Part shown: piece by piece, positions 1-64,000 of the stretch
How positions within the stretch are numbered: position 1 is the first letter of the stretch
Layout: every line of letters starts with the position of its first letter
Source of the DNA: Candidatus Daviesbacteria bacterium
Lineage (GTDB): Bacteria > Patescibacteriota > Microgenomatia > Daviesbacterales > UBA10151
Assembly: GCA_016187025.1 (NCBI GenBank)
Contig: JACPKM010000001.1
Span: 43,188 to 107,187 of the forward strand
Length of the DNA stretch: 64,000 bases
Direction: 5' to 3'
Notes under the pieces: generated by a model
What the model saw: only the letters and a program-made list of their open reading frames with translations
Databases searched by the model: none
What the model was told of the DNA's origin: nothing
Program-made: the position numbers and the translations under genes

Positions 1-451
1 CTCTTCCATCAAACTCAAACAAAGCTACTTGCTGATATTTGCCAAGCTCTAACTTTCCATTCCTCACAGGAACAGTCACACTAGGGTGTGAATAAGTTAA
101 AGCCCTGATATGTGAACCAGCATTATAATCCTCATCAACTTCATTACATAACGGATTATCCTGGCACCTATGTAAATAATCAGCAGTTGGGTGTTCCCAT
201 CCGTTAGAAGCTCTATGGGAGCGTTTATCCTCTGGCACACATAATAAAGTATGTCTTAGGATATCCTGCAATAAATTAGGTTCAGCAATCTCATTCCAAA
301 GTACTCCTAAAGTAGTGTGTTTTGTATTAACTACCACAAATCCATCCTCTACTTTAGCTTTTTTTATAGCCTCGTTTATTTGATCTGTAATGTCTTGGAT
401 ATAGGTATGTTTTATGGAGGGGAATTTTATTTCTTTTAGATAAGCTTTCAC
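1..451 (-). CDS. YjbQ/UPF0047 family protein (partial; runs off window start)
   Basis: Minus-strand translation from a GTG at 451 that overlaps the upstream gene's stop gives ...GFVVVNTKHTTLGVLWNEIAEP...AGSHIRALTYSHPSVTVPVRNGKLELGKYQQVALFEFDG, which matches the YjbQ pattern. It has no stop in the window, which is why it is absent from the ORF track. Confidence 0.55.
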   Translation of the reverse strand, partial: MKAYLKEIKFPSIKHTYIQDITDQINEAIKKAKVEDGFVVVNTKHTTLGVLWNEIAEPNLLQDILRHTLLCVPEDKRSHRASNGWEHPTADYLHRCQDNPLCNEVDEDYNAGSHIRALTYSHPSVTVPVRNGKLELGKYQQVALFEFDGR

Positions 452-1596
452 TAGTTTTTCCTTTCAATTAAAAATTGAGACATATCTATTAGAAACCCCA
501 TTTTATCTTTCTCATTTATTATCTCAGGTATTATCTTTTTGGCAACTCCGCAATATTTTATACACTTTTTAGTGGAAAAATCCAAGCTTCCAGTGTTTAT
601 AAAAATTTGTCTAATTTCTTGTATCTGTTTATCAGTTAAACCTTTTTTCCCATAAAATTTATCTAAATATCTTTTTTGCTCTTTGTTTGCAAAATTTAGG
701 GCATAATAAATAAGCAGGGTTGCCTTACCTTCTTCTATATCTGAGCTGGCTGATTTTCCTATTTTTTCTTCATCTCCAAAGACTCCTAAAATATCATCTT
801 GGATCTGAAAAGCAGTTCCTAAATTTTTCCCAAATTCTTCAATAGCAGCAAGCTTGTCTTCATCTATCCCAGCAAGTATTGCCCCCATCGACAAAGGCCC
901 GATTATGGTGTACCAGGCAGTCTTAAATTGGGAAATTATCATCACATCATCTATCTTTATAACTTTTTTTTTATGAGGAATCTCCACATCTAAAATTTCT
1001 CCTAAACAGGTTTTGAGCATCATTGAATTAAAAACTTTCAGCGCCGAATTTTTCTTTCCTTCATCAAATTCACTCTCGGCGATTAATTTATTGGCCAGGA
1101 AAAAAGCAGCATCTGCAAGGGCTATTGTCTGTGAAATGCCGTAGTGATCCCCTCCTAATCTTTTGTATATAGTAGGCTTGCCTCGTCTTGTTAAACTTTG
1201 ATCAATGATGTCATCATGGGCCAATATTGCTGTTTGGAAAATTTCTGTGGCAACTGAAACCTTAAGAATCTCTGCTTTGTTATCACCGCCAAAAAGCTCA
1301 TATCCTAGTTTAACAAGTGATCCTCTTAATCTTTTTCCTCCTTCAGAGGCCTCTTTAAAGATTTGAATAAATTCCCCCAGATTAGGAGAGATTTTTTCTA
1401 TTTCTTGTAAAGACTGGGTTAAAAAAAGATCGATCTGGTGATCGATTTGCGGAGCAGTTTCTTTTAGATAACTTAGAAACTGGTTCATAGGATAAGTTTT
1501 TGGAGTGTAGCTTAATTTAGAGTCAAAAGCAACTTGTTGCATAAAACTTTTAGTTGATATACTGTTAGTCTTATGTATGATAAAAACCCCACACAA
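451..1596 (-). CDS. polyprenyl diphosphate synthase (trans-isoprenyl diphosphate synthase family)
   Basis: Carries the two Asp-rich motifs LAHDDIIDQS and FQIQDDILG; 381 aa. Confidence 0.8.
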   Translation of the reverse strand: MCGVFIIHKTNSISTKSFMQQVAFDSKLSYTPKTYPMNQFLSYLKETAPQIDHQIDLFLTQSLQEIEKISPNLGEFIQIFKEASEGGKRLRGSLVKLGYELFGGDNKAEILKVSVATEIFQTAILAHDDIIDQSLTRRGKPTIYKRLGGDHYGISQTIALADAAFFLANKLIAESEFDEGKKNSALKVFNSMMLKTCLGEILDVEIPHKKKVIKIDDVMIISQFKTAWYTIIGPLSMGAILAGIDEDKLAAIEEFGKNLGTAFQIQDDILGVFGDEEKIGKSASSDIEEGKATLLIYYALNFANKEQKRYLDKFYGKKGLTDKQIQEIRQIFINTGSLDFSTKKCIKYCGVAKKIIPEIINEKDKMGFLIDMSQFLIERKN

Positions 1597-2140
1597 GTCT
1601 TTTAAATACCGTAGTTTTGAGCTTGCCTATAAAGCATTTGCTAAACCTTTAATGAGATTTATTATCAGAAAAATGAATGGTGATGTTGAAGCTGCAGAGG
1701 AAGTTTTTTCTCAAACATTACTTGCAGCACTAAACGGCTATTCAGCATTTGAGCACAAAAGCAGCTATTTTACCTGGATATGTAAAATAGCCTTAAATAA
1801 AACAGCTGATTATTATAGAGAGCTGATCAATCAAAAATCCAAATTTATCGCCCCCTCACTTGAGTTAATAGCTAAAATCCCCGCTTCTCAGCTTAGTCCG
1901 GAAGAAAAACTGGCTTTGGACCAACTTAGAATATCTATCCATGAATGTTTAACTCTCCTGCCTGAGGAAAAAAGGAAACTTCTGTATTTGAGATATTGGG
2001 AAGATCTAACTTTGCAAAAGATTGCTGAAATTATGGGTACAACCGAAAGAGCAATAGAAGGAAAAATCTATAGAGCCAAAAAAGAGCTAAAAGAAATCAT
2101 TTTAGAAAAACATCCAAATCTGGCTTATTCATTTGTTTAA
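1577..2140 (+). CDS. RNA polymerase sigma-70 family (ECF-type) sigma factor
   Basis: Region-2-like LLAALNGYSAF...YFTWICKIALNK and a region-4 HTH LTLQKIAEIMGTTERAIEGKIYRAKKEL. Confidence 0.6.
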   Translation: MIKTPHKSFKYRSFELAYKAFAKPLMRFIIRKMNGDVEAAEEVFSQTLLAALNGYSAFEHKSSYFTWICKIALNKTADYYRELINQKSKFIAPSLELIAKIPASQLSPEEKLALDQLRISIHECLTLLPEEKRKLLYLRYWEDLTLQKIAEIMGTTERAIEGKIYRAKKELKEIILEKHPNLAYSFV

Positions 2141-2145
2141 CAACC

Positions 2146-2700
2146 TTAATCTGGACACAATTTCCTTGAAACAAAAGCTCTACCATAATCAAAAAATCTC
2201 CACTCTTCCATAAACCAGCTTGTAAATTTCTGATTCTTAATCATTTCATTTATTCTTTCTACGCTAAGAAATTTACTTTCTTCTACTTCCACGGGATCTA
2301 TTTCAACATCGCCACTATAATAGGCTACATAGGTGATAACCAATTCGTTATCTAATATTTTATCTTCACCACTTGCAAATCCACTGTCCTGTCTATGTAA
2401 ATTCCTCACCTTAAAAAACTCGACAGAAATCCCAAGCTCCTCTTTTATTCCCCGTAGAGCTGCTTCATTATACCCTTCACCAGGTTTAACATGCTCTCCT
2501 ACACTGAGATCCCAAAATCCCGGGTATTTCATTTTTTTAGTACTTCTTTTTTGTAAAAGAATCTCGCCTTGTGAATTAACAACAAATATATTTACAGCTT
2601 TATGAAGCGCACCTGTTTTATATAACACTCCCCTAGCTGCTTGACCAGTAATCTTACCATCAAGGCTTAAAATATCTAAAAGTTCTTCTGATTCATTCAT
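2146..2700 (-). CDS. NUDIX hydrolase
   Basis: Nudix box GEHVKPGEGYNEAALRGIKEELGI. Confidence 0.7.
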   Translation of the reverse strand: MNESEELLDILSLDGKITGQAARGVLYKTGALHKAVNIFVVNSQGEILLQKRSTKKMKYPGFWDLSVGEHVKPGEGYNEAALRGIKEELGISVEFFKVRNLHRQDSGFASGEDKILDNELVITYVAYYSGDVEIDPVEVEESKFLSVERINEMIKNQKFTSWFMEEWRFFDYGRAFVSRKLCPD

Positions 2701-3266
2701 TAAGGATTAAAAAAACCGTGTCTTTTCAGCAGGGGTGTCGCTGCAACAGCCCAGGGAGCATATTTTTTAGGATTTGCTTCTATGTCTTTTAAAAACTCAT
2801 ACTTATCCATCCACTTAATCCCATATCCTACTTCAGGATTAAGTTCAAAATCTCCCACTAGTTCGGCAGTTAGAATCTTATCGTGCTCATTTTCACAAAA
2901 CTCTCCGTATTGGGCAAAATAATTGATACCACCGAAATTTCTTAAATCCTTTATATCATCTGGGTCTATATTATACTCGCGTTTCAGCGACCTCAAAGCA
3001 GCTTCCTCATCAGTTTCATTTGAGCCATCTTCTTTATGTAACTGATGGGTAGAGGCAGTCATATCCCATATATAATCAAAAACTAAATGCTTCCTCTTTT
3101 GTAGTAGTAGCTGTCCTTTGTTGTTATATATAAATATTGAGATTGCAAAATGGTGCCTACCCTTACCAGTATGACCTTCTTCTTTAGAGAAAAACTCTCC
3201 TGTCGGAGTACCGTCTTCATTTGCTCCTTGAATTATTTGATGCGGTTGTCCCATTGATACTTTCAT
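2700..3266 (-). CDS. IDI-type-1-like NUDIX protein (isopentenyl-diphosphate isomerase-like; catalytic Cys not evident)
   Basis: HHFAISIFIYNNKGQLLLQKRK...EAALRSLKREYNI with a C-terminal ...KYAPW resembles type 1 IDI. It sits between ispH and a polyprenyl synthase. The NTCC(S)HP Cys motif is replaced by TASTHQ. Confidence 0.45.
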   Translation of the reverse strand: MKVSMGQPHQIIQGANEDGTPTGEFFSKEEGHTGKGRHHFAISIFIYNNKGQLLLQKRKHLVFDYIWDMTASTHQLHKEDGSNETDEEAALRSLKREYNIDPDDIKDLRNFGGINYFAQYGEFCENEHDKILTAELVGDFELNPEVGYGIKWMDKYEFLKDIEANPKKYAPWAVAATPLLKRHGFFNP

Positions 3267-4234
3267 GTATTCCTATAATCCTCCACTCTAGGCGGAATGT
3301 TAAAATTGACTGGCTCTGGTTTACCAAACCTTAAATCTTCTATCTTATAACCCCCTACTGAGAGTTGTCTCATGAATTTATCAGCATGCATAGGATCTGC
3401 AGAGGCACCTGCAGTAACGGCAACCCTACTTGCTCCTTCAAACATTCCTCTTTGCACCTCTTCTGCTGTCTCAACTAAATAGACCTCTGCACCAGCTGCT
3501 TTACCCATCTTAACTAACTCACTAGTATTTGAACTTATTCTAGATCCAAAAGCAATCATTACCTGAGGTTCTCTAGCCAATACTAACCCTAATGCTCCTT
3601 GTCTGTTTTGAGTAGCAAAGCAGACATCACCCAAGTCCGGTATTCTTATATCTGGTATTTTCTCTCTTAGTCTATCTATCCATGCCAATGCTTTTCCTGT
3701 ATTTAGAGTAGTTTGAGTATCTATAAAATACATTTTTCCTGGGACTGGTACAAAATCCTTAACATCCTCCTCTGTACGAATAGGAGTTATATTATCTGGA
3801 GCTTCCCCTATTACCCCTTTAGGTTCCCTATGTTCCAAATCCTTACATATATATAGAACGTCCCAATCTCTACCTTCTGCTACAGCTATCTCTTTAGCTC
3901 TTTTTACTCGTTCATGAACTTTAGCAACAAGCGGGCAAGTACTATCTATTATCTGTGTTTTTTTGTCACGAAGTAGCCGCCTTTCACTTTCTGATAAACC
4001 ATGAGCACTTATCATAACTCTTGCACCTTCTGGAATATATACCGGATCTTCTACAAAAGTCATACCTCTTGCTTCTAAACTATGCACTACTGGAAAGTTA
4101 TTTACTAAATTACCTAAACCTGTAACAGGACCATCGTTAAGTGCCCTTTTTGCATTATCTATAGACCAAGCAACACCTGCGCAGAATCCTAAAGGGTAAG
4201 CTTTATATGCTATTTTTTGCGTCTCTTCGGACAT
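3263..4234 (-). CDS. ispH: 4-hydroxy-3-methylbut-2-enyl diphosphate reductase IspH/LytB
   Basis: GFCAGV, SAHG, DSTCPLV and ATQNRQ motifs; the three conserved Cys are present. Confidence 0.85.
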   Translation of the reverse strand: MSEETQKIAYKAYPLGFCAGVAWSIDNAKRALNDGPVTGLGNLVNNFPVVHSLEARGMTFVEDPVYIPEGARVMISAHGLSESERRLLRDKKTQIIDSTCPLVAKVHERVKRAKEIAVAEGRDWDVLYICKDLEHREPKGVIGEAPDNITPIRTEEDVKDFVPVPGKMYFIDTQTTLNTGKALAWIDRLREKIPDIRIPDLGDVCFATQNRQGALGLVLAREPQVMIAFGSRISSNTSELVKMGKAAGAEVYLVETAEEVQRGMFEGASRVAVTAGASADPMHADKFMRQLSVGGYKIEDLRFGKPEPVNFNIPPRVEDYRNT

Positions 4235-4298
4235 AAGTTGTTAATATACTAAATTATTAGTCTCAAAAACAAGCATAAACCCACAATTTAAAAAGAGG

Positions 4299-5030
4299 TT
4301 ATTTAAGTAAAGAGTCAATTTGGGTTTTCATCTGTTCAAAAGGAACAGCACCGGCAACATCTACAGTTTTACCAGTTTTTGTATCAAGTAAAATATTTCC
4401 TGGCGTGCCATTTACCCCAGCTTTTGATCCAGAGGCAATATCTTTGTCTATATAGGCTTTATATTTTCCGGAATCAAGACAAGACTTAAATTTAGCTTGG
4501 TCAAGGCCAAGTTTTGTTGATGCAATAGTTGCTAAATCTGCAATTTCTGGAGTTACTTCTGGCTCATAAATTGCATCAGCCATCTTCCAGAAAGCCTCTA
4601 TACCACCTAACTCTGTTGCGCATTCTGAAGCTTCGGCATATTTTCTGGCTTTAGGGTGAATCTGTTCCAGAGGAAAATGCCTATAAACCCAGGCCACTTG
4701 GCCTTTATACTCATCAACTATTTGTTTGGCAGTTGGATGAAATCTTTTACAAAAAGGACATTCTAAATCTGAGTATTCAACAAGTAAAATTCTAGCATTT
4801 TTATTGCCTTGAATATGGTCATTATCTCTTAAAGATTCTAGCTCTGTTTTTTCGGGCTGGGCTGGAGCATTATCAGCAGCTTGGTCAGCTACTTGCTTGG
4901 TTCCACCTGCCCCAACAGGTTGTCCAACTTTAATTATCCCACCATGCAGTAAAATTGCAATTGAAATTACAAAAGAACCTAAAAGGATGGCAACAGGAAG
5001 AGTTAGGATGGAGTTTTTATCAGAATCCAT
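4299..5030 (-). CDS. DsbA-family thiol:disulfide oxidoreductase, membrane-anchored
   Basis: N-terminal TM segment; thioredoxin fold with a CPFC active site (SDLECPFCKRFHP). Confidence 0.65.
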   Translation of the reverse strand: MDSDKNSILTLPVAILLGSFVISIAILLHGGIIKVGQPVGAGGTKQVADQAADNAPAQPEKTELESLRDNDHIQGNKNARILLVEYSDLECPFCKRFHPTAKQIVDEYKGQVAWVYRHFPLEQIHPKARKYAEASECATELGGIEAFWKMADAIYEPEVTPEIADLATIASTKLGLDQAKFKSCLDSGKYKAYIDKDIASGSKAGVNGTPGNILLDTKTGKTVDVAGAVPFEQMKTQIDSLLK

Positions 5031-5070
5031 AAAATTAAGTCTAGCTTTTTGACTGTTTAGTTGTCAACCC

Positions 5071-5649
5071 CTAGTTATACTGACACTGAGCTTTTTCTGG
5101 CCCCTTTTCTAATACCAAATCAAGAGCTTCAATTCCTTTTTTAAACATTGCTTTAACTGTCTGGTGTTCTTTCTGTAAAAAGTTTTCCAGAACAAATTTT
5201 TCAGCTTCAAAAGAGATCCTTTTGTGTTCTCCGGCAAAGGCTTTTTCATTTCCTATCCCAAACCTTAAACGTATAAACTTATCAGTCCCCAGCTTTCCGA
5301 TCACTGATTCAACTCCATGATGCCCCCCTGCACCGCCACCAAAGCGCACTTTAATTTTTCCCAGTAGCAAATCCAGATCATCATGGACAACAATAACGTT
5401 TTCAGCCGGGACTTTAAAAAAGTTAGCAAGTGATGAAACAGCTATACCAGAGTTATTCATAAAAGTAAGCGGACGAGCCAAAATCAAGTCCTGATTTAAC
5501 TTGATAATTTCCGATTTAAATTTATTGTCAGTACTCCACTCCCCCAGGTCCTTTTTTTTCTTATATGCATCTAAAAAATCAAATCCTAAATTATGCCTGG
5601 TATAAATATATTTATCCTCAGGATTACCTAAACCAACAACTAGTTTCAT
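5071..5649 (-). CDS. pth: peptidyl-tRNA hydrolase
   Basis: MKLVVGLGNPEDKYIYTRHNLGF...; length and motifs are typical of Pth. Confidence 0.85.
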   Translation of the reverse strand: MKLVVGLGNPEDKYIYTRHNLGFDFLDAYKKKKDLGEWSTDNKFKSEIIKLNQDLILARPLTFMNNSGIAVSSLANFFKVPAENVIVVHDDLDLLLGKIKVRFGGGAGGHHGVESVIGKLGTDKFIRLRFGIGNEKAFAGEHKRISFEAEKFVLENFLQKEHQTVKAMFKKGIEALDLVLEKGPEKAQCQYN

Positions 5650-5653
5650 ATTT

Positions 5654-6937
5654 TTAAAATAATCCTATTTGCGTTGTTTCCTTAGCTTGCTCTTCTTTTT
5701 CTTCTGACCATATCTTTACTACCCCGTACACTCCATCATACCCTGGATCTATCACCAGATCACCTTTTCTTACCTTGTCTATCCCCTCAGCTATCTTTGA
5801 CCCGGAGATTTTTGCCACCTCTGATATATCAACCTTGGTCAAAACCTTTATCTCCCCACCTAAAGCCATTACCAATTTTTTGTATTCATTTAATACCTTT
5901 TGGCTTGTCGGCATAGATCCAAACGCTTCAGCTATAATCTGCAATAGGGGCACTAACATCTTATAACCAGGCCTTTGTAAAGCCTCACTTTTGATCATAC
6001 CCTCTTCGTTTCTTACTTTTAACTCCGAGCTCGATCGTGAAGCGAGCGTCTCCACCCTCTCCATCACCCCGACCGTTAAACCTCGCCCGCATTTTGGACA
6101 GATGGTGCTATTTTGCCTGGTCTGCTCTGGCGAGTACTTAACATTACAGTTTCTATGGCCGGTATAGTGATATTTACCCTCCTCAGGATAAAACTCAATG
6201 GTCCCTACCAGATCTTGCGATTTAACCGCTTCCAGTAATCCTTGGAAACCCTCTTGTAAAGATCTGTTTACCACTGTTGATTCCCTGCCTATGTTAGGCA
6301 AGGAGTGTGCATCTGAACAAGATATTATTGATCTAGTGTCTAACTCCCCTACTCTCCAATTCATCGCCGGGTCAGAAGATAAACCCGTCTCAATGGCATA
6401 TACCTTGTCAGTTAAATCCTCAAAGCAATCTTTCAAACTATCATAACCTGACTCAGAGCCAAACACCCCAAACCAGGGGGTCCAGATATGGGCTGGGACA
6501 AAAAGGGCTTTCGATGACACCTCAAGCGCCATATATAGCAGATCTTTAGAGGGGATCCCCACAATTGGCCTACCATCAGATGCCAAAGTTGCCCTTTTGG
6601 TAAATAGCGCTTGCTGAAAACGGGTTGCGCAGTCTAAATCCGGCATGAACACTAAATTATGCACCCTTCTACCCTTACCCTTATGAGAATAGATTGAGGC
6701 TATCTCAACAGTTAGGACAAATTTAACAGGGGAGTTTTTAAAAGTTAAAAAACCAGAACCATCCTCTGTTAGCTGGCTTTTTAGCTCTGTTAACCAAAGA
6801 GGGTGTAAAAAATCTCCTGTACCCAAAAGGTTTATCCCTTTAAGATTTGCCCATTCTACCAAGTTAGGGATATTTAATTGTTGTGAACAAGCCCGGGAAA
6901 ATCGGGAGTGGATATGCAAATCTGCAACATATGCCAT
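5654..6937 (-). CDS. PHP-domain nuclease, endonuclease Q (EndoQ)-like
   Basis: N-terminal PHP motif ADLHIHSRFSRA and ...PAHIWTPW...; a central Zn-ribbon CPKCGRG; about 427 aa with domain order as in archaeal EndoQ. Confidence 0.5.
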   Translation of the reverse strand: MAYVADLHIHSRFSRACSQQLNIPNLVEWANLKGINLLGTGDFLHPLWLTELKSQLTEDGSGFLTFKNSPVKFVLTVEIASIYSHKGKGRRVHNLVFMPDLDCATRFQQALFTKRATLASDGRPIVGIPSKDLLYMALEVSSKALFVPAHIWTPWFGVFGSESGYDSLKDCFEDLTDKVYAIETGLSSDPAMNWRVGELDTRSIISCSDAHSLPNIGRESTVVNRSLQEGFQGLLEAVKSQDLVGTIEFYPEEGKYHYTGHRNCNVKYSPEQTRQNSTICPKCGRGLTVGVMERVETLASRSSSELKVRNEEGMIKSEALQRPGYKMLVPLLQIIAEAFGSMPTSQKVLNEYKKLVMALGGEIKVLTKVDISEVAKISGSKIAEGIDKVRKGDLVIDPGYDGVYGVVKIWSEEKEEQAKETTQIGLF

Positions 6938-6983
6938 ATTGGGATTTTACCATACATTATCCTTGTTAACTGCATCAACATTT

Positions 6984-7003
6984 TATTAAACGATCGTTTA
7001 ATA
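6984..7003. promoter_or_regulatory. 20-bp perfect palindrome TATTAAACGATCGTTTAATA (putative operator)
   Basis: Perfect inverted repeat in the EndoQ-like upstream region, immediately 3' of the PaaX-like gene. A half-site copy, TTAAACGATCGTT, lies at 7513-7525 upstream of the PaaX-like gene start. Confidence 0.4.
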
Positions 7004-7009
7004 ATCTGA

Positions 7010-7528
7010 TTATTTACCAGTACTGGTTGACTCTATTACCAAAACCCAATCCTCTATTACCAACTCTTTAACCAGTTTTCTTAAAACTATGGTCAAAGGT
7101 TTTTTACTGGCCCAGACACTCTTTTGCCAAGGCTTAAAACCCCAATCTTTTAATCTCCTTCTTAAGGTATTCCTGGCCCTTTTATGAGTTTCTGGAACAT
7201 CAAATATTACCAGCCTCCAGACTCCATCCCACTCTATCTGATCATCCGGCTTATTTTTAAGCAACCAATCCCTCCCCGCCTCTGTTAACTTCAAAATAAT
7301 CTTTTCCTCATCTTTTTGTCTCTCTATAAAACCATGTTCCCGGAGTCTTTTAAGAGCTTGAGCTAAAGCAGATTTGTTAAGTTCAGGAGCACCGTAGTGA
7401 TATCTATAGTAGTGGGCCCTAAAATCATCTATTCTGACTACTCCGTCAACGCTCTTTTCTAAAACCAGTAAAATTGCATCCCTTAACTTTTTCTTAACCA
7501 TTATCAAAACATTAAACGATCGTTGCAA
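7010..7528 (-). CDS. PaaX-family-like transcriptional regulator (wHTH N-terminus plus Cas2-like C-terminal domain)
   Basis: C-terminus WRLVIFDVPE...RRRLKDWGFKPWQKSVW matches the PaaX C-domain pattern. The N-terminal part is wHTH-like. The likely true start is the internal ATG at 7501 (MVKKKL...). Confidence 0.5.
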   Translation of the reverse strand: MQRSFNVLIMVKKKLRDAILLVLEKSVDGVVRIDDFRAHYYRYHYGAPELNKSALAQALKRLREHGFIERQKDEEKIILKLTEAGRDWLLKNKPDDQIEWDGVWRLVIFDVPETHKRARNTLRRRLKDWGFKPWQKSVWASKKPLTIVLRKLVKELVIEDWVLVIESTSTGK

Positions 7529-7541
7529 GTTTTGTCAATAC

Positions 7542-8153
7542 TTAGGGATAGTAAAATCCGATATGTCCATCCTCCCCAATATGAAATCCTAGTCTAACCT
7601 TTGGTTCATACTTGGGATGTTTCTCCAAACCACATAAAGGAGAGAGTAAACCGTCATTTCCCCATAGACTTAAAACAGCCAGCCCTTCTTTAATTTCTTT
7701 GTAAACACCGGACGATGGCTTAGGAATACTACATTCATTACAAAAGCCCAGCATACGATCTACTCTCACTGCTTCTGACCTGCATGGCGTTAATCCCCCG
7801 CTGCATTCGGAATCATAAGAAATATCCCCCTGTGGGGATACTAAAGCAATCCAACCCGGCGGCGTAATATTTTGTATATTTTCAACCTGTCCTGCTCGCC
7901 AGCAATATATTCCACCACTTGTTCTATGAAAGTGTTGGGCTTGGATAAGTGCATGAACTTGGTAAACCAAAGGATTAAAACCTACCTCACAATCTCTACA
8001 CCAACCATCTGTCCTTCTTATAGGCGATATAAAAGTGGGGCTTTCTAATCTTGCTCTTATCGGGGCCCTTGAAAGACTTGAAGATTCTTTAGGATCAAGG
8101 AGGGCTAGCTGTTTAAAAAAAATTGGAGGCTTCTCTTGATCTAACAAATTCAT
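7542..8153 (-). CDS. hypothetical Cys-rich protein, co-transcribed downstream of the DNA ligase
   Basis: 203 aa with several Cys pairs (CRDCE, CNECS, CRSE, CGLE). No family recognised. Overlaps the ligase stop by 4 nt. Confidence 0.3.
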   Translation of the reverse strand: MNLLDQEKPPIFFKQLALLDPKESSSLSRAPIRARLESPTFISPIRRTDGWCRDCEVGFNPLVYQVHALIQAQHFHRTSGGIYCWRAGQVENIQNITPPGWIALVSPQGDISYDSECSGGLTPCRSEAVRVDRMLGFCNECSIPKPSSGVYKEIKEGLAVLSLWGNDGLLSPLCGLEKHPKYEPKVRLGFHIGEDGHIGFYYP

Positions 8154-9925
8154 TTTTTGTATTGCAGATGATACATCTCGACTAACTCTTTAACAGTAGT
8201 TACATCCTCAGGTTGTTTGTCAGCTTCACGGAATTTAACTAACCTGGGAAATCTTAAGGCGTATCCAGGCCCTGAGCCTATTTTGCCAGCTGTATGGACC
8301 GGAGATTTGGTAATTTCATCTGCTAACACCTCTATCACTATTTTCGGTTCCACCCAGACGCTAGGAGTAATTAATGAATTTACCCGTGCTGGTTTCCTTT
8401 GAACTTTGAACTTTGAACTTTGAACTTTGATTTCTCTCCATTCCTCATCGGTTAATCCTGTGCCAATTCTGGAAACTGTCACAAATTCATCTTTGTCTTT
8501 ATCATAAACTCCAACCAGTAATGCCCCTGCCCCAAACTCTGCCCTTTTCCCCCTGCCAAAAATATAACCTAAAATTACGCAATCAATAGTATCCTTAAGC
8601 TCACCTGCCGAGTGCCTCTTTAATTTCACCCAGTTAAAATTCCTGGCTCCTGCCTCATATTTTGAATCAGGTCTTTTGACAACCACTCCTTCCAAACCTT
8701 TGGTTAAGGCATCATTAAAAAGCTCATTTAACCTTTCTTCGTTGTCTACCACCTCTCCGGGCTGCGGAATTAATATTTCATCCCCCTGCAAAACCTTTTT
8801 TAGCTGTTCCATTCTTTCAATTAGCTCCAAGTCCATTAAGGGTTTTCCATCTAGATACATCACATCAAACACAAAAGCCTTTAAAGGCAGGCTCTTTGCC
8901 ATTTCTTCTATGCCATACTTTCTTCTTCTTTTTGTGGTTTCCTGAAAAGGTAAAAATTCTTCTGATTGGGGGTTAAAAGCTAAGGCTTCTGAGTCTAAAA
9001 TGGCTGTTTTGGCTTTAATCTGTTTAATTGTTCCTTCCACAATCTCCGGAAACATGGGAGTAGTTTCCTCTAAGTTTCTGGAAAAAAGCCTGACATTATT
9101 ACCGTCTTTGTGAATTTGCACTCGGAATCCATCATATTTATACTGAACATGAGCATTACCTTCAAACTTTTGCAGGACAGTCTTGGCATCCGGTAATCTT
9201 TCTGCCAACTGGGAGCGGATCGGCCGGCCCACTGTCACATCAAGCTTTTGCACCGCCTCCAACCCCCCACTCCATAAGGTTTCGCCGATCAATCCTAGAT
9301 CAGAAACTTTATTATATGCTCCTTCTAAAAGTTTCCTTTTGGACCTGTCTCCCAGTTTTAGTTTGGCAAAAGCATCCAGAACCGTGGGGTCCCCTATTCC
9401 AAGCCTCGAAACACCAAGTGGAATTCTTACTAAATGCTTTGCAGATATTGGATCAACTTTTTTTAATATATCTGCTAAGGTAGCGACCTTTTTTTCTACT
9501 GTTCCTTCACCGGAAGTTTTAGCAATCCCTGCCAAAGTTTCAAAAATTTCTTTTGTTTCCAATTTAAAAGTTTTAATTTTAAATTTTAAATTCAGCTGTT
9601 GGGCCACTAAACCCATATCTCCTAATTTGCCTAAAAGATTTAATACTTCCTCCTTATCAGCTTTATAAGCTCGACCAACAGCTGCTGCTACCAATTTTTC
9701 ACTCATCCCCATCTCAACAGGCTCGTAAAACGGGGCTACTCTTCCCTGAAGCAGATAACTCACCTTTGCTACCTCATGTTTTTCTACCTTAGAAAAAAGT
9801 TCTGAGAGGATGTCTATCAGGGAGAGTCTCGAGGAAGTAGTTTCTAACCTTTCAAAATAGTCCGCTAACTGCTTAAAAATCATCTCTTTTGGATTGTAGA
9901 TTAAACAAATTAATTTGACAAGCAA
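8150..9925 (-). CDS. lig: ATP-dependent DNA ligase (three-domain Lig1/archaeal type)
   Basis: Adenylation motif I KYDGFRVQIHK; 591 aa with DBD, NTase and OB domain order. Confidence 0.85.
   Translation of the reverse strand: MLVKLICLIYNPKEMIFKQLADYFERLETTSSRLSLIDILSELFSKVEKHEVAKVSYLLQGRVAPFYEPVEMGMSEKLVAAAVGRAYKADKEEVLNLLGKLGDMGLVAQQLNLKFKIKTFKLETKEIFETLAGIAKTSGEGTVEKKVATLADILKKVDPISAKHLVRIPLGVSRLGIGDPTVLDAFAKLKLGDRSKRKLLEGAYNKVSDLGLIGETLWSGGLEAVQKLDVTVGRPIRSQLAERLPDAKTVLQKFEGNAHVQYKYDGFRVQIHKDGNNVRLFSRNLEETTPMFPEIVEGTIKQIKAKTAILDSEALAFNPQSEEFLPFQETTKRRRKYGIEEMAKSLPLKAFVFDVMYLDGKPLMDLELIERMEQLKKVLQGDEILIPQPGEVVDNEERLNELFNDALTKGLEGVVVKRPDSKYEAGARNFNWVKLKRHSAGELKDTIDCVILGYIFGRGKRAEFGAGALLVGVYDKDKDEFVTVSRIGTGLTDEEWREIKVQSSKFKVQRKPARVNSLITPSVWVEPKIVIEVLADEITKSPVHTAGKIGSGPGYALRFPRLVKFREADKQPEDVTTVKELVEMYHLQYKK
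8398..8430. repeat. heptanucleotide tandem repeat (TTTGAAC) x 4.7 inside the ligase CDS
   Basis: tttgaactttgaactttgaactttgaactttga; three heptamers make 21 nt, so the protein carries SSKFKVQ repeats. Confidence 0.8.
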
Positions 9926-9951
9926 ATTACAACTTGTAAAATAGTCCCGTT

Positions 9952-10761
9952 TTGAGTAATAGTATACAAGGAATGTCAGACCAAAAAGCAGAGTTTAACC
10001 AGACAGCATTTAACCCAGCTGACTATGTCCAGCCTGAATTACCCTTGAAGGGTGTAGTTTCTAAAGATAAGCGGTGGTATGAATTGGCAAGAATAGCACA
10101 AGAGGAGCACGACGATATTCTAGCTAATCGACTGCCTAGAGAGATCTATGTAAACAACAGAGCCACTCATGATCGCCAGCAAGAAATACTGGCGGAACAG
10201 ATAGGTATCGATCCCTTGACCTTACTTCCAAACAGGGCATCTTTTGATGAAAGGTTAACTGTCCTTGTTAGTGACGCCAGAAGGACCAAAAGGGCAGTGA
10301 ATGTACTCTTTATGGATATGGATAGATTCAAAGAGATAAATGATTTAGCTGACCATGATACAGGTGATTTGATACTGCAAAAGATGGCCCAAGCCATGAA
10401 TGATGTTTTCCACCGGGGTTCAGATTTAAAATCAAGAAGAGGCGGAGATGAGTTTACTGCCGGATTAGTGGATACAGATTTAAAAAATACGGTTATGCTC
10501 TGCAGAAAACTTCAGGCTGTTTTTGATAATCTACAAGATCAGGTTTCTGCTCAAAGAGTCAAAGACAGACAATCCCCTCTTCCTAACAAAGTCACCTTAA
10601 GTATTGGGATTGCCCCTTTTAACGGTCAAGATCCGGCGGCTTTAATAACACAAGCTGATGGAGCTATGTATTCAGCCAAAAAAAGTAATACCCCGGGTAG
10701 TATTCATATTGCCCATCAAGGACAATTTATAGATGCTGAGGAACTTCTTAAAGCAGCATAA
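9952..10761 (+). CDS. GGDEF-domain diguanylate cyclase (no obvious sensor domain)
   Basis: RRGGDEFTAGL GGDEF motif; 269 aa. Confidence 0.8.
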   Translation: MSNSIQGMSDQKAEFNQTAFNPADYVQPELPLKGVVSKDKRWYELARIAQEEHDDILANRLPREIYVNNRATHDRQQEILAEQIGIDPLTLLPNRASFDERLTVLVSDARRTKRAVNVLFMDMDRFKEINDLADHDTGDLILQKMAQAMNDVFHRGSDLKSRRGGDEFTAGLVDTDLKNTVMLCRKLQAVFDNLQDQVSAQRVKDRQSPLPNKVTLSIGIAPFNGQDPAALITQADGAMYSAKKSNTPGSIHIAHQGQFIDAEELLKAA

Positions 10762-11103
10762 ATCCCCTTATAAAATGAATTAGAAGCATAAATAAGGTAT
10801 AATTCGCTCTATGAGAAATATACGTACCCCAAAACAGATTACTACTACCGATCTCCGTAACCCTAAACTGTTAAGCCGTTTCGTAAGAGCTTTGGTGAGG
10901 AAGCCTTTTCCAAACTATGGGGATATAAAAACAGGAGCGATATCACCAGACTCAGCAGCTGTTCAGTTAAGAAATACACGAAAGCAGATTCGATCTTTTG
11001 TTGAATCTTTATTTAGCCACGGGCTTACAATAGAGGAGATCAGAACCGAGGTTGAAGGCGTTGTACATCCTCACGGCGGAAACCTAGAAAAAGAGGGGTA
11101 AGC

Positions 11104-12180
11104 CTACTTTAAAACATATGTAGCTTTTTTGGTTCCACCTACTTTTTTAACCAACCCCTTTTGCTTTAAAAACTTCAGCTCCCGCAGGACTGTGTCATCT
11201 GAGTAGTCCGGAAAGATTTTCCTGAAATCTTTATTTTGCATACTCTTGTGCTTGTGTAAAAACTCAATAATGGACATCTGGCGCTCATTTAACTCAACTT
11301 GGCCTCCCAGCTGATCTTTTAGTGACACGTCAACAGATATTCGTTGCACTTTCTCCTTTACCCTATTTAGCTCAATTGCTACACCCTCAATAAAGTATTC
11401 AAGCCAAGGGGTGAGATCCCGTTCATGGGTATCTAAAACCAGCTGATTAGAAACAGCTTGTAAAGTCAGGTAATAGTTCATTGGATTTTCATCAAAATAC
11501 TCTTCAAAAGAGAAAAACTTTCTTATATCGTAGTTATCTAAAAACATCACTAAAGTAGCCACAGCCCTTGCTACCCTGCCATTACCATCGACAAACGGAT
11601 GAATCCTGGCAAGCTCGTAATGAATAATTCCTGCTTTAATAACGGGGTGAATCTCTTTTGTCTCATCTGTATTGATCCAATTAACCAAATCCTCTATCAA
11701 GTAAGGTACTTCCACTGCTGGAGGAGGTGTATAAGAAATTTGTCCGGTCTTGGTATTCCGGATTACTACTTGACGGAATCTGAATTTGCCCACCGCATCC
11801 TCGGGCAAAATCTTTTCTGTGGTAAGTTTGTGAATTTCCAGGATGGTTTCGATATTTAATATATACCTGCCACTTCTACCCAACTGCTCAGCAATTGTAT
11901 CAATAAACCTTAAAACATTCCGGTAATTGAGAATTTCCTGAATATCCCTATCTCTTGCCAGGATCTCTTGTCCATCCAACACTTCCCTCACCTCCTCTTG
12001 AGATAAGGGATTACCCTCCAAATGAGTTCCATGATGAATAAACCTTTCTGCTGCTTCTTTTCTGAATTTGGCTTCCCAAACAGGAATCAGAGGTGCGTTG
12101 ATAATTACCTCCCGAGAAGCATCAATCCTGCCGACATTTCTTAGAATATTGTTAGAAATTGTATATTTAGGTACAAACAT
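11104..12180 (-). CDS. Fic-family protein with a C-terminal wHTH
   Basis: Fic motif HPFVDGNGRVARA; C-terminal winged helix. Confidence 0.8.
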   Translation of the reverse strand: MFVPKYTISNNILRNVGRIDASREVIINAPLIPVWEAKFRKEAAERFIHHGTHLEGNPLSQEEVREVLDGQEILARDRDIQEILNYRNVLRFIDTIAEQLGRSGRYILNIETILEIHKLTTEKILPEDAVGKFRFRQVVIRNTKTGQISYTPPPAVEVPYLIEDLVNWINTDETKEIHPVIKAGIIHYELARIHPFVDGNGRVARAVATLVMFLDNYDIRKFFSFEEYFDENPMNYYLTLQAVSNQLVLDTHERDLTPWLEYFIEGVAIELNRVKEKVQRISVDVSLKDQLGGQVELNERQMSIIEFLHKHKSMQNKDFRKIFPDYSDDTVLRELKFLKQKGLVKKVGGTKKATYVLK

Positions 12181-12276
12181 AAGTCAGGTTTAGGTTGTAG
12201 CGGGTAGGTGGTAGTTTCTGTAATTGCTACAACCTAAAACCTACAACATCATTTTGTCATATTTCCCGCAAAAAAT

Positions 12277-15200
12277 CTAACATGCAACATACTCATCCCA
12301 GCATTTGATATTAAGCTCATCTGCCTTTTTGCAAGATATAGCTAAAATAAACTCTGTTGCAGATTGTAAATTAGTCAAAAGCGGCACTCCTGTATCAATA
12401 CACACCCTTCTTATCACATATCCATCCCGCTGATCAGAGGCAGACTCTCCAGGAATACTAATGTTGATAGCCAAATCTACCCGGTTGTTACTAACTAAAT
12501 CTATTGCCGAAGGCGATCTGCCCTCAGATATTTTAAACACTCTAGTATTTTTAATCCCATGATCTTTGAGAAGTTGCGAGGTATTTTTGGTAGCATAGAT
12601 TTTTAAATTTAGCTTTGAGATTTCTTGTGCTGCTTCCAAAAACTCCATCTTATTTTTATCTCCTCCTATCGAAACAAATACCCCCTTTTGAGGAATCTTT
12701 CCACCAGTTGACAATATTGCTTTAAGAAAAGCTTCATGTAGATCTTCTCCAAAACAGCCCACTTCCCCAGTAGACAACATCTCCACCCGAAGCTTTGGAT
12801 CGGCTCCTTTTATCCTATTAAAGGAAAACTGAGACGCTTTTACTCCTACATAGTCTAAATTTAAAGTATTAAAGACACAATCTAGCCTATTACCTAAAAT
12901 TGCCTCAACTGCAATCTCCACAAAGTTATTTTTGGTTACTTTTGACACAAATGGGAAAGACCTGGAAGCCCTTAAATTAAGCTCAATTACCATCACTTTA
13001 TTGTCTTTTGCCAAAAATTGAATATTAAATGGCCCGGTAATATCCAGAGCCTTTATTATGGCTCTGGCATCATTTTTAACCTGCCTTATTGTTTCTATAA
13101 AAAGCCTTTGAGGTGGTAAAACCAAGGTTGCATCTCCTGAATGAACTCCGGCATTTTCTATATGCTCAGAAATAGCATAAATCACCAGCTCCCCGTTACT
13201 GGCAACTCCATCAATTTCAATTTCTTTTGCATTTTCTATAAATTTTGATATAACAACAGGGTATTTAGGAGAAACTTGTGTAGCTTGTGTTAAATACCTT
13301 TTAAGCTCCGGTACAGAGTAAGCTACATTCATCGCGCTTCCTGATAAAACATATGAAGGCCTCACCATTACCGGAAAGCCAATTTTTTTGGAAAAAGCAT
13401 GTGCCACCTCTGAGTTTTTTAACTCCTGCCAAGCAGGTTGTGAAATATTTAAGCTATCCAGTAATTTACTAAACTTGTGTCTATTTTCTGCAATATCAAT
13501 ACTAACTGGATCTGTTCCCAGAATTGGAACTTTTTTCTCATATAAAGGAATTGCTAGATTATTAGGAATTTGTCCACCAAAGCTCAAAACTATTTTTCCT
13601 CCTTCCAAATCATAAATATCCAATACTCTTTCCAAGGTAAGCTCTTCAAAATAAAGCTTGTCTGCATTATCATAATCTGTTGAAACCGTTTCAGGATTAC
13701 AGTTTATGATTATTGTTTCCCAGCCCTTTTTCTTAAAAGAAAGTGCTGCTGTTACACAACACCAGTCAAACTCTACTGATGATCCAATCCTATACGGCCC
13801 AGAACCTAATACGATTACCTTCCTTCTTTCCCCCTTTCCACTTTCCCCTTGTTCTGACTCCTCTCCATGGTAAGTTAAATACAAATAATTAGTTTTAGCA
13901 GGATATTCAGCTGCCAGTGTATCGATGTGCTTAACCTTTGGTAAAATAGCCCACCCTTTTCTTAACTGCCTTATATCTTGTTCATCTTTCTTAAATACCT
14001 GAGCAATCAAATTATCTGAAAAACCTAATTTTTTTGCCTGAAGAAGATTATGCTTACTGAGCTTAAGTTTTTTTTCTTTTAATCTCTTTTCAAAATTAAC
14101 AATTTCCAAAAGCTGATAAAGATACCACCTATCAACACCTGTTTCATTATAAATTTCATCAACTGAGGTGCCTTTGGCCAGTTCTCCTGCTACCGAAAAA
14201 ATTCTTTGTGTATTTGGAGAAAGTAACTTCTTAGAAGAAACATTTATTTTTGATTTTCCACCAAGCAGGCCATCCTGACCATTTCCCAAAGATCTTATGG
14301 CTTTTTGTAAGCTTTCAGGAAAGCTTCTACCTATGGCCATTACCTCCCCCACGCTTTTCATCTCAGATCCAATGGTCTCTGATGCTCCAACAAATTTTTG
14401 TAAATCCCACTTTGGCACTTTTACCACAATATAGTCCAAGCTTGGCTCAAAAAAGGCTGAGGTTGATTTAGTGACACTGTTTTTCAACTCAGAGAGTGTA
14501 TACCCCAGGCCAATTTTGGCAGCAACATATGCCAAAGGATAACCAGTAGCTTTTGATGCAAGAGCTGAGGAGCGCGAAAGCCTGGCATTCACCTCAATCA
14601 CTCTGTATTCATTGCTTTGGGGATTTAGAGCAAACTGGATATTACACTCTCCCACAATCTTTAGCTGTTCAATTACTTTCAAAGATATCTGCCGTAACAG
14701 ATGATATTGGTAGTTGTTTAAAGTTTGCGAAGGTGCAACTACAATACTCTCCCCTGTATGTATTCCCAATGGATCCAAGTTTTCCATATTACAAACAGTA
14801 ATCTTGTTACCCTCGCCATCCCTGACTATTTCGTATTCAATTTCCTTCCAATGTTTTAAATATTCCTCAATTGCGACCTGAGGTGCATGTTTTAAGGCTT
14901 TAGAGACCACCTGAGTTAACTCTTTTTGGTTGTAAACAACAGCTGAGCCCAATCCTCCCAAAGAGTACCCGGATCTAACTAAAAGAGGAAATTGTAAATT
15001 CTTAATAACTTCTAAGACCTCGTTTAGACTACTGGCAAAACCGCCTTTGGGGATCAAAACACCAATTTTTTCCAACTCCATGGCAAAAAGTTTTCTATCT
15101 TCAGTAATTTCGATGGTTTTTGCTGCTGTTCCTAAAACTTTGACATGGTTTTTTTCCAAAATACCTGATTTTGCCAAACTTAAACCACAATTAAGGGCAG

Positions 15201-15471
15201 TCTGGCCACCAAATGACAAGAAGATCCCATCGGGTTTTTCTTTTTTGATTACTTTTTCCACAAAGAAAGGATTGACCGGCAAAAAATAAACCTTATCTGC
15301 CAAAGATTGAGAGGTTTGGATTGTGGCAATATTAGGATTTATCAAAACTGTTTCAACGCTTTCTTCTTTTAAGGCCTTTAGTGCCTGAGAACCAGAGTAA
15401 TCAAACTCTCCTGCCTCCCCTATTTTCAGGGCCCCCGAGCCCAATACCAGTACTTTCCTCAATTTATTCAT
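12277..15471 (-). CDS. carB: carbamoyl-phosphate synthase large subunit
   Basis: 1064 aa with duplicated ATP-grasp halves and an MGS-like C-terminus. It contains the GESGKGE motif described in the findings. Confidence 0.95.
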   Translation of the reverse strand: MNKLRKVLVLGSGALKIGEAGEFDYSGSQALKALKEESVETVLINPNIATIQTSQSLADKVYFLPVNPFFVEKVIKKEKPDGIFLSFGGQTALNCGLSLAKSGILEKNHVKVLGTAAKTIEITEDRKLFAMELEKIGVLIPKGGFASSLNEVLEVIKNLQFPLLVRSGYSLGGLGSAVVYNQKELTQVVSKALKHAPQVAIEEYLKHWKEIEYEIVRDGEGNKITVCNMENLDPLGIHTGESIVVAPSQTLNNYQYHLLRQISLKVIEQLKIVGECNIQFALNPQSNEYRVIEVNARLSRSSALASKATGYPLAYVAAKIGLGYTLSELKNSVTKSTSAFFEPSLDYIVVKVPKWDLQKFVGASETIGSEMKSVGEVMAIGRSFPESLQKAIRSLGNGQDGLLGGKSKINVSSKKLLSPNTQRIFSVAGELAKGTSVDEIYNETGVDRWYLYQLLEIVNFEKRLKEKKLKLSKHNLLQAKKLGFSDNLIAQVFKKDEQDIRQLRKGWAILPKVKHIDTLAAEYPAKTNYLYLTYHGEESEQGESGKGERRKVIVLGSGPYRIGSSVEFDWCCVTAALSFKKKGWETIIINCNPETVSTDYDNADKLYFEELTLERVLDIYDLEGGKIVLSFGGQIPNNLAIPLYEKKVPILGTDPVSIDIAENRHKFSKLLDSLNISQPAWQELKNSEVAHAFSKKIGFPVMVRPSYVLSGSAMNVAYSVPELKRYLTQATQVSPKYPVVISKFIENAKEIEIDGVASNGELVIYAISEHIENAGVHSGDATLVLPPQRLFIETIRQVKNDARAIIKALDITGPFNIQFLAKDNKVMVIELNLRASRSFPFVSKVTKNNFVEIAVEAILGNRLDCVFNTLNLDYVGVKASQFSFNRIKGADPKLRVEMLSTGEVGCFGEDLHEAFLKAILSTGGKIPQKGVFVSIGGDKNKMEFLEAAQEISKLNLKIYATKNTSQLLKDHGIKNTRVFKISEGRSPSAIDLVSNNRVDLAINISIPGESASDQRDGYVIRRVCIDTGVPLLTNLQSATEFILAISCKKADELNIKCWDEYVAC

Positions 15472-15498
15472 AATTTAATATAAAATTACTCTTAGCTG

Positions 15499-16542
15499 CT
15501 AAAGATAAGTTAAAAATTCATCAAACAAATATCCCCCATCAGTTGGACCTGGGCTTGCTTCAGGATGAAACTGAACTGATAAGAATGGTTTTTTGACATG
15601 TCTTACCCCTTCATTTGTGCCATCATTTAAGTTTATAAACCATTCTTGCCAATTATTCGAAAGAGTTTTGCTACTGATGGCAAAACCATGATTTTGAGAG
15701 GTGATAATAGCCTTTTTTGAAATCAAATCTTTAACTGGCTGATTTTGGCCTCTATGACCAAATTTCAATTTATAGGTATCAGCCCCAGCTGCTAGTCCCA
15801 AAAGCTGACTTCCTAAACATATACCAAAAGTAGGAACATTCTCATCAATTAATTGCCTGATTGTATCAATTGTCTCTTTGGCTTGCTTTGGGTCTCCCGG
15901 ACCATTAGAAATCATGACCCCATCAAAGTTTAAGTTGTTTTTTATAGGGTTAAAGTTCCAGGGAACTACTGTTATTTTAACTTTTCTTTTTAAAAAGCTT
16001 TTTATGATATTTGATTTGGCTCCACAATCTATCAAAATAATATGTTTTTTTCCTTCCCCAAATGTTTGCGGTTTATCTACACTGACAAAAGGCAATACAT
16101 TTTCTTTATTCGGATCATAACTTTCCCCCTTTCCGCTTTCCCCTGACTCAATTCTTCCCAGCATCACTCCCCTTTCCCTTAATTTTCTTACCAAAAATCT
16201 GGTGTCAATATTAAAAAGCCCAGGAATATTATCTTTTTTTAGCCAATCACTTAAAGTTTTTTGACTTTCAAAATGAGATGGGGTGTCAATATAATTTTGT
16301 ACAATTACTCCCTTAACCTGAATTTTTTTAGATTCCCAATACTTTGTATCTGGAATTCCATAATTTCCCACTAAAGGATAAGTTAAAACAAGAATCTGAC
16401 CATAATAAGAAGGGTCGGTCAGGCTTTCCACATAACCCACCATTCCTGTGTTAAAAACCACCTCTCCGGAAATGTTTGTGATAGCCCCAAAAAAATCACC
16501 TTCAAATGTGTTTTGATCTGCTAGTATTAATTTACCTTTCAT
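15499..16542 (-). CDS. carA: carbamoyl-phosphate synthase small subunit (glutamine amidotransferase)
   Basis: CarA N-domain followed by a class I GATase (GICLGSQ...HRG...NHG). Confidence 0.9.
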   Translation of the reverse strand: MKGKLILADQNTFEGDFFGAITNISGEVVFNTGMVGYVESLTDPSYYGQILVLTYPLVGNYGIPDTKYWESKKIQVKGVIVQNYIDTPSHFESQKTLSDWLKKDNIPGLFNIDTRFLVRKLRERGVMLGRIESGESGKGESYDPNKENVLPFVSVDKPQTFGEGKKHIILIDCGAKSNIIKSFLKRKVKITVVPWNFNPIKNNLNFDGVMISNGPGDPKQAKETIDTIRQLIDENVPTFGICLGSQLLGLAAGADTYKLKFGHRGQNQPVKDLISKKAIITSQNHGFAISSKTLSNNWQEWFINLNDGTNEGVRHVKKPFLSVQFHPEASPGPTDGGYLFDEFLTYL

Positions 16543-16550
16543 AATTTTCC

Positions 16551-16576
16551 AAAAAAATACCGCCCCTAAGGCGGTC
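16551..16576 (-). terminator. intrinsic-terminator-like hairpin plus U7 tract, 9 nt upstream of the carA start codon
   Basis: Minus strand GACCGCC-UUAGG-GGCGGU followed by AUUUUUUUGG, then the carA ATG. This is attenuator-like architecture. Confidence 0.45.
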
Positions 16577-16633
16577 TTGCAATTACTTTATAACAAAACC
16601 AGTAATATATTTAAACATGAAATCAAGGGTGAT

Positions 16634-16736
16634 AATGAACTACCCTGCAGCAGAGCTGCGAGGTATCGCAAGCGAAAGTTCTTGTTACCAAGTTGTAACC
16701 GCGCAGTAAACTGCTCGGTATTATGTAACAATAAAG
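16634..16736. ncRNA. conserved structured RNA-like element, copy 1 (unassigned family)
   Basis: AATGAACTACCCTGCAGC...GTAACAATAAAG. It shares its ends, order and helices with 37196-37361. Compensatory changes are seen (UCGC/GCGA versus UCGU/ACGA; GUUAC/GUAAC versus GUUAC/GUGAC). Confidence 0.35.
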
Positions 16737-16794
16737 AAGAAGTACCATTCCGTCAACCCCTTAAATTGAAGGTTGTGTTAAAATATCAGATAGA

Positions 16795-17073
16795 ATGGCT
16801 AAAAATAAAGCAAAGGGGGGAAGCCAAAGTAAACGGTTCCATGAAGAGCTGATAGATAGAATGCTAGCCCTTGCAACCTCCGGTTTCGGACTTGTTGCAG
16901 CCCTTGCCTGGAATGAAACAATCCAGGCTTTTGTCCAGGATTATATCCAAAAATATTTCCCTCAATCATATGGTTTAATCTCAAAACTTTTATATGCCGT
17001 CTTAATAACTATTTTTGCTGTTTTTATTACCTACCAACTATCAAAACTTTCCGCCAAATTCAATAAACCGTAG
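16795..17073 (+). CDS. small membrane protein (hypothetical)
   Basis: 92 aa with two predicted TM segments and an RBS-like GGGGGAAG nearby. Confidence 0.3.
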   Translation: MAKNKAKGGSQSKRFHEELIDRMLALATSGFGLVAALAWNETIQAFVQDYIQKYFPQSYGLISKLLYAVLITIFAVFITYQLSKLSAKFNKP

Positions 17074-17086
17074 GTTATAAACTTAC

Positions 17087-18181
17087 TTAAATAATCTGTC
17101 CATTATCTACTTTTAAAATCCTGGCTGAATCTAAAAACTCTTGTGGGATATTTTCTAACTCCACTGTTGAGATAATTGTCTGCTGTCTTGAAACTATGCT
17201 TACAACATATGCCCGATGAGCAGCATCCAACTCTGAAAACACATCATCTAAAAGCAGGACCGGCCTTTTACCTAGTTTACCCGCCATAAACTCCAGCTGG
17301 GCTAGTTTGAAAGCTAGGGTGGCAGTTCTTTGCTCTCCCCGAGACCCGAAGTGGGATAAATGCCTGCCATTTAACTCCATACTATAATCATCACGGTGCG
17401 GTCCGATCAAAGTTGCTGCTGCAGCAATTTCTCTGCTTTGGCTACCAGCTAGTTTTTCTGAAGATATTTCTGACTTTTGATATTTAAAACCAAAATCCCC
17501 TAAAGGATCTTCTAAAGACCTGACAAACTCAAAAAAATCTTGTCTTTTGCTTTGTATAAGATATGCATTAGTTAATAAACCTTGTGTCCAATAGGCCAAC
17601 TCATCTGCCTTTCCTTCACCTTCTCTTATTTTTTTCAACACTCTATTTCTGGCTGTTAAAAACTGCTCATATAAACTCAGAGCTCTCTTATACTCACTAT
17701 CAACTTGGGCCAAAGACACATCTAAATGCCATCTTCGCAGTGAGGGGCTACCTGTGACCATTTCAATATCTGATGGATAAAAAATCACGGCTGGTAGATT
17801 ACCCACAAAATCAACAACTCTTCTGGGTATACCATTTACCAAAACTTTCTTTTTAAACTCTTCCTGACCCTTTTGTTGGCGATTTAATACAATTACTAAC
17901 TCTGTCTTGTCATTTTCTCTATCTTCTAAGCTTGCTTCTACTCTTGAAAAGGGCTCAGCTTCCCTAATCAACTCATATTCTATTTCTACTCTTGTTGATT
18001 TGGTTGTTGATAAAAAATAGATAGCTTCTAAAACATTAGACTTTCCGGCAGCATTGTTTCCCAGCAGAACAGTTGTACGGTTATCAAAGTCTAAATTAAG
18101 CTGAGAGTAGTTTCTAAAATTGGTTAAGTGGAGGCTTTTTAAAAACATGAGAAATAATGCTATTTTTGGCACGTCGGACAA
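17087..18181 (-). CDS. recF: DNA replication and repair protein RecF
   Basis: Walker A GNNAAGKSNVLEA and the SMC-like signature LLLDDVFSELD. The real start is probably the internal MFLKSLHL. Confidence 0.8.
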   Translation of the reverse strand: MSDVPKIALFLMFLKSLHLTNFRNYSQLNLDFDNRTTVLLGNNAAGKSNVLEAIYFLSTTKSTRVEIEYELIREAEPFSRVEASLEDRENDKTELVIVLNRQQKGQEEFKKKVLVNGIPRRVVDFVGNLPAVIFYPSDIEMVTGSPSLRRWHLDVSLAQVDSEYKRALSLYEQFLTARNRVLKKIREGEGKADELAYWTQGLLTNAYLIQSKRQDFFEFVRSLEDPLGDFGFKYQKSEISSEKLAGSQSREIAAAATLIGPHRDDYSMELNGRHLSHFGSRGEQRTATLAFKLAQLEFMAGKLGKRPVLLLDDVFSELDAAHRAYVVSIVSRQQTIISTVELENIPQEFLDSARILKVDNGQII

Positions 18182-19029
18182 AAATATGTCCCCCTACCAC
18201 CTAACTGAATCTTTTCAATATTAGTTTTGCATTTTTCACAAGGATGACCATCTAGTCCGTAAACATAGGCATAATCTAAAAAATAGCCTTTCTGGCCCTC
18301 AGCATCCACAAAATGGGCTCTGGTTGACCCACCATATCTTATTCCCTCCTCCAAAGACTTTATTATCCCTTTATACAGAGCTTTGAACTGTTCATCAGAT
18401 AATTTAGAAACCTTTGTTCTGGGGTCAACTTTGGCATCAAAGCAAGCTTCATTGGCATAGATATTACCTACTCCAGCCACCACTTGAGGATCCATGATGG
18501 CTACTTTAACAGGCATGCTCTTGTGTTTTAACAGATTCTGTTTTAAAAGTTGCCAGTTAAACCCTTTTTCCAATGGTTCCGGCCCCAAGTTTTTCATAAA
18601 CTTTACACTTTGCACTTTGAACTTTTCACTTACTCTAACCCACCCAAATCTTCTTTGGTCGTTAAAATATAAGTGGGAACCATCACTAAAACTAAAGATT
18701 ACTCTGGTATGACTATTTGGCATTTGATCCCTCATATCAGGAGTTGGATGCCCGCCTATAAAACTTTCCCCTTGACCCTTTCCGCTTTCCCCTTTCCAAA
18801 TCAATTGTCCTGTCATCTTAAGATGAAATAATAAAGTGATATCACTACTTAAATCTATACCTAGAAATTTAGCTCTTCTCCAAATATTGAGCACTTTTTG
18901 ACCCTCTGCCTGATTTGGATTTCCAGTGAAAGATTTTGGGGAAAGTATTTGAATTTTTTTGATTGTTAAACCAATAATTTTCTTTTGCAACCCTAATTTT
19001 ATTGTCTCTACTTCGGGTAACTCCGGCAT
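18160..19029 (-). CDS. mutM: formamidopyrimidine-DNA glycosylase (Fpg/MutM)
   Basis: N-terminal MPELPEVE and a C-terminal zinc finger CEKC...CPTCQ. It carries about 19 extra residues including GESGKGQGES. Confidence 0.9.
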   Translation of the reverse strand: MPELPEVETIKLGLQKKIIGLTIKKIQILSPKSFTGNPNQAEGQKVLNIWRRAKFLGIDLSSDITLLFHLKMTGQLIWKGESGKGQGESFIGGHPTPDMRDQMPNSHTRVIFSFSDGSHLYFNDQRRFGWVRVSEKFKVQSVKFMKNLGPEPLEKGFNWQLLKQNLLKHKSMPVKVAIMDPQVVAGVGNIYANEACFDAKVDPRTKVSKLSDEQFKALYKGIIKSLEEGIRYGGSTRAHFVDAEGQKGYFLDYAYVYGLDGHPCEKCKTNIEKIQLGGRGTYFCPTCQK

Positions 19030-19042
19030 GAGAAGTATTTTA

Positions 19043-20026
19043 CTACAATGCTTCTGAAACTTTTTTCACTCTTTCTAAAAATACTTTTTGAGCATCTGTT
19101 ATATTTTCATCTTTTCCTGCCCAAGTTTTAATGGCATCCATCTCTATAGCTCTTTCAAAAGAAAAGGTAATGGGCCATGGTTTATTGGGAATTCGGGCAA
19201 TAGCTTTTAAATTTCCGATCGCACCTTGAGGAGTTTGTCCACCAGATAGAAAGACAATCCCCGCAACTTCATGAGGTACTACTCTTGTTAACATATCTAC
19301 AGTTTCTCTAGCTACCTCTTCACTGGTTATTTGTCCTGGAAAACCTTTTCCTGGTAAAACCATGTTCGTTTTTAGTATTAATCCTTCCAAACTAACATTA
19401 AATTCTTTTAGATATTCAAAAACTGAGGTTAACGTTTGAATTGTAACTTCTTCACACACTTTTATATCATGATCCCCTTCCATTAAAACTTCCGGCTCGA
19501 CTATTGGCACTATATCCTGCTCCTGACATACTAGAGCATACTTGGCCAGTGTCTGAGCATTAGCCTCAATACACTCTCTGGTAGGTATTCCATTTCCAAT
19601 GGTAATAACTGCTCTCCACTTAGCAAATCTTGCATCCATAGCTTTATATTCTGCTAGTCTCTCACTCAAACCATCTAACCCCTCCGTTATTTTCTCTTTA
19701 GAAAAAGGGGTAAATTCTTTTGTTCCCTGGTCTAGCTTGATACCGGGAATAATCCCTCTGTTGGTTAAAAATTCTGGAACAGATACTCCTTCTTTTGTCC
19801 GAGAGCGGATTGTTTCATCATATAAAATGATTCCACTTAAATATCTTTCAATTTCCGGAGTAGAAAATAAAACTAATCTGTAATCGAGGCTAATTCCTTC
19901 ATAATATAGAATTTGTAAATCAACTAGACGTTTTTTTAAAGAAGAAGTAGTCACATCCGCAGCATAAATTCCTTTTCCCCTAGTAAATAGAGCCCGGGTT
20001 GTAGATTGCAAAGTAGCAATATCCAT
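19043..20026 (-). CDS. fructose-bisphosphate aldolase, class I
   Basis: GKGIYAADVTTSSLKKRL and LEGLILKTNMV match class I FBA signatures. Confidence 0.75.
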   Translation of the reverse strand: MDIATLQSTTRALFTRGKGIYAADVTTSSLKKRLVDLQILYYEGISLDYRLVLFSTPEIERYLSGIILYDETIRSRTKEGVSVPEFLTNRGIIPGIKLDQGTKEFTPFSKEKITEGLDGLSERLAEYKAMDARFAKWRAVITIGNGIPTRECIEANAQTLAKYALVCQEQDIVPIVEPEVLMEGDHDIKVCEEVTIQTLTSVFEYLKEFNVSLEGLILKTNMVLPGKGFPGQITSEEVARETVDMLTRVVPHEVAGIVFLSGGQTPQGAIGNLKAIARIPNKPWPITFSFERAIEMDAIKTWAGKDENITDAQKVFLERVKKVSEAL

Positions 20027-20035
20027 TTACAAATA

Positions 20036-21169
20036 TTATCTTTTTAAGTTTTTATCTACAAGAGCTAAAATCTCTTTTACAAACCTTTGCTTGGAAAACT
20101 TCTCTGCTTGTTTTACTAAATCTTCTTTTTTAAACTTAAATTCATTAAAAAATGGCAAAACATTCATCAAGTTTTTAACAGACTTGTAAGGCGCAAAAAA
20201 CACTCCTGTTTTACCCTCAACCACAGTTTCTTTGTATCCTCCAGTGCCAATTGCAATTACAGGTGTACCAGCAGCCATAGCCTCAACAGCAGTGATACCA
20301 AAATCTTCATCTTCCGAGGCAACTATTAAAGCTTTTGCTCCTGCTAGAAGTTTTATTCTAGTGTCATCATCCACTTCTCCTAGAAACTGAACTTTTTCGC
20401 CAGCAATCTTTTTTAATCTTTTTTTCTCTGGTCCATTTCCAACCACTTTCAAAGACAAATTTAGTTTGGTACATACCTCCACTGTGACCTCTGTACCTTT
20501 TCCCCTTACCAATCTATTCAAAGATAAAAGATATTCTCTATTTTTAACTTTTAATTTTTCTGCTTTAGCTTTAATCTCCCCTACTTCAACTGGTGGGTAA
20601 ATTATTACTGCATTTCTTCTGTAAAACTTGTTGATTCTATCTGCTACATTTTTGGAATTAGCTACTAAAACATCAGGGCGCTGACTAGTTTCAAAATCAT
20701 AAATGCGCAAAAAATGGTTTGCCAGCTCCCCTAAAACTCTAGTTAAAAGGTGCTTCTTGTAATTAAAAGAGGTAGCGTAACCATAAAGGTAACGCGGAGG
20801 GGTATGAATATAGCTAATATGCAAGCTACCTGGCCTGGTTATCACTGCCTTGGCAAAATATGAGTTGCAAGAGGAGATGACAAGATCATAGCCAGATAAA
20901 TCAAAGCCTTCAAAAACCATTGGGGCAAATACCCTTAAAGGAGAAATTAGTTTTTTGGCAAATGGCAGTCTTTGCAACCAAGATGATCTTATATCCCACT
21001 TTTTGACTCTTTCTTGATGTACCCCAAAACCATTAATGTCAAAATAGGCAGTATAAATAGGCGCATCAGGAAAGATTTCATGTAAGCACTCCAAAACCCT
21101 TTCTCCTCCACCGTACTCAACCAAAAAATCATGTACCAGCGCGACCTTAAGCTGCCTAGGCTCCTGCAT
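20036..21169 (-). CDS. glycosyltransferase family 4
   Basis: GT4 C-terminal E-x7-E region (EDEDFGITAVEAMAAGTPVIA). Confidence 0.75.
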   Translation of the reverse strand: MQEPRQLKVALVHDFLVEYGGGERVLECLHEIFPDAPIYTAYFDINGFGVHQERVKKWDIRSSWLQRLPFAKKLISPLRVFAPMVFEGFDLSGYDLVISSCNSYFAKAVITRPGSLHISYIHTPPRYLYGYATSFNYKKHLLTRVLGELANHFLRIYDFETSQRPDVLVANSKNVADRINKFYRRNAVIIYPPVEVGEIKAKAEKLKVKNREYLLSLNRLVRGKGTEVTVEVCTKLNLSLKVVGNGPEKKRLKKIAGEKVQFLGEVDDDTRIKLLAGAKALIVASEDEDFGITAVEAMAAGTPVIAIGTGGYKETVVEGKTGVFFAPYKSVKNLMNVLPFFNEFKFKKEDLVKQAEKFSKQRFVKEILALVDKNLKR

Positions 21170-21209
21170 GAGTTTAATTGTATCAGATTTGTTGTGATAT
21201 TATTATCTT

Positions 21210-21602
21210 GTGAAGATTATCCGGTTTTCAGATATTGAATTTATCCCCTCAAATCATGAAGATCCAGAAAACCCAGGGGTTTGGATCAAAAGGTTATACC
21301 TTAGGGACAGTCAAAACCATTTTCTAAACGGCAAAATCCAGATGATTACTTGGGCAAAAACTCCAGCCGGAAAAAGCTTTCAAGCTCATTACCATGAAAA
21401 AATGACCGAAGTGTTTATAATTTTAAACGGTACAATTACAGTAGTTGTTGGGGGGAAACACCTTGAAGCAGAAGCAGGAGATTTAATTATTGCCGATGCA
21501 AAAGAGATACATCAATTTGTTAACAACTCTTCAGAAGATATAAATTACATAGCTATGGGAGTAGTAATTGGTGAAGGTGGAAAAACAATAATTGTCAGCT
21601 AG
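21210..21602 (+). CDS. cupin-domain protein
   Basis: Double-stranded beta-helix motifs (HYHEKMTEVFIIL...G...HQF). Confidence 0.5.
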   Translation: MKIIRFSDIEFIPSNHEDPENPGVWIKRLYLRDSQNHFLNGKIQMITWAKTPAGKSFQAHYHEKMTEVFIILNGTITVVVGGKHLEAEAGDLIIADAKEIHQFVNNSSEDINYIAMGVVIGEGGKTIIVS

Positions 21603-22413
21603 ATTTTGCAATATCTATTAACTGCTCAAAAATAAGTTTAGTCGGTTTTGAGGCCGGAGCCGAACCTGATCCACAAATGACCATTTTATGAGACTGGTGC
21701 AAAAACCAGGAGGCCTGAGGGTCCAACTCCTTTACTGTTTGATAAATTGGCTCCAAATCCACATCTTCTCTAGGAGTATAAAATTGGACGGATTTGAATT
21801 TGGGATCATACATTAAAAAGACCTCTCCATTTTTGGTGTCACAAAAGGCCCGGCTGACATTTTCTGATTCAACTGCCACCCCTTTGCCCCATTTGGTTTC
21901 AAACTCAATTTTATTTTCCCAGTCTTTTTCTGCCTTCTGCTTATTTATCAAGACTTGATAAACCCTATCCAGGATTTGAAATCCTAATGTGGTATTTTCT
22001 AAAGAATCAGCTTGCTGTTGCGGCCCATATACCCTGATAAACCCAGGAACATAAAACTGCGGATAAGGTAGGTTTTTAAGCCTGCCTAAATCATCAAGCC
22101 TCACCCATTCCACCAGCTCCTCTAATGCTTTAACGCTTGAATCCTCAGTAGGAACCAGGTTTTGCTCTTTTAAGTATTTCCACACTAATGAGGTAGCGCT
22201 ATCTTCTAAATCGCCTTTATGTTCATCAAACTTTCCTCCCCCAGTTCCCACAAAAATCCTTTCTGCACTTTCTTCTTTTAAAGCTGCCTCACGGGAAGCA
22301 GAAATAAACTCAATATCTGTATCTTGAAAATCTGGATGAAATTTTTTAAATAACCAAATAGCAGTAATATCATCCAGATGCGGATTAATATGTGTAACTA
22401 AAGTTTTTCTCAT
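21595..22413 (-). CDS. putative metal-dependent hydrolase (MYG1/UPF0160-like)
   Basis: N-terminal THINPHLDDITAIWL resembles the MYG1 family T-H-x-G-x-F-H-x-D-E motif. The assignment is weak. Confidence 0.3.
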   Translation of the reverse strand: MRKTLVTHINPHLDDITAIWLFKKFHPDFQDTDIEFISASREAALKEESAERIFVGTGGGKFDEHKGDLEDSATSLVWKYLKEQNLVPTEDSSVKALEELVEWVRLDDLGRLKNLPYPQFYVPGFIRVYGPQQQADSLENTTLGFQILDRVYQVLINKQKAEKDWENKIEFETKWGKGVAVESENVSRAFCDTKNGEVFLMYDPKFKSVQFYTPREDVDLEPIYQTVKELDPQASWFLHQSHKMVICGSGSAPASKPTKLIFEQLIDIAKSS

Positions 22414-22439
22414 TTGATATGATGGAAGTATAACACCTT

Positions 22440-23273
22440 ATGCATATTGTTAAAAAGCTTTTAATTGCTCCGGTTTTTCTAATACTGCTTGCTATAACTT
22501 TTTATCTGTTTAATCCTTATTTAAGCTCATTTGATAAGTTATTTACCTTTGGGCTGGAGTCTTTTGTTGAACTGGCAATCCTAACGTTATTTCTGACTCT
22601 CGCCTGCTTAAGTTCTATCCTGTTTGCAGCTTTATCTTTTGACTGGAGGTATGTTTTTCCAATTAGCGTAGCTGGTGGTTTAGTTCCTTTTTTGATTATT
22701 CCATCTTCTGTGGGAGTTATTCTTGGTGCTGGAATTTTTGTAGCTTTGATTATTACAAATTTAGTACTAGAAAACAGACTAAAGGCTTATATAGATTTTC
22801 ACCCTTCTGCTCTGCTAACACCATCTGTTAAACAGCTGTCCAGTTTGATTATTCTGGCTCTAGCTTTTTCTTTCTATCTATCAACAACCAGTTCTATCTC
22901 CCAAAAAGGCTTTGAGATTCCTGACTCACTGATAAATAGCTCATTGAACTTAATGCCACAAAACAGCTTTTCCAATACTGAAGATAATCTGTCCAACTCT
23001 TCAGATCTTACTCAAACTCTTCTTAAAAAAACAATCAAGGAGCAATTCAAGACTATGCTTGATCCTTACTTGGGCATTATTCCCCTGGTTCTGGCAGCAC
23101 TATTTTTTGTCAGCTTACACTCAATAGCTTCACTTTTATTTATACTTTTTCCTTCACTTATTTTTATAATTTTTTATCTTCTGGAAAAAAGTAACTTTAT
23201 CAGATTCGAAAAAGAGATGCGGGAGGTCAAAAAATTAGTGATTTCATCTCTCCCCAATTCTTCCCCACCTTAA
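22440..23273 (+). CDS. polytopic membrane protein (hypothetical)
   Basis: 277 aa with multiple hydrophobic segments. Confidence 0.3.
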   Translation: MHIVKKLLIAPVFLILLAITFYLFNPYLSSFDKLFTFGLESFVELAILTLFLTLACLSSILFAALSFDWRYVFPISVAGGLVPFLIIPSSVGVILGAGIFVALIITNLVLENRLKAYIDFHPSALLTPSVKQLSSLIILALAFSFYLSTTSSISQKGFEIPDSLINSSLNLMPQNSFSNTEDNLSNSSDLTQTLLKKTIKEQFKTMLDPYLGIIPLVLAALFFVSLHSIASLLFILFPSLIFIIFYLLEKSNFIRFEKEMREVKKLVISSLPNSSPP

Positions 23274-25380
23274 GATCAACAATCACTGGCACGGAAAGGG
23301 TTAAGGCATTTTCCATTTTGTCCTTGACCATTTTGGCAGTCTCTTTAACAAATTTTGGATTACATTCAAACAAAAGTTCATCGTGTATTTGCAGAATCAT
23401 ACAGCAATTTTGAGTTTTGAGTTTTGAATTTTGAATTTCTTCGTCTATTTCCACCATCGCCTTTTTAATCATGTCAGCGCTAGTACCCTGAATAGGATGG
23501 TTTACTGCTGCCCTTTCCCCAAAAGCTTTTAACATTCGGTTGGATGCCTGAAGCTCCGGTATATACCTTTTTCTACCCCAAATAGTCTCAACAAACCCAT
23601 TTTTATAGCCTTGCTCTAAAACCTGGCCCATCCATTCTTTTACTTTAGGAAACTTTGCAAAGTACTCATCTATGTAGGTTTTGGCTGTCTGGTAATCTAT
23701 ACCCAATTGTTGAGACAGCGCATGGGCTCCTTGCCCATAAAGGGTGGCAAAGTTCATGGTTTTACCCACATTTCTTTGCTCTCTTGTTACCTGATCAACT
23801 GGAACTTTAAAGATTTTTGAGGCTGTTAGAGTATGAATATCTATGCCTTCTTGAAATGCTATTTTAAGGTTTGGGTCATCGGATAAATGGGCTAAAATCC
23901 TAAGCTCAACTTGAGAATAATCAGCTTTTAGTAAAACTTTTCCTTTGGGAGCAATAAAAACCTTTCTAATTTCCCCGCCTAATTGTCCTCTGATAGGAAT
24001 GTTTTGTAAATTCGGGTCTTGGGAAGAAAGCCTACCTGTGGCAGCCCCTTCTACATTGAAAGTGGAATGAATTCTACCATCCTCCTTAACATATTTTGGC
24101 AAAGCATCAATATAGGTTGATATTAGCTTAAACAACTGACGATACTGCAGTAGTAACGGAATCACAGGATGGGCTGCGGAAAGCTCCCTTAAAGTCCCCT
24201 CATCTGTAGACCTACCGGTTTTGGTTTTTCTTACAACAGGCAATTTCAGCTCATCAAATAAAACCTCAGATAACTGTTTTGGGCTATTTAAGTTAAATTG
24301 GTGGCCAATTTTGGCATAAATTTCCTCTTCTATTAAACTTAGTTGTTTTTTTAGCTCGTTACCCATTTTATTTAAAAGCTTTAGATCAATTAATACTCCA
24401 TTTTCAGACATCTTTTCCAAAACTGGCTGAACAGCCAGATCAAGGTCAGTGGTAGTAGAGGAAGTATAAGTTAAGATTTCAGGATTATTGGTTTTTAACT
24501 CCGCATCCTGAGGACCTGGTAGACGGGCAATCAAACTTTTAAATTGTAGTTCTTCAAATAGTTTAACAGCTTCTTCATGATTGTAGTCATAAACCCGGCA
24601 TTTGGCTAAATCTAACTTAATAGGCGCTCCTTGCTCGATAGTTGCCAGCTCTTTGCTCATCACAGCAGATTCAGCGCCTTCTGATAAAAGTAATTGTATT
24701 CTTTGAGGTAGTGTTTTTAAATTTTCCGGGCGGTAGATTTTTTCTATAGTTTCAAATTGTAAAATAAGTTTTGTAGCAGAAACCTCTCCTATCCCTCCTA
24801 CACCGGGAATATTATCTGATGCATCACCTGCCAGAGCTTTATAGTCAACTAAATTTTTCGGCATAAAGCCAAACCTTGCCACAAATTCTTCTTCCCCATA
24901 AAGCCCTACATCTTGTAAAGTCTTTTTTGGCATTAACACTTTTACTCTCTTACCAATAAGCTGCATAATATCCCGGTCTCCTGTAACTACAATTACTTCC
25001 AGGTTTTTTTCTTTTTCTCCTGCTTGTTTTACCAAAGTCCCAATTAAATCATCTGCTTCGTACCCAGCAAGGCTAAACTCAGGAATATTTAAGGTATGCA
25101 CTACCTCATGCACTCTTTTGTATTGGGAGGATAAACCATCATCTGCCGGTCCTCTGGTAGATTTATATTGGGTATAGGACTGATGGCGAAAAGTAGGCCC
25201 TTTTTCATCCCAGGCAACTGCAATAAAATCAGGTGTCAGCTCGTTTATGGAACGCAAAAGCATTGAGCAAAACCCATAAACTGCATTAACCAGCTCCCCG
25301 TTTGAGGTAGTAAGAGGCGGGGTGGCATGGTAGGCCCGGTGAAGTAGGGCATTTCCATCTACTAAACATAACCTTTTCAT
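23227..25380 (-). CDS. polA: DNA polymerase I (5'-3' exonuclease plus polymerase; short form)
   Basis: N-terminal LVDGNALLHRAYHA; polymerase motifs DYSQVELR and QIHDELLFE. At 717 aa it appears to lack most of the 3'-5' exonuclease domain. Confidence 0.9.
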   Translation of the reverse strand: MKRLCLVDGNALLHRAYHATPPLTTSNGELVNAVYGFCSMLLRSINELTPDFIAVAWDEKGPTFRHQSYTQYKSTRGPADDGLSSQYKRVHEVVHTLNIPEFSLAGYEADDLIGTLVKQAGEKEKNLEVIVVTGDRDIMQLIGKRVKVLMPKKTLQDVGLYGEEEFVARFGFMPKNLVDYKALAGDASDNIPGVGGIGEVSATKLILQFETIEKIYRPENLKTLPQRIQLLLSEGAESAVMSKELATIEQGAPIKLDLAKCRVYDYNHEEAVKLFEELQFKSLIARLPGPQDAELKTNNPEILTYTSSTTTDLDLAVQPVLEKMSENGVLIDLKLLNKMGNELKKQLSLIEEEIYAKIGHQFNLNSPKQLSEVLFDELKLPVVRKTKTGRSTDEGTLRELSAAHPVIPLLLQYRQLFKLISTYIDALPKYVKEDGRIHSTFNVEGAATGRLSSQDPNLQNIPIRGQLGGEIRKVFIAPKGKVLLKADYSQVELRILAHLSDDPNLKIAFQEGIDIHTLTASKIFKVPVDQVTREQRNVGKTMNFATLYGQGAHALSQQLGIDYQTAKTYIDEYFAKFPKVKEWMGQVLEQGYKNGFVETIWGRKRYIPELQASNRMLKAFGERAAVNHPIQGTSADMIKKAMVEIDEEIQNSKLKTQNCCMILQIHDELLFECNPKFVKETAKMVKDKMENALTLSVPVIVDLKVGKNWGEMKSLIF
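23405..23439. repeat. heptamer tandem repeat (TTTTGAG x 2, TTTTGAA x 2) inside polA
   Basis: caattttgagttttgagttttgaattttgaatttc; encodes IQNSKLKTQN. Confidence 0.7.
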
Positions 25381-25424
25381 GGATAGATTGTAGAAGAAAT
25401 ATGACTTAAAGGCAAACTAAATTT

Positions 25425-26186
25425 TTAAGTTTTGTGGCTCTTGTTTTGAGAAGAGTCGAACTTGCCAAATTCATACTCAACTGTAATGTTTCTATAGCCA
25501 AAAAGGAGGGTCTGAAGAGACGCCTTTATCATCTTTAAGGCAAATTTGGTTCTTCCTTCTTTTTCAAATCTTCTGGGGGAAGTATGAAGTCTGGGTTGAT
25601 CCAGAAAGAAAAATTTATAACCTCTTTTGCTACATCTTTGCACTAACTCAAAATCCTCCCCTACTCTGATATTTTCATCAAACCCGCCTATCTTTTCAAA
25701 CACCTCACGCTTTATATATATATTCATAGCTGTTGTCATCGGCCAAATTGGGCGGGATAGGAAAAATAAAATATTCATAGCAGTAAAAAAGACTTTATCT
25801 TTCCAGTAATGTCCTGCCGGTACATTAAAAGCAGATGCAATCTCCGGCTTAGTTTTTAAAACTTCCTCATAATAAGTCTTTAAAGTTTCTGAATCAGAAA
25901 AAAACATGTCTGCATCTAAAAATAAAATATGTTCCTGTTTGGTCTTTGAGACCCCGAAGTTTCTTTGCCTTGAAATTGTGCTTTTGGGAATTTGATAAAC
26001 TTTAAGTTGCGGAAGCTTTATCCTTCTTTTTTTAGCCTCTTCAACTGTTTTATCCTTGGAATAAGCATCAATTACTACTATCTCTTTTGGTTGAACCGTT
26101 TGTTTGGCAATAGAATCTAGCAAACTACCTATGTAGTGCTGCTCATTCAACGTAGGAATTACTATGGCTAAATCTATATTTTGCAT
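25425..26186 (-). CDS. glycosyltransferase family 2
   Basis: IVIPTLNE...DAD motifs. Confidence 0.7.
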   Translation of the reverse strand: MQNIDLAIVIPTLNEQHYIGSLLDSIAKQTVQPKEIVVIDAYSKDKTVEEAKKRRIKLPQLKVYQIPKSTISRQRNFGVSKTKQEHILFLDADMFFSDSETLKTYYEEVLKTKPEIASAFNVPAGHYWKDKVFFTAMNILFFLSRPIWPMTTAMNIYIKREVFEKIGGFDENIRVGEDFELVQRCSKRGYKFFFLDQPRLHTSPRRFEKEGRTKFALKMIKASLQTLLFGYRNITVEYEFGKFDSSQNKSHKT

Positions 26187-26194
26187 ATTGGCAA

Positions 26195-26887
26195 TTAATT
26201 ATATTGGGAAGAAGGCGAAGATTCCAGTAATTGATTATTTAAAAATTCTTTGCACTCTTCTGCTTTAATATTTACGAGTTTCTTCTCTGCTTGAGTTAAA
26301 ACAGAATTGGTTGATTCTTTTTGTAAAAACTCACAGGCTAGCTTTTGTGTAAGAGAGGTTTTCCCCCACACCTTTGCTCGTAAATCTTTGTCTAATCTTT
26401 TAATTTCTTGTCTGTTTCTTTTTTCCAAATTTTGAACAGCAGCTCTGATTGAAAGTTGCGCACGAGTATTTTTGATGTTTGGATAAAGACTAATCAGTAG
26501 GTTGATATGTGTAGCTATTCTTTCATCTGCTAAAACCTGCAGGTCCTGGTTACCTGATGAATATCTTTCCAGCTTTTTTATATGATCTTGATATTTAATC
26601 AAATTTGGTTCAATCAAATCTTCCCGTTTTTCTGAAATTAAAGATTTGACCTCGCGCAATCTTCTGACAGCAAATTCCATCTGTCTCATAAACTTTACAT
26701 TGTCTGTTTGGGCTAGCTTCAATTCAATATCTTCTTTAACCATTTTTAAAAAGTATCCAGCAGAGGCAGGAGAAATTTGTGATTGGCCAATTTCAGGAAC
26801 AGATGCAAAAACTCCAACTGGTAGAGCAAAAAAGATTAAAAATAGCACAAACCAGGTTTTGATGCCCATACATGAGATTATATACAA
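26195..26887 (-). CDS. secreted or membrane-anchored coiled-coil protein (hypothetical)
   Basis: N-terminal signal/TM segment followed by a charged helical sequence. Confidence 0.3.
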   Translation of the reverse strand: MYIISCMGIKTWFVLFLIFFALPVGVFASVPEIGQSQISPASAGYFLKMVKEDIELKLAQTDNVKFMRQMEFAVRRLREVKSLISEKREDLIEPNLIKYQDHIKKLERYSSGNQDLQVLADERIATHINLLISLYPNIKNTRAQLSIRAAVQNLEKRNRQEIKRLDKDLRAKVWGKTSLTQKLACEFLQKESTNSVLTQAEKKLVNIKAEECKEFLNNQLLESSPSSQYN

Positions 26888-26913
26888 ATTAAGGCTTTAA
26901 TTCACTCTGGAGT

Positions 26914-28755
26914 CTAAGTAGCACTTACTTTCTTTCCAACGATTTTTTCAAACTCGTCTGATTCAAGGGTTTCTTTGACCAAAAGCTCCTTGGCAACCTT
27001 ATCTAGTTTAATTTTGTGTTTTTTAAGAAGGTTTTGAGCTTGTTTAAATGCTTCACCCATTATTTTTCTAAGCTCTTTATCAACGCTATTGTGTAGCTCA
27101 GGTGACATCTCCTCACCCTCTTCTACCCCTTTCCAAGCCCCAAACATGCTTTTGGCTTGTAGATTAATTGGCCCTATATCAGACATTCCATATTGCATGA
27201 CCATTTGCCTGGCAATATTGGTTGCAATCTGAATATCAGAAGCAGCACCTGTTGATATATCTTTAAATATTAGCTCCTCAGCTGCTTGTCCACCTAAGGC
27301 AGCAGCTATCTGCTGCACAAGACGGGATTTAGACTCATTTGATCTATCTTCAGTTGGAGGAAAAAGAGTATGTCCTCCGGACATTCCTCTGGAAACAATA
27401 GAAATTCTATGAACTGGGTCGACAGCGGGTAAGAAATGTCCCACTATCGCATGTCCTGCTTCATGATAAGCAGCCAGTTTGCGGTCATACTCAGATTGCA
27501 TCCTTTTTCTTTGTGGACCTAGTTTTTCCTTGGTGGCTGCTTCCTCTAAATCCTTTGGGTCTATAGCTGTTTTACCCTCGCGCGCTGCTAAAATAGCTGC
27601 CTCATTTAGCATGTTGGCCAAATCTGCACCAGAAAATCCAACTGTTCTTCTGGCAAGCTTTTCAATACTAACATCTTTGGTAAAAGGCTTACCTGTCATA
27701 TGAAGCTGAATTATAGACTTTCTTTCTTCCAAATCTGGCATTCCCAAGACCACCCGTCTATCGAACCGGCCAGGTCTTACCAGGGCAGCATCCAGTAAAT
27801 CAGGTCTGTTAGTTGCACCAATGACTATCACATGATCATTGGGGGTAAACCCATCCATTTCCACTAGAATCTGATTTAGGGTTTGCTCCCTTTCGTCATG
27901 TCCACCTGAAAAACCCATTCCTCTTTGTCTGCCAATAGATTCAATTTCATCTATAAAAATGATCGCTGGAGCACTCTTTTTTGCCTGTGCAAACATATCC
28001 CGGACTCTAGCAGCGCCAACACCTACCAACATTTCCATAAACTCTGATCCTGCAATAGAATAAAAGGGGACTCCTGCTTCCCCAGCCACTGCACGGGAAA
28101 TTAAGGTTTTTCCCGTTCCAGCAGGCCCAACCAAAAGTACCCCCTTGGGAATCCTGGCACCCAAGGATCTAAACTTTTCTGGAGTTTTCAAAAACTCGAC
28201 TACTTCCTGTAATTCTCTTTTGGCCTCCTCTACTCCTGCCACATCTTTGAATTTTACCTGTGGTTGGTCTTTAGAAAAGAGTCTGGCTCTGCTTTGAGCA
28301 AAAGAAAAAATACCTTGTCCAGCTTCTCTTGCTTGTCTAAAAATTAAGAAGAAAAAGCCAATCATCAATACAATTGGTAAAACTGCTCCAAGTATTCCCA
28401 ACCAAGCCTGTTGTAGAGAGATATCTTTTACATCTATGGTGACAGTTTTTGGATCTATCCCACTTACCTCCAGAATTTTATAAAATGATTCACCTGATTC
28501 CTTTCTGGAAACAAACTTCTGATCTGAATCCTTAATGTGGGCAATAATTTTATCTCCCTCAACCGATATTTTTTCTACCTTATTGTCTTTGATATCGCCA
28601 ACTATTTTAGAAATTGGCACCTCATTAGAGGAACTGGAGGGGCCGGAGATCTGATAAAAAAAGATCAGTGATGCTATAGCAATTAACAGATAGATACCCA
28701 GAGCTTTAAATACCGAGAAAAAACGTTTATTTATCTTCTTTTTTCCATTCGCCAT
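26914..28755 (-). CDS. ftsH: ATP-dependent zinc metalloprotease FtsH
   Basis: AAA Walker A GPAGTGKT, the SRH region and the HEAGHA zinc motif. Confidence 0.95.
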
Positions 28756-28828
28756 CTAGAAAGTTTACTCCTTACTAAAGTTTTGCTAATTTTAACACAC
28801 TCTGGGATTGATTGCTAGACTTTGATAC

Positions 28829-29149
28829 TTACTTAATTTTTGCTCCAGGTTCTACTTTTTTGAAAGGTTTTAGCAGAACCGGCTTTTTGCCTGATGCACA
28901 CAAAATCATCCCTTGGGAATGCAACCCCATCATCACTCTTGGTTCTAAATTAGCAACAAATATAAACTGCTTACCTACTAAATCTTGCGGCTTATACCAT
29001 TGTTTGATCCCAGATAGAATCTGACGAGGAGTATTTTCCCCTAAATCCACTTTCAATTTAATCAGCTTTTCAGATCCTTCCACCTCTTCTGCTTCTAAAA
29101 CAGTGCCTACTTTTAATTCAACTTTCAAAAAATCATCAATGCTAATCAT
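28829..29149 (-). CDS. tRNA-binding domain protein (CsaA/Myf-like)
   Basis: An OB-fold tRNA-binding domain sequence (FLKVELKVGTVLEAE...), 106 aa. Confidence 0.6.
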   Translation of the reverse strand: MISIDDFLKVELKVGTVLEAEEVEGSEKLIKLKVDLGENTPRQILSGIKQWYKPQDLVGKQFIFVANLEPRVMMGLHSQGMILCASGKKPVLLKPFKKVEPGAKIK

Positions 29150-29502
29150 ATTTCTAAAACTGCTTTTATGGCATCAGCAACCTCAGCCATTTTAATCTTA
29201 GACACCCTCCCAATCCTTTTAATTAATCTATTTTTATCCATAGCCCTCATCTGGTTTATAACCAAAGCTGAATCCCTACTTAAACCTCTCTGTCTAACAA
29301 ATTTTACAGCATCAGGGCCCAGAAATTGCGGAATAATTGAGCTAAAAGGGATTGCAATTACTGTAGGTAAAATCTGATTGAGAGTATTATTTGATATAAC
29401 CAAGGCTGGTCGTTTCTTACGCATCTCCCGTCCATAGGGCGGTTCGAGGTCGGCAATATAAATCTCTCCCCTTTTAGGGTATCCTGCTGTCAACTTCTGC
29501 AT
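29146..29502 (-). CDS. type II toxin, MazF/PemK family
   Basis: KRGEIYIADLEPPYGREMRKKRPALVIS. Confidence 0.7.
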   Translation of the reverse strand: MQKLTAGYPKRGEIYIADLEPPYGREMRKKRPALVISNNTLNQILPTVIAIPFSSIIPQFLGPDAVKFVRQRGLSRDSALVINQMRAMDKNRLIKRIGRVSKIKMAEVADAIKAVLEI

Positions 29503-29731
29503 CTGAGTATCTGAAATCTTCCTGAATCTCTTTAATAATCTCTACTTGCGCCATAGCGCTTTTACGAAGCTGGTCCTTTAAATCTGTCTTGGCCAACTTA
29601 TCTTTAACAGCTTCAGCAATAAACTTACTTCTTTTTTTAGCCGGGACTGCTCTTTTAAAATCCCTGGCCAGCTCGTATGGTAAGGTAATATTTAATCTTT
29701 GTGCTTGCATAATTATTTCTCCAATACACAC
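29474..29731 (-). CDS. putative RHH/CopG-like antitoxin
   Basis: 85 aa, immediately upstream of the MazF-like gene and overlapping it. It begins RLNITLPYELARDF. Confidence 0.5.
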   Translation of the reverse strand: MCIGEIIMQAQRLNITLPYELARDFKRAVPAKKRSKFIAEAVKDKLAKTDLKDQLRKSAMAQVEIIKEIQEDFRYSDAEVDSRIP

Positions 29732-29964
29732 TAATTATACACACATTTGATTGGAATAATCAAGTAATCCTCATTCTTGTTTCCTCCCCATCCATAACCA
29801 GATTTGATTAGAGAAAAACTCGAACAGAACTCTGACTAATGAAAGCTCTAGAAGAAGGCGAAGAATGAAACTTGTTCATTTTTGCACTGCCTACTTATGA
29901 AGGATTGTAATAGAAATTTTCGGAAAAACCAAGAAGCAAAACACCAAAATTACCAAAAACCCAA

Positions 29965-30716
29965 TTACTTAGTTTCAAATGCCGCTACCAGGCGCGGAGA
30001 ACCAACATCGTCATTACCAGAGTCACGAGGCCAGCCATGGACTCCCAGACCGCGATCAGGGTCGGCACTGCCTACAACGGCAACGAAGGAGCCAGATTCA
30101 TTGGTTGGATTTTTCGTTCTTCCATATACCCAATTTCTACCTTGAACTTCTGCATATTTTGGTCCAAATAACCATTCACCCGGATGATTAGCTAAATGTT
30201 GAAAGGTTAATTCTGTAAAAACAACTGCTTGACCTGGAACAATTTGTGTTATTCCTGTCAAGCCGTACCTTTCAGCATCAGCCGCTGCCATTGTCTCTTG
30301 TGTATCCGTATCTCTACCGAGAGTACCAGGAACAAAAAAATCTTCAGGTTTTGCAAAATAAGCTACTTCAATTCGTGGTGAAGGCACAGTAAGCAGTCTT
30401 GTACTATTTCCTGCATCAACAATGTGCCAGAAGGCGGGCAATCCTTGTGCTTCTCTGACCTTTTTCTGATGCTCAATAGTTTCTCCAGTTAATGTACAAA
30501 AGGAAGCACCAAAATTTTTTAGGGCTGCTTCTCTCTGTCAGGAATTCTTGCTTTTAAAATAAGTCGTTCTGCGCCCCTTGCTTCTGTAGAAATTCCTGCT
30601 GCTAAAACTCGTCCACCATCAAGCCATTGATCAAGCATCCCCACCTGTGGATCATTGGGATGTAACCTTGCAAATTCATTTCTATGTGCTCGTAATATCT
30701 CAATACCTTCCATCAT
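29965..30716 (-). pseudogene. frameshifted gene remnant in a locally GC-elevated segment (function unknown)
   Basis: Two collinear minus-strand ORFs (30716..30519 and 30441..29965) in different frames. GC is clearly above flanking DNA. Confidence 0.35.
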
Positions 30717-30917
30717 AATCAGTGAATAGTATCAGATTATAGGACAGTTGTCAAACAAAATCAAAACACAAAAGACCTTACTCCTTAAAAAGGTTAACAG
30801 CCAGAGTAAAACCCAGTTTTTCATACCAGTTATCAGCAGAGAAGATAATTTTAGTACCACTTTTTTGGAAGTCAGGTACCAAAATAATCGCCTTTTTTAA
30901 TTAACTCCTTCATGCAA

Positions 30918-31913
30918 TTAAAAGTAGTCTAATTTCATAGCTTTTTTAACTTCTGCCAAAGTTTTTTGGGCCTTTATCCTGGCTTTTTCAGTTCCTTCTT
31001 TTAAGATTCTATCTACCAGCTCAGGCCGATTTTCGTATTCAGCCCGTTTCTTTCGGATAGGATCCAGGAAATTATTTAAAACTTGCACCAGGTACTTTTT
31101 AACCTCGATATCACCAACTTGGCCTTTTGAGTAAAGTAGTTTGTAGTTGGTAGTTTGTAGTTTGTCGCTTTCAGAAGCAAATGCATCCAAATAGATAAAT
31201 ACAGGATTTCCTTCCACATGTCCTGGGTCAGTTGCTCTAATTCTTGTAGGATCTGTATACATACTCATGACCTTTTTTCCCACCTCATCAGCAGAATCAG
31301 TTAAAAAGATAGCATTGCCTAAGGATTTGCCCATTTTGGCCTGTCCATCAGTCCCAGGAAGAGTAGGTACCTCCCCTATTAAGGGCTCTGGTATAGGAAA
31401 GACGTCTCCATAAAGATTATTAAACTTAATAGCAATATCCCGGGCATATTCCACATGAGCCTTTTGATCTTTACCAACTGGTACTAAATTAGCTTTAGGA
31501 AGTAATATATCAGCAGCCATAAGCACAGGGTAATAAAATAAACCCACAGTATCTTCTGAGCCCTGGTCAAGTTTTTCTTTTAAAGCAGGCTGCCTGGCTA
31601 TTAGAGGCCTAGGAGTCAAAACACTTAAGAAATAGGCTAGCTCCAAAACTTCCGGCACTTTAGATTGAACAAAAAAAGTCACTTTTTCAGGGTCCAGCCC
31701 CACAGAAAGGTACCCTAACATTAAACCGCGGATATTTTTTTTCAGCTGGTCAGTACGGTCAAAGTGAGTTGTGAGTGCATGTAAATCCACCAAAGGAATA
31801 AACATCTCATACTCCAGTTGCAGCTTTACCCTATTTTTAAGCGATCCTATATAGTTTCCCAAATGGAAACTATCATAGGTGGGTCTATCTCCTGTGAGAA
31901 TTCTCTTTTTCAT
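30918..31913 (-). CDS. trpS: tryptophan--tRNA ligase
   Basis: TGDRPTYDSFHLGNYIG (HIGH region) and KMGKSLGN (KMSKS). Confidence 0.9.
   Translation of the reverse strand: MKKRILTGDRPTYDSFHLGNYIGSLKNRVKLQLEYEMFIPLVDLHALTTHFDRTDQLKKNIRGLMLGYLSVGLDPEKVTFFVQSKVPEVLELAYFLSVLTPRPLIARQPALKEKLDQGSEDTVGLFYYPVLMAADILLPKANLVPVGKDQKAHVEYARDIAIKFNNLYGDVFPIPEPLIGEVPTLPGTDGQAKMGKSLGNAIFLTDSADEVGKKVMSMYTDPTRIRATDPGHVEGNPVFIYLDAFASESDKLQTTNYKLLYSKGQVGDIEVKKYLVQVLNNFLDPIRKKRAEYENRPELVDRILKEGTEKARIKAQKTLAEVKKAMKLDYF
31136..31168. repeat. heptamer tandem repeat (TAGTTTG-like x 4) inside trpS
   Basis: gtagtttgtagttggtagtttgtagtttgtcgc. Confidence 0.7.
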
Positions 31914-32002
31914 AGTCTTTTTCCTAGTTTACCATATTACACATATTGAGCCGGTCGGCACAAAGTGCGTTAAACTAAGTTAGTAGAACACATCTGTTAT
32001 CT

Positions 32003-32386
32003 TTAATCCTCTTGAGGAAGATAGATATCTAAAACCCCAGCCCTACCTGCCATAAGCGATTTTAAAGAAACAGATATTTCGTATCCCTCATGCAGATCTA
32101 CTAAAACCACCTCTCCTTTTTTTACCGGTATCGCGCTCGCATTATCTACCTGATCACCTTCAAATGTTCTAATCTGCTTTATTCGATAAAATAGAGGCTC
32201 TGGATCAAGAAGAACTCCACTATGTTCTCTAGTTATATTAGCTTGCACCACTTCACCTGGCCTTGGACAAAATCTTTCCCGTAACCTTAGTGCACTGGGA
32301 TTTCGTACCTCAGGCAAAGACCGGTTATTTCCCTTTCTTTGTTCTGGGGAAATCCTATGTATTAGTTGTTCATAATCTGCAGTCAT
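32003..32386 (-). CDS. hypothetical protein
   Basis: 127 aa with an SD-like GGAAGGA upstream; no family recognised. Confidence 0.3.
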   Translation of the reverse strand: MTADYEQLIHRISPEQRKGNNRSLPEVRNPSALRLRERFCPRPGEVVQANITREHSGVLLDPEPLFYRIKQIRTFEGDQVDNASAIPVKKGEVVLVDLHEGYEISVSLKSLMAGRAGVLDIYLPQED

Positions 32387-32400
32387 ATTTTTCCTTCCAT

Positions 32401-32426
32401 AAAAAAACCGCCTGCTAAAGGCGGTT
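32401..32426 (-). terminator. intrinsic terminator hairpin plus U7, just before the start of the 32003..32386 gene
   Basis: Minus strand GGAACCGCC-UUUAGCA-GGCGGUUUUUUUAUGG. Confidence 0.4.
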
Positions 32427-32605
32427 CCTGGGTGTTTGAAATTCCTTTTTATAAGGAAATCTGCACACTAGGACCGCTCTCGTAAATAATGAGAGAACGG
32501 CGCCAAGTAAATTTTTTAAAGTTTTTTAACATATCTTTTATAATTAAACAGATTCAGCGTACTTGTCAATAGTGATTTTACTATGGGGCTCAACTAAAGT
32601 CAAGT

Positions 32606-33349
32606 TTACTTTAATCGACGGGGTAAAACTCCGTCATATTCTATTTCTTCATTTGGAACTCTTCTGAATGGTTTTTCGCGGACCCACTCTTCAAAGATAT
32701 GGGCAATGAGTCCCACCACCCTGCCGATTATGAAAAAACCCTTTCCCAGTCTATAATCAAAACCCATATCAGATACAACTGCTGCAATTGCCCCGTCTAC
32801 ATTGATAGGGATTTTTTTGCCTTTAAGTCTTTCCAGCTCTGCTTCAACTGCAACTGCCAATTCACAATGTTCACCAAAAAACCCAAGTGTTTTGGCTTTT
32901 TCAAAAACTTGCTTGGCTCTTGGGTCTTCTGTATATACTTTGTGTCCAAAACCGGGAATCCTATCTCCTGAGGATATCACCTTTTCCACCAATTTTGAGG
33001 CTGCAAGACCCATTTGTAAAAGATGCGCACACTCCTCAACCGCCCCGCCGTGATATTCCCCTATTCCTAAAACCCCGGCAGCCACAGCAGCCTGCATGGG
33101 ATTACCTGCTGAAGCAGAGTTTCTGGCGTTTGTCACAGAAGGCGGACCCATGCCGTTATCGATAGTGGAGATTAAAATGCTATCAAGCATTGCTCTTTCT
33201 TTTTCTGTCGGCAGCTCCCCTTTTAATTCCAGCCAGATAGCATCGGTAAAATTTACATTATCTATTAAATCAGTGATTTTGTAGCCGTGGATGTGTACTT
33301 CCCCATCCACAATCCCAGATATTGATGTCTTCCACTTTTTGTCAGACAT
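32606..33349 (-). CDS. citryl-CoA lyase-like protein (citrate synthase C-terminal-domain homolog)
   Basis: From MSDKKW: citrate-synthase catalytic region with GFGHKVY and the D...Vxxx motifs, but only about 247 aa because the CS N-terminal half is missing. The ORF-track start at 33454 is probably spurious. Confidence 0.55.
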   Translation of the reverse strand: MSDKKWKTSISGIVDGEVHIHGYKITDLIDNVNFTDAIWLELKGELPTEKERAMLDSILISTIDNGMGPPSVTNARNSASAGNPMQAAVAAGVLGIGEYHGGAVEECAHLLQMGLAASKLVEKVISSGDRIPGFGHKVYTEDPRAKQVFEKAKTLGFFGEHCELAVAVEAELERLKGKKIPINVDGAIAAVVSDMGFDYRLGKGFFIIGRVVGLIAHIFEEWVREKPFRRVPNEEIEYDGVLPRRLK

Positions 33350-33393
33350 AGTGACAGGTACAGTAAAGGTGACAAGTGACAAGAAATAAAAAT

Positions 33394-33417
33394 AACTTGT
33401 TACTTGTGCCTTGTTAC
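33394..33417. repeat. direct repeat A flanking the four-helix-bundle gene
   Basis: AACTTGTTACTTGTGCCTTGTTAC. Its partner, AACTTGTTACTTGTCACTTGTGCCTTAT, is at 33791-33818. An imperfect long hairpin, GGTGACAAGTGACAAG...CTTGTTACTTGT, lies at 33368-33408. Confidence 0.6.
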
Positions 33418-33420
33418 TAG

Positions 33421-33807
33421 TCACCCTCCTTTCTGAGAAATGTATAGCTTCCAAATTATATGACCTGTTTCAGCTCTTAGCAAGGAGATCTCTTGGAAGT
33501 CTCTATCTGCTACCAATTTTCTTTTATAAGCAAAGTCCAGTAAGTATTCTGTTTCCGCAAGAGAGCCTAACGCTATAGACAGAAACCTATGAAATTCTTT
33601 CTTACTATTCCTTGCGTGACCTTCAACTATATTCGTGGGAACCGATAAACACGCTCTTTGCAGTTGGGAGACTAAGCCAAATATCTCGTTCTTAGGAAAA
33701 GTAAGAGTTAAATCGTATACTTTGTGCACTAGTTCATCAGCTTTTTGCCATGCGATTAGCTTCTTGTAGCCGAACAACGAACTGTTTTCTAACTTGTTAC
33801 TTGTCAC
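33421..33807 (-). CDS. four-helix-bundle protein (23S rRNA intervening-sequence protein family)
   Basis: YKKLIAWQKA...SQLQRACLSVPTNIVEG...FLSIALGSLAETEYLL is typical of PF05635/TIGR02436. Confidence 0.7.
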   Translation of the reverse strand: MTSNKLENSSLFGYKKLIAWQKADELVHKVYDLTLTFPKNEIFGLVSQLQRACLSVPTNIVEGHARNSKKEFHRFLSIALGSLAETEYLLDFAYKRKLVADRDFQEISLLRAETGHIIWKLYISQKGG

Positions 33808-33818
33808 TTGTGCCTTAT
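33791..33818. repeat. direct repeat B flanking the four-helix-bundle gene
   Basis: AACTTGTTACTTGTCACTTGTGCCTTAT; partner of 33394-33417 with one extra CACTTGT heptamer. Confidence 0.6.
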
Positions 33819-34702
33819 CACCTTATCAGTACTGGTATCTCATCCGGAGTCTTGGCAATTTCCACTCCGGCCTCTTTTAAGCTATTAATTTTAGATTTAT
33901 AGCTGCCCTTTTCTCCGTAAACTATTGCCCCTGCATGCCCAAGTTTTGTGCCTTGAGGTAAGTTTTCGGCAAATAGTCCAGAAATAAACGCCACCACTTT
34001 TTTAGTAAACCCTCCACTTTTTATTAATTCTGCTGCTTCTTCCTCATAAGTCCCACCAATTTCTCCAAAGATTACAACAGCTTTTGTTTGTTCATCTTTT
34101 TCAAATTCTTTTAACAAATCTACAAAGGTTGAACCTACTAATATATCCCCGCCAATTCCCACAACGGTCGACTGGCCAATACCGTTTTTTGTTAGAATCC
34201 ATGATACTTCTGAGGCCATCCCTCCTGATTTGGAGATTACTCCAACAGATCCCTTCGAATAAACTCCCCTCGGATCATCACCCCCTATTGAGCCTACTTT
34301 ACCAATACCCGGAGAAATAATACCGATAGATGACGGACCAACCATTTTAACCCCATTTTGCTTGGCTAAAGCAATTGCTTTTGCACTATCTTGAACAGGA
34401 ATATGTTCTGTTAAAACATTTATTAAAGGAATTTTGTTTTTTATGGCTTCTTCCATGGCCCCAAATGCAGCAAAATTTGGGACAGCTATGAAAGAGGTAG
34501 TAATCCCCGGGTGATTTTCTAATGCCTCTGTAATAGAGTTATAAACAGGTACCCCATGCACTTCCTGTCCCCCTTTACCAGGAGTCACACCAGCCAACAC
34601 TTTAGTACCGTAATTTCGCATCTGCAAAGCCACCTTGGACCCTTCTTTGCCTGTTATGCCCTGTATTAAAACTTTAGTTTTATCAGTAACTAGTATTGCC
34701 AT
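33818..34702 (-). CDS. succinyl-CoA synthetase alpha-like / citryl-CoA synthetase small subunit-like (CoA-binding)
   Basis: SucD-type CoA-binding and ligase-CoA domains (VLIQGITGKEGS...; GHAGAIV). Confidence 0.8.
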   Translation of the reverse strand: MAILVTDKTKVLIQGITGKEGSKVALQMRNYGTKVLAGVTPGKGGQEVHGVPVYNSITEALENHPGITTSFIAVPNFAAFGAMEEAIKNKIPLINVLTEHIPVQDSAKAIALAKQNGVKMVGPSSIGIISPGIGKVGSIGGDDPRGVYSKGSVGVISKSGGMASEVSWILTKNGIGQSTVVGIGGDILVGSTFVDLLKEFEKDEQTKAVVIFGEIGGTYEEEAAELIKSGGFTKKVVAFISGLFAENLPQGTKLGHAGAIVYGEKGSYKSKINSLKEAGVEIAKTPDEIPVLIR

Positions 34703-35858
34703 AAGCTAGATCCACCATTGTTTTTGCTGTAGCTGTCATTGGGGTTTCCCGCCCATATATATGAAAATCAAAACCTTCTTTTTCTCCAATCTCTTTTAAA
34801 GCCTCAAAGGCTTCCTTATCCCTTGGCCCTCCCCTCCTGATTACAATTGGATAATTTGGTTTAGGACTCAGTTCCCTTAAACCTTCTACAAATCCCATCA
34901 GGGTTTCAAAAATATCCGTAAAGTTGGCTGTCCCCCCTACAAACCAGCAGCCCTTTAAGTTAGGTTTAGAAAGTACTATTTTTGTTAATCTTTCTAGTTT
35001 CTCTCTGGGAGGATTTCCTGAGTGTTCAGTATAGTTTGCGCTCTTGCCGCCATATGCTACAAGCGCATCCATATTCACAATAGATCCTCCCCCTCCTGCT
35101 GCAATCACTGCAATATCTCCCTCCAAATCCCAATAAACAGAGCCTGCAGTACCACGGTGATCCCCTTCATCTATTTTCCGGGCTTCAATTTCTGCCTCAG
35201 TTGGAGCCCTGCCAAACAAATTCCTTTCAGGAAATTTAATCTCGCGTCTAAAATCAGCATCATCATCCAAAATTATTTTGGCGTCCAACGCCATAATATA
35301 ATTTTGCCCTGAGCGAGCGGAGCGAGTCGAAGGGTTCTTAGCGACTACCAACGGATTAATTTCTGCCAGTTCACAGTCATATTTGGTAAAAACTTCCCAA
35401 AGTTTTTTTGCTGTGCCTTTCAACTCCTCAGGAACATTTTCTCCTAAATATCCCTTTAAGATATCGACCTGGAAAGTTTTCACCTCTTTACCCTCTACTC
35501 CTGTACCTCCTTCACCAAAATTCAAAACCGGTCCTCTTGATTCTGTGGAATAAGAGAATGACAAGTAGTATTCCCTATCATAATCTACCATCTCCTCTAC
35601 TAAAACCTTATCTACTTTTTCTCCATTAACAATCCTGCCAAACAGTTTTTCTACTTCCCCCTTCACGCTTTCCCCTTCACCCTTAACTGTAACTATTCCA
35701 CCTACATCTGCACGCTTACCGGACAAAACCTGGACTTTTAAAACACAGGGTCCTTTAATAGTAACTTCTTCATCCGCCAAAGTTACTAGCTGTGACTGAG
35801 GAACATTTATTCCACAATTTTTAAAAAGTTGTTTTCCTTCAAATTCGTATAAGATCAC
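34683..35858 (-). CDS. succinyl-CoA synthetase beta-like / citryl-CoA synthetase large subunit-like (ATP-grasp)
   Basis: N-terminus MILYEFEGKQLFKNCGINVP resembles SucC/AclB ATP-grasp proteins. It carries the GEGESVKGE motif. Confidence 0.75.
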   Translation of the reverse strand: MILYEFEGKQLFKNCGINVPQSQLVTLADEEVTIKGPCVLKVQVLSGKRADVGGIVTVKGEGESVKGEVEKLFGRIVNGEKVDKVLVEEMVDYDREYYLSFSYSTESRGPVLNFGEGGTGVEGKEVKTFQVDILKGYLGENVPEELKGTAKKLWEVFTKYDCELAEINPLVVAKNPSTRSARSGQNYIMALDAKIILDDDADFRREIKFPERNLFGRAPTEAEIEARKIDEGDHRGTAGSVYWDLEGDIAVIAAGGGGSIVNMDALVAYGGKSANYTEHSGNPPREKLERLTKIVLSKPNLKGCWFVGGTANFTDIFETLMGFVEGLRELSPKPNYPIVIRRGGPRDKEAFEALKEIGEKEGFDFHIYGRETPMTATAKTMVDLAYGNTSY

Positions 35859-35950
35859 TTCGTTAACCTTCCCTTTTTGCTTCGCAAAAACGTAGAAGTA
35901 TGGTATTTAGTATAACGTATGCTGGGTATGATTCCTAATCTTAGCTAAAG

Positions 35951-36022
35951 TAGCAGGGATGGGGCTCGAACCCATAACCTCTTCGTTATGAATGAAGTGC
36001 TCCACCATTGAGCTACCCTGCC
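35951..36022 (-). tRNA. tRNA-Met (anticodon CAT), elongator-like
   Basis: Cloverleaf GGCAGGG-TA-GCTC...GAGC-A-CTTCA-TTCATAA-CGAAG-AGGTT-ATGGG-TTCGAGC-CCCAT-CCCTGCT-A; G1-U72, Y11:R24. Confidence 0.8.
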
Positions 36023-36052
36023 TTATCAGTGCGGGTAAATTTTAACATAATT

Positions 36053-36553
36053 TAGGCTGCATATCTAAGGCCATCAATCCACCCTCTAATCTTAGTTAAT
36101 AATTCGCTACTTCTTCGAACCCTTATCCTCAGGACCCCATAGTATTTTTCTGGATTTTCATATTTTTTCAACCAAATAGATTTGTGATAAAAAGGTTTTT
36201 CAAACTGTTCTTTTGGAATTTTTGTGGTTTTCGACCAAAAATCTTCAATTTGTTCTTTACGATACTCATGTGATTCATTAAATTCAGCTCTTAAAATTAA
36301 TTCTTCCCGTTTTATATCAAAAGACCTTGCGAGTCACTTAATAAAAAATTTCACCATCTGGGGATCAGAGTTGCAGAAACCTACTCTACCCTCCTTCAAA
36401 CTCTTAAACCCTTCTGCCCAATAAAGAGATAAACCTGTCAAAAATAGTTCTTTCTCAGTCAGACGAGCTATTTCCAACTTTGCCTTTTTAAAGACAGTAT
36501 TGGTTCTAGTAACTTTCTCCAGATGCTTCTGCTTCGCTAATTTCCGGAGGTGT
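36053..36553 (-). pseudogene. degraded ORF (frameshifted, no start codon) between two tRNA genes
   Basis: Minus-strand conceptual translation ...LEIARLTEKELFLTGLSLYWAEGFKSLKEGRVGFCNSDPQMVKFFIK* then, after a 1-nt shift, LARSFDIKREELILRAEFNESHEYRKEQIEDFW...GWIDGLRYAA*. Possibly a mobile-element (homing-endonuclease-like) ORF remnant. Confidence 0.3.
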
Positions 36554-36748
36554 TTTATATTTACTTTCCTATCTTTTTAAGACTTCTGCCTTTTTTTTCT
36601 TTGCCTTACTGCTTCTTCGTATTCTATTTGCTTTCTCTTCATTGATTAATAGATATATTTCTATTGTTCATCTATTTAATAGAAGATGTCAATCGTGTTT
36701 GACATCTCTTGGTTAGAAGAATAAAATACAAGAGTTCTTTTACATAAC

Positions 36749-37038
36749 GCGGGGAAGTGTAACGGCTGCACGCGAGGCTCGATTTTGGGCTCTCTCATAA
36801 GCAATTATGCTAGATAACCTGGCTCATAACGGTGGAAACTTCTTCAAAAGTAATACCGTGGGAAGTTTCGATAATATCGGAACCCCGTAACGACTAATAT
36901 TCCAGCTACCGGATAACTCGGAACTAAATTGGAATTATACGCCGGGCTCCTCTGATTAGGGGATGATGGTATAGTCTATTCTTTATTTAACTAAAGAGCA
37001 TAATCTCGCAGTAGTAGGTTCGACTCCTACCCCCGCAA
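36749..37038 (+). tRNA. tRNA(CAU) split by a putative group I intron of about 218 nt in the anticodon loop (exons 36749-36780 and 36999-37038)
   Basis: Exon 1 is CGCGGGG-AA-GTGT-AACGGCT-GCAC-G-CGAGG-CT. Exon 2 is CATAA-TCTCG-CAGTA-GTAGG-TTCGACT-CCTAC-CCCCGCA-A. Joined, they form a canonical cloverleaf with C1-A72 as in initiator tRNA. The 5' exon ends in U and the intron ends in G; the intron contains ACGACUAA, which is P7-like. Confidence 0.5.
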
Positions 37039-37195
37039 CACGGTTGTATTTTGTGCATATAAAGCATGCAGTTGGGCTACTATATAGCCCTTTTCGTTAG
37101 GTTCGAACGCCTTTCCTATTATTGGCGCACCAGCCTTCATGTTTTTAACAATTTTAATGTGAGGATGAGACTGTAAACCCAATTTTTTACCCTTT

Positions 37196-37361
37196 AATGA
37201 ACTACCCCGCAGCAAGTCTTCGACTCCGAGGCTCAGACTCGAGGAGCTGACGGGGTATCGTAAACGAAAGTTCTTGTTACACTATTTTGTGACCGCGCAG
37301 TAAGTCTGCGATCCTGAGTCCTCAGACCGAAGGACTGCTCGGTATTTATGTAACAATAAAG
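37196..37361. ncRNA. conserved structured RNA-like element, copy 2 (expanded helices)
   Basis: Same termini (AATGAACTACCC ... GTAACAATAAAG) and helix order as 16634-16736, with stem-loop insertions and compensatory substitutions. Confidence 0.35.
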
Positions 37362-37543
37362 GTAAGCGACCGGATATGACTAAACTATTACCCGACCTGC
37401 TTTATTCAGATATGCGGCTAGAAGGAGAGAAGATTACCAGAAAACAAGCCAGGGATTTATTTAAATAACTACGGACTTAGGAGGTACTTGCCAAATCCGT
37501 TATAATTCGTTATAATCTGTTATAGTTAGATTATTATAAAACT

Positions 37544-38605
37544 ATGGTTAAAAATCGCAAGTTTGAAAAGAGGATAACTCAACTTCCTCCTGAAATATTT
37601 CTTAAAATAGCTCAGATCGATGAGTTAAAAGGTCAATGGACTGCAGGAGCTAATCTAAACCCCCAACTGTTAGGCAGGCTTAAAAGGTCAGTTTTAATTA
37701 CCTCTACTGGTGCTTCTACAAGAATTGAGGGCTCAAGACTTACTGACGACGACGTTGACAAATTAATGCAAGGTATTGCTATCCAAAAGTTTGCTGATAG
37801 GGATAAACAGGAAGTTCAAGGCTATTTTGAACTCCTCAAAATAATTTTTGATTCCTGGGAACATATTATATTTAGTGAAAATTCCATTAAGCACCTACAT
37901 CAGGAGCTCTTAAAGTATGTGGAAAAGGACCAGGATCACAGAGGTAAATATAAATCACAAGATAATAAGGTTGAAATGGTAGATGAGCAAGGTAGAAGAA
38001 TTGGAGTTATCTTTGACACTACTCCGGCCTACTTAACCCCTAAACAGATGCAGGAGTTAGTTGAATGGACTAAATATGCTTTGGAGGCTAAATTGTCTCA
38101 TCCCCTCATTATCGTAGGCAACTTTTTAGTAGAATACTTAAATATTCACCCATTTAAAGACGGAAATGGTAGACTTTCCAGAATTCTAACTAACCTGCTT
38201 TTACTTCAGTCGGGTTATCTATACATGCCTTATATATCTCACGAGAAGTTAGTTGAGGATCAAAAACCACAATACTATCTTGCATTAAGAAAAAGCCAAA
38301 GAACTTTCAAAAAAGGTGCTGGAGATATAGCTCCCTGGCTTGAGTTCTTTCTAGATATAATTTTAGCCCAATCGAAAGAAGCAATAAGTTTAATGGCTGG
38401 AGAGAATGTAGAGGATATTTTATCTAATAAACAAATTGCAGTCTGGCAATACCTACAAAAGAAAGCTGAATCTACACCTAAGGAAATAGCAAAGGAAACT
38501 AAAGTCGCTTATGCAACTGTGCGCCAAACACTCTCAAAACTACTGGATCTAAAGAAAATTGAGAGAGTCGGAATGGGCAGAAGTTCCCGTTATAGGAAAA
38601 TCTAA
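37544..38605 (+). CDS. Fic-family protein with a C-terminal wHTH
   Basis: Fic motif HPFKDGNGRLSR. Confidence 0.8.
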   Translation: MVKNRKFEKRITQLPPEIFLKIAQIDELKGQWTAGANLNPQLLGRLKRSVLITSTGASTRIEGSRLTDDDVDKLMQGIAIQKFADRDKQEVQGYFELLKIIFDSWEHIIFSENSIKHLHQELLKYVEKDQDHRGKYKSQDNKVEMVDEQGRRIGVIFDTTPAYLTPKQMQELVEWTKYALEAKLSHPLIIVGNFLVEYLNIHPFKDGNGRLSRILTNLLLLQSGYLYMPYISHEKLVEDQKPQYYLALRKSQRTFKKGAGDIAPWLEFFLDIILAQSKEAISLMAGENVEDILSNKQIAVWQYLQKKAESTPKEIAKETKVAYATVRQTLSKLLDLKKIERVGMGRSSRYRKI

Positions 38606-38675
38606 GGTTTTAAAACCCTTTTTTAATGTGTGTTAAGTTGTTAACTTTTTGAAGCTAAATTAGATAGGTAAAAGA

Positions 38676-39269
38676 CTAAAGAATTCTCTTGGGTAGATGG
38701 TATATGTATACAGCACTAGAAAAACAGAGTATCGCCATACTAACAAATAAGGTATTGAAGCCAAATTTTGTAACAATAAATCCACCTATCACTGCTCCAA
38801 TGGCAATTGAAAAGTAGTTCATGGCCTCCCAAGCACCCCACTCTGTAGCAGTTTTTCTTCCATCTAAATGTTCAGAGTAGAGAGCATCAAAAGGAGGATT
38901 ATAAATTGCCTCGCCAAAACCTATCAGTACCTGTACAAGCAAAAGAAACCAGATCGAGCTGACTTGAGTATAAAGTAAGAAACCTATTCCCATGATTGCG
39001 TATCCTAGAACAACAATTAGTTTTTTCTGCTCTAACCTATCAGAGTATTTTCCAGATAGCAGTACTGTTATTCCTGCCACTAATGCGAATGTAGCACCAG
39101 CAAAGCTTGCATCAAGTAAATCTCCACCCACCTTCTCAATAAAAAGAGCATAAATTGGCCCCAGCATGGCTCCAGCTATAAGAATCATAGCGTTAGTAGC
39201 TAAAAGAATTCTAAGAGCCTTATTAAAAAACATCCTCTTGATGTGAAATAGGGAAGAGACCCGTTCCAT
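38676..39269 (-). CDS. MFS-transporter-like membrane protein (half-size, possibly truncated)
   Basis: 197 aa with six predicted TM segments resembling an MFS C-terminal half. Confidence 0.4.
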   Translation of the reverse strand: MERVSSLFHIKRMFFNKALRILLATNAMILIAGAMLGPIYALFIEKVGGDLLDASFAGATFALVAGITVLLSGKYSDRLEQKKLIVVLGYAIMGIGFLLYTQVSSIWFLLLVQVLIGFGEAIYNPPFDALYSEHLDGRKTATEWGAWEAMNYFSIAIGAVIGGFIVTKFGFNTLFVSMAILCFSSAVYIYHLPKRIL

Positions 39270-39492
39270 AAAAAATTACCTATATTAACGATATTGCATA
39301 TAATCCGCATTATCAAGCTATAGATATGCTCAAATACATCATTTATGCCGTATAAAGTTGTGTCTCACCAGCCTATCCTCTGTTTAGGATGGCTGTAGAG
39401 GCAATCTTACTGGTAAGCCGATTGATGAATAAGTATATGGTTAACTCAAGGCCTAAGCACCAAAGTGAAGTCAAAGACTTCCTACTCCGTAG

Positions 39493-39558
39493 TAAAAAAT
39501 TCTGCAATTAAATCAACGATTTAATTGGGTGTATTATGTCTTGCAGTCCCCGCAACAC
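39493..39558. repeat. 66-bp direct repeat, copy 1 (att-like)
   Basis: taaaaaattctgcaattaaatcaacgatttaattgggtgtattatgtcttgcagtccccgcaacaca; identical to 42058-42123. It contains a 10-bp hairpin CAATTAAATC/GATTTAATTG and the core CCCCGCAACAC shared with the tRNA(CAU) 3' end. Confidence 0.8.
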
Positions 39559-39612
39559 AGCTAGATTAGGTTGTTATAATAGCCTAATCTCTTAATTAGT
39601 AAATAGGCTAAA

Positions 39613-40383
39613 TTATCCAAAAACAAATTCTTGCCCAAAATCTTTTACTAATTCCGATTTAGATTCTTCATAAATTGATTTTAACCCTCTTTCCAAGTAA
39701 ATTTGTCTTTGTGTGCGAGAATAATCATTCCAATTACCTTCAATTCTGGCAACCTCTGCTTCATATTTCTTAAGTACAGGTATTCCTCCAAGACCTAACC
39801 AACTAGCAATACCATGTTCAGCATATTTTCCATTTCCACCTAACCAACCATAAGGGGTTTTAGCAACGTCAAATCTCGCAGTAATTCTCGGTCTCACCTC
39901 TATATCTGTACCGCTACCAATTCTAATGGTGCGATTCGGGAATTTAGCAATTGCCCCGTCTGTTAAAGATGGATTTAATTCCTGTTCTACTATGCCTGCA
40001 ATTTGCATCAGATTGTCATGGCTTCCAATATAAACTGTTGCTCCAGATTCCCTATTGCCGTAAAAGTATGTTCCTACCATTGATTCAACTTTAAAATACA
40101 ATCCGTTTACATATAAAAACTGTGCAACATCTCTTTCTTTACCTTTCTCAAAGGCAATATGAATCTTCCAACCACGGGATGAGAACTGAGAGAAAGGACT
40201 TTCATCCTCCGTTGTTTGAAAGTGACCTCTAGGCCCCCATCGTTCTTGCCAGGCTTTTTCAAAGGCTTGCCTGCGATTATCTTTATCCTTATTAAAAATT
40301 GTTGATTGTAATAAAGTATCAGGAGGATTTAGACCTGCTTCATTTCTTTCTAAAGAATCATCCACATGTTGATTATATCTCAA
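39613..40383 (-). CDS. hypothetical protein inside the repeat-bounded segment
   Basis: 256 aa; no family recognised. Confidence 0.3.
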   Translation of the reverse strand: MRYNQHVDDSLERNEAGLNPPDTLLQSTIFNKDKDNRRQAFEKAWQERWGPRGHFQTTEDESPFSQFSSRGWKIHIAFEKGKERDVAQFLYVNGLYFKVESMVGTYFYGNRESGATVYIGSHDNLMQIAGIVEQELNPSLTDGAIAKFPNRTIRIGSGTDIEVRPRITARFDVAKTPYGWLGGNGKYAEHGIASWLGLGGIPVLKKYEAEVARIEGNWNDYSRTQRQIYLERGLKSIYEESKSELVKDFGQEFVFG

Positions 40384-40448
40384 AAATTGGAATAAAAAGT
40401 TCTAACTTCATTCCAACCACTTCCTCTAAACAATGGTATAATGGCCAC

Positions 40449-40709
40449 ATGTTAAAATCTCAAAAAGTTTCGGAATATGAATTACCAATTAAAGTAGAAC
40501 CACAAAAAGAGGGCGGTTTTGTGGTTACTTCTCCAGTTTGGGCAGATTGCTACGCTCAAGGCGACAGTGTAGATGAAGCTATATTAGAAATTACTGCCGT
40601 AGCTCAATCTCTAATTGAATTATATAAAGAAGAAGGTAAACATATCCCCCTTAAGTTACAAAAAGAGGTTGACAACCTCACCTCGGTTCCAGTTATAGTA
40701 GCTACATGA
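40449..40709 (+). CDS. hicB: HicB-family antitoxin
   Basis: UPF0150/HicB-like fold sequence, overlapping hicA by 4 nt. The ORF-track start at 40299 is probably too long. Confidence 0.6.
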   Translation: MLKSQKVSEYELPIKVEPQKEGGFVVTSPVWADCYAQGDSVDEAILEITAVAQSLIELYKEEGKHIPLKLQKEVDNLTSVPVIVAT

Positions 40710-40918
40710 AACCTCTAAGCTATCGGATAGTTATCAAAAAAGCACGCAAAGCAGGTTTTGTTTTCCGTAGAAATACTGGCGGTACCCATGAAATCTGGTG
40801 GAATGAAGATAAAAAGAGAACCTGTGTGATACCTCATCATCATGAGATTAAACCAGGTACACTGAAGAGTATTATTAGGCAGATGGATGTAAGTGAGGAT
40901 AATTTTAGAAAATTATAA
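40706..40918 (+). CDS. hicA: HicA-family mRNA interferase toxin
   Basis: 70 aa; LSYRIVIKKARKAGFVFRRNTGGTHEIW is typical of HicA/YcfA. Confidence 0.75.
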   Translation: MKPLSYRIVIKKARKAGFVFRRNTGGTHEIWWNEDKKRTCVIPHHHEIKPGTLKSIIRQMDVSEDNFRKL

Positions 40919-41106
40919 AATAGGTTCTAATAGCCTCCCGCCCCCGCAAAACGAAAGTTTCCTTAAATTTCTCCATTGGTGATGATTAGATTATAATAAG
41001 AGCTATAATCACTTTTGCTAGTATTGAAACAGCCAGACAAATTATTAAAGACCTATATCCTGAAGCCAAAAACGTCAGGTTTATTGAACATGGTTATGAT
41101 AACTTA

Positions 41107-41925
41107 GTGGGACTTGTTGACAACAAATACGCATTAAAGTTTCCTAGAAATCAATATGCCTACCTTAGAGATCAGTATGAAGAGCAAGTTTTATTAGATC
41201 TAAAATCGCTTAATCAGTTATTAATTCCCAAAATATTAGGCAAAGGTAATAACCCACCTTATTTTATTGCTAGTTTTGTTCCTGGTAAGCATTTAAGTGC
41301 AGATGAAATTAGACAATTATCGACAGAACAACAAGAAGATTTAGCTGAAAAAATCGCCAGATTTGCATACGCAATGCATTCAATACTACCAGTAGATCAG
41401 GCTATAGAGCACCGTAGTAAATTAAAACTTGATTCTCTGAAAGGACAACCTTGGGTGATATATTTTGAAGAATCTTTAAAAAAAGTGGCTTTTCCTAATC
41501 CCCGGCAAGATAGGCTAGCTAAAGAATATTATAAAAGGTGGAAATCTTTACATTACGATACCCCTGAGGTAGTTGTACACGATGATATACATAATGAGAA
41601 CTTAATGTTTGAGGGGACTAATTTAATTGGTGTAGTTGATTTTGGAGACACGGATATTGGTCATCCTGAACAGGAATTTAGACAGATGTACCGAATAAAT
41701 GAGACAATTTTAAATTTAGTGATTAAAAATTATGAGCAACTTTCGAATCTCAAACTAAATAAAGAAGCCATTATACTTTTCGCTATACTCCAAGAGCTAG
41801 CAGTATACTCTGAGATGCTAACAAGTACTAAAAAAGATCGCCCCTCATTTTATAGGGCCACAAAAAACCTTCAAAAATGGTTACCCGAGGGTAATTGGGA
41901 AAATGATACTACCCCTTTTTTATAG
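41107..41925 (+). CDS. aminoglycoside/small-molecule phosphotransferase (APH) family kinase
   Basis: Brenner motif VVHDDIHNENLMF and the D-F-G region VDFGDTDIGHPEQEF. The in-frame upstream sequence looks like a genuine APH N-terminus but lacks a canonical start. Confidence 0.7.
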   Translation: MGLVDNKYALKFPRNQYAYLRDQYEEQVLLDLKSLNQLLIPKILGKGNNPPYFIASFVPGKHLSADEIRQLSTEQQEDLAEKIARFAYAMHSILPVDQAIEHRSKLKLDSLKGQPWVIYFEESLKKVAFPNPRQDRLAKEYYKRWKSLHYDTPEVVVHDDIHNENLMFEGTNLIGVVDFGDTDIGHPEQEFRQMYRINETILNLVIKNYEQLSNLKLNKEAIILFAILQELAVYSEMLTSTKKDRPSFYRATKNLQKWLPEGNWENDTTPFL

Positions 41926-42057
41926 TGTTGAATTTGTTGACTTTTGTGCCTAAAAGTTCTTTTTTATATGTGGTGTCCGATTGTCCGAATAGCAGATTTA
42001 AAAAACAGGTTTTAAATATAGGGTAAACTGCATGATTTGTAGCTATTAGGCACTAAA

Positions 42058-42123
42058 TAAAAAATTCTGCAATTAAATCAACGATTTAATTGGGTGTATT
42101 ATGTCTTGCAGTCCCCGCAACAC
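42058..42123. repeat. 66-bp direct repeat, copy 2 (att-like)
   Basis: Identical to 39493-39558. Confidence 0.8.
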
Positions 42124-42124
42124 A

Positions 42125-42478
42125 CTAACGGAAAAAAACTTTCCACCAGCCTAACCAATTAGGCAGTTTTTCTTCTAGATTTTTTCTACTTTCCCCTAAA
42201 ACCTGCTGAATCTTTTCTTCCGGAATAATTACAACAGTCTCCCCCTTTTTCCCCAAACCTAGTTTATTTCTGGCTTGTTCTTCTATAAACTCAGAAGATC
42301 GGACCTGTTGTAACCTTTTTTTAAGTTCTTTGTTTTTAACTTCAAGTTTGTATAACTCTTCTGCTGCCTGACTTAACCGATCAGATGACTTGGTAGCATC
42401 AAAAAGCTGCGCAATAAGGTTTGCAATGATAATTCCGACAATTACTATAACCAGTACTAAACCTATTTTTTTTGTCAT
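42125..42478 (-). CDS. FtsB/DivIC-like septum formation initiator
   Basis: N-terminal TM segment followed by a coiled coil (AEELYKLEVKNKELKKRLQQV). Confidence 0.5.
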   Translation of the reverse strand: MTKKIGLVLVIVIVGIIIANLIAQLFDATKSSDRLSQAAEELYKLEVKNKELKKRLQQVRSSEFIEEQARNKLGLGKKGETVVIIPEEKIQQVLGESRKNLEEKLPNWLGWWKVFFR

Positions 42479-42496
42479 ATTTCCCGCAGGCCATAC

Positions 42497-43402
42497 TTGA
42501 CAAAGATGGCCTATAAATTTACAATATACGCTATGATCAACTTAAAAGATGCTCATCAGCAATTTATAGGCCACTTAAAAGGCAGGTCCCGTGCCACTGC
42601 TACTATCATAGCTTATAGCAAGGATATTGATCAACTGATTTCTGACCTTGAATCCTCAGGTAAGCAAAACCCACAAGATGTGAGCTTAGAAGATTTACAA
42701 ACCTTTATGGAAAAATTGTCCAAAGAAAACTACACCCCCAAATCTATTTCAAGAAAAACAAATTCTACCAAAACCTTTTTTAAGTTTTTAAAATCCTCAG
42801 CTCTCATCACAGAAGATCCGGCATCAGACTTGGAGCATCCTAAGTTTGAAAATAAACCACCAAGGATACTATCAAAGCTAGAATACCGAGCCTTAAGGGA
42901 TGCAGCCAGAGCAGATACCAGAATGTTGGCTGTTATAGAACTACTACTGCAAACCGGTATTAGAATTGGCGAGCTGGCCAAACTTCGTTTGGAGGATCTA
43001 AGCCTGGAAGATTCTTCTGCCACTTTGCATGTTCCCCCATTTGAGGGAACCAATGAAAGAACTATTCCTTTAAATAAACCTGCTGTCGAGGCTTTACAAA
43101 AATACTTGGAAGTAAGGTCTAAAACCCAATCACATTCACTCTTTGTTACCAAAACCGGCAGACCTCTACTTATAAGAAATATCAGAACTGCAATTGACAG
43201 ATATTTTAAAATTGCAGGGATCAAAGGGGCAAAGGTAAATGATTTAAGACACACTTGGGTTGCTCATCAGCTTCAATCAGGTACCTCTTTACTGGTTGTT
43301 TCCAAGCTTGCTGGACATAAAAGACTATCAACCACTGAAAGATATCTTCAATTTCTCCAAAATCATTCCGGCGAGGGAAAAGTTAAACTCGAGGAACTAT
43401 AA
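42497..43402 (+). CDS. tyrosine site-specific recombinase (XerC/XerD-like integrase)
   Basis: C-terminal catalytic region LRHTWVAHQLQSG...HKRLSTTERYL (R-H-R-Y), 301 aa. Confidence 0.8.
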   Translation: MTKMAYKFTIYAMINLKDAHQQFIGHLKGRSRATATIIAYSKDIDQLISDLESSGKQNPQDVSLEDLQTFMEKLSKENYTPKSISRKTNSTKTFFKFLKSSALITEDPASDLEHPKFENKPPRILSKLEYRALRDAARADTRMLAVIELLLQTGIRIGELAKLRLEDLSLEDSSATLHVPPFEGTNERTIPLNKPAVEALQKYLEVRSKTQSHSLFVTKTGRPLLIRNIRTAIDRYFKIAGIKGAKVNDLRHTWVAHQLQSGTSLLVVSKLAGHKRLSTTERYLQFLQNHSGEGKVKLEEL

Positions 43403-43555
43403 AAAATTAAACATCCGGTGAACCAGATGATATCTTGCACAGACTGGATGAGTTTTTCAAATTATTCCTATCTGACGGTCTAAACTCCGAATACGCCTAT
43501 TTATTTGGGCTAAAAGATGCATAATGAACAAGTTCTTGCTGTGCAATAAAGTACA

Positions 43556-44101
43556 TCAACTTCTTTTAACTTTAGCAAACTTTAGAATTTGGTCTTTCTT
43601 CAAAATCAGATAAGAGGAGCAGTTTTTCTGAAGGGCACGACTGATGAAATTTTCAAAGCCAACATAAATCACTTTCTTATTCTCATCTTTTGCTGTTTGA
43701 ATAGCTGGTAATAAATCTGTATCTGATGAGATAACAAAACATTTATCGTATTCATTTTTGATGGCTCCACGTACTTGATCTACTGCAATCTGAACGTCCA
43801 CACCTTTTTCATGAAATTTACCATCGGACATAAGAAGATAGCCAAGTTTTATTTTTATACCTTGTTTTCTTAAGTTTAAGAATAATGATTGCTGATTTGC
43901 ATAAAGAGTCTCCGACTTTTTATTTCCCGGATATTTCCTAATCTCTCCAACATAATAGATGATGTCGTTGGATGCAACTTTTGTTAGTGATTGAGCCAAC
44001 CCCACATAATCAAAGTTTGTTAAATGTACTTGAGATAAAATTTTCTTAACCTTTTTATAGAAGTTGCTACCATCAAATTGAACTAATATTTTCTTTTTCA
44101 C
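43556..44101 (-). CDS. NYN-domain (LabA-like) protein
   Basis: ILVQFDGSNFY...GVDVQIAVD...VISSDTDLLPA, the NYN/PIN-like Asp pattern. Confidence 0.7.
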   Translation of the reverse strand: MKKKILVQFDGSNFYKKVKKILSQVHLTNFDYVGLAQSLTKVASNDIIYYVGEIRKYPGNKKSETLYANQQSLFLNLRKQGIKIKLGYLLMSDGKFHEKGVDVQIAVDQVRGAIKNEYDKCFVISSDTDLLPAIQTAKDENKKVIYVGFENFISRALQKNCSSYLILKKDQILKFAKVKRS

Positions 44102-44136
44102 CTCTTTATCTTAGGTTATCTGAGAATTTTAAGCAA

Positions 44137-44172
44137 GAAAAACCCCCGGGTCGTAAAGAACCGGGGGGAGTT
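44137..44172 (-). terminator. intrinsic terminator (minus strand)
   Basis: CUCCCCCCGG-UUCUUUACGA-CCCGGGGG followed by UUUUUCUUGC. Confidence 0.5.
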
Positions 44173-44436
44173 AGCAAATCAAGGTATTTCCTTTTGGAAA
44201 TACAACATCATATTATCAAAAATAATGGCAAAATGCAATAACTAAATCGATCCTTGTGGCTCGCCTCGCTTTGCGGTCGAAGCGGGCCTAGATGAATCAT
44301 CAAATCTGATGTCAACGCGAGCTCCCTAACTGTAAGGCTTGTCCCGCCGAAGCCATCAGGCGAAGGAGGATACTTTTACCCCGTCTCGCCAAAGGCGGAC
44401 GAGGCTCGCCTCTGGCGGCACAAGGATCATTCGGTA
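44173..44436 (-). ncRNA. GC-rich structured RNA (unassigned; 6S-like or riboswitch-like leader are candidates)
   Basis: An extended -10 promoter (TGATATAAT, minus strand at 44451-44443) and a downstream terminator bound a transcript of about 290 nt. A 10-bp closing helix GAUCCUUGUG/CACAAGGAUC encloses about 175 nt of GC-rich hairpins, in an otherwise AT-rich genome. Confidence 0.45.
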
Positions 44437-44477
44437 CACTCATTATATCAAGAATTTGATATACTTTTCTTACATAA

Positions 44478-45167
44478 ATGAATAATCACCAACTGCAACA
44501 ACAAAAGGTAATAAATAAAATTGAAGAGCAAATAAAGGCTAATTCTTTGAATTTTAGTACTGTTTCGGCTGTCGAAGACTATGAAAGTGATCCTCGTATT
44601 TGTTTAACAAGCGTTCATTTACCCAATGAAGAACTTAAAGGACAAATTCGGGAATTATTAACTGAGCCACTACGTAAAATTGCACCGGATTTTTACTACT
44701 ACACCTCTGACTCCCTGCATATGACTATAAAGAATGTACGCGTCATCAATAATCCCCCTCATTTCGAGGAAGAGGATGTTAATCAAGCGAGGAAAGTATT
44801 TTCGCAGATCATTCCTCAACACAAACAATTTAATGTCTATTTTTACAGATTATTACTCTTTCCAAATAACCTTGCTTTACTTGGAACCTCTGACATGGAA
44901 CTTGATAGTATTATTCTTGATTTAGATGTAGCCCTTAATAAGGCAGGAATTCCTGATGACAAAATTTATGCAAACTCAAAATACTTTTTTAGCAACATAA
45001 CATTAGCAAGATTCAATACGCCACCTTCAAAGGAATTCAAGCAAAAAGTTAAGGAGTTATCAGACTCTATTAAGTTTAAACCTTATACGATTAATTCTGT
45101 TACTCTCTTGAGCTGTAATGCAGTTTTTAAGAATCGTAAAACAATAGAGACTTGGTACTTGAAATAG
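44478..45167 (+). CDS. 2H phosphoesterase superfamily protein (LigT-like)
   Basis: A first H-x-T-x motif (SLHMTIKN) and a degenerate second motif (NITLARF); size and spacing fit LigT-like proteins. Confidence 0.4.
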   Translation: MNNHQLQQQKVINKIEEQIKANSLNFSTVSAVEDYESDPRICLTSVHLPNEELKGQIRELLTEPLRKIAPDFYYYTSDSLHMTIKNVRVINNPPHFEEEDVNQARKVFSQIIPQHKQFNVYFYRLLLFPNNLALLGTSDMELDSIILDLDVALNKAGIPDDKIYANSKYFFSNITLARFNTPPSKEFKQKVKELSDSIKFKPYTINSVTLLSCNAVFKNRKTIETWYLK

Positions 45168-45273
45168 TACTCCTAACATATCACTTTCCCAAATCGTCGA
45201 AAACTTAAAGGATAATTGCAGCACCTGATTAGTTAAAACTTACTTATTTCTGATAGTTAGGTGGTGATTACAA

Positions 45274-45438
45274 ATGTTGCCTTTAGATGTAATTAAAAAA
45301 TATTATCCTGATTTGTCAGATGAAGATTTGAAGAAAATACAAGTGTTTGTTTATCGATTGGGTTGTGGGATAATGCAACATTTTTATGGACAGGATTGGG
45401 ATAAGGATATTGAGGACTTGGATTTGGAAAACGAATAA
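45274..45438 (+). CDS. small protein (54 aa) with a strong SD
   Basis: AGGTGGTGA lies 7 nt upstream of the ATG; MLPLDVIKKYYPDLSDEDLKKIQVFVYRLGCGIMQHFYGQDWDKDIEDLDLENE. It is below the ORF-track length cutoff. Confidence 0.3.
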   Translation: MLPLDVIKKYYPDLSDEDLKKIQVFVYRLGCGIMQHFYGQDWDKDIEDLDLENE

Positions 45439-45558
45439 TGTTGTTCTGACAATCCAAACATGAGTTCGAATCTCGCTCGGTTTCTTGGCTATAGGGTTGA
45501 TTTCGAGGAGTTTTCCACAATTCCTTGAGGCTAAAAATTGTAGTTCGATAAAAATTAT

Positions 45559-45637
45559 TTGGTGAGCGGACCAGGACTCGAACCTGGAACCGGATGGATA
45601 TAAGCCATCTGCTCTGCCATTGAGCTATCCGCCCTTG
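45559..45637 (-). tRNA. tRNA-Ile (anticodon TAT/UAU) with an encoded CCA
   Basis: GGGCGGA-TA-GCTC-AATGGCA-GAGC-A-GATGG-CTTATAT-CCATC-CGGTT-CCAGG-TTCGAGT-CCTGG-TCCGCTC-A-CCA. Confidence 0.8.
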
Positions 45638-45654
45638 GTGCGCTGCTAATTGTA

Positions 45655-48030
45655 TCAAAGGCGAGCTCTTTGAACAATCTCTGCCTCAACCTTTACAGAG
45701 TCTCTTCCAAATTTTAGCCTTGATAGCTCTTTTATAGCCTGGGCAATTTGGAGATTTTTCATTTTATTTATCTTGTCAAAATCAGGCCTGGTATTAATAG
45801 AAAAGGGTACCACTGGCTCTCCGTTGACAATAGTTTTAACATAAGTATTAAATATTTCGACATTTACCAAATCTCTTTCAGAAAAAATAGGTGAAAACTC
45901 ATGTTGCAGGTAATTGGCATCTGTTACACCCACCCTAAAAGCAATTAAAGTACCAACATTTCCAAAAACAGCATTTTTTAGCTCTTCTCCAATCTGGCCA
46001 ATAAACTGGTTTGCAACAATTAGATTAAGTCTATACTTTCTTGCCTCAGACAATATTTCTGCAAATGTTTCTGTGGCAAAGTTTTGAAACTCATCTACAT
46101 ACAGGTAAAAATCCCGTCTTTGATCCATGGGCATATTTGCCCGGGACATTGCAGCTTGTAAAATCTTTGGCACCAAAATAAGTCCTAAGAAGTTGGAGTT
46201 TTCCTCCCCCATTTTTCCTTTTGATAAATTCATAATCAAAATTTTTCCATTATCCATGACATCTCTTAAATCAAATGAGGAATAACTTTGACCAATGATA
46301 TTTCTCATCATTTTGTTGGTAACAAAGCGGCCAAATTTAGAAACTGTGTAATCCAGCACCTCTGATTTGTGAAAGTCTGAGGTTTGGGCAATTTGATCAG
46401 TCCAGTAACGCCTAACAACAGCATCCTGTACTAAAGGCAAAAGCTCGCGGACAAACTCCGGATCTGTCATGATTCTCATTACCTCAACAAATGTACTGCC
46501 AGGCTTGGACATTACTGTTAGCATGGCATTTCTTACCCCATGCTCAAACCGGGGACCAATAATTCCGGTTTTGTTAGGATCAAAAAGCTTATACATTAAC
46601 CCGATGATTGAGGCTGTGACAAAATGTTTCTCCTGTTCAGATTTTGCCTCTAACATGTTTAAGCCAAAGGGTCTTTGCAAATCTGAAGGGTCAAAATAAA
46701 TTACATCTTCTGCTCTTTCAGGCGGTATTAGCTGAAGCAGGTCCTCTGCAGCGTCACCGTGTGGGTCAATAAAACAAACTCCTTTACCGGCATATATATC
46801 TTGCAAAAGCATAGCAAGCAACAGCTGAGTTTTTCCCATACCGGTCCGTCCTACGATATACATATGCCTTCTTCTGTCTTCTTCTCCGATAAAAATTGAC
46901 CTGGTTACCCCTCTAAAGATAGATTTGCCGATAAACATACCTGAAGATGGTATTTTTTCTGGAGCCGGAGCTTTTTTTGCATCTAGCCAGCTGATGTGAG
47001 GAGTTTCTATTGACTTATTAGGCAGATGAAAAATTGTTGATAGCTCATCGGGAGTTAAAACTGAAGGTGTAGCGTATTTTGGCTGATAACGATAAATTAA
47101 ATCAGTCATAAAGCCTTTCTCAGATGAAACTTTGGCTCCGGTAAACCCGTTATATGGACCATTAAACTGCTCAAAAGCGCTTTTCATATTGTTTAAATGA
47201 GCTTTAGCACTTTCTTTGGAGGTTGATGATGTAGCCAGTCTGATGGTTGCATAAAAACCACCTCTGGAAACCTTGGTTTCCACAGCCTCAAGCTGCTTGG
47301 CATCCGGAGGAGGTTTGGGATTATCAGGCTTTCCTGGATCTTTTTCTTTCTTTAACCAGCTTTTTCCTTTATCTTTCCATTTACTATCTGCCGGAGAAAT
47401 GATTAGTTGAACTGTTGCCCCTTCACTGGGCTGCATTTTTCCCAAGGCGGAAGTTAAAGCAGAGAGCGGATCGGTTGGTAAATCACGGTAAGTTTTTATA
47501 GGAAAATAGTCAGCGTTTTTAAGCTTAAATGATGAGTAGGCTGTAAAACCGTTTTCTGTAAAAATATTATACTCTGGTACTTCTTTGATCTCTGCATCCG
47601 GATAAGCTCCATTTATTTGTTTTTCCACCAAGTCTTGTAAGGATTTATGGCAGGAAATAAAAAACCTGATAGATTCATGTAAAGCAACTATTTCAAAAGA
47701 AAGATGAGGTTGAGGTTTAAAAGCCTCAAACAAACCACCTGATTTTCTCAAAGATGCAAGTGTTGCAAACATTTGTTCAGCTGCATCGATTTTAATCTCA
47801 TTACCTCTTGGAGCTTTAATTTGTAATAAAACAAACTGAAGAGAAGCTTTTTCCCTATCTTTGTATTTTATCCAGCCAACGAAATATTTCCTCAGGTAAA
47901 GAGTAAGTCCAATCAAAGCCATTACCAAAGCAACGATCCCCAAAACCGCCATTATCAAACTTAAGAAATCAGGACCTATTGCAGCTGTAGATCCACCTAC
48001 AGGTGCAACAACTTGTGGTGCAACCTCCAT
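45655..48030 (-). CDS. VirD4/TraD/TraG-like P-loop ATPase (type IV coupling-protein-like)
   Basis: N-terminal TM segment, Walker A IVGRTGMGKTQ, then DPHGD. 791 aa. Confidence 0.5.
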   Translation of the reverse strand: MEVAPQVVAPVGGSTAAIGPDFLSLIMAVLGIVALVMALIGLTLYLRKYFVGWIKYKDREKASLQFVLLQIKAPRGNEIKIDAAEQMFATLASLRKSGGLFEAFKPQPHLSFEIVALHESIRFFISCHKSLQDLVEKQINGAYPDAEIKEVPEYNIFTENGFTAYSSFKLKNADYFPIKTYRDLPTDPLSALTSALGKMQPSEGATVQLIISPADSKWKDKGKSWLKKEKDPGKPDNPKPPPDAKQLEAVETKVSRGGFYATIRLATSSTSKESAKAHLNNMKSAFEQFNGPYNGFTGAKVSSEKGFMTDLIYRYQPKYATPSVLTPDELSTIFHLPNKSIETPHISWLDAKKAPAPEKIPSSGMFIGKSIFRGVTRSIFIGEEDRRRHMYIVGRTGMGKTQLLLAMLLQDIYAGKGVCFIDPHGDAAEDLLQLIPPERAEDVIYFDPSDLQRPFGLNMLEAKSEQEKHFVTASIIGLMYKLFDPNKTGIIGPRFEHGVRNAMLTVMSKPGSTFVEVMRIMTDPEFVRELLPLVQDAVVRRYWTDQIAQTSDFHKSEVLDYTVSKFGRFVTNKMMRNIIGQSYSSFDLRDVMDNGKILIMNLSKGKMGEENSNFLGLILVPKILQAAMSRANMPMDQRRDFYLYVDEFQNFATETFAEILSEARKYRLNLIVANQFIGQIGEELKNAVFGNVGTLIAFRVGVTDANYLQHEFSPIFSERDLVNVEIFNTYVKTIVNGEPVVPFSINTRPDFDKINKMKNLQIAQAIKELSRLKFGRDSVKVEAEIVQRARL

Positions 48031-48044
48031 CTTCTACCTTTTTT

Positions 48045-48446
48045 CTACATATCTAATTTCTTTGCTTCTTTACTGTCTATTTCTATTTGCCCTGCTTTTT
48101 GCTGCTGTCTCTTTCTTAAAGGATTAATACCGATGACAGCGTCAGCTATTCTATACCAAATACTTTTTCCTGTCACAGGCTTTAACACAGATTCTGCCTG
48201 ATGCAAAACATCACCTGCAGTAGGAAAAGCGTTTGCACCGACTTCATATTTTTGCATACCCTTTAGCTCCTCAGCAGTAAAAACTCTGCTTTCGGGTGTG
48301 ATAGGACTGGCTTGATGATTCTCAAAGGTAGGAACCATTTTTTTGGCATTAGCTACCACTGAGTTTACAAAATCCTCATCTCTTTTTTCAGGAGTTGTAA
48401 GTTTACTGGCTATAGCAACTGATTCATCAGGCGGATACTGTTCCAT
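48045..48446 (-). CDS. hypothetical protein
   Basis: 133 aa, downstream of the TraD-like gene. Confidence 0.25.
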   Translation of the reverse strand: MEQYPPDESVAIASKLTTPEKRDEDFVNSVVANAKKMVPTFENHQASPITPESRVFTAEELKGMQKYEVGANAFPTAGDVLHQAESVLKPVTGKSIWYRIADAVIGINPLRKRQQQKAGQIEIDSKEAKKLDM

Positions 48447-48473
48447 AATTGATATTATCTCACATTTTTAAAT

Positions 48474-49184
48474 TTGCAACTTGGAATATTTTGTATGATA
48501 GGATTATTCCATATGCAGTTAAAGGTGGTCTCAAAAAAGCAGATAGCAGGTACTGCTAGTTTAATATTAGAAAAACCGCTAAACTTTTCCTTTTACCCAG
48601 GACAATTTCTGGATATTTCTTTGCCAATCGAGGATAGAGACAAAAGAGGAAACACCAGAGCTTTTACCATTACCTCATCCCCTACAGAGAATTTTTTGCA
48701 AGTTACCTTCAGATCCGGAATTAGCAATTTTAAAAAACATCTGCAAAATCTAAAACCCGGAGATCAAATTTATGCCACCCATCCATCCGGAACATTTATC
48801 CTTGATGACACAGAACCAGCTGTTTTTATAGCTGGCGGGATTGGCATTACACCTTTTAGAAGCATGGTCAAATATGCTGTTGATAATAACTTAGAAACTC
48901 CCATAACTTTAATTTATTCCAATTCAAACCCGGACTTTCTGTTTAAAGAAGCGTTCAAGGAATGGCAAAAACAGCTACCCAATTTAAAAATTCACTATCA
49001 CGATTCTTCCCGGATAGGTCATCTAAATAAAGAGTCTCTTTCCCCATACTGCATAATTCATAATTCATCTCCCATCTTTTATCTCGCTGGCTCCTGGTCT
49101 TTTGTAGACGGTATGGAAAAGATTCTTTTAGATTTAGAGATTGATCCAACCAATATCCGCTACGACCGCTTTGACGGCTACTGA
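48474..49184 (+). CDS. FAD/NAD(P)-binding oxidoreductase (ferredoxin-NADP reductase-like)
   Basis: RAFTITSSP (an RxYS-like FAD-binding motif) and GGIGITPF (NAD-binding). Confidence 0.6.
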   Translation: MQLGIFCMIGLFHMQLKVVSKKQIAGTASLILEKPLNFSFYPGQFLDISLPIEDRDKRGNTRAFTITSSPTENFLQVTFRSGISNFKKHLQNLKPGDQIYATHPSGTFILDDTEPAVFIAGGIGITPFRSMVKYAVDNNLETPITLIYSNSNPDFLFKEAFKEWQKQLPNLKIHYHDSSRIGHLNKESLSPYCIIHNSSPIFYLAGSWSFVDGMEKILLDLEIDPTNIRYDRFDGY

Positions 49185-49468
49185 TACCATATGACTTTTC
49201 CTAATATATCCTCTTCCTTTATCCAACCAAACGTTCTGCTATCAGTGCTCATCTTTTCATTATCTCCCAATATAAAAAGCTGGCGGTTATCCAGCATTTT
49301 TATACGCTTGACAATCTTTTTCCCATTTTTTGTAACTACCACTAAATCCCCTATTTTTAACCCCAATAGTTTCCACCAATTAAAACTTAAGATATCCTGA
49401 CCTGGTTTTAAAGTAGGGAGCATAGAGTTGCCGTATATAGTAAAACGGGAGAAAGGAGATAACTTCAC
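49178..49468 (-). CDS. sodX: Ni-SOD maturation peptidase SodX (S26 signal-peptidase-like)
   Basis: GNSMLPTL...GD motif; 96 aa; immediately downstream of sodN. Confidence 0.6.
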   Translation of the reverse strand: MKLSPFSRFTIYGNSMLPTLKPGQDILSFNWWKLLGLKIGDLVVVTKNGKKIVKRIKMLDNRQLFILGDNEKMSTDSRTFGWIKEEDILGKVIWYQ

Positions 49469-49893
49469 TTTTTAGAATCTTCAAAGGCTTGAGCAATTTT
49501 ATCTACTGCGTCTACCAGCTCTTGAGCTTTTAGTGCATCTACTCCTCTTTTGTTCTCAGAACAGAGTTTAGTTGTTTTCCAAACTAAATCATGCAAATCA
49601 GGGAATTTTTCCAAGTGTTCTGCTTTAAAATAGTCTGTCCACAAAATCAGTACCTCCCTCTTGCAAGTTTCTGCATGTTCTTCTTTGACCTTAACCATTC
49701 TGACAAAGTTGTTTCTGTCTGAAACTTCTGGATTCTCTCTTGGTAGCTGATTAATCTTTTGCACCATAGTTAAAACAGTCTTGGCCGCTAACTGTGCAGC
49801 GTGAGGATCATAGATTCCACAAGGAATATCACAATGAGCAAAGACTGGAGTAACTGGTAAAAGTTTATAAAGAGTATTCAGGATTTTACTCAC
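49465..49893 (-). CDS. sodN: nickel superoxide dismutase precursor
   Basis: Pro-peptide followed by the Ni-hook HCDIPCGIYDP; LWTDYFKAEHLEKFPDLHDLV matches NiSOD. Confidence 0.85.
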   Translation of the reverse strand: MSKILNTLYKLLPVTPVFAHCDIPCGIYDPHAAQLAAKTVLTMVQKINQLPRENPEVSDRNNFVRMVKVKEEHAETCKREVLILWTDYFKAEHLEKFPDLHDLVWKTTKLCSENKRGVDALKAQELVDAVDKIAQAFEDSKK

Positions 49894-49957
49894 ACATTTA
49901 TATTGTCTCCTTTCTAGGAAAATATTCAGTAATTAAAATTATAATAACGCCTGGCTT

Positions 49958-50614
49958 TTACCTCTGTTCTAACTTTCTTGAAAGTAACTCTCTCATAATA
50001 AGAATGTGTTCAGATGGAAAGGGATCTTCCTCCATGGTGCTCAAGCCTATTTGCCTTGCTACTTTTCTGCTGGCTATTCTCTCAACTACCTGCCTTGGGT
50101 CTGGTTCCTTATTGCTATGGAATCTAAGGTAATCTGCCTCTTGCCTTAACATATCTTCTACCTGACTGCGCGATCCATCCTCAAATGGATCTTTTATTAC
50201 AAATAGTTCTCTTGCTTCAGGTGGACAGGTTCTGTAAGCCCTGAGGAGTTTAATCCCCCTTCTAAGCAAATCAAAAACTTGTTCTATATGTTCTTTCTTA
50301 AGCGTGCCTCTGATACCTTGAACAGTGTAATACCCCCTTTCATTATCTTGAGGAAATACTGATATCAATATAAAGTGACCCTTACGAGAATACGGGGATG
50401 TGCTATTACTTATATCCACCCCAACTTTCCCTGTTGGGGAATAATTCTCCCGCGTTAGCTGAACTCCCAATGTCCACCTAAGTTGACTGGTAGCAGGATC
50501 AACCTCCGAAACGCTTATATTCCCTAGCTCCCCTCCTACTACTAATAATAAATTTTGGGATTGGGCTAATAACTCTCTAATTTCGCTTACTCTACTCCCT
50601 TCTTCTATACCCAT
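49958..50614 (-). CDS. hypothetical protein
   Basis: 218 aa; no family recognised. Confidence 0.3.
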   Translation of the reverse strand: MGIEEGSRVSEIRELLAQSQNLLLVVGGELGNISVSEVDPATSQLRWTLGVQLTRENYSPTGKVGVDISNSTSPYSRKGHFILISVFPQDNERGYYTVQGIRGTLKKEHIEQVFDLLRRGIKLLRAYRTCPPEARELFVIKDPFEDGSRSQVEDMLRQEADYLRFHSNKEPDPRQVVERIASRKVARQIGLSTMEEDPFPSEHILIMRELLSRKLEQR

Positions 50615-50686
50615 TAATTTATTATACTCCGTCCATTTGCCAATCCTTCTGTAGGCAATTTCACTTTTTCCAAATATTCTCCTACA

Positions 50687-50965
50687 TCAAAGGCTGCTTA
50701 ATTTTTCTTTAATCCACATTCTAGCCAGGGTAGTTGGGCCTACTCCTTTATGAAATGCTTTCTCGCGTAGTTTTTGAATGTCCTTTGGAGTAAATCTGAT
50801 AGTCAGTGTATCTGTTTTATTTGCTTGATGGAACCCAACTAAAGTTCCCTCATTGATCTCATCCAGAGCAGAATGTGTATCCCAAAAGTTTGCCTCTTCT
50901 TCCAATGTCTTAAAAGGCTTCATAGGTTCCATTGTCCCAGTTTTAACTATCTTAATTTTTACCAT
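50687..50965 (-). CDS. brnA: BrnA-family antitoxin
   Basis: ...EEANFWDTHSALDE... and a C-terminal RHH-like segment; downstream of and overlapping brnT. Confidence 0.55.
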   Translation of the reverse strand: MVKIKIVKTGTMEPMKPFKTLEEEANFWDTHSALDEINEGTLVGFHQANKTDTLTIRFTPKDIQKLREKAFHKGVGPTTLARMWIKEKLSSL

Positions 50966-51287
50966 TTTGTTCTCCTACCGTTTGCAAAACAAATTCCCGA
51001 TAAAAGCTTCGTTCTTCTCTGCTAGCAGGTCTAGCTGTAACTAACCCGTAAACACCCTTTTTTCTTCTTGATCCGATTACTACAGTCAGAAATCTGCCCG
51101 CTTTAGTCTTACCAATTAAAAGTAATTTATTTTCTCTACCTTTAATATAAACATAATTTTCATCGATAACTTCTCTTGCTTCCGATACCTTTACATGATG
51201 TTTCGCGATATGCTTATATCTGCTCTTTTCAACAATTAGTTGCTCAATTACAATATTCATTGTAACACATTGTCTTACACAAATCAA
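50952..51287 (-). CDS. brnT: BrnT-family (DUF497) ribonuclease toxin
   Basis: ...KHHVKVSEAREVIDE...LIGKTKAGRFLTVV...ARPASREER...; the likely start is the internal MNIVIEQ. Confidence 0.6.
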   Translation of the reverse strand: MICVRQCVTMNIVIEQLIVEKSRYKHIAKHHVKVSEAREVIDENYVYIKGRENKLLLIGKTKAGRFLTVVIGSRRKKGVYGLVTARPASREERSFYREFVLQTVGEQNGKN

Positions 51288-52216
51288 CCTTTTAGATTTT
51301 CCAAATATTCCTCCACATCTAAGGCAGCCTTAGTACCCATTCCTGCTGCTGTGACTGCTTGTTTATATCTTTTGTCTGCCACATCTCCTGCAAAAAATAC
51401 CCCTTGTACTGAAGTTTGCGTTTCATCACGGACTATAATATAACCTTTTTCATCCAGCTCCAGCTGGCCTTTTAAAAAACCTGTATTGGGTTTGTGCCCA
51501 ATTGCAACAAATACCCCCTCGATATCCAACGTGGTCATCTCAGAAGTCTTAACATTTTTAAGTTTTACCCCTGTAACTTTTTCCTCACCTAATACCTCTT
51601 CTACTATTGAGTCCCAAATAAACTTAACATTAGGCTTTGACTTGACTAGGTCTTGCAAAGCAGGCTGAGCCCTAAGAGAGTCTCTTCTATGAACTAGAGT
51701 AACTGACTTGCAATGTTTAGATAGATGCTGGGCTTCTCTCATCGCAGCATCCCCCCCTCCAACCACAATTACATTTTTGCCTTTAAAAAATAACGCATCA
51801 CAAACTGCGCAAGCAGAAACCCCTTTCCCTCTTAATCTTTGTTCAGAAGAAAGTCCAAGCCACATAGCTGAGGCACCTGTTGCAATTATTACCGAATCTG
51901 CTTTAATCTCCTGAGTTTCAGTTTTAATAGTGAAAGGTTTTTGCCTAAAATCAACGGATAAAACGTCTTCCGCCACAAAACGGGTATCAAATCTTTCGGC
52001 TTGCTGCCTCATTCTCATCATCAACTCAGGTCCCCCAATACCCTCCGGAAAACCAGGGAAATCATCGACATCAGTTGTTAGCATCAACTGCCCTCCGGCT
52101 TCTCTACCGGCAACAACTAAAGGATTTAGGTTACCCCGGGCTGTGTAAATTGCTGCAGTAAGACCCGCAGGCCCAGATCCAATGATAACAAGCTTTTCAA
52201 CTTGGGTATCTTTCAT
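51284..52216 (-). CDS. trxB: thioredoxin-disulfide reductase
   Basis: GSGPAG, redox-active CAVCD and GGGDAAMREA. Confidence 0.9.
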   Translation of the reverse strand: MKDTQVEKLVIIGSGPAGLTAAIYTARGNLNPLVVAGREAGGQLMLTTDVDDFPGFPEGIGGPELMMRMRQQAERFDTRFVAEDVLSVDFRQKPFTIKTETQEIKADSVIIATGASAMWLGLSSEQRLRGKGVSACAVCDALFFKGKNVIVVGGGDAAMREAQHLSKHCKSVTLVHRRDSLRAQPALQDLVKSKPNVKFIWDSIVEEVLGEEKVTGVKLKNVKTSEMTTLDIEGVFVAIGHKPNTGFLKGQLELDEKGYIIVRDETQTSVQGVFFAGDVADKRYKQAVTAAGMGTKAALDVEEYLENLKG

Positions 52217-52489
52217 TACTTCTCTCTACCTTCTCCTAGAGCTTGGCGTTGATTCTCTAGCTGAGGAGGTTGCTGTAGCAGAAGGCGAAGCTTCTATCAC
52301 GCCCATAGCAGTAGGGGTTGGTGTAACCTCTACTTCCTGGTTAACCTGGGGTGAAACTGGAGGCTGAAATCGACCTCTGAGCCACACCAGATATCCGGCT
52401 ATTACAACTAAAACAAGGATAATAACGACTATTGTTACGTTTCGGGTCACCTACTTAACACCTCCTTCGGACAGAAAGCTAAGGTTATC

Positions 52490-53164
52490 TTACACAAAGG
52501 TGGCCTTTGTTTCAACACTTTTATTTTTGGGTAAGATCAAAGCTGCAGCCAAAACCCCAAAGGCCACGCCTAAAATAGCTCCCCCTACCACATCAGAAAA
52601 CCAGTGCTCTCCTAAATAAATCCGTGTTAATGCCATAAAAAAGGCTAGGCCAACAAGAGCAGATAAGATAATGAACTTAACAAAAAGATTCATTGATGAA
52701 AACATCACCAAAAGAATGAATACTGTGATTAGAAAGTAAGTTCTGGCAACATGTCCTGAAGGGTAGGAAAAATTAGTATGAATGTAAAAACTTGGCAAGT
52801 GTGTTTCTATCACAGACCTATGCATAAAAACAGGAGTTCCGGGATGGTATAAAACAAGCTTACCAAAAATTTCAGCTGTTGTTGCAGGCACTATTAACAA
52901 CCATCCTACAAATGCCCAAAATTTAAGCCTTAAGATAGCCAAAAAAGCCATTACTAAAGCTATCCCCACTGTTATCTCTGCGCTTCCCAGTAATGAAAAG
53001 GAGGAGAATTCATCATCAAACGATCTCGGTATTCTGTCTTGTAACTTTACCGTAGTATCAAAATCCAGCTGAGTCCACATCTCTTTGGCAACTGTATAGG
53101 AGGCAATGGTAAATAGGATCAGGCAACCAACAAAAATTAACCACAAAAAAAGTTTTGATTTCAT
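52490..53164 (-). CDS. PAP2-family phosphatase (membrane)
   Basis: PSGH (SYPSGHVAR) and SDVVGGAILG motifs. Confidence 0.7.
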   Translation of the reverse strand: MKSKLFLWLIFVGCLILFTIASYTVAKEMWTQLDFDTTVKLQDRIPRSFDDEFSSFSLLGSAEITVGIALVMAFLAILRLKFWAFVGWLLIVPATTAEIFGKLVLYHPGTPVFMHRSVIETHLPSFYIHTNFSYPSGHVARTYFLITVFILLVMFSSMNLFVKFIILSALVGLAFFMALTRIYLGEHWFSDVVGGAILGVAFGVLAAALILPKNKSVETKATFV

Positions 53165-53174
53165 CGAAGATAAA

Positions 53175-53627
53175 CTACTCTGCCACTACACTACCACGCA
53201 AGGAAGCATTTAAATGATCATGATACCGGAAACTTCCCTTATCAGGAAAAGCTAAAGAACGTTTTTCTCCTGGCTTTAACAAATCTATTGTATTTAAGGG
53301 AGGATAATCTGTGTGTTGTGGGTGGGGAGAAGAATCTACCTGATGAGGCGCAGAGTCGTTATTTACCCAGGTGACAGTTTGCCCTGCTTTAATGCTAACG
53401 GTTTGGGGAGAAAAACCAGCTTTTGTAATCATTACAATAGCTTCTTGTTGTTGTGCAGAAGAAGAGGATTCCCCAGTTGCAGCCGGAGATGGAGTTACAG
53501 AAACATTGGTCTTAGAAGGTGTTTGCTGGGAAAGAGTCTGACTTTTACCAGAGTTAACAACAAGAAAGTATCCTACAATCAAAACAACTAAAACTATCCC
53601 CAAACCAACCACTAAGTTTCTGTTCAT
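53175..53627 (-). CDS. cupredoxin-like domain protein lacking the Cu-ligand Cys
   Basis: TVTWVNNDSAPH...FRYHDHLNASLRG parallels the cupredoxins at 60816 and 61425, but Cys is replaced. Confidence 0.4.
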   Translation of the reverse strand: MNRNLVVGLGIVLVVLIVGYFLVVNSGKSQTLSQQTPSKTNVSVTPSPAATGESSSSAQQQEAIVMITKAGFSPQTVSIKAGQTVTWVNNDSAPHQVDSSPHPQHTDYPPLNTIDLLKPGEKRSLAFPDKGSFRYHDHLNASLRGSVVAE

Positions 53628-53911
53628 ATCTTATCTTAATAATTAACATATCTTCAACTGAAAGTCCATTGTCTATTATTTTGAGGACTTGTTCATTTTT
53701 TCTTTAGTACCGGTAAACCAGTTTTTTGCACCTCCATTGCCTCAAATCCCTGAGGTAGCTCAATTGCATTTGAACCCATTTCCCGGGAAAAATAATATAT
53801 AGTTTGTTTTTTACCACTACCCCGCAGGATAACTTCTTTGCTATGCAAATAGTACTTTTGACCTCTTGAATTAGTGAAGTCGTAGGCCATATATACTAAT
53901 TTTCACCTCCT

Positions 53912-54172
53912 TTAAGTTTTATTTAAAACTCTTCCCATAAACAAAAGCAGTAAAGACCCAGCTATTGCAACCAGAAAAGTTTGGAGGTTAAAGACAGTTA
54001 CACTAACTCCAAATAATAAATTTCCCAAAAAGCCTCCCAGCAATGCCCCGGCAATTCCTAAAATAATTACGCCAAGAATCCCTCCTTTAGCAGGAGAAGG
54101 ATCAATTAAGTTTGCCACTACACCAGCTATAAATCCCAATACAATCCAAGATAGGACATTCATATAAAGCAT
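53912..54172 (-). CDS. GlsB/YeaQ/YmgE-family small membrane protein
   Basis: WIVLGFIAGVVANLI...GGILG...; a paralog is at 58208-58486. Confidence 0.7.
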   Translation of the reverse strand: MLYMNVLSWIVLGFIAGVVANLIDPSPAKGGILGVIILGIAGALLGGFLGNLLFGVSVTVFNLQTFLVAIAGSLLLLFMGRVLNKT

Positions 54173-54318
54173 ATTAATTTATCCCAATAAGAGAACAAAT
54201 AATTTTTTGTAAGAGTTAGGCAATAAATATACTGTTTTTTTTCTAAAAAATGTAAGAAAATTGCAATAATAACCTAGAGGGCCTTGCAGATTCTTTATAG
54301 TGGACGTTATAATCTCTC

Positions 54319-54993
54319 TTGATGGCTAAATCTATATTAATAGTCGAGGATGACACCGGCTTACAAAAGTATCTCAAAGAACTACTGCTTGATAACGGCT
54401 TTGTTGCCCAAATTGCTCCTGATGGAGTGACTGCTTTAAATAGCATATCTAAACTCCCACCTGATTTAGTAATTCTTGATTTGGGACTACCTAATATGAG
54501 CGGAGAAGCAGTGTGCTTGGAATTAAAGAAAAAGTATCCTCAAATCCCTGTAATAATTTTGACTGCAAAAGATAGTGTTTCTGATATTGTGCAAGGGCTA
54601 AATATGGGTGCAGATGACTATATGACCAAACCATTTGTAGCTGATGAGCTGCTTGCCAGAATAAAAGCAAGGCTGCGGATTAGTGGTGCAAGTGATGTAA
54701 CACTAAAAATTGCAGATTTAGAGCTGGACAACAATACTCTGGAGGTAAAACGGGATGGAAAAAATATCCAGCTTACCCCCCAAGAGTTTAAATTACTTCA
54801 GTATCTGATGAACAATAAAGGGAGGATTTTAACGCGGGAGATGATTTTAAACAGAGTCTGGCTTTACTCACAAGATATTGAAACCAGAGTGGTTGATGTA
54901 TACATGGGATATTTAAGGAAAAAGGTTGATAATGGTTGGGATAAAAAGCTTCTTCACTCTGTCAGGGGCTTTGGGTATATGATTAAAGAATAA
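54319..54993 (+). CDS. OmpR-family response regulator
   Basis: Receiver domain (DLVILDLGLP) plus a winged-helix trans_reg_C. Confidence 0.85.
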   Translation: MMAKSILIVEDDTGLQKYLKELLLDNGFVAQIAPDGVTALNSISKLPPDLVILDLGLPNMSGEAVCLELKKKYPQIPVIILTAKDSVSDIVQGLNMGADDYMTKPFVADELLARIKARLRISGASDVTLKIADLELDNNTLEVKRDGKNIQLTPQEFKLLQYLMNNKGRILTREMILNRVWLYSQDIETRVVDVYMGYLRKKVDNGWDKKLLHSVRGFGYMIKE

Positions 54994-54994
54994 C

Positions 54995-56164
54995 TTAACC
55001 AGTCTTCCGGGCCAGCAATCCAATGGGTTGATAAATATTTGTATTATTAAGATACGGGATCAGAACTACTCTCCCCTGCTCTGAGTCAGGTGGGATTCCT
55101 AACGCTTCCTCCTGATACTCCTGAGAGTAAGCTAATTTCATGGCGTACAAATGCCGGTAATATACATTCACCATGGGAAATGAGCGGGGTAAAGAGGCTC
55201 TTATGGCTTTTTTTTCATTCCCTGGTAACCCTGACCAGTTCATAACCTCTGTCTCGAATTGTAATCTGACTTTTTCAAACCTTCCCGGACGCGCCCCTTC
55301 ACGGATTGCAACTAAGGAAGAAAGAGAACCTAAATCTGTAATAAGATTAAACCGTGCTAAGAAAAACTCTACCTCCTCCTCTTCTTCTGCGGTAAGTTTT
55401 ATATTGTGTACATTCTCATATGTTATTTTTGGTGGTTTTCCCCGAGCTGATAAAAATTTTAATATTAAATCTGTAGACCCATTTCTAAGATTCAGGGCGG
55501 TATCTTGAATATCCGAATTACCTGGCACTACTAAAGATAAAATATTTTCAGGAAACTGCCGGAAGACATCACCAAGGTGGGCTGCTAGTCTACCCTCTTT
55601 TCCAATCCCTGCTATATCACCTACAACTTCTCTAGCAACATTTAGTCTTAATCTCTGGGCGAAGGGATGAGGGTCTGCCGGTCTTGATGCCCTCTGAATT
55701 GCCTCTTGTAGGTGTGATGCTATGTGTTGAGCTGCCCAATTCCAGATAGGAGGAGTCCATTTACCTCTATCACACTCTTCATCTGGGCCAATAGGTGTTA
55801 TTGAGTTACCTGCAAAATCTCTTCCTTGCCTCATCTCAGCAGTCAGCGTTGCTTCTGATAGTGAGACACTAGTTCCAGAAGTAATTGCTGTTAACCAAAT
55901 ACGCCCAACACTTCTATGCAGCAATTCCTGTGCAAGCTGGCTAGTTAAAGTGGTCTTACCTGCACCTGACTCCCCTGATATTACTACACCAACAACTCTA
56001 GGATCCTGCAATCTGCTAAATAACCAGGGAGCCAGTGGTTCGCCCCGCGAAGTTATTGCACTGTATAAAACCTCAGCTTGTCCGGCTCGAGGGCCTTTTT
56101 CAAGTTTCAGTGGAATTCTACCCTCACCGGTTTGCTTAAGTACTTCAGGTCCAACTATACTCAT
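54995..56164 (-). CDS. P-loop NTPase/kinase-like protein (uncharacterised), co-transcribed with the histidine kinase
   Basis: Walker A GESGAGKTTL; it overlaps the HK stop by 4 nt; local GC is above surroundings. Confidence 0.45.
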   Translation of the reverse strand: MSIVGPEVLKQTGEGRIPLKLEKGPRAGQAEVLYSAITSRGEPLAPWLFSRLQDPRVVGVVISGESGAGKTTLTSQLAQELLHRSVGRIWLTAITSGTSVSLSEATLTAEMRQGRDFAGNSITPIGPDEECDRGKWTPPIWNWAAQHIASHLQEAIQRASRPADPHPFAQRLRLNVAREVVGDIAGIGKEGRLAAHLGDVFRQFPENILSLVVPGNSDIQDTALNLRNGSTDLILKFLSARGKPPKITYENVHNIKLTAEEEEEVEFFLARFNLITDLGSLSSLVAIREGARPGRFEKVRLQFETEVMNWSGLPGNEKKAIRASLPRSFPMVNVYYRHLYAMKLAYSQEYQEEALGIPPDSEQGRVVLIPYLNNTNIYQPIGLLARKTG

Positions 56165-57330
56165 GGTTTTAATTTGGGCAAAGAGACTTCTACTCTTGTG
56201 CCTTGGTTAGGTTTAGAATGAATTTTTAACTTTCCATGAAGTCTGGTCACAATATCTTTTACCAAAAAAAGACCCAACCCCAACCCTTCTCTATCATGTC
56301 CTTTACCATGATGGAATCCTTCAAGAATTTTGGATATATCTTGTTTATGAATACCTATTCCCTGATCTTGAACCTGAACAACAAGGTAAGAGTTTTTATG
56401 GTTTAAGGTAATAAGAACTTGTGTATTTGACTGTGAAAATTTCACTGCATTATCAACCAGATTAGTAAACACCTGAAGAATCTTATCATAGTCTCCAATT
56501 ACCTGGTCTGAACTGTTACCCAGCTCATCTTCAATTTCTAATTTCCTTTCAGGATGGGAGAATTTAAAATCTGAACAAACTCTGACTAAAATGTCTCTTA
56601 GTTTACATTCTTTCAGATAGTATTGAAACTTACCATTCTTAATATTATTAATCTCAAGTAATTCGTTTACCAAAAGAGTTAATCTGTTTGTTTCCCAATA
56701 TAGCTGCTCTACCCACCTTGATTCTGGTGTATTTGCACCACCTAACTTGCTTTTTAGAAGCTGTGCGTATCCATTTACTGAAGTTAAAGGAGTTCTTAAC
56801 TCGTGAGCAGCCATCGAGATAAACAAATCCCTTGTTTCCAGAGCCTTTCTGGTTTCATCATATAGCTGTGTTTTGCGAATAGAAAGTGTTGCCAAAGGGG
56901 TAAACAACCGTAATATCTTATATGTTTTTTCACTAAAGTATTGCTTCTTAGTTGACTGCAAAGCCAATACCCCAATTGAAATATTACGATATGAAAGTGG
57001 TGCTGCAATGATAGAATGAATATTGACTTGTTTTAAAAAAGGATGGATCCGGGACAAGTGAGAAACATTTAGAATCTTCATTTTCTGTTGTTTAAATACC
57101 TGATACATTGATCCTCTAGGGCGGTTTTTAATCTTATAAAAACCTGGGGAACTAGCATATACCCGCTCAAGTCCATTTTTTCCATCCAAAAAAAGAGAGC
57201 CATATTCAGCGTCTAATAATTTAATTGATTCATCTACAATAAGCTTATGTGTTACTTCCGGGGTAAGAGGAACTAAAAATTTTAACCCTGATTTGTAAAT
57301 TTTTTCCAGTACATCATCATTCATTGCCAT
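56161..57330 (-). CDS. sensor histidine kinase (cytoplasmic, GAF-like N-terminus)
   Basis: H-box AAHELRTPL; N/G boxes (NLVDNAVKF, GIGIH, GLGLGL). Confidence 0.8.
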   Translation of the reverse strand: MAMNDDVLEKIYKSGLKFLVPLTPEVTHKLIVDESIKLLDAEYGSLFLDGKNGLERVYASSPGFYKIKNRPRGSMYQVFKQQKMKILNVSHLSRIHPFLKQVNIHSIIAAPLSYRNISIGVLALQSTKKQYFSEKTYKILRLFTPLATLSIRKTQLYDETRKALETRDLFISMAAHELRTPLTSVNGYAQLLKSKLGGANTPESRWVEQLYWETNRLTLLVNELLEINNIKNGKFQYYLKECKLRDILVRVCSDFKFSHPERKLEIEDELGNSSDQVIGDYDKILQVFTNLVDNAVKFSQSNTQVLITLNHKNSYLVVQVQDQGIGIHKQDISKILEGFHHGKGHDREGLGLGLFLVKDIVTRLHGKLKIHSKPNQGTRVEVSLPKLKP

Positions 57331-57492
57331 ATATTCTAATCCTATAATGTTTTATTGGCAAGGTTAATATCTGTATGACTTGTGTAAGATATTGGTAAAT
57401 AAATTGTAAATCCAGTATCTTTTTCTTAATTCTTACCTGATTATTATTTACTTTTTATCCCTTATTTTTACAATGTGTGAGATAAATTACTT

Positions 57493-58158
57493 ATGCTATC
57501 AGAAAACATTTCAAAAAAAGTTTTTAATTACTTTCAATCCTCAACTATCACTAGGTTTAAGAAAAAGGATATTGTCCTGCACCCAGAACAAAACACTTCC
57601 TTGGTTTTTTCTATCAAAAGTGGCTTTGCCAGAGCGTATAGGATCTCAGAAGACGGAGACGAACTGACCTTAATGATTTTAAAGTCTGGAGATATCTTTC
57701 CTTTGGCTATTGGAATCCTCTCAGACCACAATAATTACTACATTGAAGCTATAACCTCTTTAGAGGTTTACTCTGCCAAAGAAGACCTTTTTCTAAGCTT
57801 TGTCAAAAGCAGACCAGAAATTTTTTATGAACTGATGACAGATACGCTAGCCCAATTTAATAATTTACTTGCCAGGATGGAAAACCTGGTAATCGGTAAG
57901 GCTTATTCAAAGGTTGTTTCTACCCTTTTGTCTTGTGTGCAAAGTTTTGGCCAGAAAAAAGGAGATAATGTAATTTTAAACTTACCCTTAACTCATAAAG
58001 ATATTGCAAATTTGGCAGGCATTACCAGAGAAACTACCTGTTTAGAAATGAAAAAATTGGTCAACAAGGGGTTAATTTCAAAAAGCGGAAAACTATTTAT
58101 AGTCACTAATTTGAAACAACTAGAAGAAGAGGTGTATGAGCCACCGCTTCACTACTGA
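57493..58158 (+). CDS. Crp/Fnr-family transcriptional regulator
   Basis: cNMP-binding beta-barrel region plus a C-terminal HTH (DIANLAGITRETTCLEMKKL). Confidence 0.75.
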   Translation: MLSENISKKVFNYFQSSTITRFKKKDIVLHPEQNTSLVFSIKSGFARAYRISEDGDELTLMILKSGDIFPLAIGILSDHNNYYIEAITSLEVYSAKEDLFLSFVKSRPEIFYELMTDTLAQFNNLLARMENLVIGKAYSKVVSTLLSCVQSFGQKKGDNVILNLPLTHKDIANLAGITRETTCLEMKKLVNKGLISKSGKLFIVTNLKQLEEEVYEPPLHY

Positions 58159-58207
58159 TTCCTTTTTGTGTGAATCTATATTAAATGAACGTATCGGTGG
58201 AATGTTA

Positions 58208-58486
58208 TCAAACACCCCTTAATGCCCTTCCAATGAATAAAAGCAGTAACGCTCCAAGAGAGGCAACTATAATAGAGCTTAAGTTGAATCCAGAAATACC
58301 TACTCCAAAAATCAGACTGCCTAAATACCCACCAATCAAGGCACCTAATACTCCAAGCACCATTGACCCTAAAATTCCACCTCTAGATGGTCGTGGATCA
58401 ATTAGATTTGCAACGGAGCCAGCAATAATTCCCAGTAAAATCCAAGCCAAAACACTCATAACTTTATACTTCTCACCTCCCTCCAA
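58208..58486 (-). CDS. GlsB/YeaQ/YmgE-family small membrane protein
   Basis: Paralog of 53912..54172 (GIIAGSVANLIDP...GGILG). Confidence 0.7.
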   Translation of the reverse strand: MEGGEKYKVMSVLAWILLGIIAGSVANLIDPRPSRGGILGSMVLGVLGALIGGYLGSLIFGVGISGFNLSSIIVASLGALLLLFIGRALRGV

Positions 58487-58571
58487 ACTGTAAAGATTGG
58501 GTTACATCATAAAAAAAGCTGTTAAGAAGATCTAAAAGAACGTGTAAGAAGATCGGAAGAATTAAATAATA

Positions 58572-59060
58572 TCAAGATCGTTTTTTATCTTTTAAAAACT
58601 TAATCGAACAAGTAGTGGAAAAATTCTTTAAAATGGATACTTTAAGCAGCTTGGCATTTGTTAGCTGAGCTTGTCTTTGTTTATGATCAATATTTGGGTC
58701 CCCTTTGGAGGTTACAATTATATCCGGGCAAATCTTTTTTACTATTTGGTCATATTGCTGGTCAGTTGCCATAAAAGGCAAGTTAACTACATAATCTACT
58801 ATACTAAGTGATGATAAAACCTGAGATCTTGCTTTCTGGTTAAATACCGGCCGGTGGTTTCCTTTTCTTTTAACAATGTTTAAATCATTTTCCAAAAGTA
58901 TTACTAAAAAATCAGCTTGTTGTTTTGCTTTAGTTAAAAAGTGAATATGTCCTGGATGAATAAGGTCAAAACAACCTCCACATAAAGAAATCGTCTTTTT
59001 TTGGTTTTTCAAGCTCTTTAGGACATTTAAAAAGTTTTTGACAGACACCACTTTCCCCAT
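58572..59060 (-). CDS. cytidylyl/adenylyltransferase-family nucleotidyltransferase (HxGH)
   Basis: GGCFDLIHPGHIHFL, as in TagD or RfaE domain II. Confidence 0.6.
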   Translation of the reverse strand: MGKVVSVKNFLNVLKSLKNQKKTISLCGGCFDLIHPGHIHFLTKAKQQADFLVILLENDLNIVKRKGNHRPVFNQKARSQVLSSLSIVDYVVNLPFMATDQQYDQIVKKICPDIIVTSKGDPNIDHKQRQAQLTNAKLLKVSILKNFSTTCSIKFLKDKKRS

Positions 59061-59078
59061 AAGATAAGAATATTGGGC

Positions 59079-59726
59079 TCAATCAGTTAACTTGCTGTCA
59101 ATAATTTGTTTCATCTTTTCATATCCAGGCACTCCTACAACTTTTTCTCCATCTATAAAAAAGGTTGGGGTTGCATTTACTCCCAAGCTTATTCCGTCTT
59201 CCTTATCTTTGTTAATTTTATCCTCATATACATTACTTTCTACTGCTTGTTTAAACTTATCTGTATCTAAGCTTAGGGCTTGGGCATAACTGATAAAAAC
59301 TTCTAAGGGACTCTCAGCAGTTTCCCACTCCAGCTGGTTTTGATACAGCTTATCTGCCATTTCAAAAAACTTCCCTTGATCCCCTGCTGCCTCAGCAGCT
59401 TCTGCTGCTATTGGAGCATTTTTGTGAGCAGGCAGAGGAAAATGCCGGTAAACATAGTTCATTCTACCCCGGTATTCAGCTATGAATTGTGTAACTAACG
59501 GATGTGCTGCACGGCATGCTGGACACTGAAAGTCTGCAAACTCAACAAAAGTAACTTTAGCAGAATCTGTTGCAATTTTAAAACTATCTTCCCTGACAAG
59601 TAATTCAGGCCTGGTAACTTGCTTAGATGGTTGTTCTGAATTCCTGCCTAAAAGAAAAACTGCACCAAACAGAATAATAAGGGTTGCAGCTCCTATTCCT
59701 ATCAAAATTTTTACTTCCTGAGTCAT
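59079..59726 (-). CDS. DsbA-family thiol:disulfide oxidoreductase
   Basis: CPAC active site, thioredoxin fold and an N-terminal TM anchor. Confidence 0.7.
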   Translation of the reverse strand: MTQEVKILIGIGAATLIILFGAVFLLGRNSEQPSKQVTRPELLVREDSFKIATDSAKVTFVEFADFQCPACRAAHPLVTQFIAEYRGRMNYVYRHFPLPAHKNAPIAAEAAEAAGDQGKFFEMADKLYQNQLEWETAESPLEVFISYAQALSLDTDKFKQAVESNVYEDKINKDKEDGISLGVNATPTFFIDGEKVVGVPGYEKMKQIIDSKLTD

Positions 59727-60145
59727 TTCTTACGTTCCTTTAATGAAACATACATACAAGCAGTGATAATAGCAAAGGAAAGTAAAGATAAAAATGGGAT
59801 GGTGATAAAACCAAACCATTCTATGTATACACTGGTGCAAGACACCCCCAAACTACATGGTCCGAGCTGATCAGCAATCACTCCCATTTGCAGCAAATAC
59901 TGGTAAAATGCCACTACCATACCAAGAAGAGAAAAAGGCAGTACATAAAAGGCAAGTTTTTTATCTTTTAGTAAAATCCCCACTGCAATAATTATCACCA
60001 AAGGGTAGGTTAAAATTCTTTGGTACCAACATAAAATACATGGAACAAATCCTAATATTTCGCTAAAATATAGGCTTCCCAAGGTTGCAATCAGTGCTTG
60101 AACCCATGCTAAATATACAAGGTTATCTTTGATTTTTACAAACAT
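59723..60145 (-). CDS. DsbB/BdbC-family disulfide bond formation protein
   Basis: Four TM segments with PCILCWYQR and a second Cys pair (CSLGVSC); overlaps dsbA. Confidence 0.65.
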   Translation of the reverse strand: MFVKIKDNLVYLAWVQALIATLGSLYFSEILGFVPCILCWYQRILTYPLVIIIAVGILLKDKKLAFYVLPFSLLGMVVAFYQYLLQMGVIADQLGPCSLGVSCTSVYIEWFGFITIPFLSLLSFAIITACMYVSLKERKK

Positions 60146-60208
60146 AAAAAGCTTCTCGAGTATAACATATGCTTTCTATATCTAGACAAGGAGTATAATT
60201 TAGCAGAA

Positions 60209-60799
60209 ATGCCAAAACCATATATTGTAAAAGATAAATTCACTATTAAAGCTAAAAATGAAGGGTTTAGAGCAAGATCTGTTTATAAACTATTCGAGCT
60301 TGATCAAAGGTTTAATATATTTAAAAGGGGGATGAAAGTGCTGGATTTAGGAGCTGCTCCTGGCTCCTGGCTACAGCTAATCAGCAAAAGCATAGGTCCA
60401 ACAGGTTTTGTGCTGGGGCTGGATTTGCAGGAAATAAAACCTATTGAAAAAAACGTTATGACCAAAGTTTGTGACATTACTAACCTTTCTCAAGTAGAAA
60501 AATACTTAAATGAAGTAAACATTGCAAATCCAGATGTAATAGTTTCTGACTTGGCCCCTTTTACAACAGGAGTAAAATATACTGACCAGCAAAGAAGTTT
60601 GGAATTGAACCAAGTAGTTTTTGAAATAGCAAAGAAAAGCTTAAAAAGGGGTATTTTAGTAATGAAGATGTTTGAAGGACCAGACATGCCTTGGTTTATC
60701 AAGCAGTTGAAAAACTACTTCTCTCTTGTTCAAACCACTACGGTTAAAGCAACACGGGACAGAAGCAAGGAGATGTATATAATATGCAAAAAAGTATAA
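60209..60799 (+). CDS. rlmE: 23S rRNA 2'-O-methyltransferase RlmE/FtsJ
   Basis: RSVYKLFELDQRF...VLDLGAAPGSWLQ. Confidence 0.8.
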   Translation: MPKPYIVKDKFTIKAKNEGFRARSVYKLFELDQRFNIFKRGMKVLDLGAAPGSWLQLISKSIGPTGFVLGLDLQEIKPIEKNVMTKVCDITNLSQVEKYLNEVNIANPDVIVSDLAPFTTGVKYTDQQRSLELNQVVFEIAKKSLKRGILVMKMFEGPDMPWFIKQLKNYFSLVQTTTVKATRDRSKEMYIICKKV

Positions 60800-60815
60800 G
60801 CTTTACCTAAATATC

Positions 60816-61250
60816 TTACTCCACGATAAACTGACCTACCATGCCCATCTGGCGGTGATTACCAACACTGCAAAAATACTCAAAAGTACCCTTCTTGTCT
60901 GCAATAAACTCTATTGTGTCGGTCTCCCCTGCATTAATCTGCTTTGTTTTAGTATTAAACCCGCTCAGTGTCCAGTCATGAAAGCCTTCAGTATTTCTAA
61001 AAACTATTCTAACTCTATCGCCCTCATTGACTCTGATCTCTTTAGGAGCAAACTCAAAAGGCCTGCCCTCTACCTCAAATGTTTTAACAATGGCAGGAGC
61101 AGGAGAAGTATTTAGAATTCCCCCACCTTGTACTTGTTCCTCATTTACCTGGCTTCTTTGCGACTGAGTAGCCCAAAATAACCCACCAGCTAAAATTAGC
61201 ACTAGAATACCTAGTCCTACTGCCCAGGTTATATTGTTCATGTTTATCAC
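60816..61250 (-). CDS. cupredoxin (type 1 copper protein), secreted or anchored
   Basis: FHDW...YFCSVGNHRQMGM gives the H, C, H, M ligand pattern. Confidence 0.7.
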   Translation of the reverse strand: MINMNNITWAVGLGILVLILAGGLFWATQSQRSQVNEEQVQGGGILNTSPAPAIVKTFEVEGRPFEFAPKEIRVNEGDRVRIVFRNTEGFHDWTLSGFNTKTKQINAGETDTIEFIADKKGTFEYFCSVGNHRQMGMVGQFIVE

Positions 61251-61424
61251 CCCCCCTTAACCAAAAATTTTGTTAATACTATTATGACAATATAAAAAGC
61301 AGAAAATGGATAAGAAATAGTAAGTAGTTAGTAAGAGACAGTTTCTTACTGACCTGTTTCTAAAAAATGATGCATTTCATAATCACTCAATATAATATGA
61401 AAGTTTCATATTAAGGAGGCTTGT

Positions 61425-61979
61425 TTGATCAAAATAGTAGCTTTTTTAACTTTTTCAATTATTTTGACTATAACCATATTTGGAACATTAGCTAAAACTG
61501 CCCTAGCAGGCAATCCTACTGTTTCCCCCATCTCAGCAACTGTTGTAAATATTCAAAACTCCCAATTTTTACCTCAGCAGATAAATATAGCTGCAGGAGA
61601 AACAATTACCTGGGTAAACCAAGACTCTATCGAGCATACGACAACCTCCGATGATATAAACGCAGCAGAGTCTTGGGGTTCTGGGACTTTAGTACCAGGA
61701 CAGTCTTTTTCAAAAATGTTTACCAAGCCTGGAGTTTATAACTACCATTGCAGTGTCCATCCCTCAATGCGCGGCACTGTAGTAGTTATGGAAACAACCC
61801 GACCACCAACTACAAGTCCCCCAAGCCAGTTACCCAAAACCGGGACACCTTTGGAAACTTTATTTATTTTAGCGGGACTACTACCACTGGGATTAAAACT
61901 TATGAGATTTAGCTCAGTTAAAACTATTAGAAAACAAGGGCAATACTTATGGCAAGAGCGCCAATTCAAAATAACCTAA
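61425..61979 (+). CDS. cupredoxin with a C-terminal LPXTG-type sorting signal
   Basis: YHCSVHPSMRG Cu site, then LPKTG plus a hydrophobic stretch plus a basic tail. Confidence 0.7.
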   Translation: MIKIVAFLTFSIILTITIFGTLAKTALAGNPTVSPISATVVNIQNSQFLPQQINIAAGETITWVNQDSIEHTTTSDDINAAESWGSGTLVPGQSFSKMFTKPGVYNYHCSVHPSMRGTVVVMETTRPPTTSPPSQLPKTGTPLETLFILAGLLPLGLKLMRFSSVKTIRKQGQYLWQERQFKIT

Positions 61980-62070
61980 AAAAGCAAACTTGATTAGTTG
62001 CTATAACACTAAGGCTTATTTTTACCGCTTCTTCTCTTGACAAAATAATTAGAAATGATAGACTTTATAT

Positions 62071-62442
62071 ATGAGCAATCGTGCATATATTCAAGGACAT
62101 GAAGGTCACCCTCATTACATAACCAATTCGAAAGTTATATCCTTGCAGAAGACTATCAGTTTTTCCCCGGAGGAAGAAGAGTGGGTAAGGATTATCCGTA
62201 ATCTATCAGACCCGACAAAGCTTAAGATTTATTTAATACTTACAAAGGTAAAAGAAATTCCGGTTGCTGATTTGACCCAAGTTTTGAATGTTTCCCAATC
62301 AGCTATATCACATGCATTATCAGATTTAAAAAACCTGGGACTTGTTGAATGTCACCGCTGCGGGCAATTGATCTGTTATTCCCTAAGCAACAGTAATAAG
62401 AAAAGAAGTTTTTTCAACCTTTTTGAAAGATTCAAGCCGTGA
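62071..62442 (+). CDS. ArsR/SmtB-family HTH regulator
   Basis: wHTH (LTQVLNVSQSAISHALSDLKNLGLV). Confidence 0.55.
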   Translation: MSNRAYIQGHEGHPHYITNSKVISLQKTISFSPEEEEWVRIIRNLSDPTKLKIYLILTKVKEIPVADLTQVLNVSQSAISHALSDLKNLGLVECHRCGQLICYSLSNSNKKRSFFNLFERFKP

Positions 62443-62888
62443 AACCATTTAATATTTTTATCGTTTTGTCTCTACTGATAGTTACAGTCGGATTTGTCTT
62501 TTTTAAAGATGGGTTTAGTAAACTTCAAAAAAGTGTAAGTCCTGCCAACTCTTCCAACTCTGAAATTTTAATGGATCGTTTGAATTACCGTGATTATTCC
62601 CCAAACAATTTAGAATCCGCCCTAAAAAATGGAAGACCAGTTTTATTTTTTGCTGCCACAATCTGGTGTCAAACCTGCCAGGCTTTGGAAGAAGAGATAA
62701 AAGAGAGAGCTAATTCTCTCCCTCCTGATGTAACAATCCTAAAAGTGGATTATGACAACGATAAAATAATGAACAATAAATATAGAGTAACTTCTCAGCA
62801 TACATTGATTGTTCTAGATAGAAACGGCAATGAAGTTAAAAGGTGGATTGGTGGCAACCTTGATGCCTTAATTCAAAACCTGGAGTAA
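62439..62888 (+). CDS. thioredoxin-like protein with an N-terminal TM segment
   Basis: WCQTC CxxC motif. Confidence 0.6.
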   Translation: MKPFNIFIVLSLLIVTVGFVFFKDGFSKLQKSVSPANSSNSEILMDRLNYRDYSPNNLESALKNGRPVLFFAATIWCQTCQALEEEIKERANSLPPDVTILKVDYDNDKIMNNKYRVTSQHTLIVLDRNGNEVKRWIGGNLDALIQNLE

Positions 62889-62891
62889 ACT

Positions 62892-64000
62892 TATGTTTCT
62901 GCTCATACCAATAGCCTTTATATCAGGAATCTTGACAGTGTTTTCTCCCTGTGTGTTGCCAATTTTGCCAGTTGTTTTAGCAAGCGGTATTGACGGCAAC
63001 ATTAAAAGAATTAAGGGTGTGATTTCTGGACTTGTTATAAGTTTTACTATCGCCTCTTTACTTTTGGCAACAATAGTTAGAGTTTTAGGAATCCCTGCAG
63101 ATACTGTTAGAACCTTAGCAGTAATTCTTTTAATCATATTCGGAATAAGCCTAGTTTTTCCTATTATCTGGGAGAAAGTTCAAATCTGGATTGAAAGGTA
63201 CTGGCACATTCAACCAATACAAAACCAAAACAGCGGCTTCTGGGGAGGATTTTTAACAGGTTCAAGTTTAGGGATTGTGTGGACTCCATGTATTGGCCCT
63301 ATTGTAGCGGCCATGGCAACGCTAGCTGCTGTCAGCTCATTTTCTCTGACAATGGTTATAATTGTTTTAGCTTACGCAATTGGTGCGGGAGTTCCTCTTT
63401 ACTTTATAGCAAAAGGCGGCAGTGCAGCATCCCAGAAGCTAACATTTTTTAAAACTGAAAACCAAAAGATCAGACAAATATTTGGAATAATTATTCTAGC
63501 AACTGCCCTTTTTATTTGGACAGGTTTAGATAGAGTATTACAAGGATGGACATTGGCTAATTTACCACAGTCTTGGACTCAAATTGCAACTACCTTTGAG
63601 AGTAGATTTAATGTTGACAACCAAGTTAATCAACAAACGCAAAAGGCAAGCCCTGGAGAAACTGTTGTAAGAAAAGTATCTCTACAAAATGATTTTACCG
63701 GAGCAAAGGTAAAACCAGAAGATTTGCTACAAGGTTGTTTTGGGCAAGACTGCATTCCTTCTATTGATAACCCTAAATTTGAATCTGTTCAGGATGCTAG
63801 TTGGTTAAGGGATGAAGATATAGTATTTGCTATTAATTATAAGGGGACTCAAAGAGCTTATCCACAGCGAATTCTCAACTGGCATGAGATAGTAAATGAT
63901 ACAATTGCAGGTGATCCGATTGCTGTTACCTTTTGCCCTCTTTGTGGCAGTGCTTTAGCCTTTGAAAGAAAAGTAGATGGAGTAATTACAGAATTTGGGG
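62892..64000 (+). CDS. CcdA/DsbD-family thiol-disulfide transporter fused to a DUF3179-like domain (partial; runs off window end)
   Basis: The continuous plus-strand ORF has no stop in the window. It carries SPCVLP and TPCIGP Cys motifs in TM helices, then ...AYPQRILNWHEIVND...FCPLCGSA. Confidence 0.55.

Follow-up and report, generated by a model that had tools for sequence, protein, structure and literature searches.

The interval studied here lies on the minus strand of a 64,000-nt stretch of a Candidatus Daviesbacteria contig (the window), directly upstream of a gene for a NYN-domain protein. The earlier note read it as a single GC-rich RNA of about 290 nt, bounded by a promoter and a terminator. 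We find instead three stacked units on the minus strand, each defined by its own promoter. The features are listed here in the direction of transcription.

44442–44450, minus strand: extended −10 promoter TGATATAAT, identified from the sequence; the predicted start is the A at 44435, 6 nt past the hexamer
44245–44435, minus strand: expanded three-way-junction RNA, 191 nt (nhmmer and covariance model matches, family alignment, covariation, GC content)
44429–44435, minus strand: single-stranded 5′ tail ACCGAAU, with an AUG at +6 to +8 (tail fixed by the search pattern; variants found only by the covariance model keep a tail)
44419–44428, minus strand: P1 5′ strand GAUCCUUGUG, pairing with 44249–44258 (P1 is 95% paired in the family)
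44380–44418, minus strand: insert A, 39 nt, which forms two GC-rich hairpins and separates P1 from J1/2 (pairwise alignment with the canonical form)
44371–44379, minus strand: J1/2 and lower P2 5′ strand GUAAAAGUA (family consensus GUGAAAGUA; motif in 100 of 105 unique copies)
44338–44370, minus strand: insert B, a hairpin of 33 nt within the P2 internal loop (from the same alignment)
44321–44337, minus strand: P2 hairpin and 3′ strand CCUUACAGUUAGGGAGC (P2 is 95–98% paired in the family, with C-G to U-A double changes)
44317–44320, minus strand: J2/3, UCGC as against the near-invariant GAAU of the family (sequence, alignment)
44291–44316, minus strand: P3, GUUGA-CAUCA-GAUU-UGAUG-(AU bulge)-UCAUC (changes on both sides in 8/10 or 9/10 pairs, depending on the alignment)
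44260–44286, minus strand: insert C, a hairpin of 27 nt preceding the P1 3′ strand (from the same alignment)
44249–44259, minus strand: P1 3′ strand CCACAAGGAUC (sequence, covariation)
44210–44238, minus strand: second promoter, sigma-70-type and conserved: TTGCAT (44238–44233), 17-nt spacer, TG-extended TAATAT TGATAATAT (44218–44210)
44184–44203, minus strand: 5′ hairpin of the mini-transcript, GUAUUUCC-AAAA-GGAAAUAC, beginning at about the predicted transcription start
44138–44170, minus strand: intrinsic terminator CUCCCCCCGG, loop, CCCGGGGG, U5, with compensatory changes
44099–44136, minus strand: NYN promoter, of conserved layout: TTGCTT (44136–44131), 17-nt spacer, TAAGAT (44113–44108), 6 nt, GTG (44101–44099)
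43556–44101, minus strand: NYN-domain gene, 181 aa (Pfam NYN, E = 2.2e-17); context, outside the RNA

Much of the earlier description stands. The extended −10 promoter is present at 44450–44442, the direct repeat GAGGCGAGCC does occur twice in the sequence, and the region holds no conserved ORF, as had been stated. The terminator reported before the NYN gene is a G+C-rich hairpin followed by a U-run, 37 nt upstream of the GTG at 44101, and the Pfam match bears out the NYN-domain call. The high GC content claimed for some 290 nt applies to the first 191 nt (44435–44245; 0.571, that is 57%, against 0.38 for the window) but not to the remaining ~107 nt, which are 36% GC. The 10-bp terminal helix exists, formed by GAUCCUUGUG (44428–44419) with CACAAGGAUC (44258–44249), but it encloses the 191-nt part only. 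A 309-nt stretch folds with −115.4 kcal/mol (z = −5.3), and none of 100 shuffles does as well.

The divergent upstream neighbour of the RNA is the gene that had been called a 2H phosphoesterase. This call is weak: the LigT_PEase match has E = 0.0015 and 19.1 bits, against a Pfam cut-off of 23.3, and the HxT motifs read HMT and NIT. Homologues of this gene or of the nearby integrase were found at none of 146 family loci, and the 2H-like neighbour is incidental to the RNA.

Matches obtained using nhmmer with a 315-nt region fall into two separate blocks. Their distribution was followed in 21 genome loci retrieved with the NYN protein as query, the closest of which is in a Daviesbacteria MAG (92% identity). 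The AT-rich 3′ block (about 44240 to 44137) lies directly upstream of NYN in essentially all loci, while the GC-rich 5′ block is found there in only five of the 21 (L001, L003, L007, L009, L017). The GC-rich block is located away from NYN in L015, L020 and L021; in L002, L004, L011 and L019, NYN is preceded by no such block or only by what is left of its P1 3′ strand. In about 11 NYN loci the RNA is missing upstream, yet the second promoter, the terminator and the promoter of NYN itself are all retained.

The RNA family and its length regularity

Metagenome contigs were scanned for further copies using a pattern that combines the −10 box with the 5′ tail and a portion of P1; the sample is thereby fixed for these elements. 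The scan gave at least 127 copies, at least 114 of them unique, from at least 120 metagenomic loci. Once chance matches had been removed, about 105 unique copies were kept among the matches listed, of which 23 are short (81–91 nt), 41 canonical (92–94 nt) and 41 expanded (to about 235 nt). The consensus begins with the 7-nt tail ACCGAAU, followed by P1 (12 bp, range 10–12 bp), J1/2 (GAAA), P2 (with an internal loop and a 7-nt apical loop), J2/3 (GAAU), P3 (10 bp with an AU bulge) and J3/1 (UAG).

The comparative alignment suggested in the earlier note was carried out, and gives strong support for the three-way-junction fold. In an alignment of 35 canonical sequences, 93.5% of cells are paired and 11 pairs show double changes, a result equalled by none of 500 shuffles; in slid controls the paired fraction falls to 30–55%. 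An alignment of 91 sequences, which was fitted to the model, has 91.2% of cells paired, with double changes in 18 pairs and 152 cells, and again none of 500 shuffles reaches its score. The helix most strongly supported by covariation is P3 (8–9 of 10 pairs). P1 contains frequent G-U pairs, which are compatible with this strand only. Among the matches listed, an extended −10 box (TGnTATAMT) is found at a constant distance in about 100 copies. Model R1 recovered additional copies missed by the pattern, with tails ACAAUG, ACCAAAUG, ACCCAAUG and ACCGAAUGG, each having its own −10 box. Since these pattern-independent copies keep promoter, tail and AUG, the conservation goes beyond ascertainment.

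Some nine loci have a second copy no more than about 5 kb away, which suggests a copy number of the order of ten per genome; the density is about one copy per 60 kb, and model R1 finds one copy within the 64-kb window. The core is not uniform. An insert takes the place of J2/3 and the P3 5′ strand in about 14 copies among the matches listed, P2 or the entire interior is missing from rare copies, and in the short clade P3 often ends in a GNRA loop.

It is concluded that the GC-rich stretch is, on this comparative evidence, a copy, predicted to be independently transcribed, of a previously undescribed RNA family, which is multi-copy in uncultivated groundwater Microgenomates; the loci stem from aquifers (Rifle, Hainich). 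Judged by its covariation, the family is under selection for the three-way-junction fold; it also has its own promoter, and is independent of NYN. Its distribution so far is restricted to Microgenomates. It is the RNA family that is new, while the promoters and the terminator are ordinary.

The window copy differs from the canonical form by three GC-rich hairpin inserts (39, 33 and 27 nt), which occupy insert sites of other members. Modules of the insert A type, 32–40 nt long, recur in L015, L021, L067, L103, L111 and L121, and a 22-nt version of insert C is present in L029, L055 and L108. The stem of insert B covaries between copies (GCC/GGC, GUU/AAC, GCU/AGC), and some copies of this module have in-frame stop codons, both as read by eye from the module sequences. 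With the family helices kept, the window copy folds with −72.6 kcal/mol, compared to −81.4 for the unconstrained minimum. It has no terminator of its own, and its transcript is therefore expected to run for about 298 nt, to the hairpin at 44170–44138.

The lengths of the expanded copies follow a regular pattern. They exceed the 92-nt form by 11, 22, 33, 44, 55, 66, 99 or 143 nt, and among the matches listed 25 of the 31 well-delimited unique expanded copies have lengths congruent to 92 modulo 11. After clustering at 85% identity, 18–19 of 24 clusters conform. Moduli 7–10 and 12–15 give no signal on the same lengths. Unrelated inserts at four sites favour sizes that are multiples of 11, and off-size inserts can sum to such a multiple: 39 + 33 + 27 = 99 in the window copy, 40 + 2 − 9 = 33 in L021, and 33 + 78 + 32 = 143 in L020. 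Compensation of this type points to a constraint on total length. Measured from the start to the end of P1, the canonical form has 88 nt (8 × 11) and the window copy 187 nt (17 × 11). The short clade is outside this register. No shared helical phase between the promoter of the RNA and downstream promoters was found across contexts, the −10 boxes being at +122, +125 and +138 by hand count. We know of no other bacterial RNA gene that has such a rule. Candidate explanations are DNA helical phasing, A-form packing, or a partner that covers 11 nt per unit.

Downstream units and genomic contexts

The promoter and terminator of the second unit are present upstream of NYN in all loci examined. The promoter is kept there with or without the three-way-junction RNA, and both elements also occur in L028, where the promoter precedes a HigB-like gene; in other HigB-like contexts, a homologous terminator lies directly 3′ of the three-way-junction RNA. 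The 5′ hairpin of the mini-transcript is absent from L008, L013 and L014, which are the most distant NYN loci. A conserved linker, UUGAUUUGCUAA, separates this hairpin from the terminator. The terminator stem exists in 20 distinct versions, in which 91% of positions are paired and four pairs are compensatory, with a covariation score matched by none of 500 shuffles. It was unlisted in a simple terminator consensus scan with a loop limit of 8, because its loop is above that limit. On the compensatory changes, the terminator at 44170–44138 is real. As a candidate base-pairing RNA the mini-transcript was rejected: its predicted duplexes with the three-way-junction RNA, or with the NYN mRNA in its 5′ region, have energies no better than those of shuffles.

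Relatives of the NYN protein have 72–95% identity across Microgenomates and WWE3. Every NYN locus read by eye, with or without the RNA, has a −35/−10 pair whose −10 box ends about 6 nt ahead of the start codon, although the sequence of this box drifts (TACAAT in L016, TAAAAT in L018, TAGAAT in L008). The Fic and HigB-like genes that follow other copies of the RNA have a promoter layout like that of NYN. In the window as a whole, TAnnnT boxes peak 6 nt before start codons, 10 ORFs having exactly this gap and 19 of 55 one of 5–7 nt, against a background of about two per position; a Shine-Dalgarno-like motif is seen in only 12 of the 55 ORFs. Given the −10 box 6 nt before its GTG, the NYN mRNA looks leaderless. 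The source genome probably relies heavily on leaderless mRNAs.

The NYN promoter lies between the terminator and the GTG. The terminator is thus upstream of the predicted NYN start, and this speaks against the second option offered by the earlier note, in which the RNA would be a leader or riboswitch of the NYN gene. NYN has its own −35/−10 pair downstream of the terminator, also in loci that have no RNA, and in L015, L020 and L021 the RNA is not placed next to NYN at all. A role for the RNA as a control leader for NYN is, on these promoter positions, not supported. The other option, a stand-alone RNA, is supported for the GC-rich part: this is a member of a conserved family that shows covariation and has its own promoter, and 51 of 78 canonical or expanded copies either run into a terminator or have no same-strand gene after them.

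This last figure comes from a tally of context in 100 non-redundant copies among the matches listed, 78 of them canonical or expanded and 22 from the short clade. In the 78, a terminator-like hairpin is the first element downstream in 29, and 22 have no same-strand ORF within 300 nt. A gene having a −10 box 4–9 nt before its start codon follows in 10, a start codon lies within 25 nt in seven, and the remaining 10 have other arrangements. In the short clade, a start codon lies within 25 nt in 13 of 22 copies, and the distance from the end of P1 to the AUG, read by eye, is 10–19 nt. The tally indicates that the fold is mostly free-standing in the clade of the window copy, and forms a 5′ UTR in the sister clade. 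Terminators that lie 3′ of the RNA in differing contexts are unrelated to each other.

Among the matches listed, the same-strand downstream genes are NYN of the window type at 18 loci, Fic at 13, and Gp49/HigB-like toxins with an HTH partner at eight. Further downstream genes encode a second NYN paralogue, an EcoRI-type methylase, a Ser/Thr kinase, DUF5677, and many small membrane or unknown proteins. BrnT/BrnA-like pairs, BRO-like and GIY-YIG proteins and tRNAs are also seen as neighbours of family copies. Five pattern matches are on viral contigs, but only one (L144) is a true copy, beside a serine recombinase, which indicates that the RNA is not typically viral. A search of phage records with the 341-nt region gave no match.

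Proposed mechanism and alternatives

The anatomy of the locus, that is the family member together with the surrounding units, is held with good confidence. Our preferred explanation of the whole combines this three-unit stack with a factor-binding RNA, and we put it somewhat below an even chance. In the first unit, the promoter TGATATAAT would drive a non-coding RNA from 44435, of about 298 nt, to the hairpin at 44170–44138. In the second, the downstream promoter would give a transcript of about 65 nt, consisting of hairpin, linker and terminator. In the third, NYN would be expressed from its own promoter as a leaderless mRNA, and the terminator would insulate it from upstream transcription, with no attenuation. 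The conserved junctions, the 5′ tail and P1 would form a binding platform for a putative cellular factor. Free-standing copies, including that in the window, would act in trans, while in short-clade copies of 81–89 nt, located 10–19 nt before the start codons of accessory genes, binding may gate translation initiation in cis. We infer the transcript ends, the leaderless NYN mRNA, and the action in trans and in cis through one binding event. The functional part of this model, a factor-binding regulatory RNA, is offered tentatively, as a possibility that we ourselves regard as doubtful. If there is such a partner, a protein is more likely than a metabolite, since the gene set is no metabolic regulon, no expression platform was found, and parts of the junction are replaceable. 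The diversity of the neighbours (Fic, Gp49/HigB-like, methylase, kinase, DUF5677, NYN paralogue) argues against a metabolite regulon, and the replacement of J2/3 and the P3 5′ strand in about 14 copies implies a core less strict than is typical of aptamers or protein sites.

The 11-nt rule is not accounted for by this explanation, and hints at an additional constraint, perhaps at the level of DNA. In an extended reading, the family would be a regulatory RNA of a new class and the common label of accessory genes (toxin, defence, membrane) that form a regulon in members of the Candidate Phyla Radiation with leaderless translation. It would be a sensor of a putative signal or an RNP scaffold, and its gene length would obey a ‘rule of eleven’, in which whole multiples of 11 nt keep the RNA, or its DNA, in register with a partner, whether this register is helical or one of protomers. 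We consider this unlikely as it stands.

The most serious alternative is that the family responds to a global signal as a riboswitch, or else undergoes self-cleavage or processing in cis at mRNA 5′ ends, the free-standing copies then being orphaned or read through. It has a three-way junction with highly conserved unpaired nucleotides, and many copies before heterogeneous genes, as for second-messenger riboswitches and small ribozymes, and in the short clade P1 ends just 10–19 nt before start codons. Position in a 5′ UTR is seen only in that clade (13 of 22 copies), and not for the window copy; at least 51 of the 78 canonical or expanded copies are left without a gene that they could control. 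As for an aptamer, the fold and junctions are conserved, but the replacement of J2/3 and the P3 5′ strand is tolerated in about 14 copies, and J2/3 is altered in the window copy. Inspection by eye found no consistent expression platform or alternative pairing, only weak complementarities of 5–7 nt, and searches of Rfam at up to E ≤ 1–10 gave no match to a model of either a riboswitch or a ribozyme. We regard this alternative as rather unlikely. A leader function confined to NYN, in which the whole ~290 nt is a riboswitch or attenuator in cis and NYN is controlled by regulated read-through of the terminator, is very improbable. RNA, terminator and NYN are indeed collinear, an arrangement found in 18 loci among the matches listed, and by eye the AGGGAG of P2 could pair with CUCCCC in the 5′ arm of the terminator. 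A conserved promoter nevertheless separates the terminator from the start codon; its −10 box is only 6 nt away from the GTG, and Shine-Dalgarno spacing is lacking. The supposed 290-nt leader is itself split by the second promoter. NYN loci without the RNA retain the terminator and NYN promoter, the RNA also occurs away from NYN, and in other contexts it is followed by unrelated terminators.

A different type of explanation is that the element is a selfish, promoter-bearing repeat of MITE or Correia type, whose helix is a terminal inverted repeat and whose RNA fold is incidental. The density of about one copy per 60 kb would suit such a repeat, as would the nine or so loci that have another copy less than 5 kb away, the 11-bp inverted repeat, the modular insertions and deletion derivatives, the adjoining toxin, defence and mobile genes, and the one copy next to a serine recombinase. 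We think it improbable: the conserved promoter and 5′ tail are outside the inverted repeat, P2 and P3 show compensatory changes and P1 has G-U pairs, copies on the same contig differ by compensatory changes (read by eye), and the NYN loci reflect deletion of an ancestral copy rather than insertion. No transposase was seen, nor, in a non-systematic inspection, any target-site duplication. The family could also be a generic stabiliser or insulator cassette that has no specific ligand. A strong promoter followed by a stable fold at the 5′ end, perhaps together with a ribosome retained on the 5′-proximal AUG, would then serve to protect, or to standardise, expression of any sequence downstream. 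The RNA is always at the transcript 5′ end and always has a strong extended −10 box, its most conserved parts are the tail, AUG and P1, and it can be the 5′ UTR of unrelated genes. Yet free-standing, terminator-bounded copies carry no payload, and covarying P2 and P3 helices and conserved junctions would be unnecessary. A 7-nt single-stranded tail is, moreover, long for a protective 5′ hairpin. This explanation is decidedly improbable. Finally, the AUG at +6 might open a near-leaderless micro-ORF (MILVVKVPYC* in the canonical form), given that the AUG is retained in all variants, that a 10-codon ORF is found in 60 of 105 copies among the matches listed, and that the genome probably uses leaderless starts. 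The AUG is however 5 nt from the 5′ end rather than at it, and peptide length and sequence vary with the inserts. Substitutions are spread evenly over codon positions (16, 16, 15) and stop codons occur within covarying insert hairpins; on these two grounds the micro-ORF was ruled out, and it is given almost no credence.

The factor-binding RNA remains our preferred explanation. RNA-based regulation in the Candidate Phyla Radiation is little known because the bacteria are uncultivated, and the family offers a handle on the control of accessory genes in reduced genomes, both for metatranscriptomics and for in vitro biochemistry. The probable leaderless mRNAs change how intergenic regions in the source genome are to be read. 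The 11-nt rule, if confirmed, would point to an unrecognised physical constraint, for example DNA phasing or packing against a partner.

Comparison with known systems

The earlier note could not match the RNA by eye to RNase P, SRP, tmRNA or common riboswitch cores. Covariance-model searches of Rfam 15 likewise gave no match to any family, 6S, Y RNA and small ribozymes included. At gathering thresholds, only two tRNAs were found in the window. At E ≤ 10, the region gave only noise driven by the terminator, the best match being NsiR1 with 21.3 bits against a threshold of 39. Canonical and short copies from 22 other loci, searched down to a permissive E ≤ 1–5, also gave only tRNAs. Resemblances to hammerhead, tRNA-like, SRP, 5S, TPP and GEMM RNAs were considered by eye and rejected, the defining motifs being absent or contradicted by covariation. 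A search of the literature on noncoding RNA, RNA motifs and leaderless expression in the Candidate Phyla Radiation and Microgenomates found nothing relevant.

The description as ‘6S-like’ holds for size, at about 190 nt for the window copy, and like 6S RNA the molecule has a closing helix formed from both ends. It does not hold for the fold: 6S RNA is a rod that opens into a large central bubble, whereas the present molecule is a three-way junction. The family is also multi-copy, has a canonical length of 92 nt, and shows no Rfam 6S match. Correia, ERIC and MITE repeats are similarly multi-copy, with an inverted repeat, a promoter directed at the neighbour, and insertion and deletion variants, but in the present family the promoter is outside the repeat, internal helices are kept by compensatory changes, and no target-site duplications were seen. 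Riboswitches for second messengers, in particular c-di-GMP-I (GEMM-I), share a three-helix domain of about 90 nt present in many copies before heterogeneous genes, including those for membrane and unknown proteins. They differ in that the family has no model match or recognisable expression platform and a replaceable core junction, and in that most of its canonical copies are bounded by a terminator or have no downstream gene.

For the mechanism proposed above, the analogy used is that of protein-titrating small RNAs that have counterpart sites in cis in mRNAs (CsrB/RsmZ and CsrA), where one motif is found both in free-standing RNAs and beside the start codons of mRNAs. The analogy is one of function, as the family has no GGA-loop repeats and a single motif per RNA. 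Orphan structured RNAs discovered through comparative genomics, such as raiA, ROOL and the DUF3800-associated motifs of Rfam, are also intergenic, with their own promoter and a fold backed by covariation, and are often near mobile or accessory genes. The family is set apart from them by matching none of 4227 Rfam models, by its modular GC-rich inserts, and by its 11-nt length rule, for which the proposed ‘rule of eleven’ would have an analogue in the viral ‘rule of six’.

Length register and degenerate copies of the RNA family

Among the matches listed, 25 of the 31 expanded copies of the three-way-junction RNA differ in length from the 92-nt form by a whole multiple of 11 nt, and no length signal was found in the expanded copies for any other modulus from 7 to 15. 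Indels in the separate inserts of one copy offset one another, both in the family loci and in the window copy (44245-44435, minus strand).

Four loci carry degenerate copies of the RNA, none of which conforms to the 11-nt register:

L036, 426-471: degenerate RNA copy
L052, 2668-2713: degenerate RNA copy
L010, 1665-1731: degenerate RNA copy
L022, 2110-2176: degenerate RNA copy

In two of the four, P1 closes around CCGCCAnAGGCGAGCC alone, as expected from recombination between both GAGGCGAGCC repeats, and in the other two P2 is missing.

A single copy was found in the 'viral' contigs of IMG/VR (locus L144, 10522-10608, minus strand). A DUF3800 gene lies on one side of it and a large serine recombinase on the other. 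Xre/ImmA-like genes and a C5 methylase are close by, and the end of the contig carries a tRNA; the setting looks like an integrative element.

Second conserved element and mini-unit

In 19 loci, the RNA is followed by a short AU-rich terminator and, close behind, by a second element, which is conserved, about 100 nt long and often has a tRNA after it. The sequence of the element runs ...GGUAAUAGACCGUCAGAUAGGAAUAAUCUGAUAAACUCUGGCAGUCUGNNUAA...CGUCAGGAGCUCC; the alignment comprised 17 distinct versions, for which the RNAalifold consensus is weak, and searching Rfam at E ≤ 5 gave no match. A separate mini-unit precedes the NYN gene in all loci and, in L028, a HigB-like gene. Its transcript is predicted to be about 65 nt long.

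L127, 14140-14256, minus strand: second element (other examples in L032, L043, L051, L056, L113 and L129)
Window 44138-44238, minus strand: mini-unit, comprising promoter, 5' hairpin, linker UUGAUUUGCUAA and terminator
L028, 5600-5730: mini-unit in its second context, 5' of the HigB-like gene

Neighboring genes and promoters

The 181-aa NYN protein (43556-44101, minus strand) is 72-95% identical across Daviesbacteria, Levybacteria, Gottesmanbacteria, Woykebacteria and WWE3, which is unusually high for a CPR protein and suggests a core, constrained function. The "2H phosphoesterase" (44478-45167, plus strand), whose promoter TGATATACT is back to back with that of the RNA, scores under the Pfam cut-off and may be inactive or divergent, because its second catalytic motif is NIT instead of HxT. 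Further features are:

45293-45658: 121-aa ORF, overlapping the tRNA and probably spurious
45560-45634, minus strand: tRNA-Ile, anticodon UAU
45655-48030: 791-aa VirD4/TraG coupling protein-like protein, adjoining the tRNA
37480-37543, plus strand: Fic promoter with GTTATAAT-like direct repeats
Fic loci such as L058 (2146-2195): Fic promoter with three CGTCTA direct repeats

Across the whole window, -10-like boxes are most frequent 6 nt 5' of start codons (5-7 nt in 19 of 55 ORFs) and Shine-Dalgarno motifs are scarce (12 of 55). Leaderless mRNAs seem to be common in this genome. The Fic genes have leaderless-type promoters, and the short direct repeats on their flanks, GTTATAAT-like or CGTCTA in three copies, look like operator sites.
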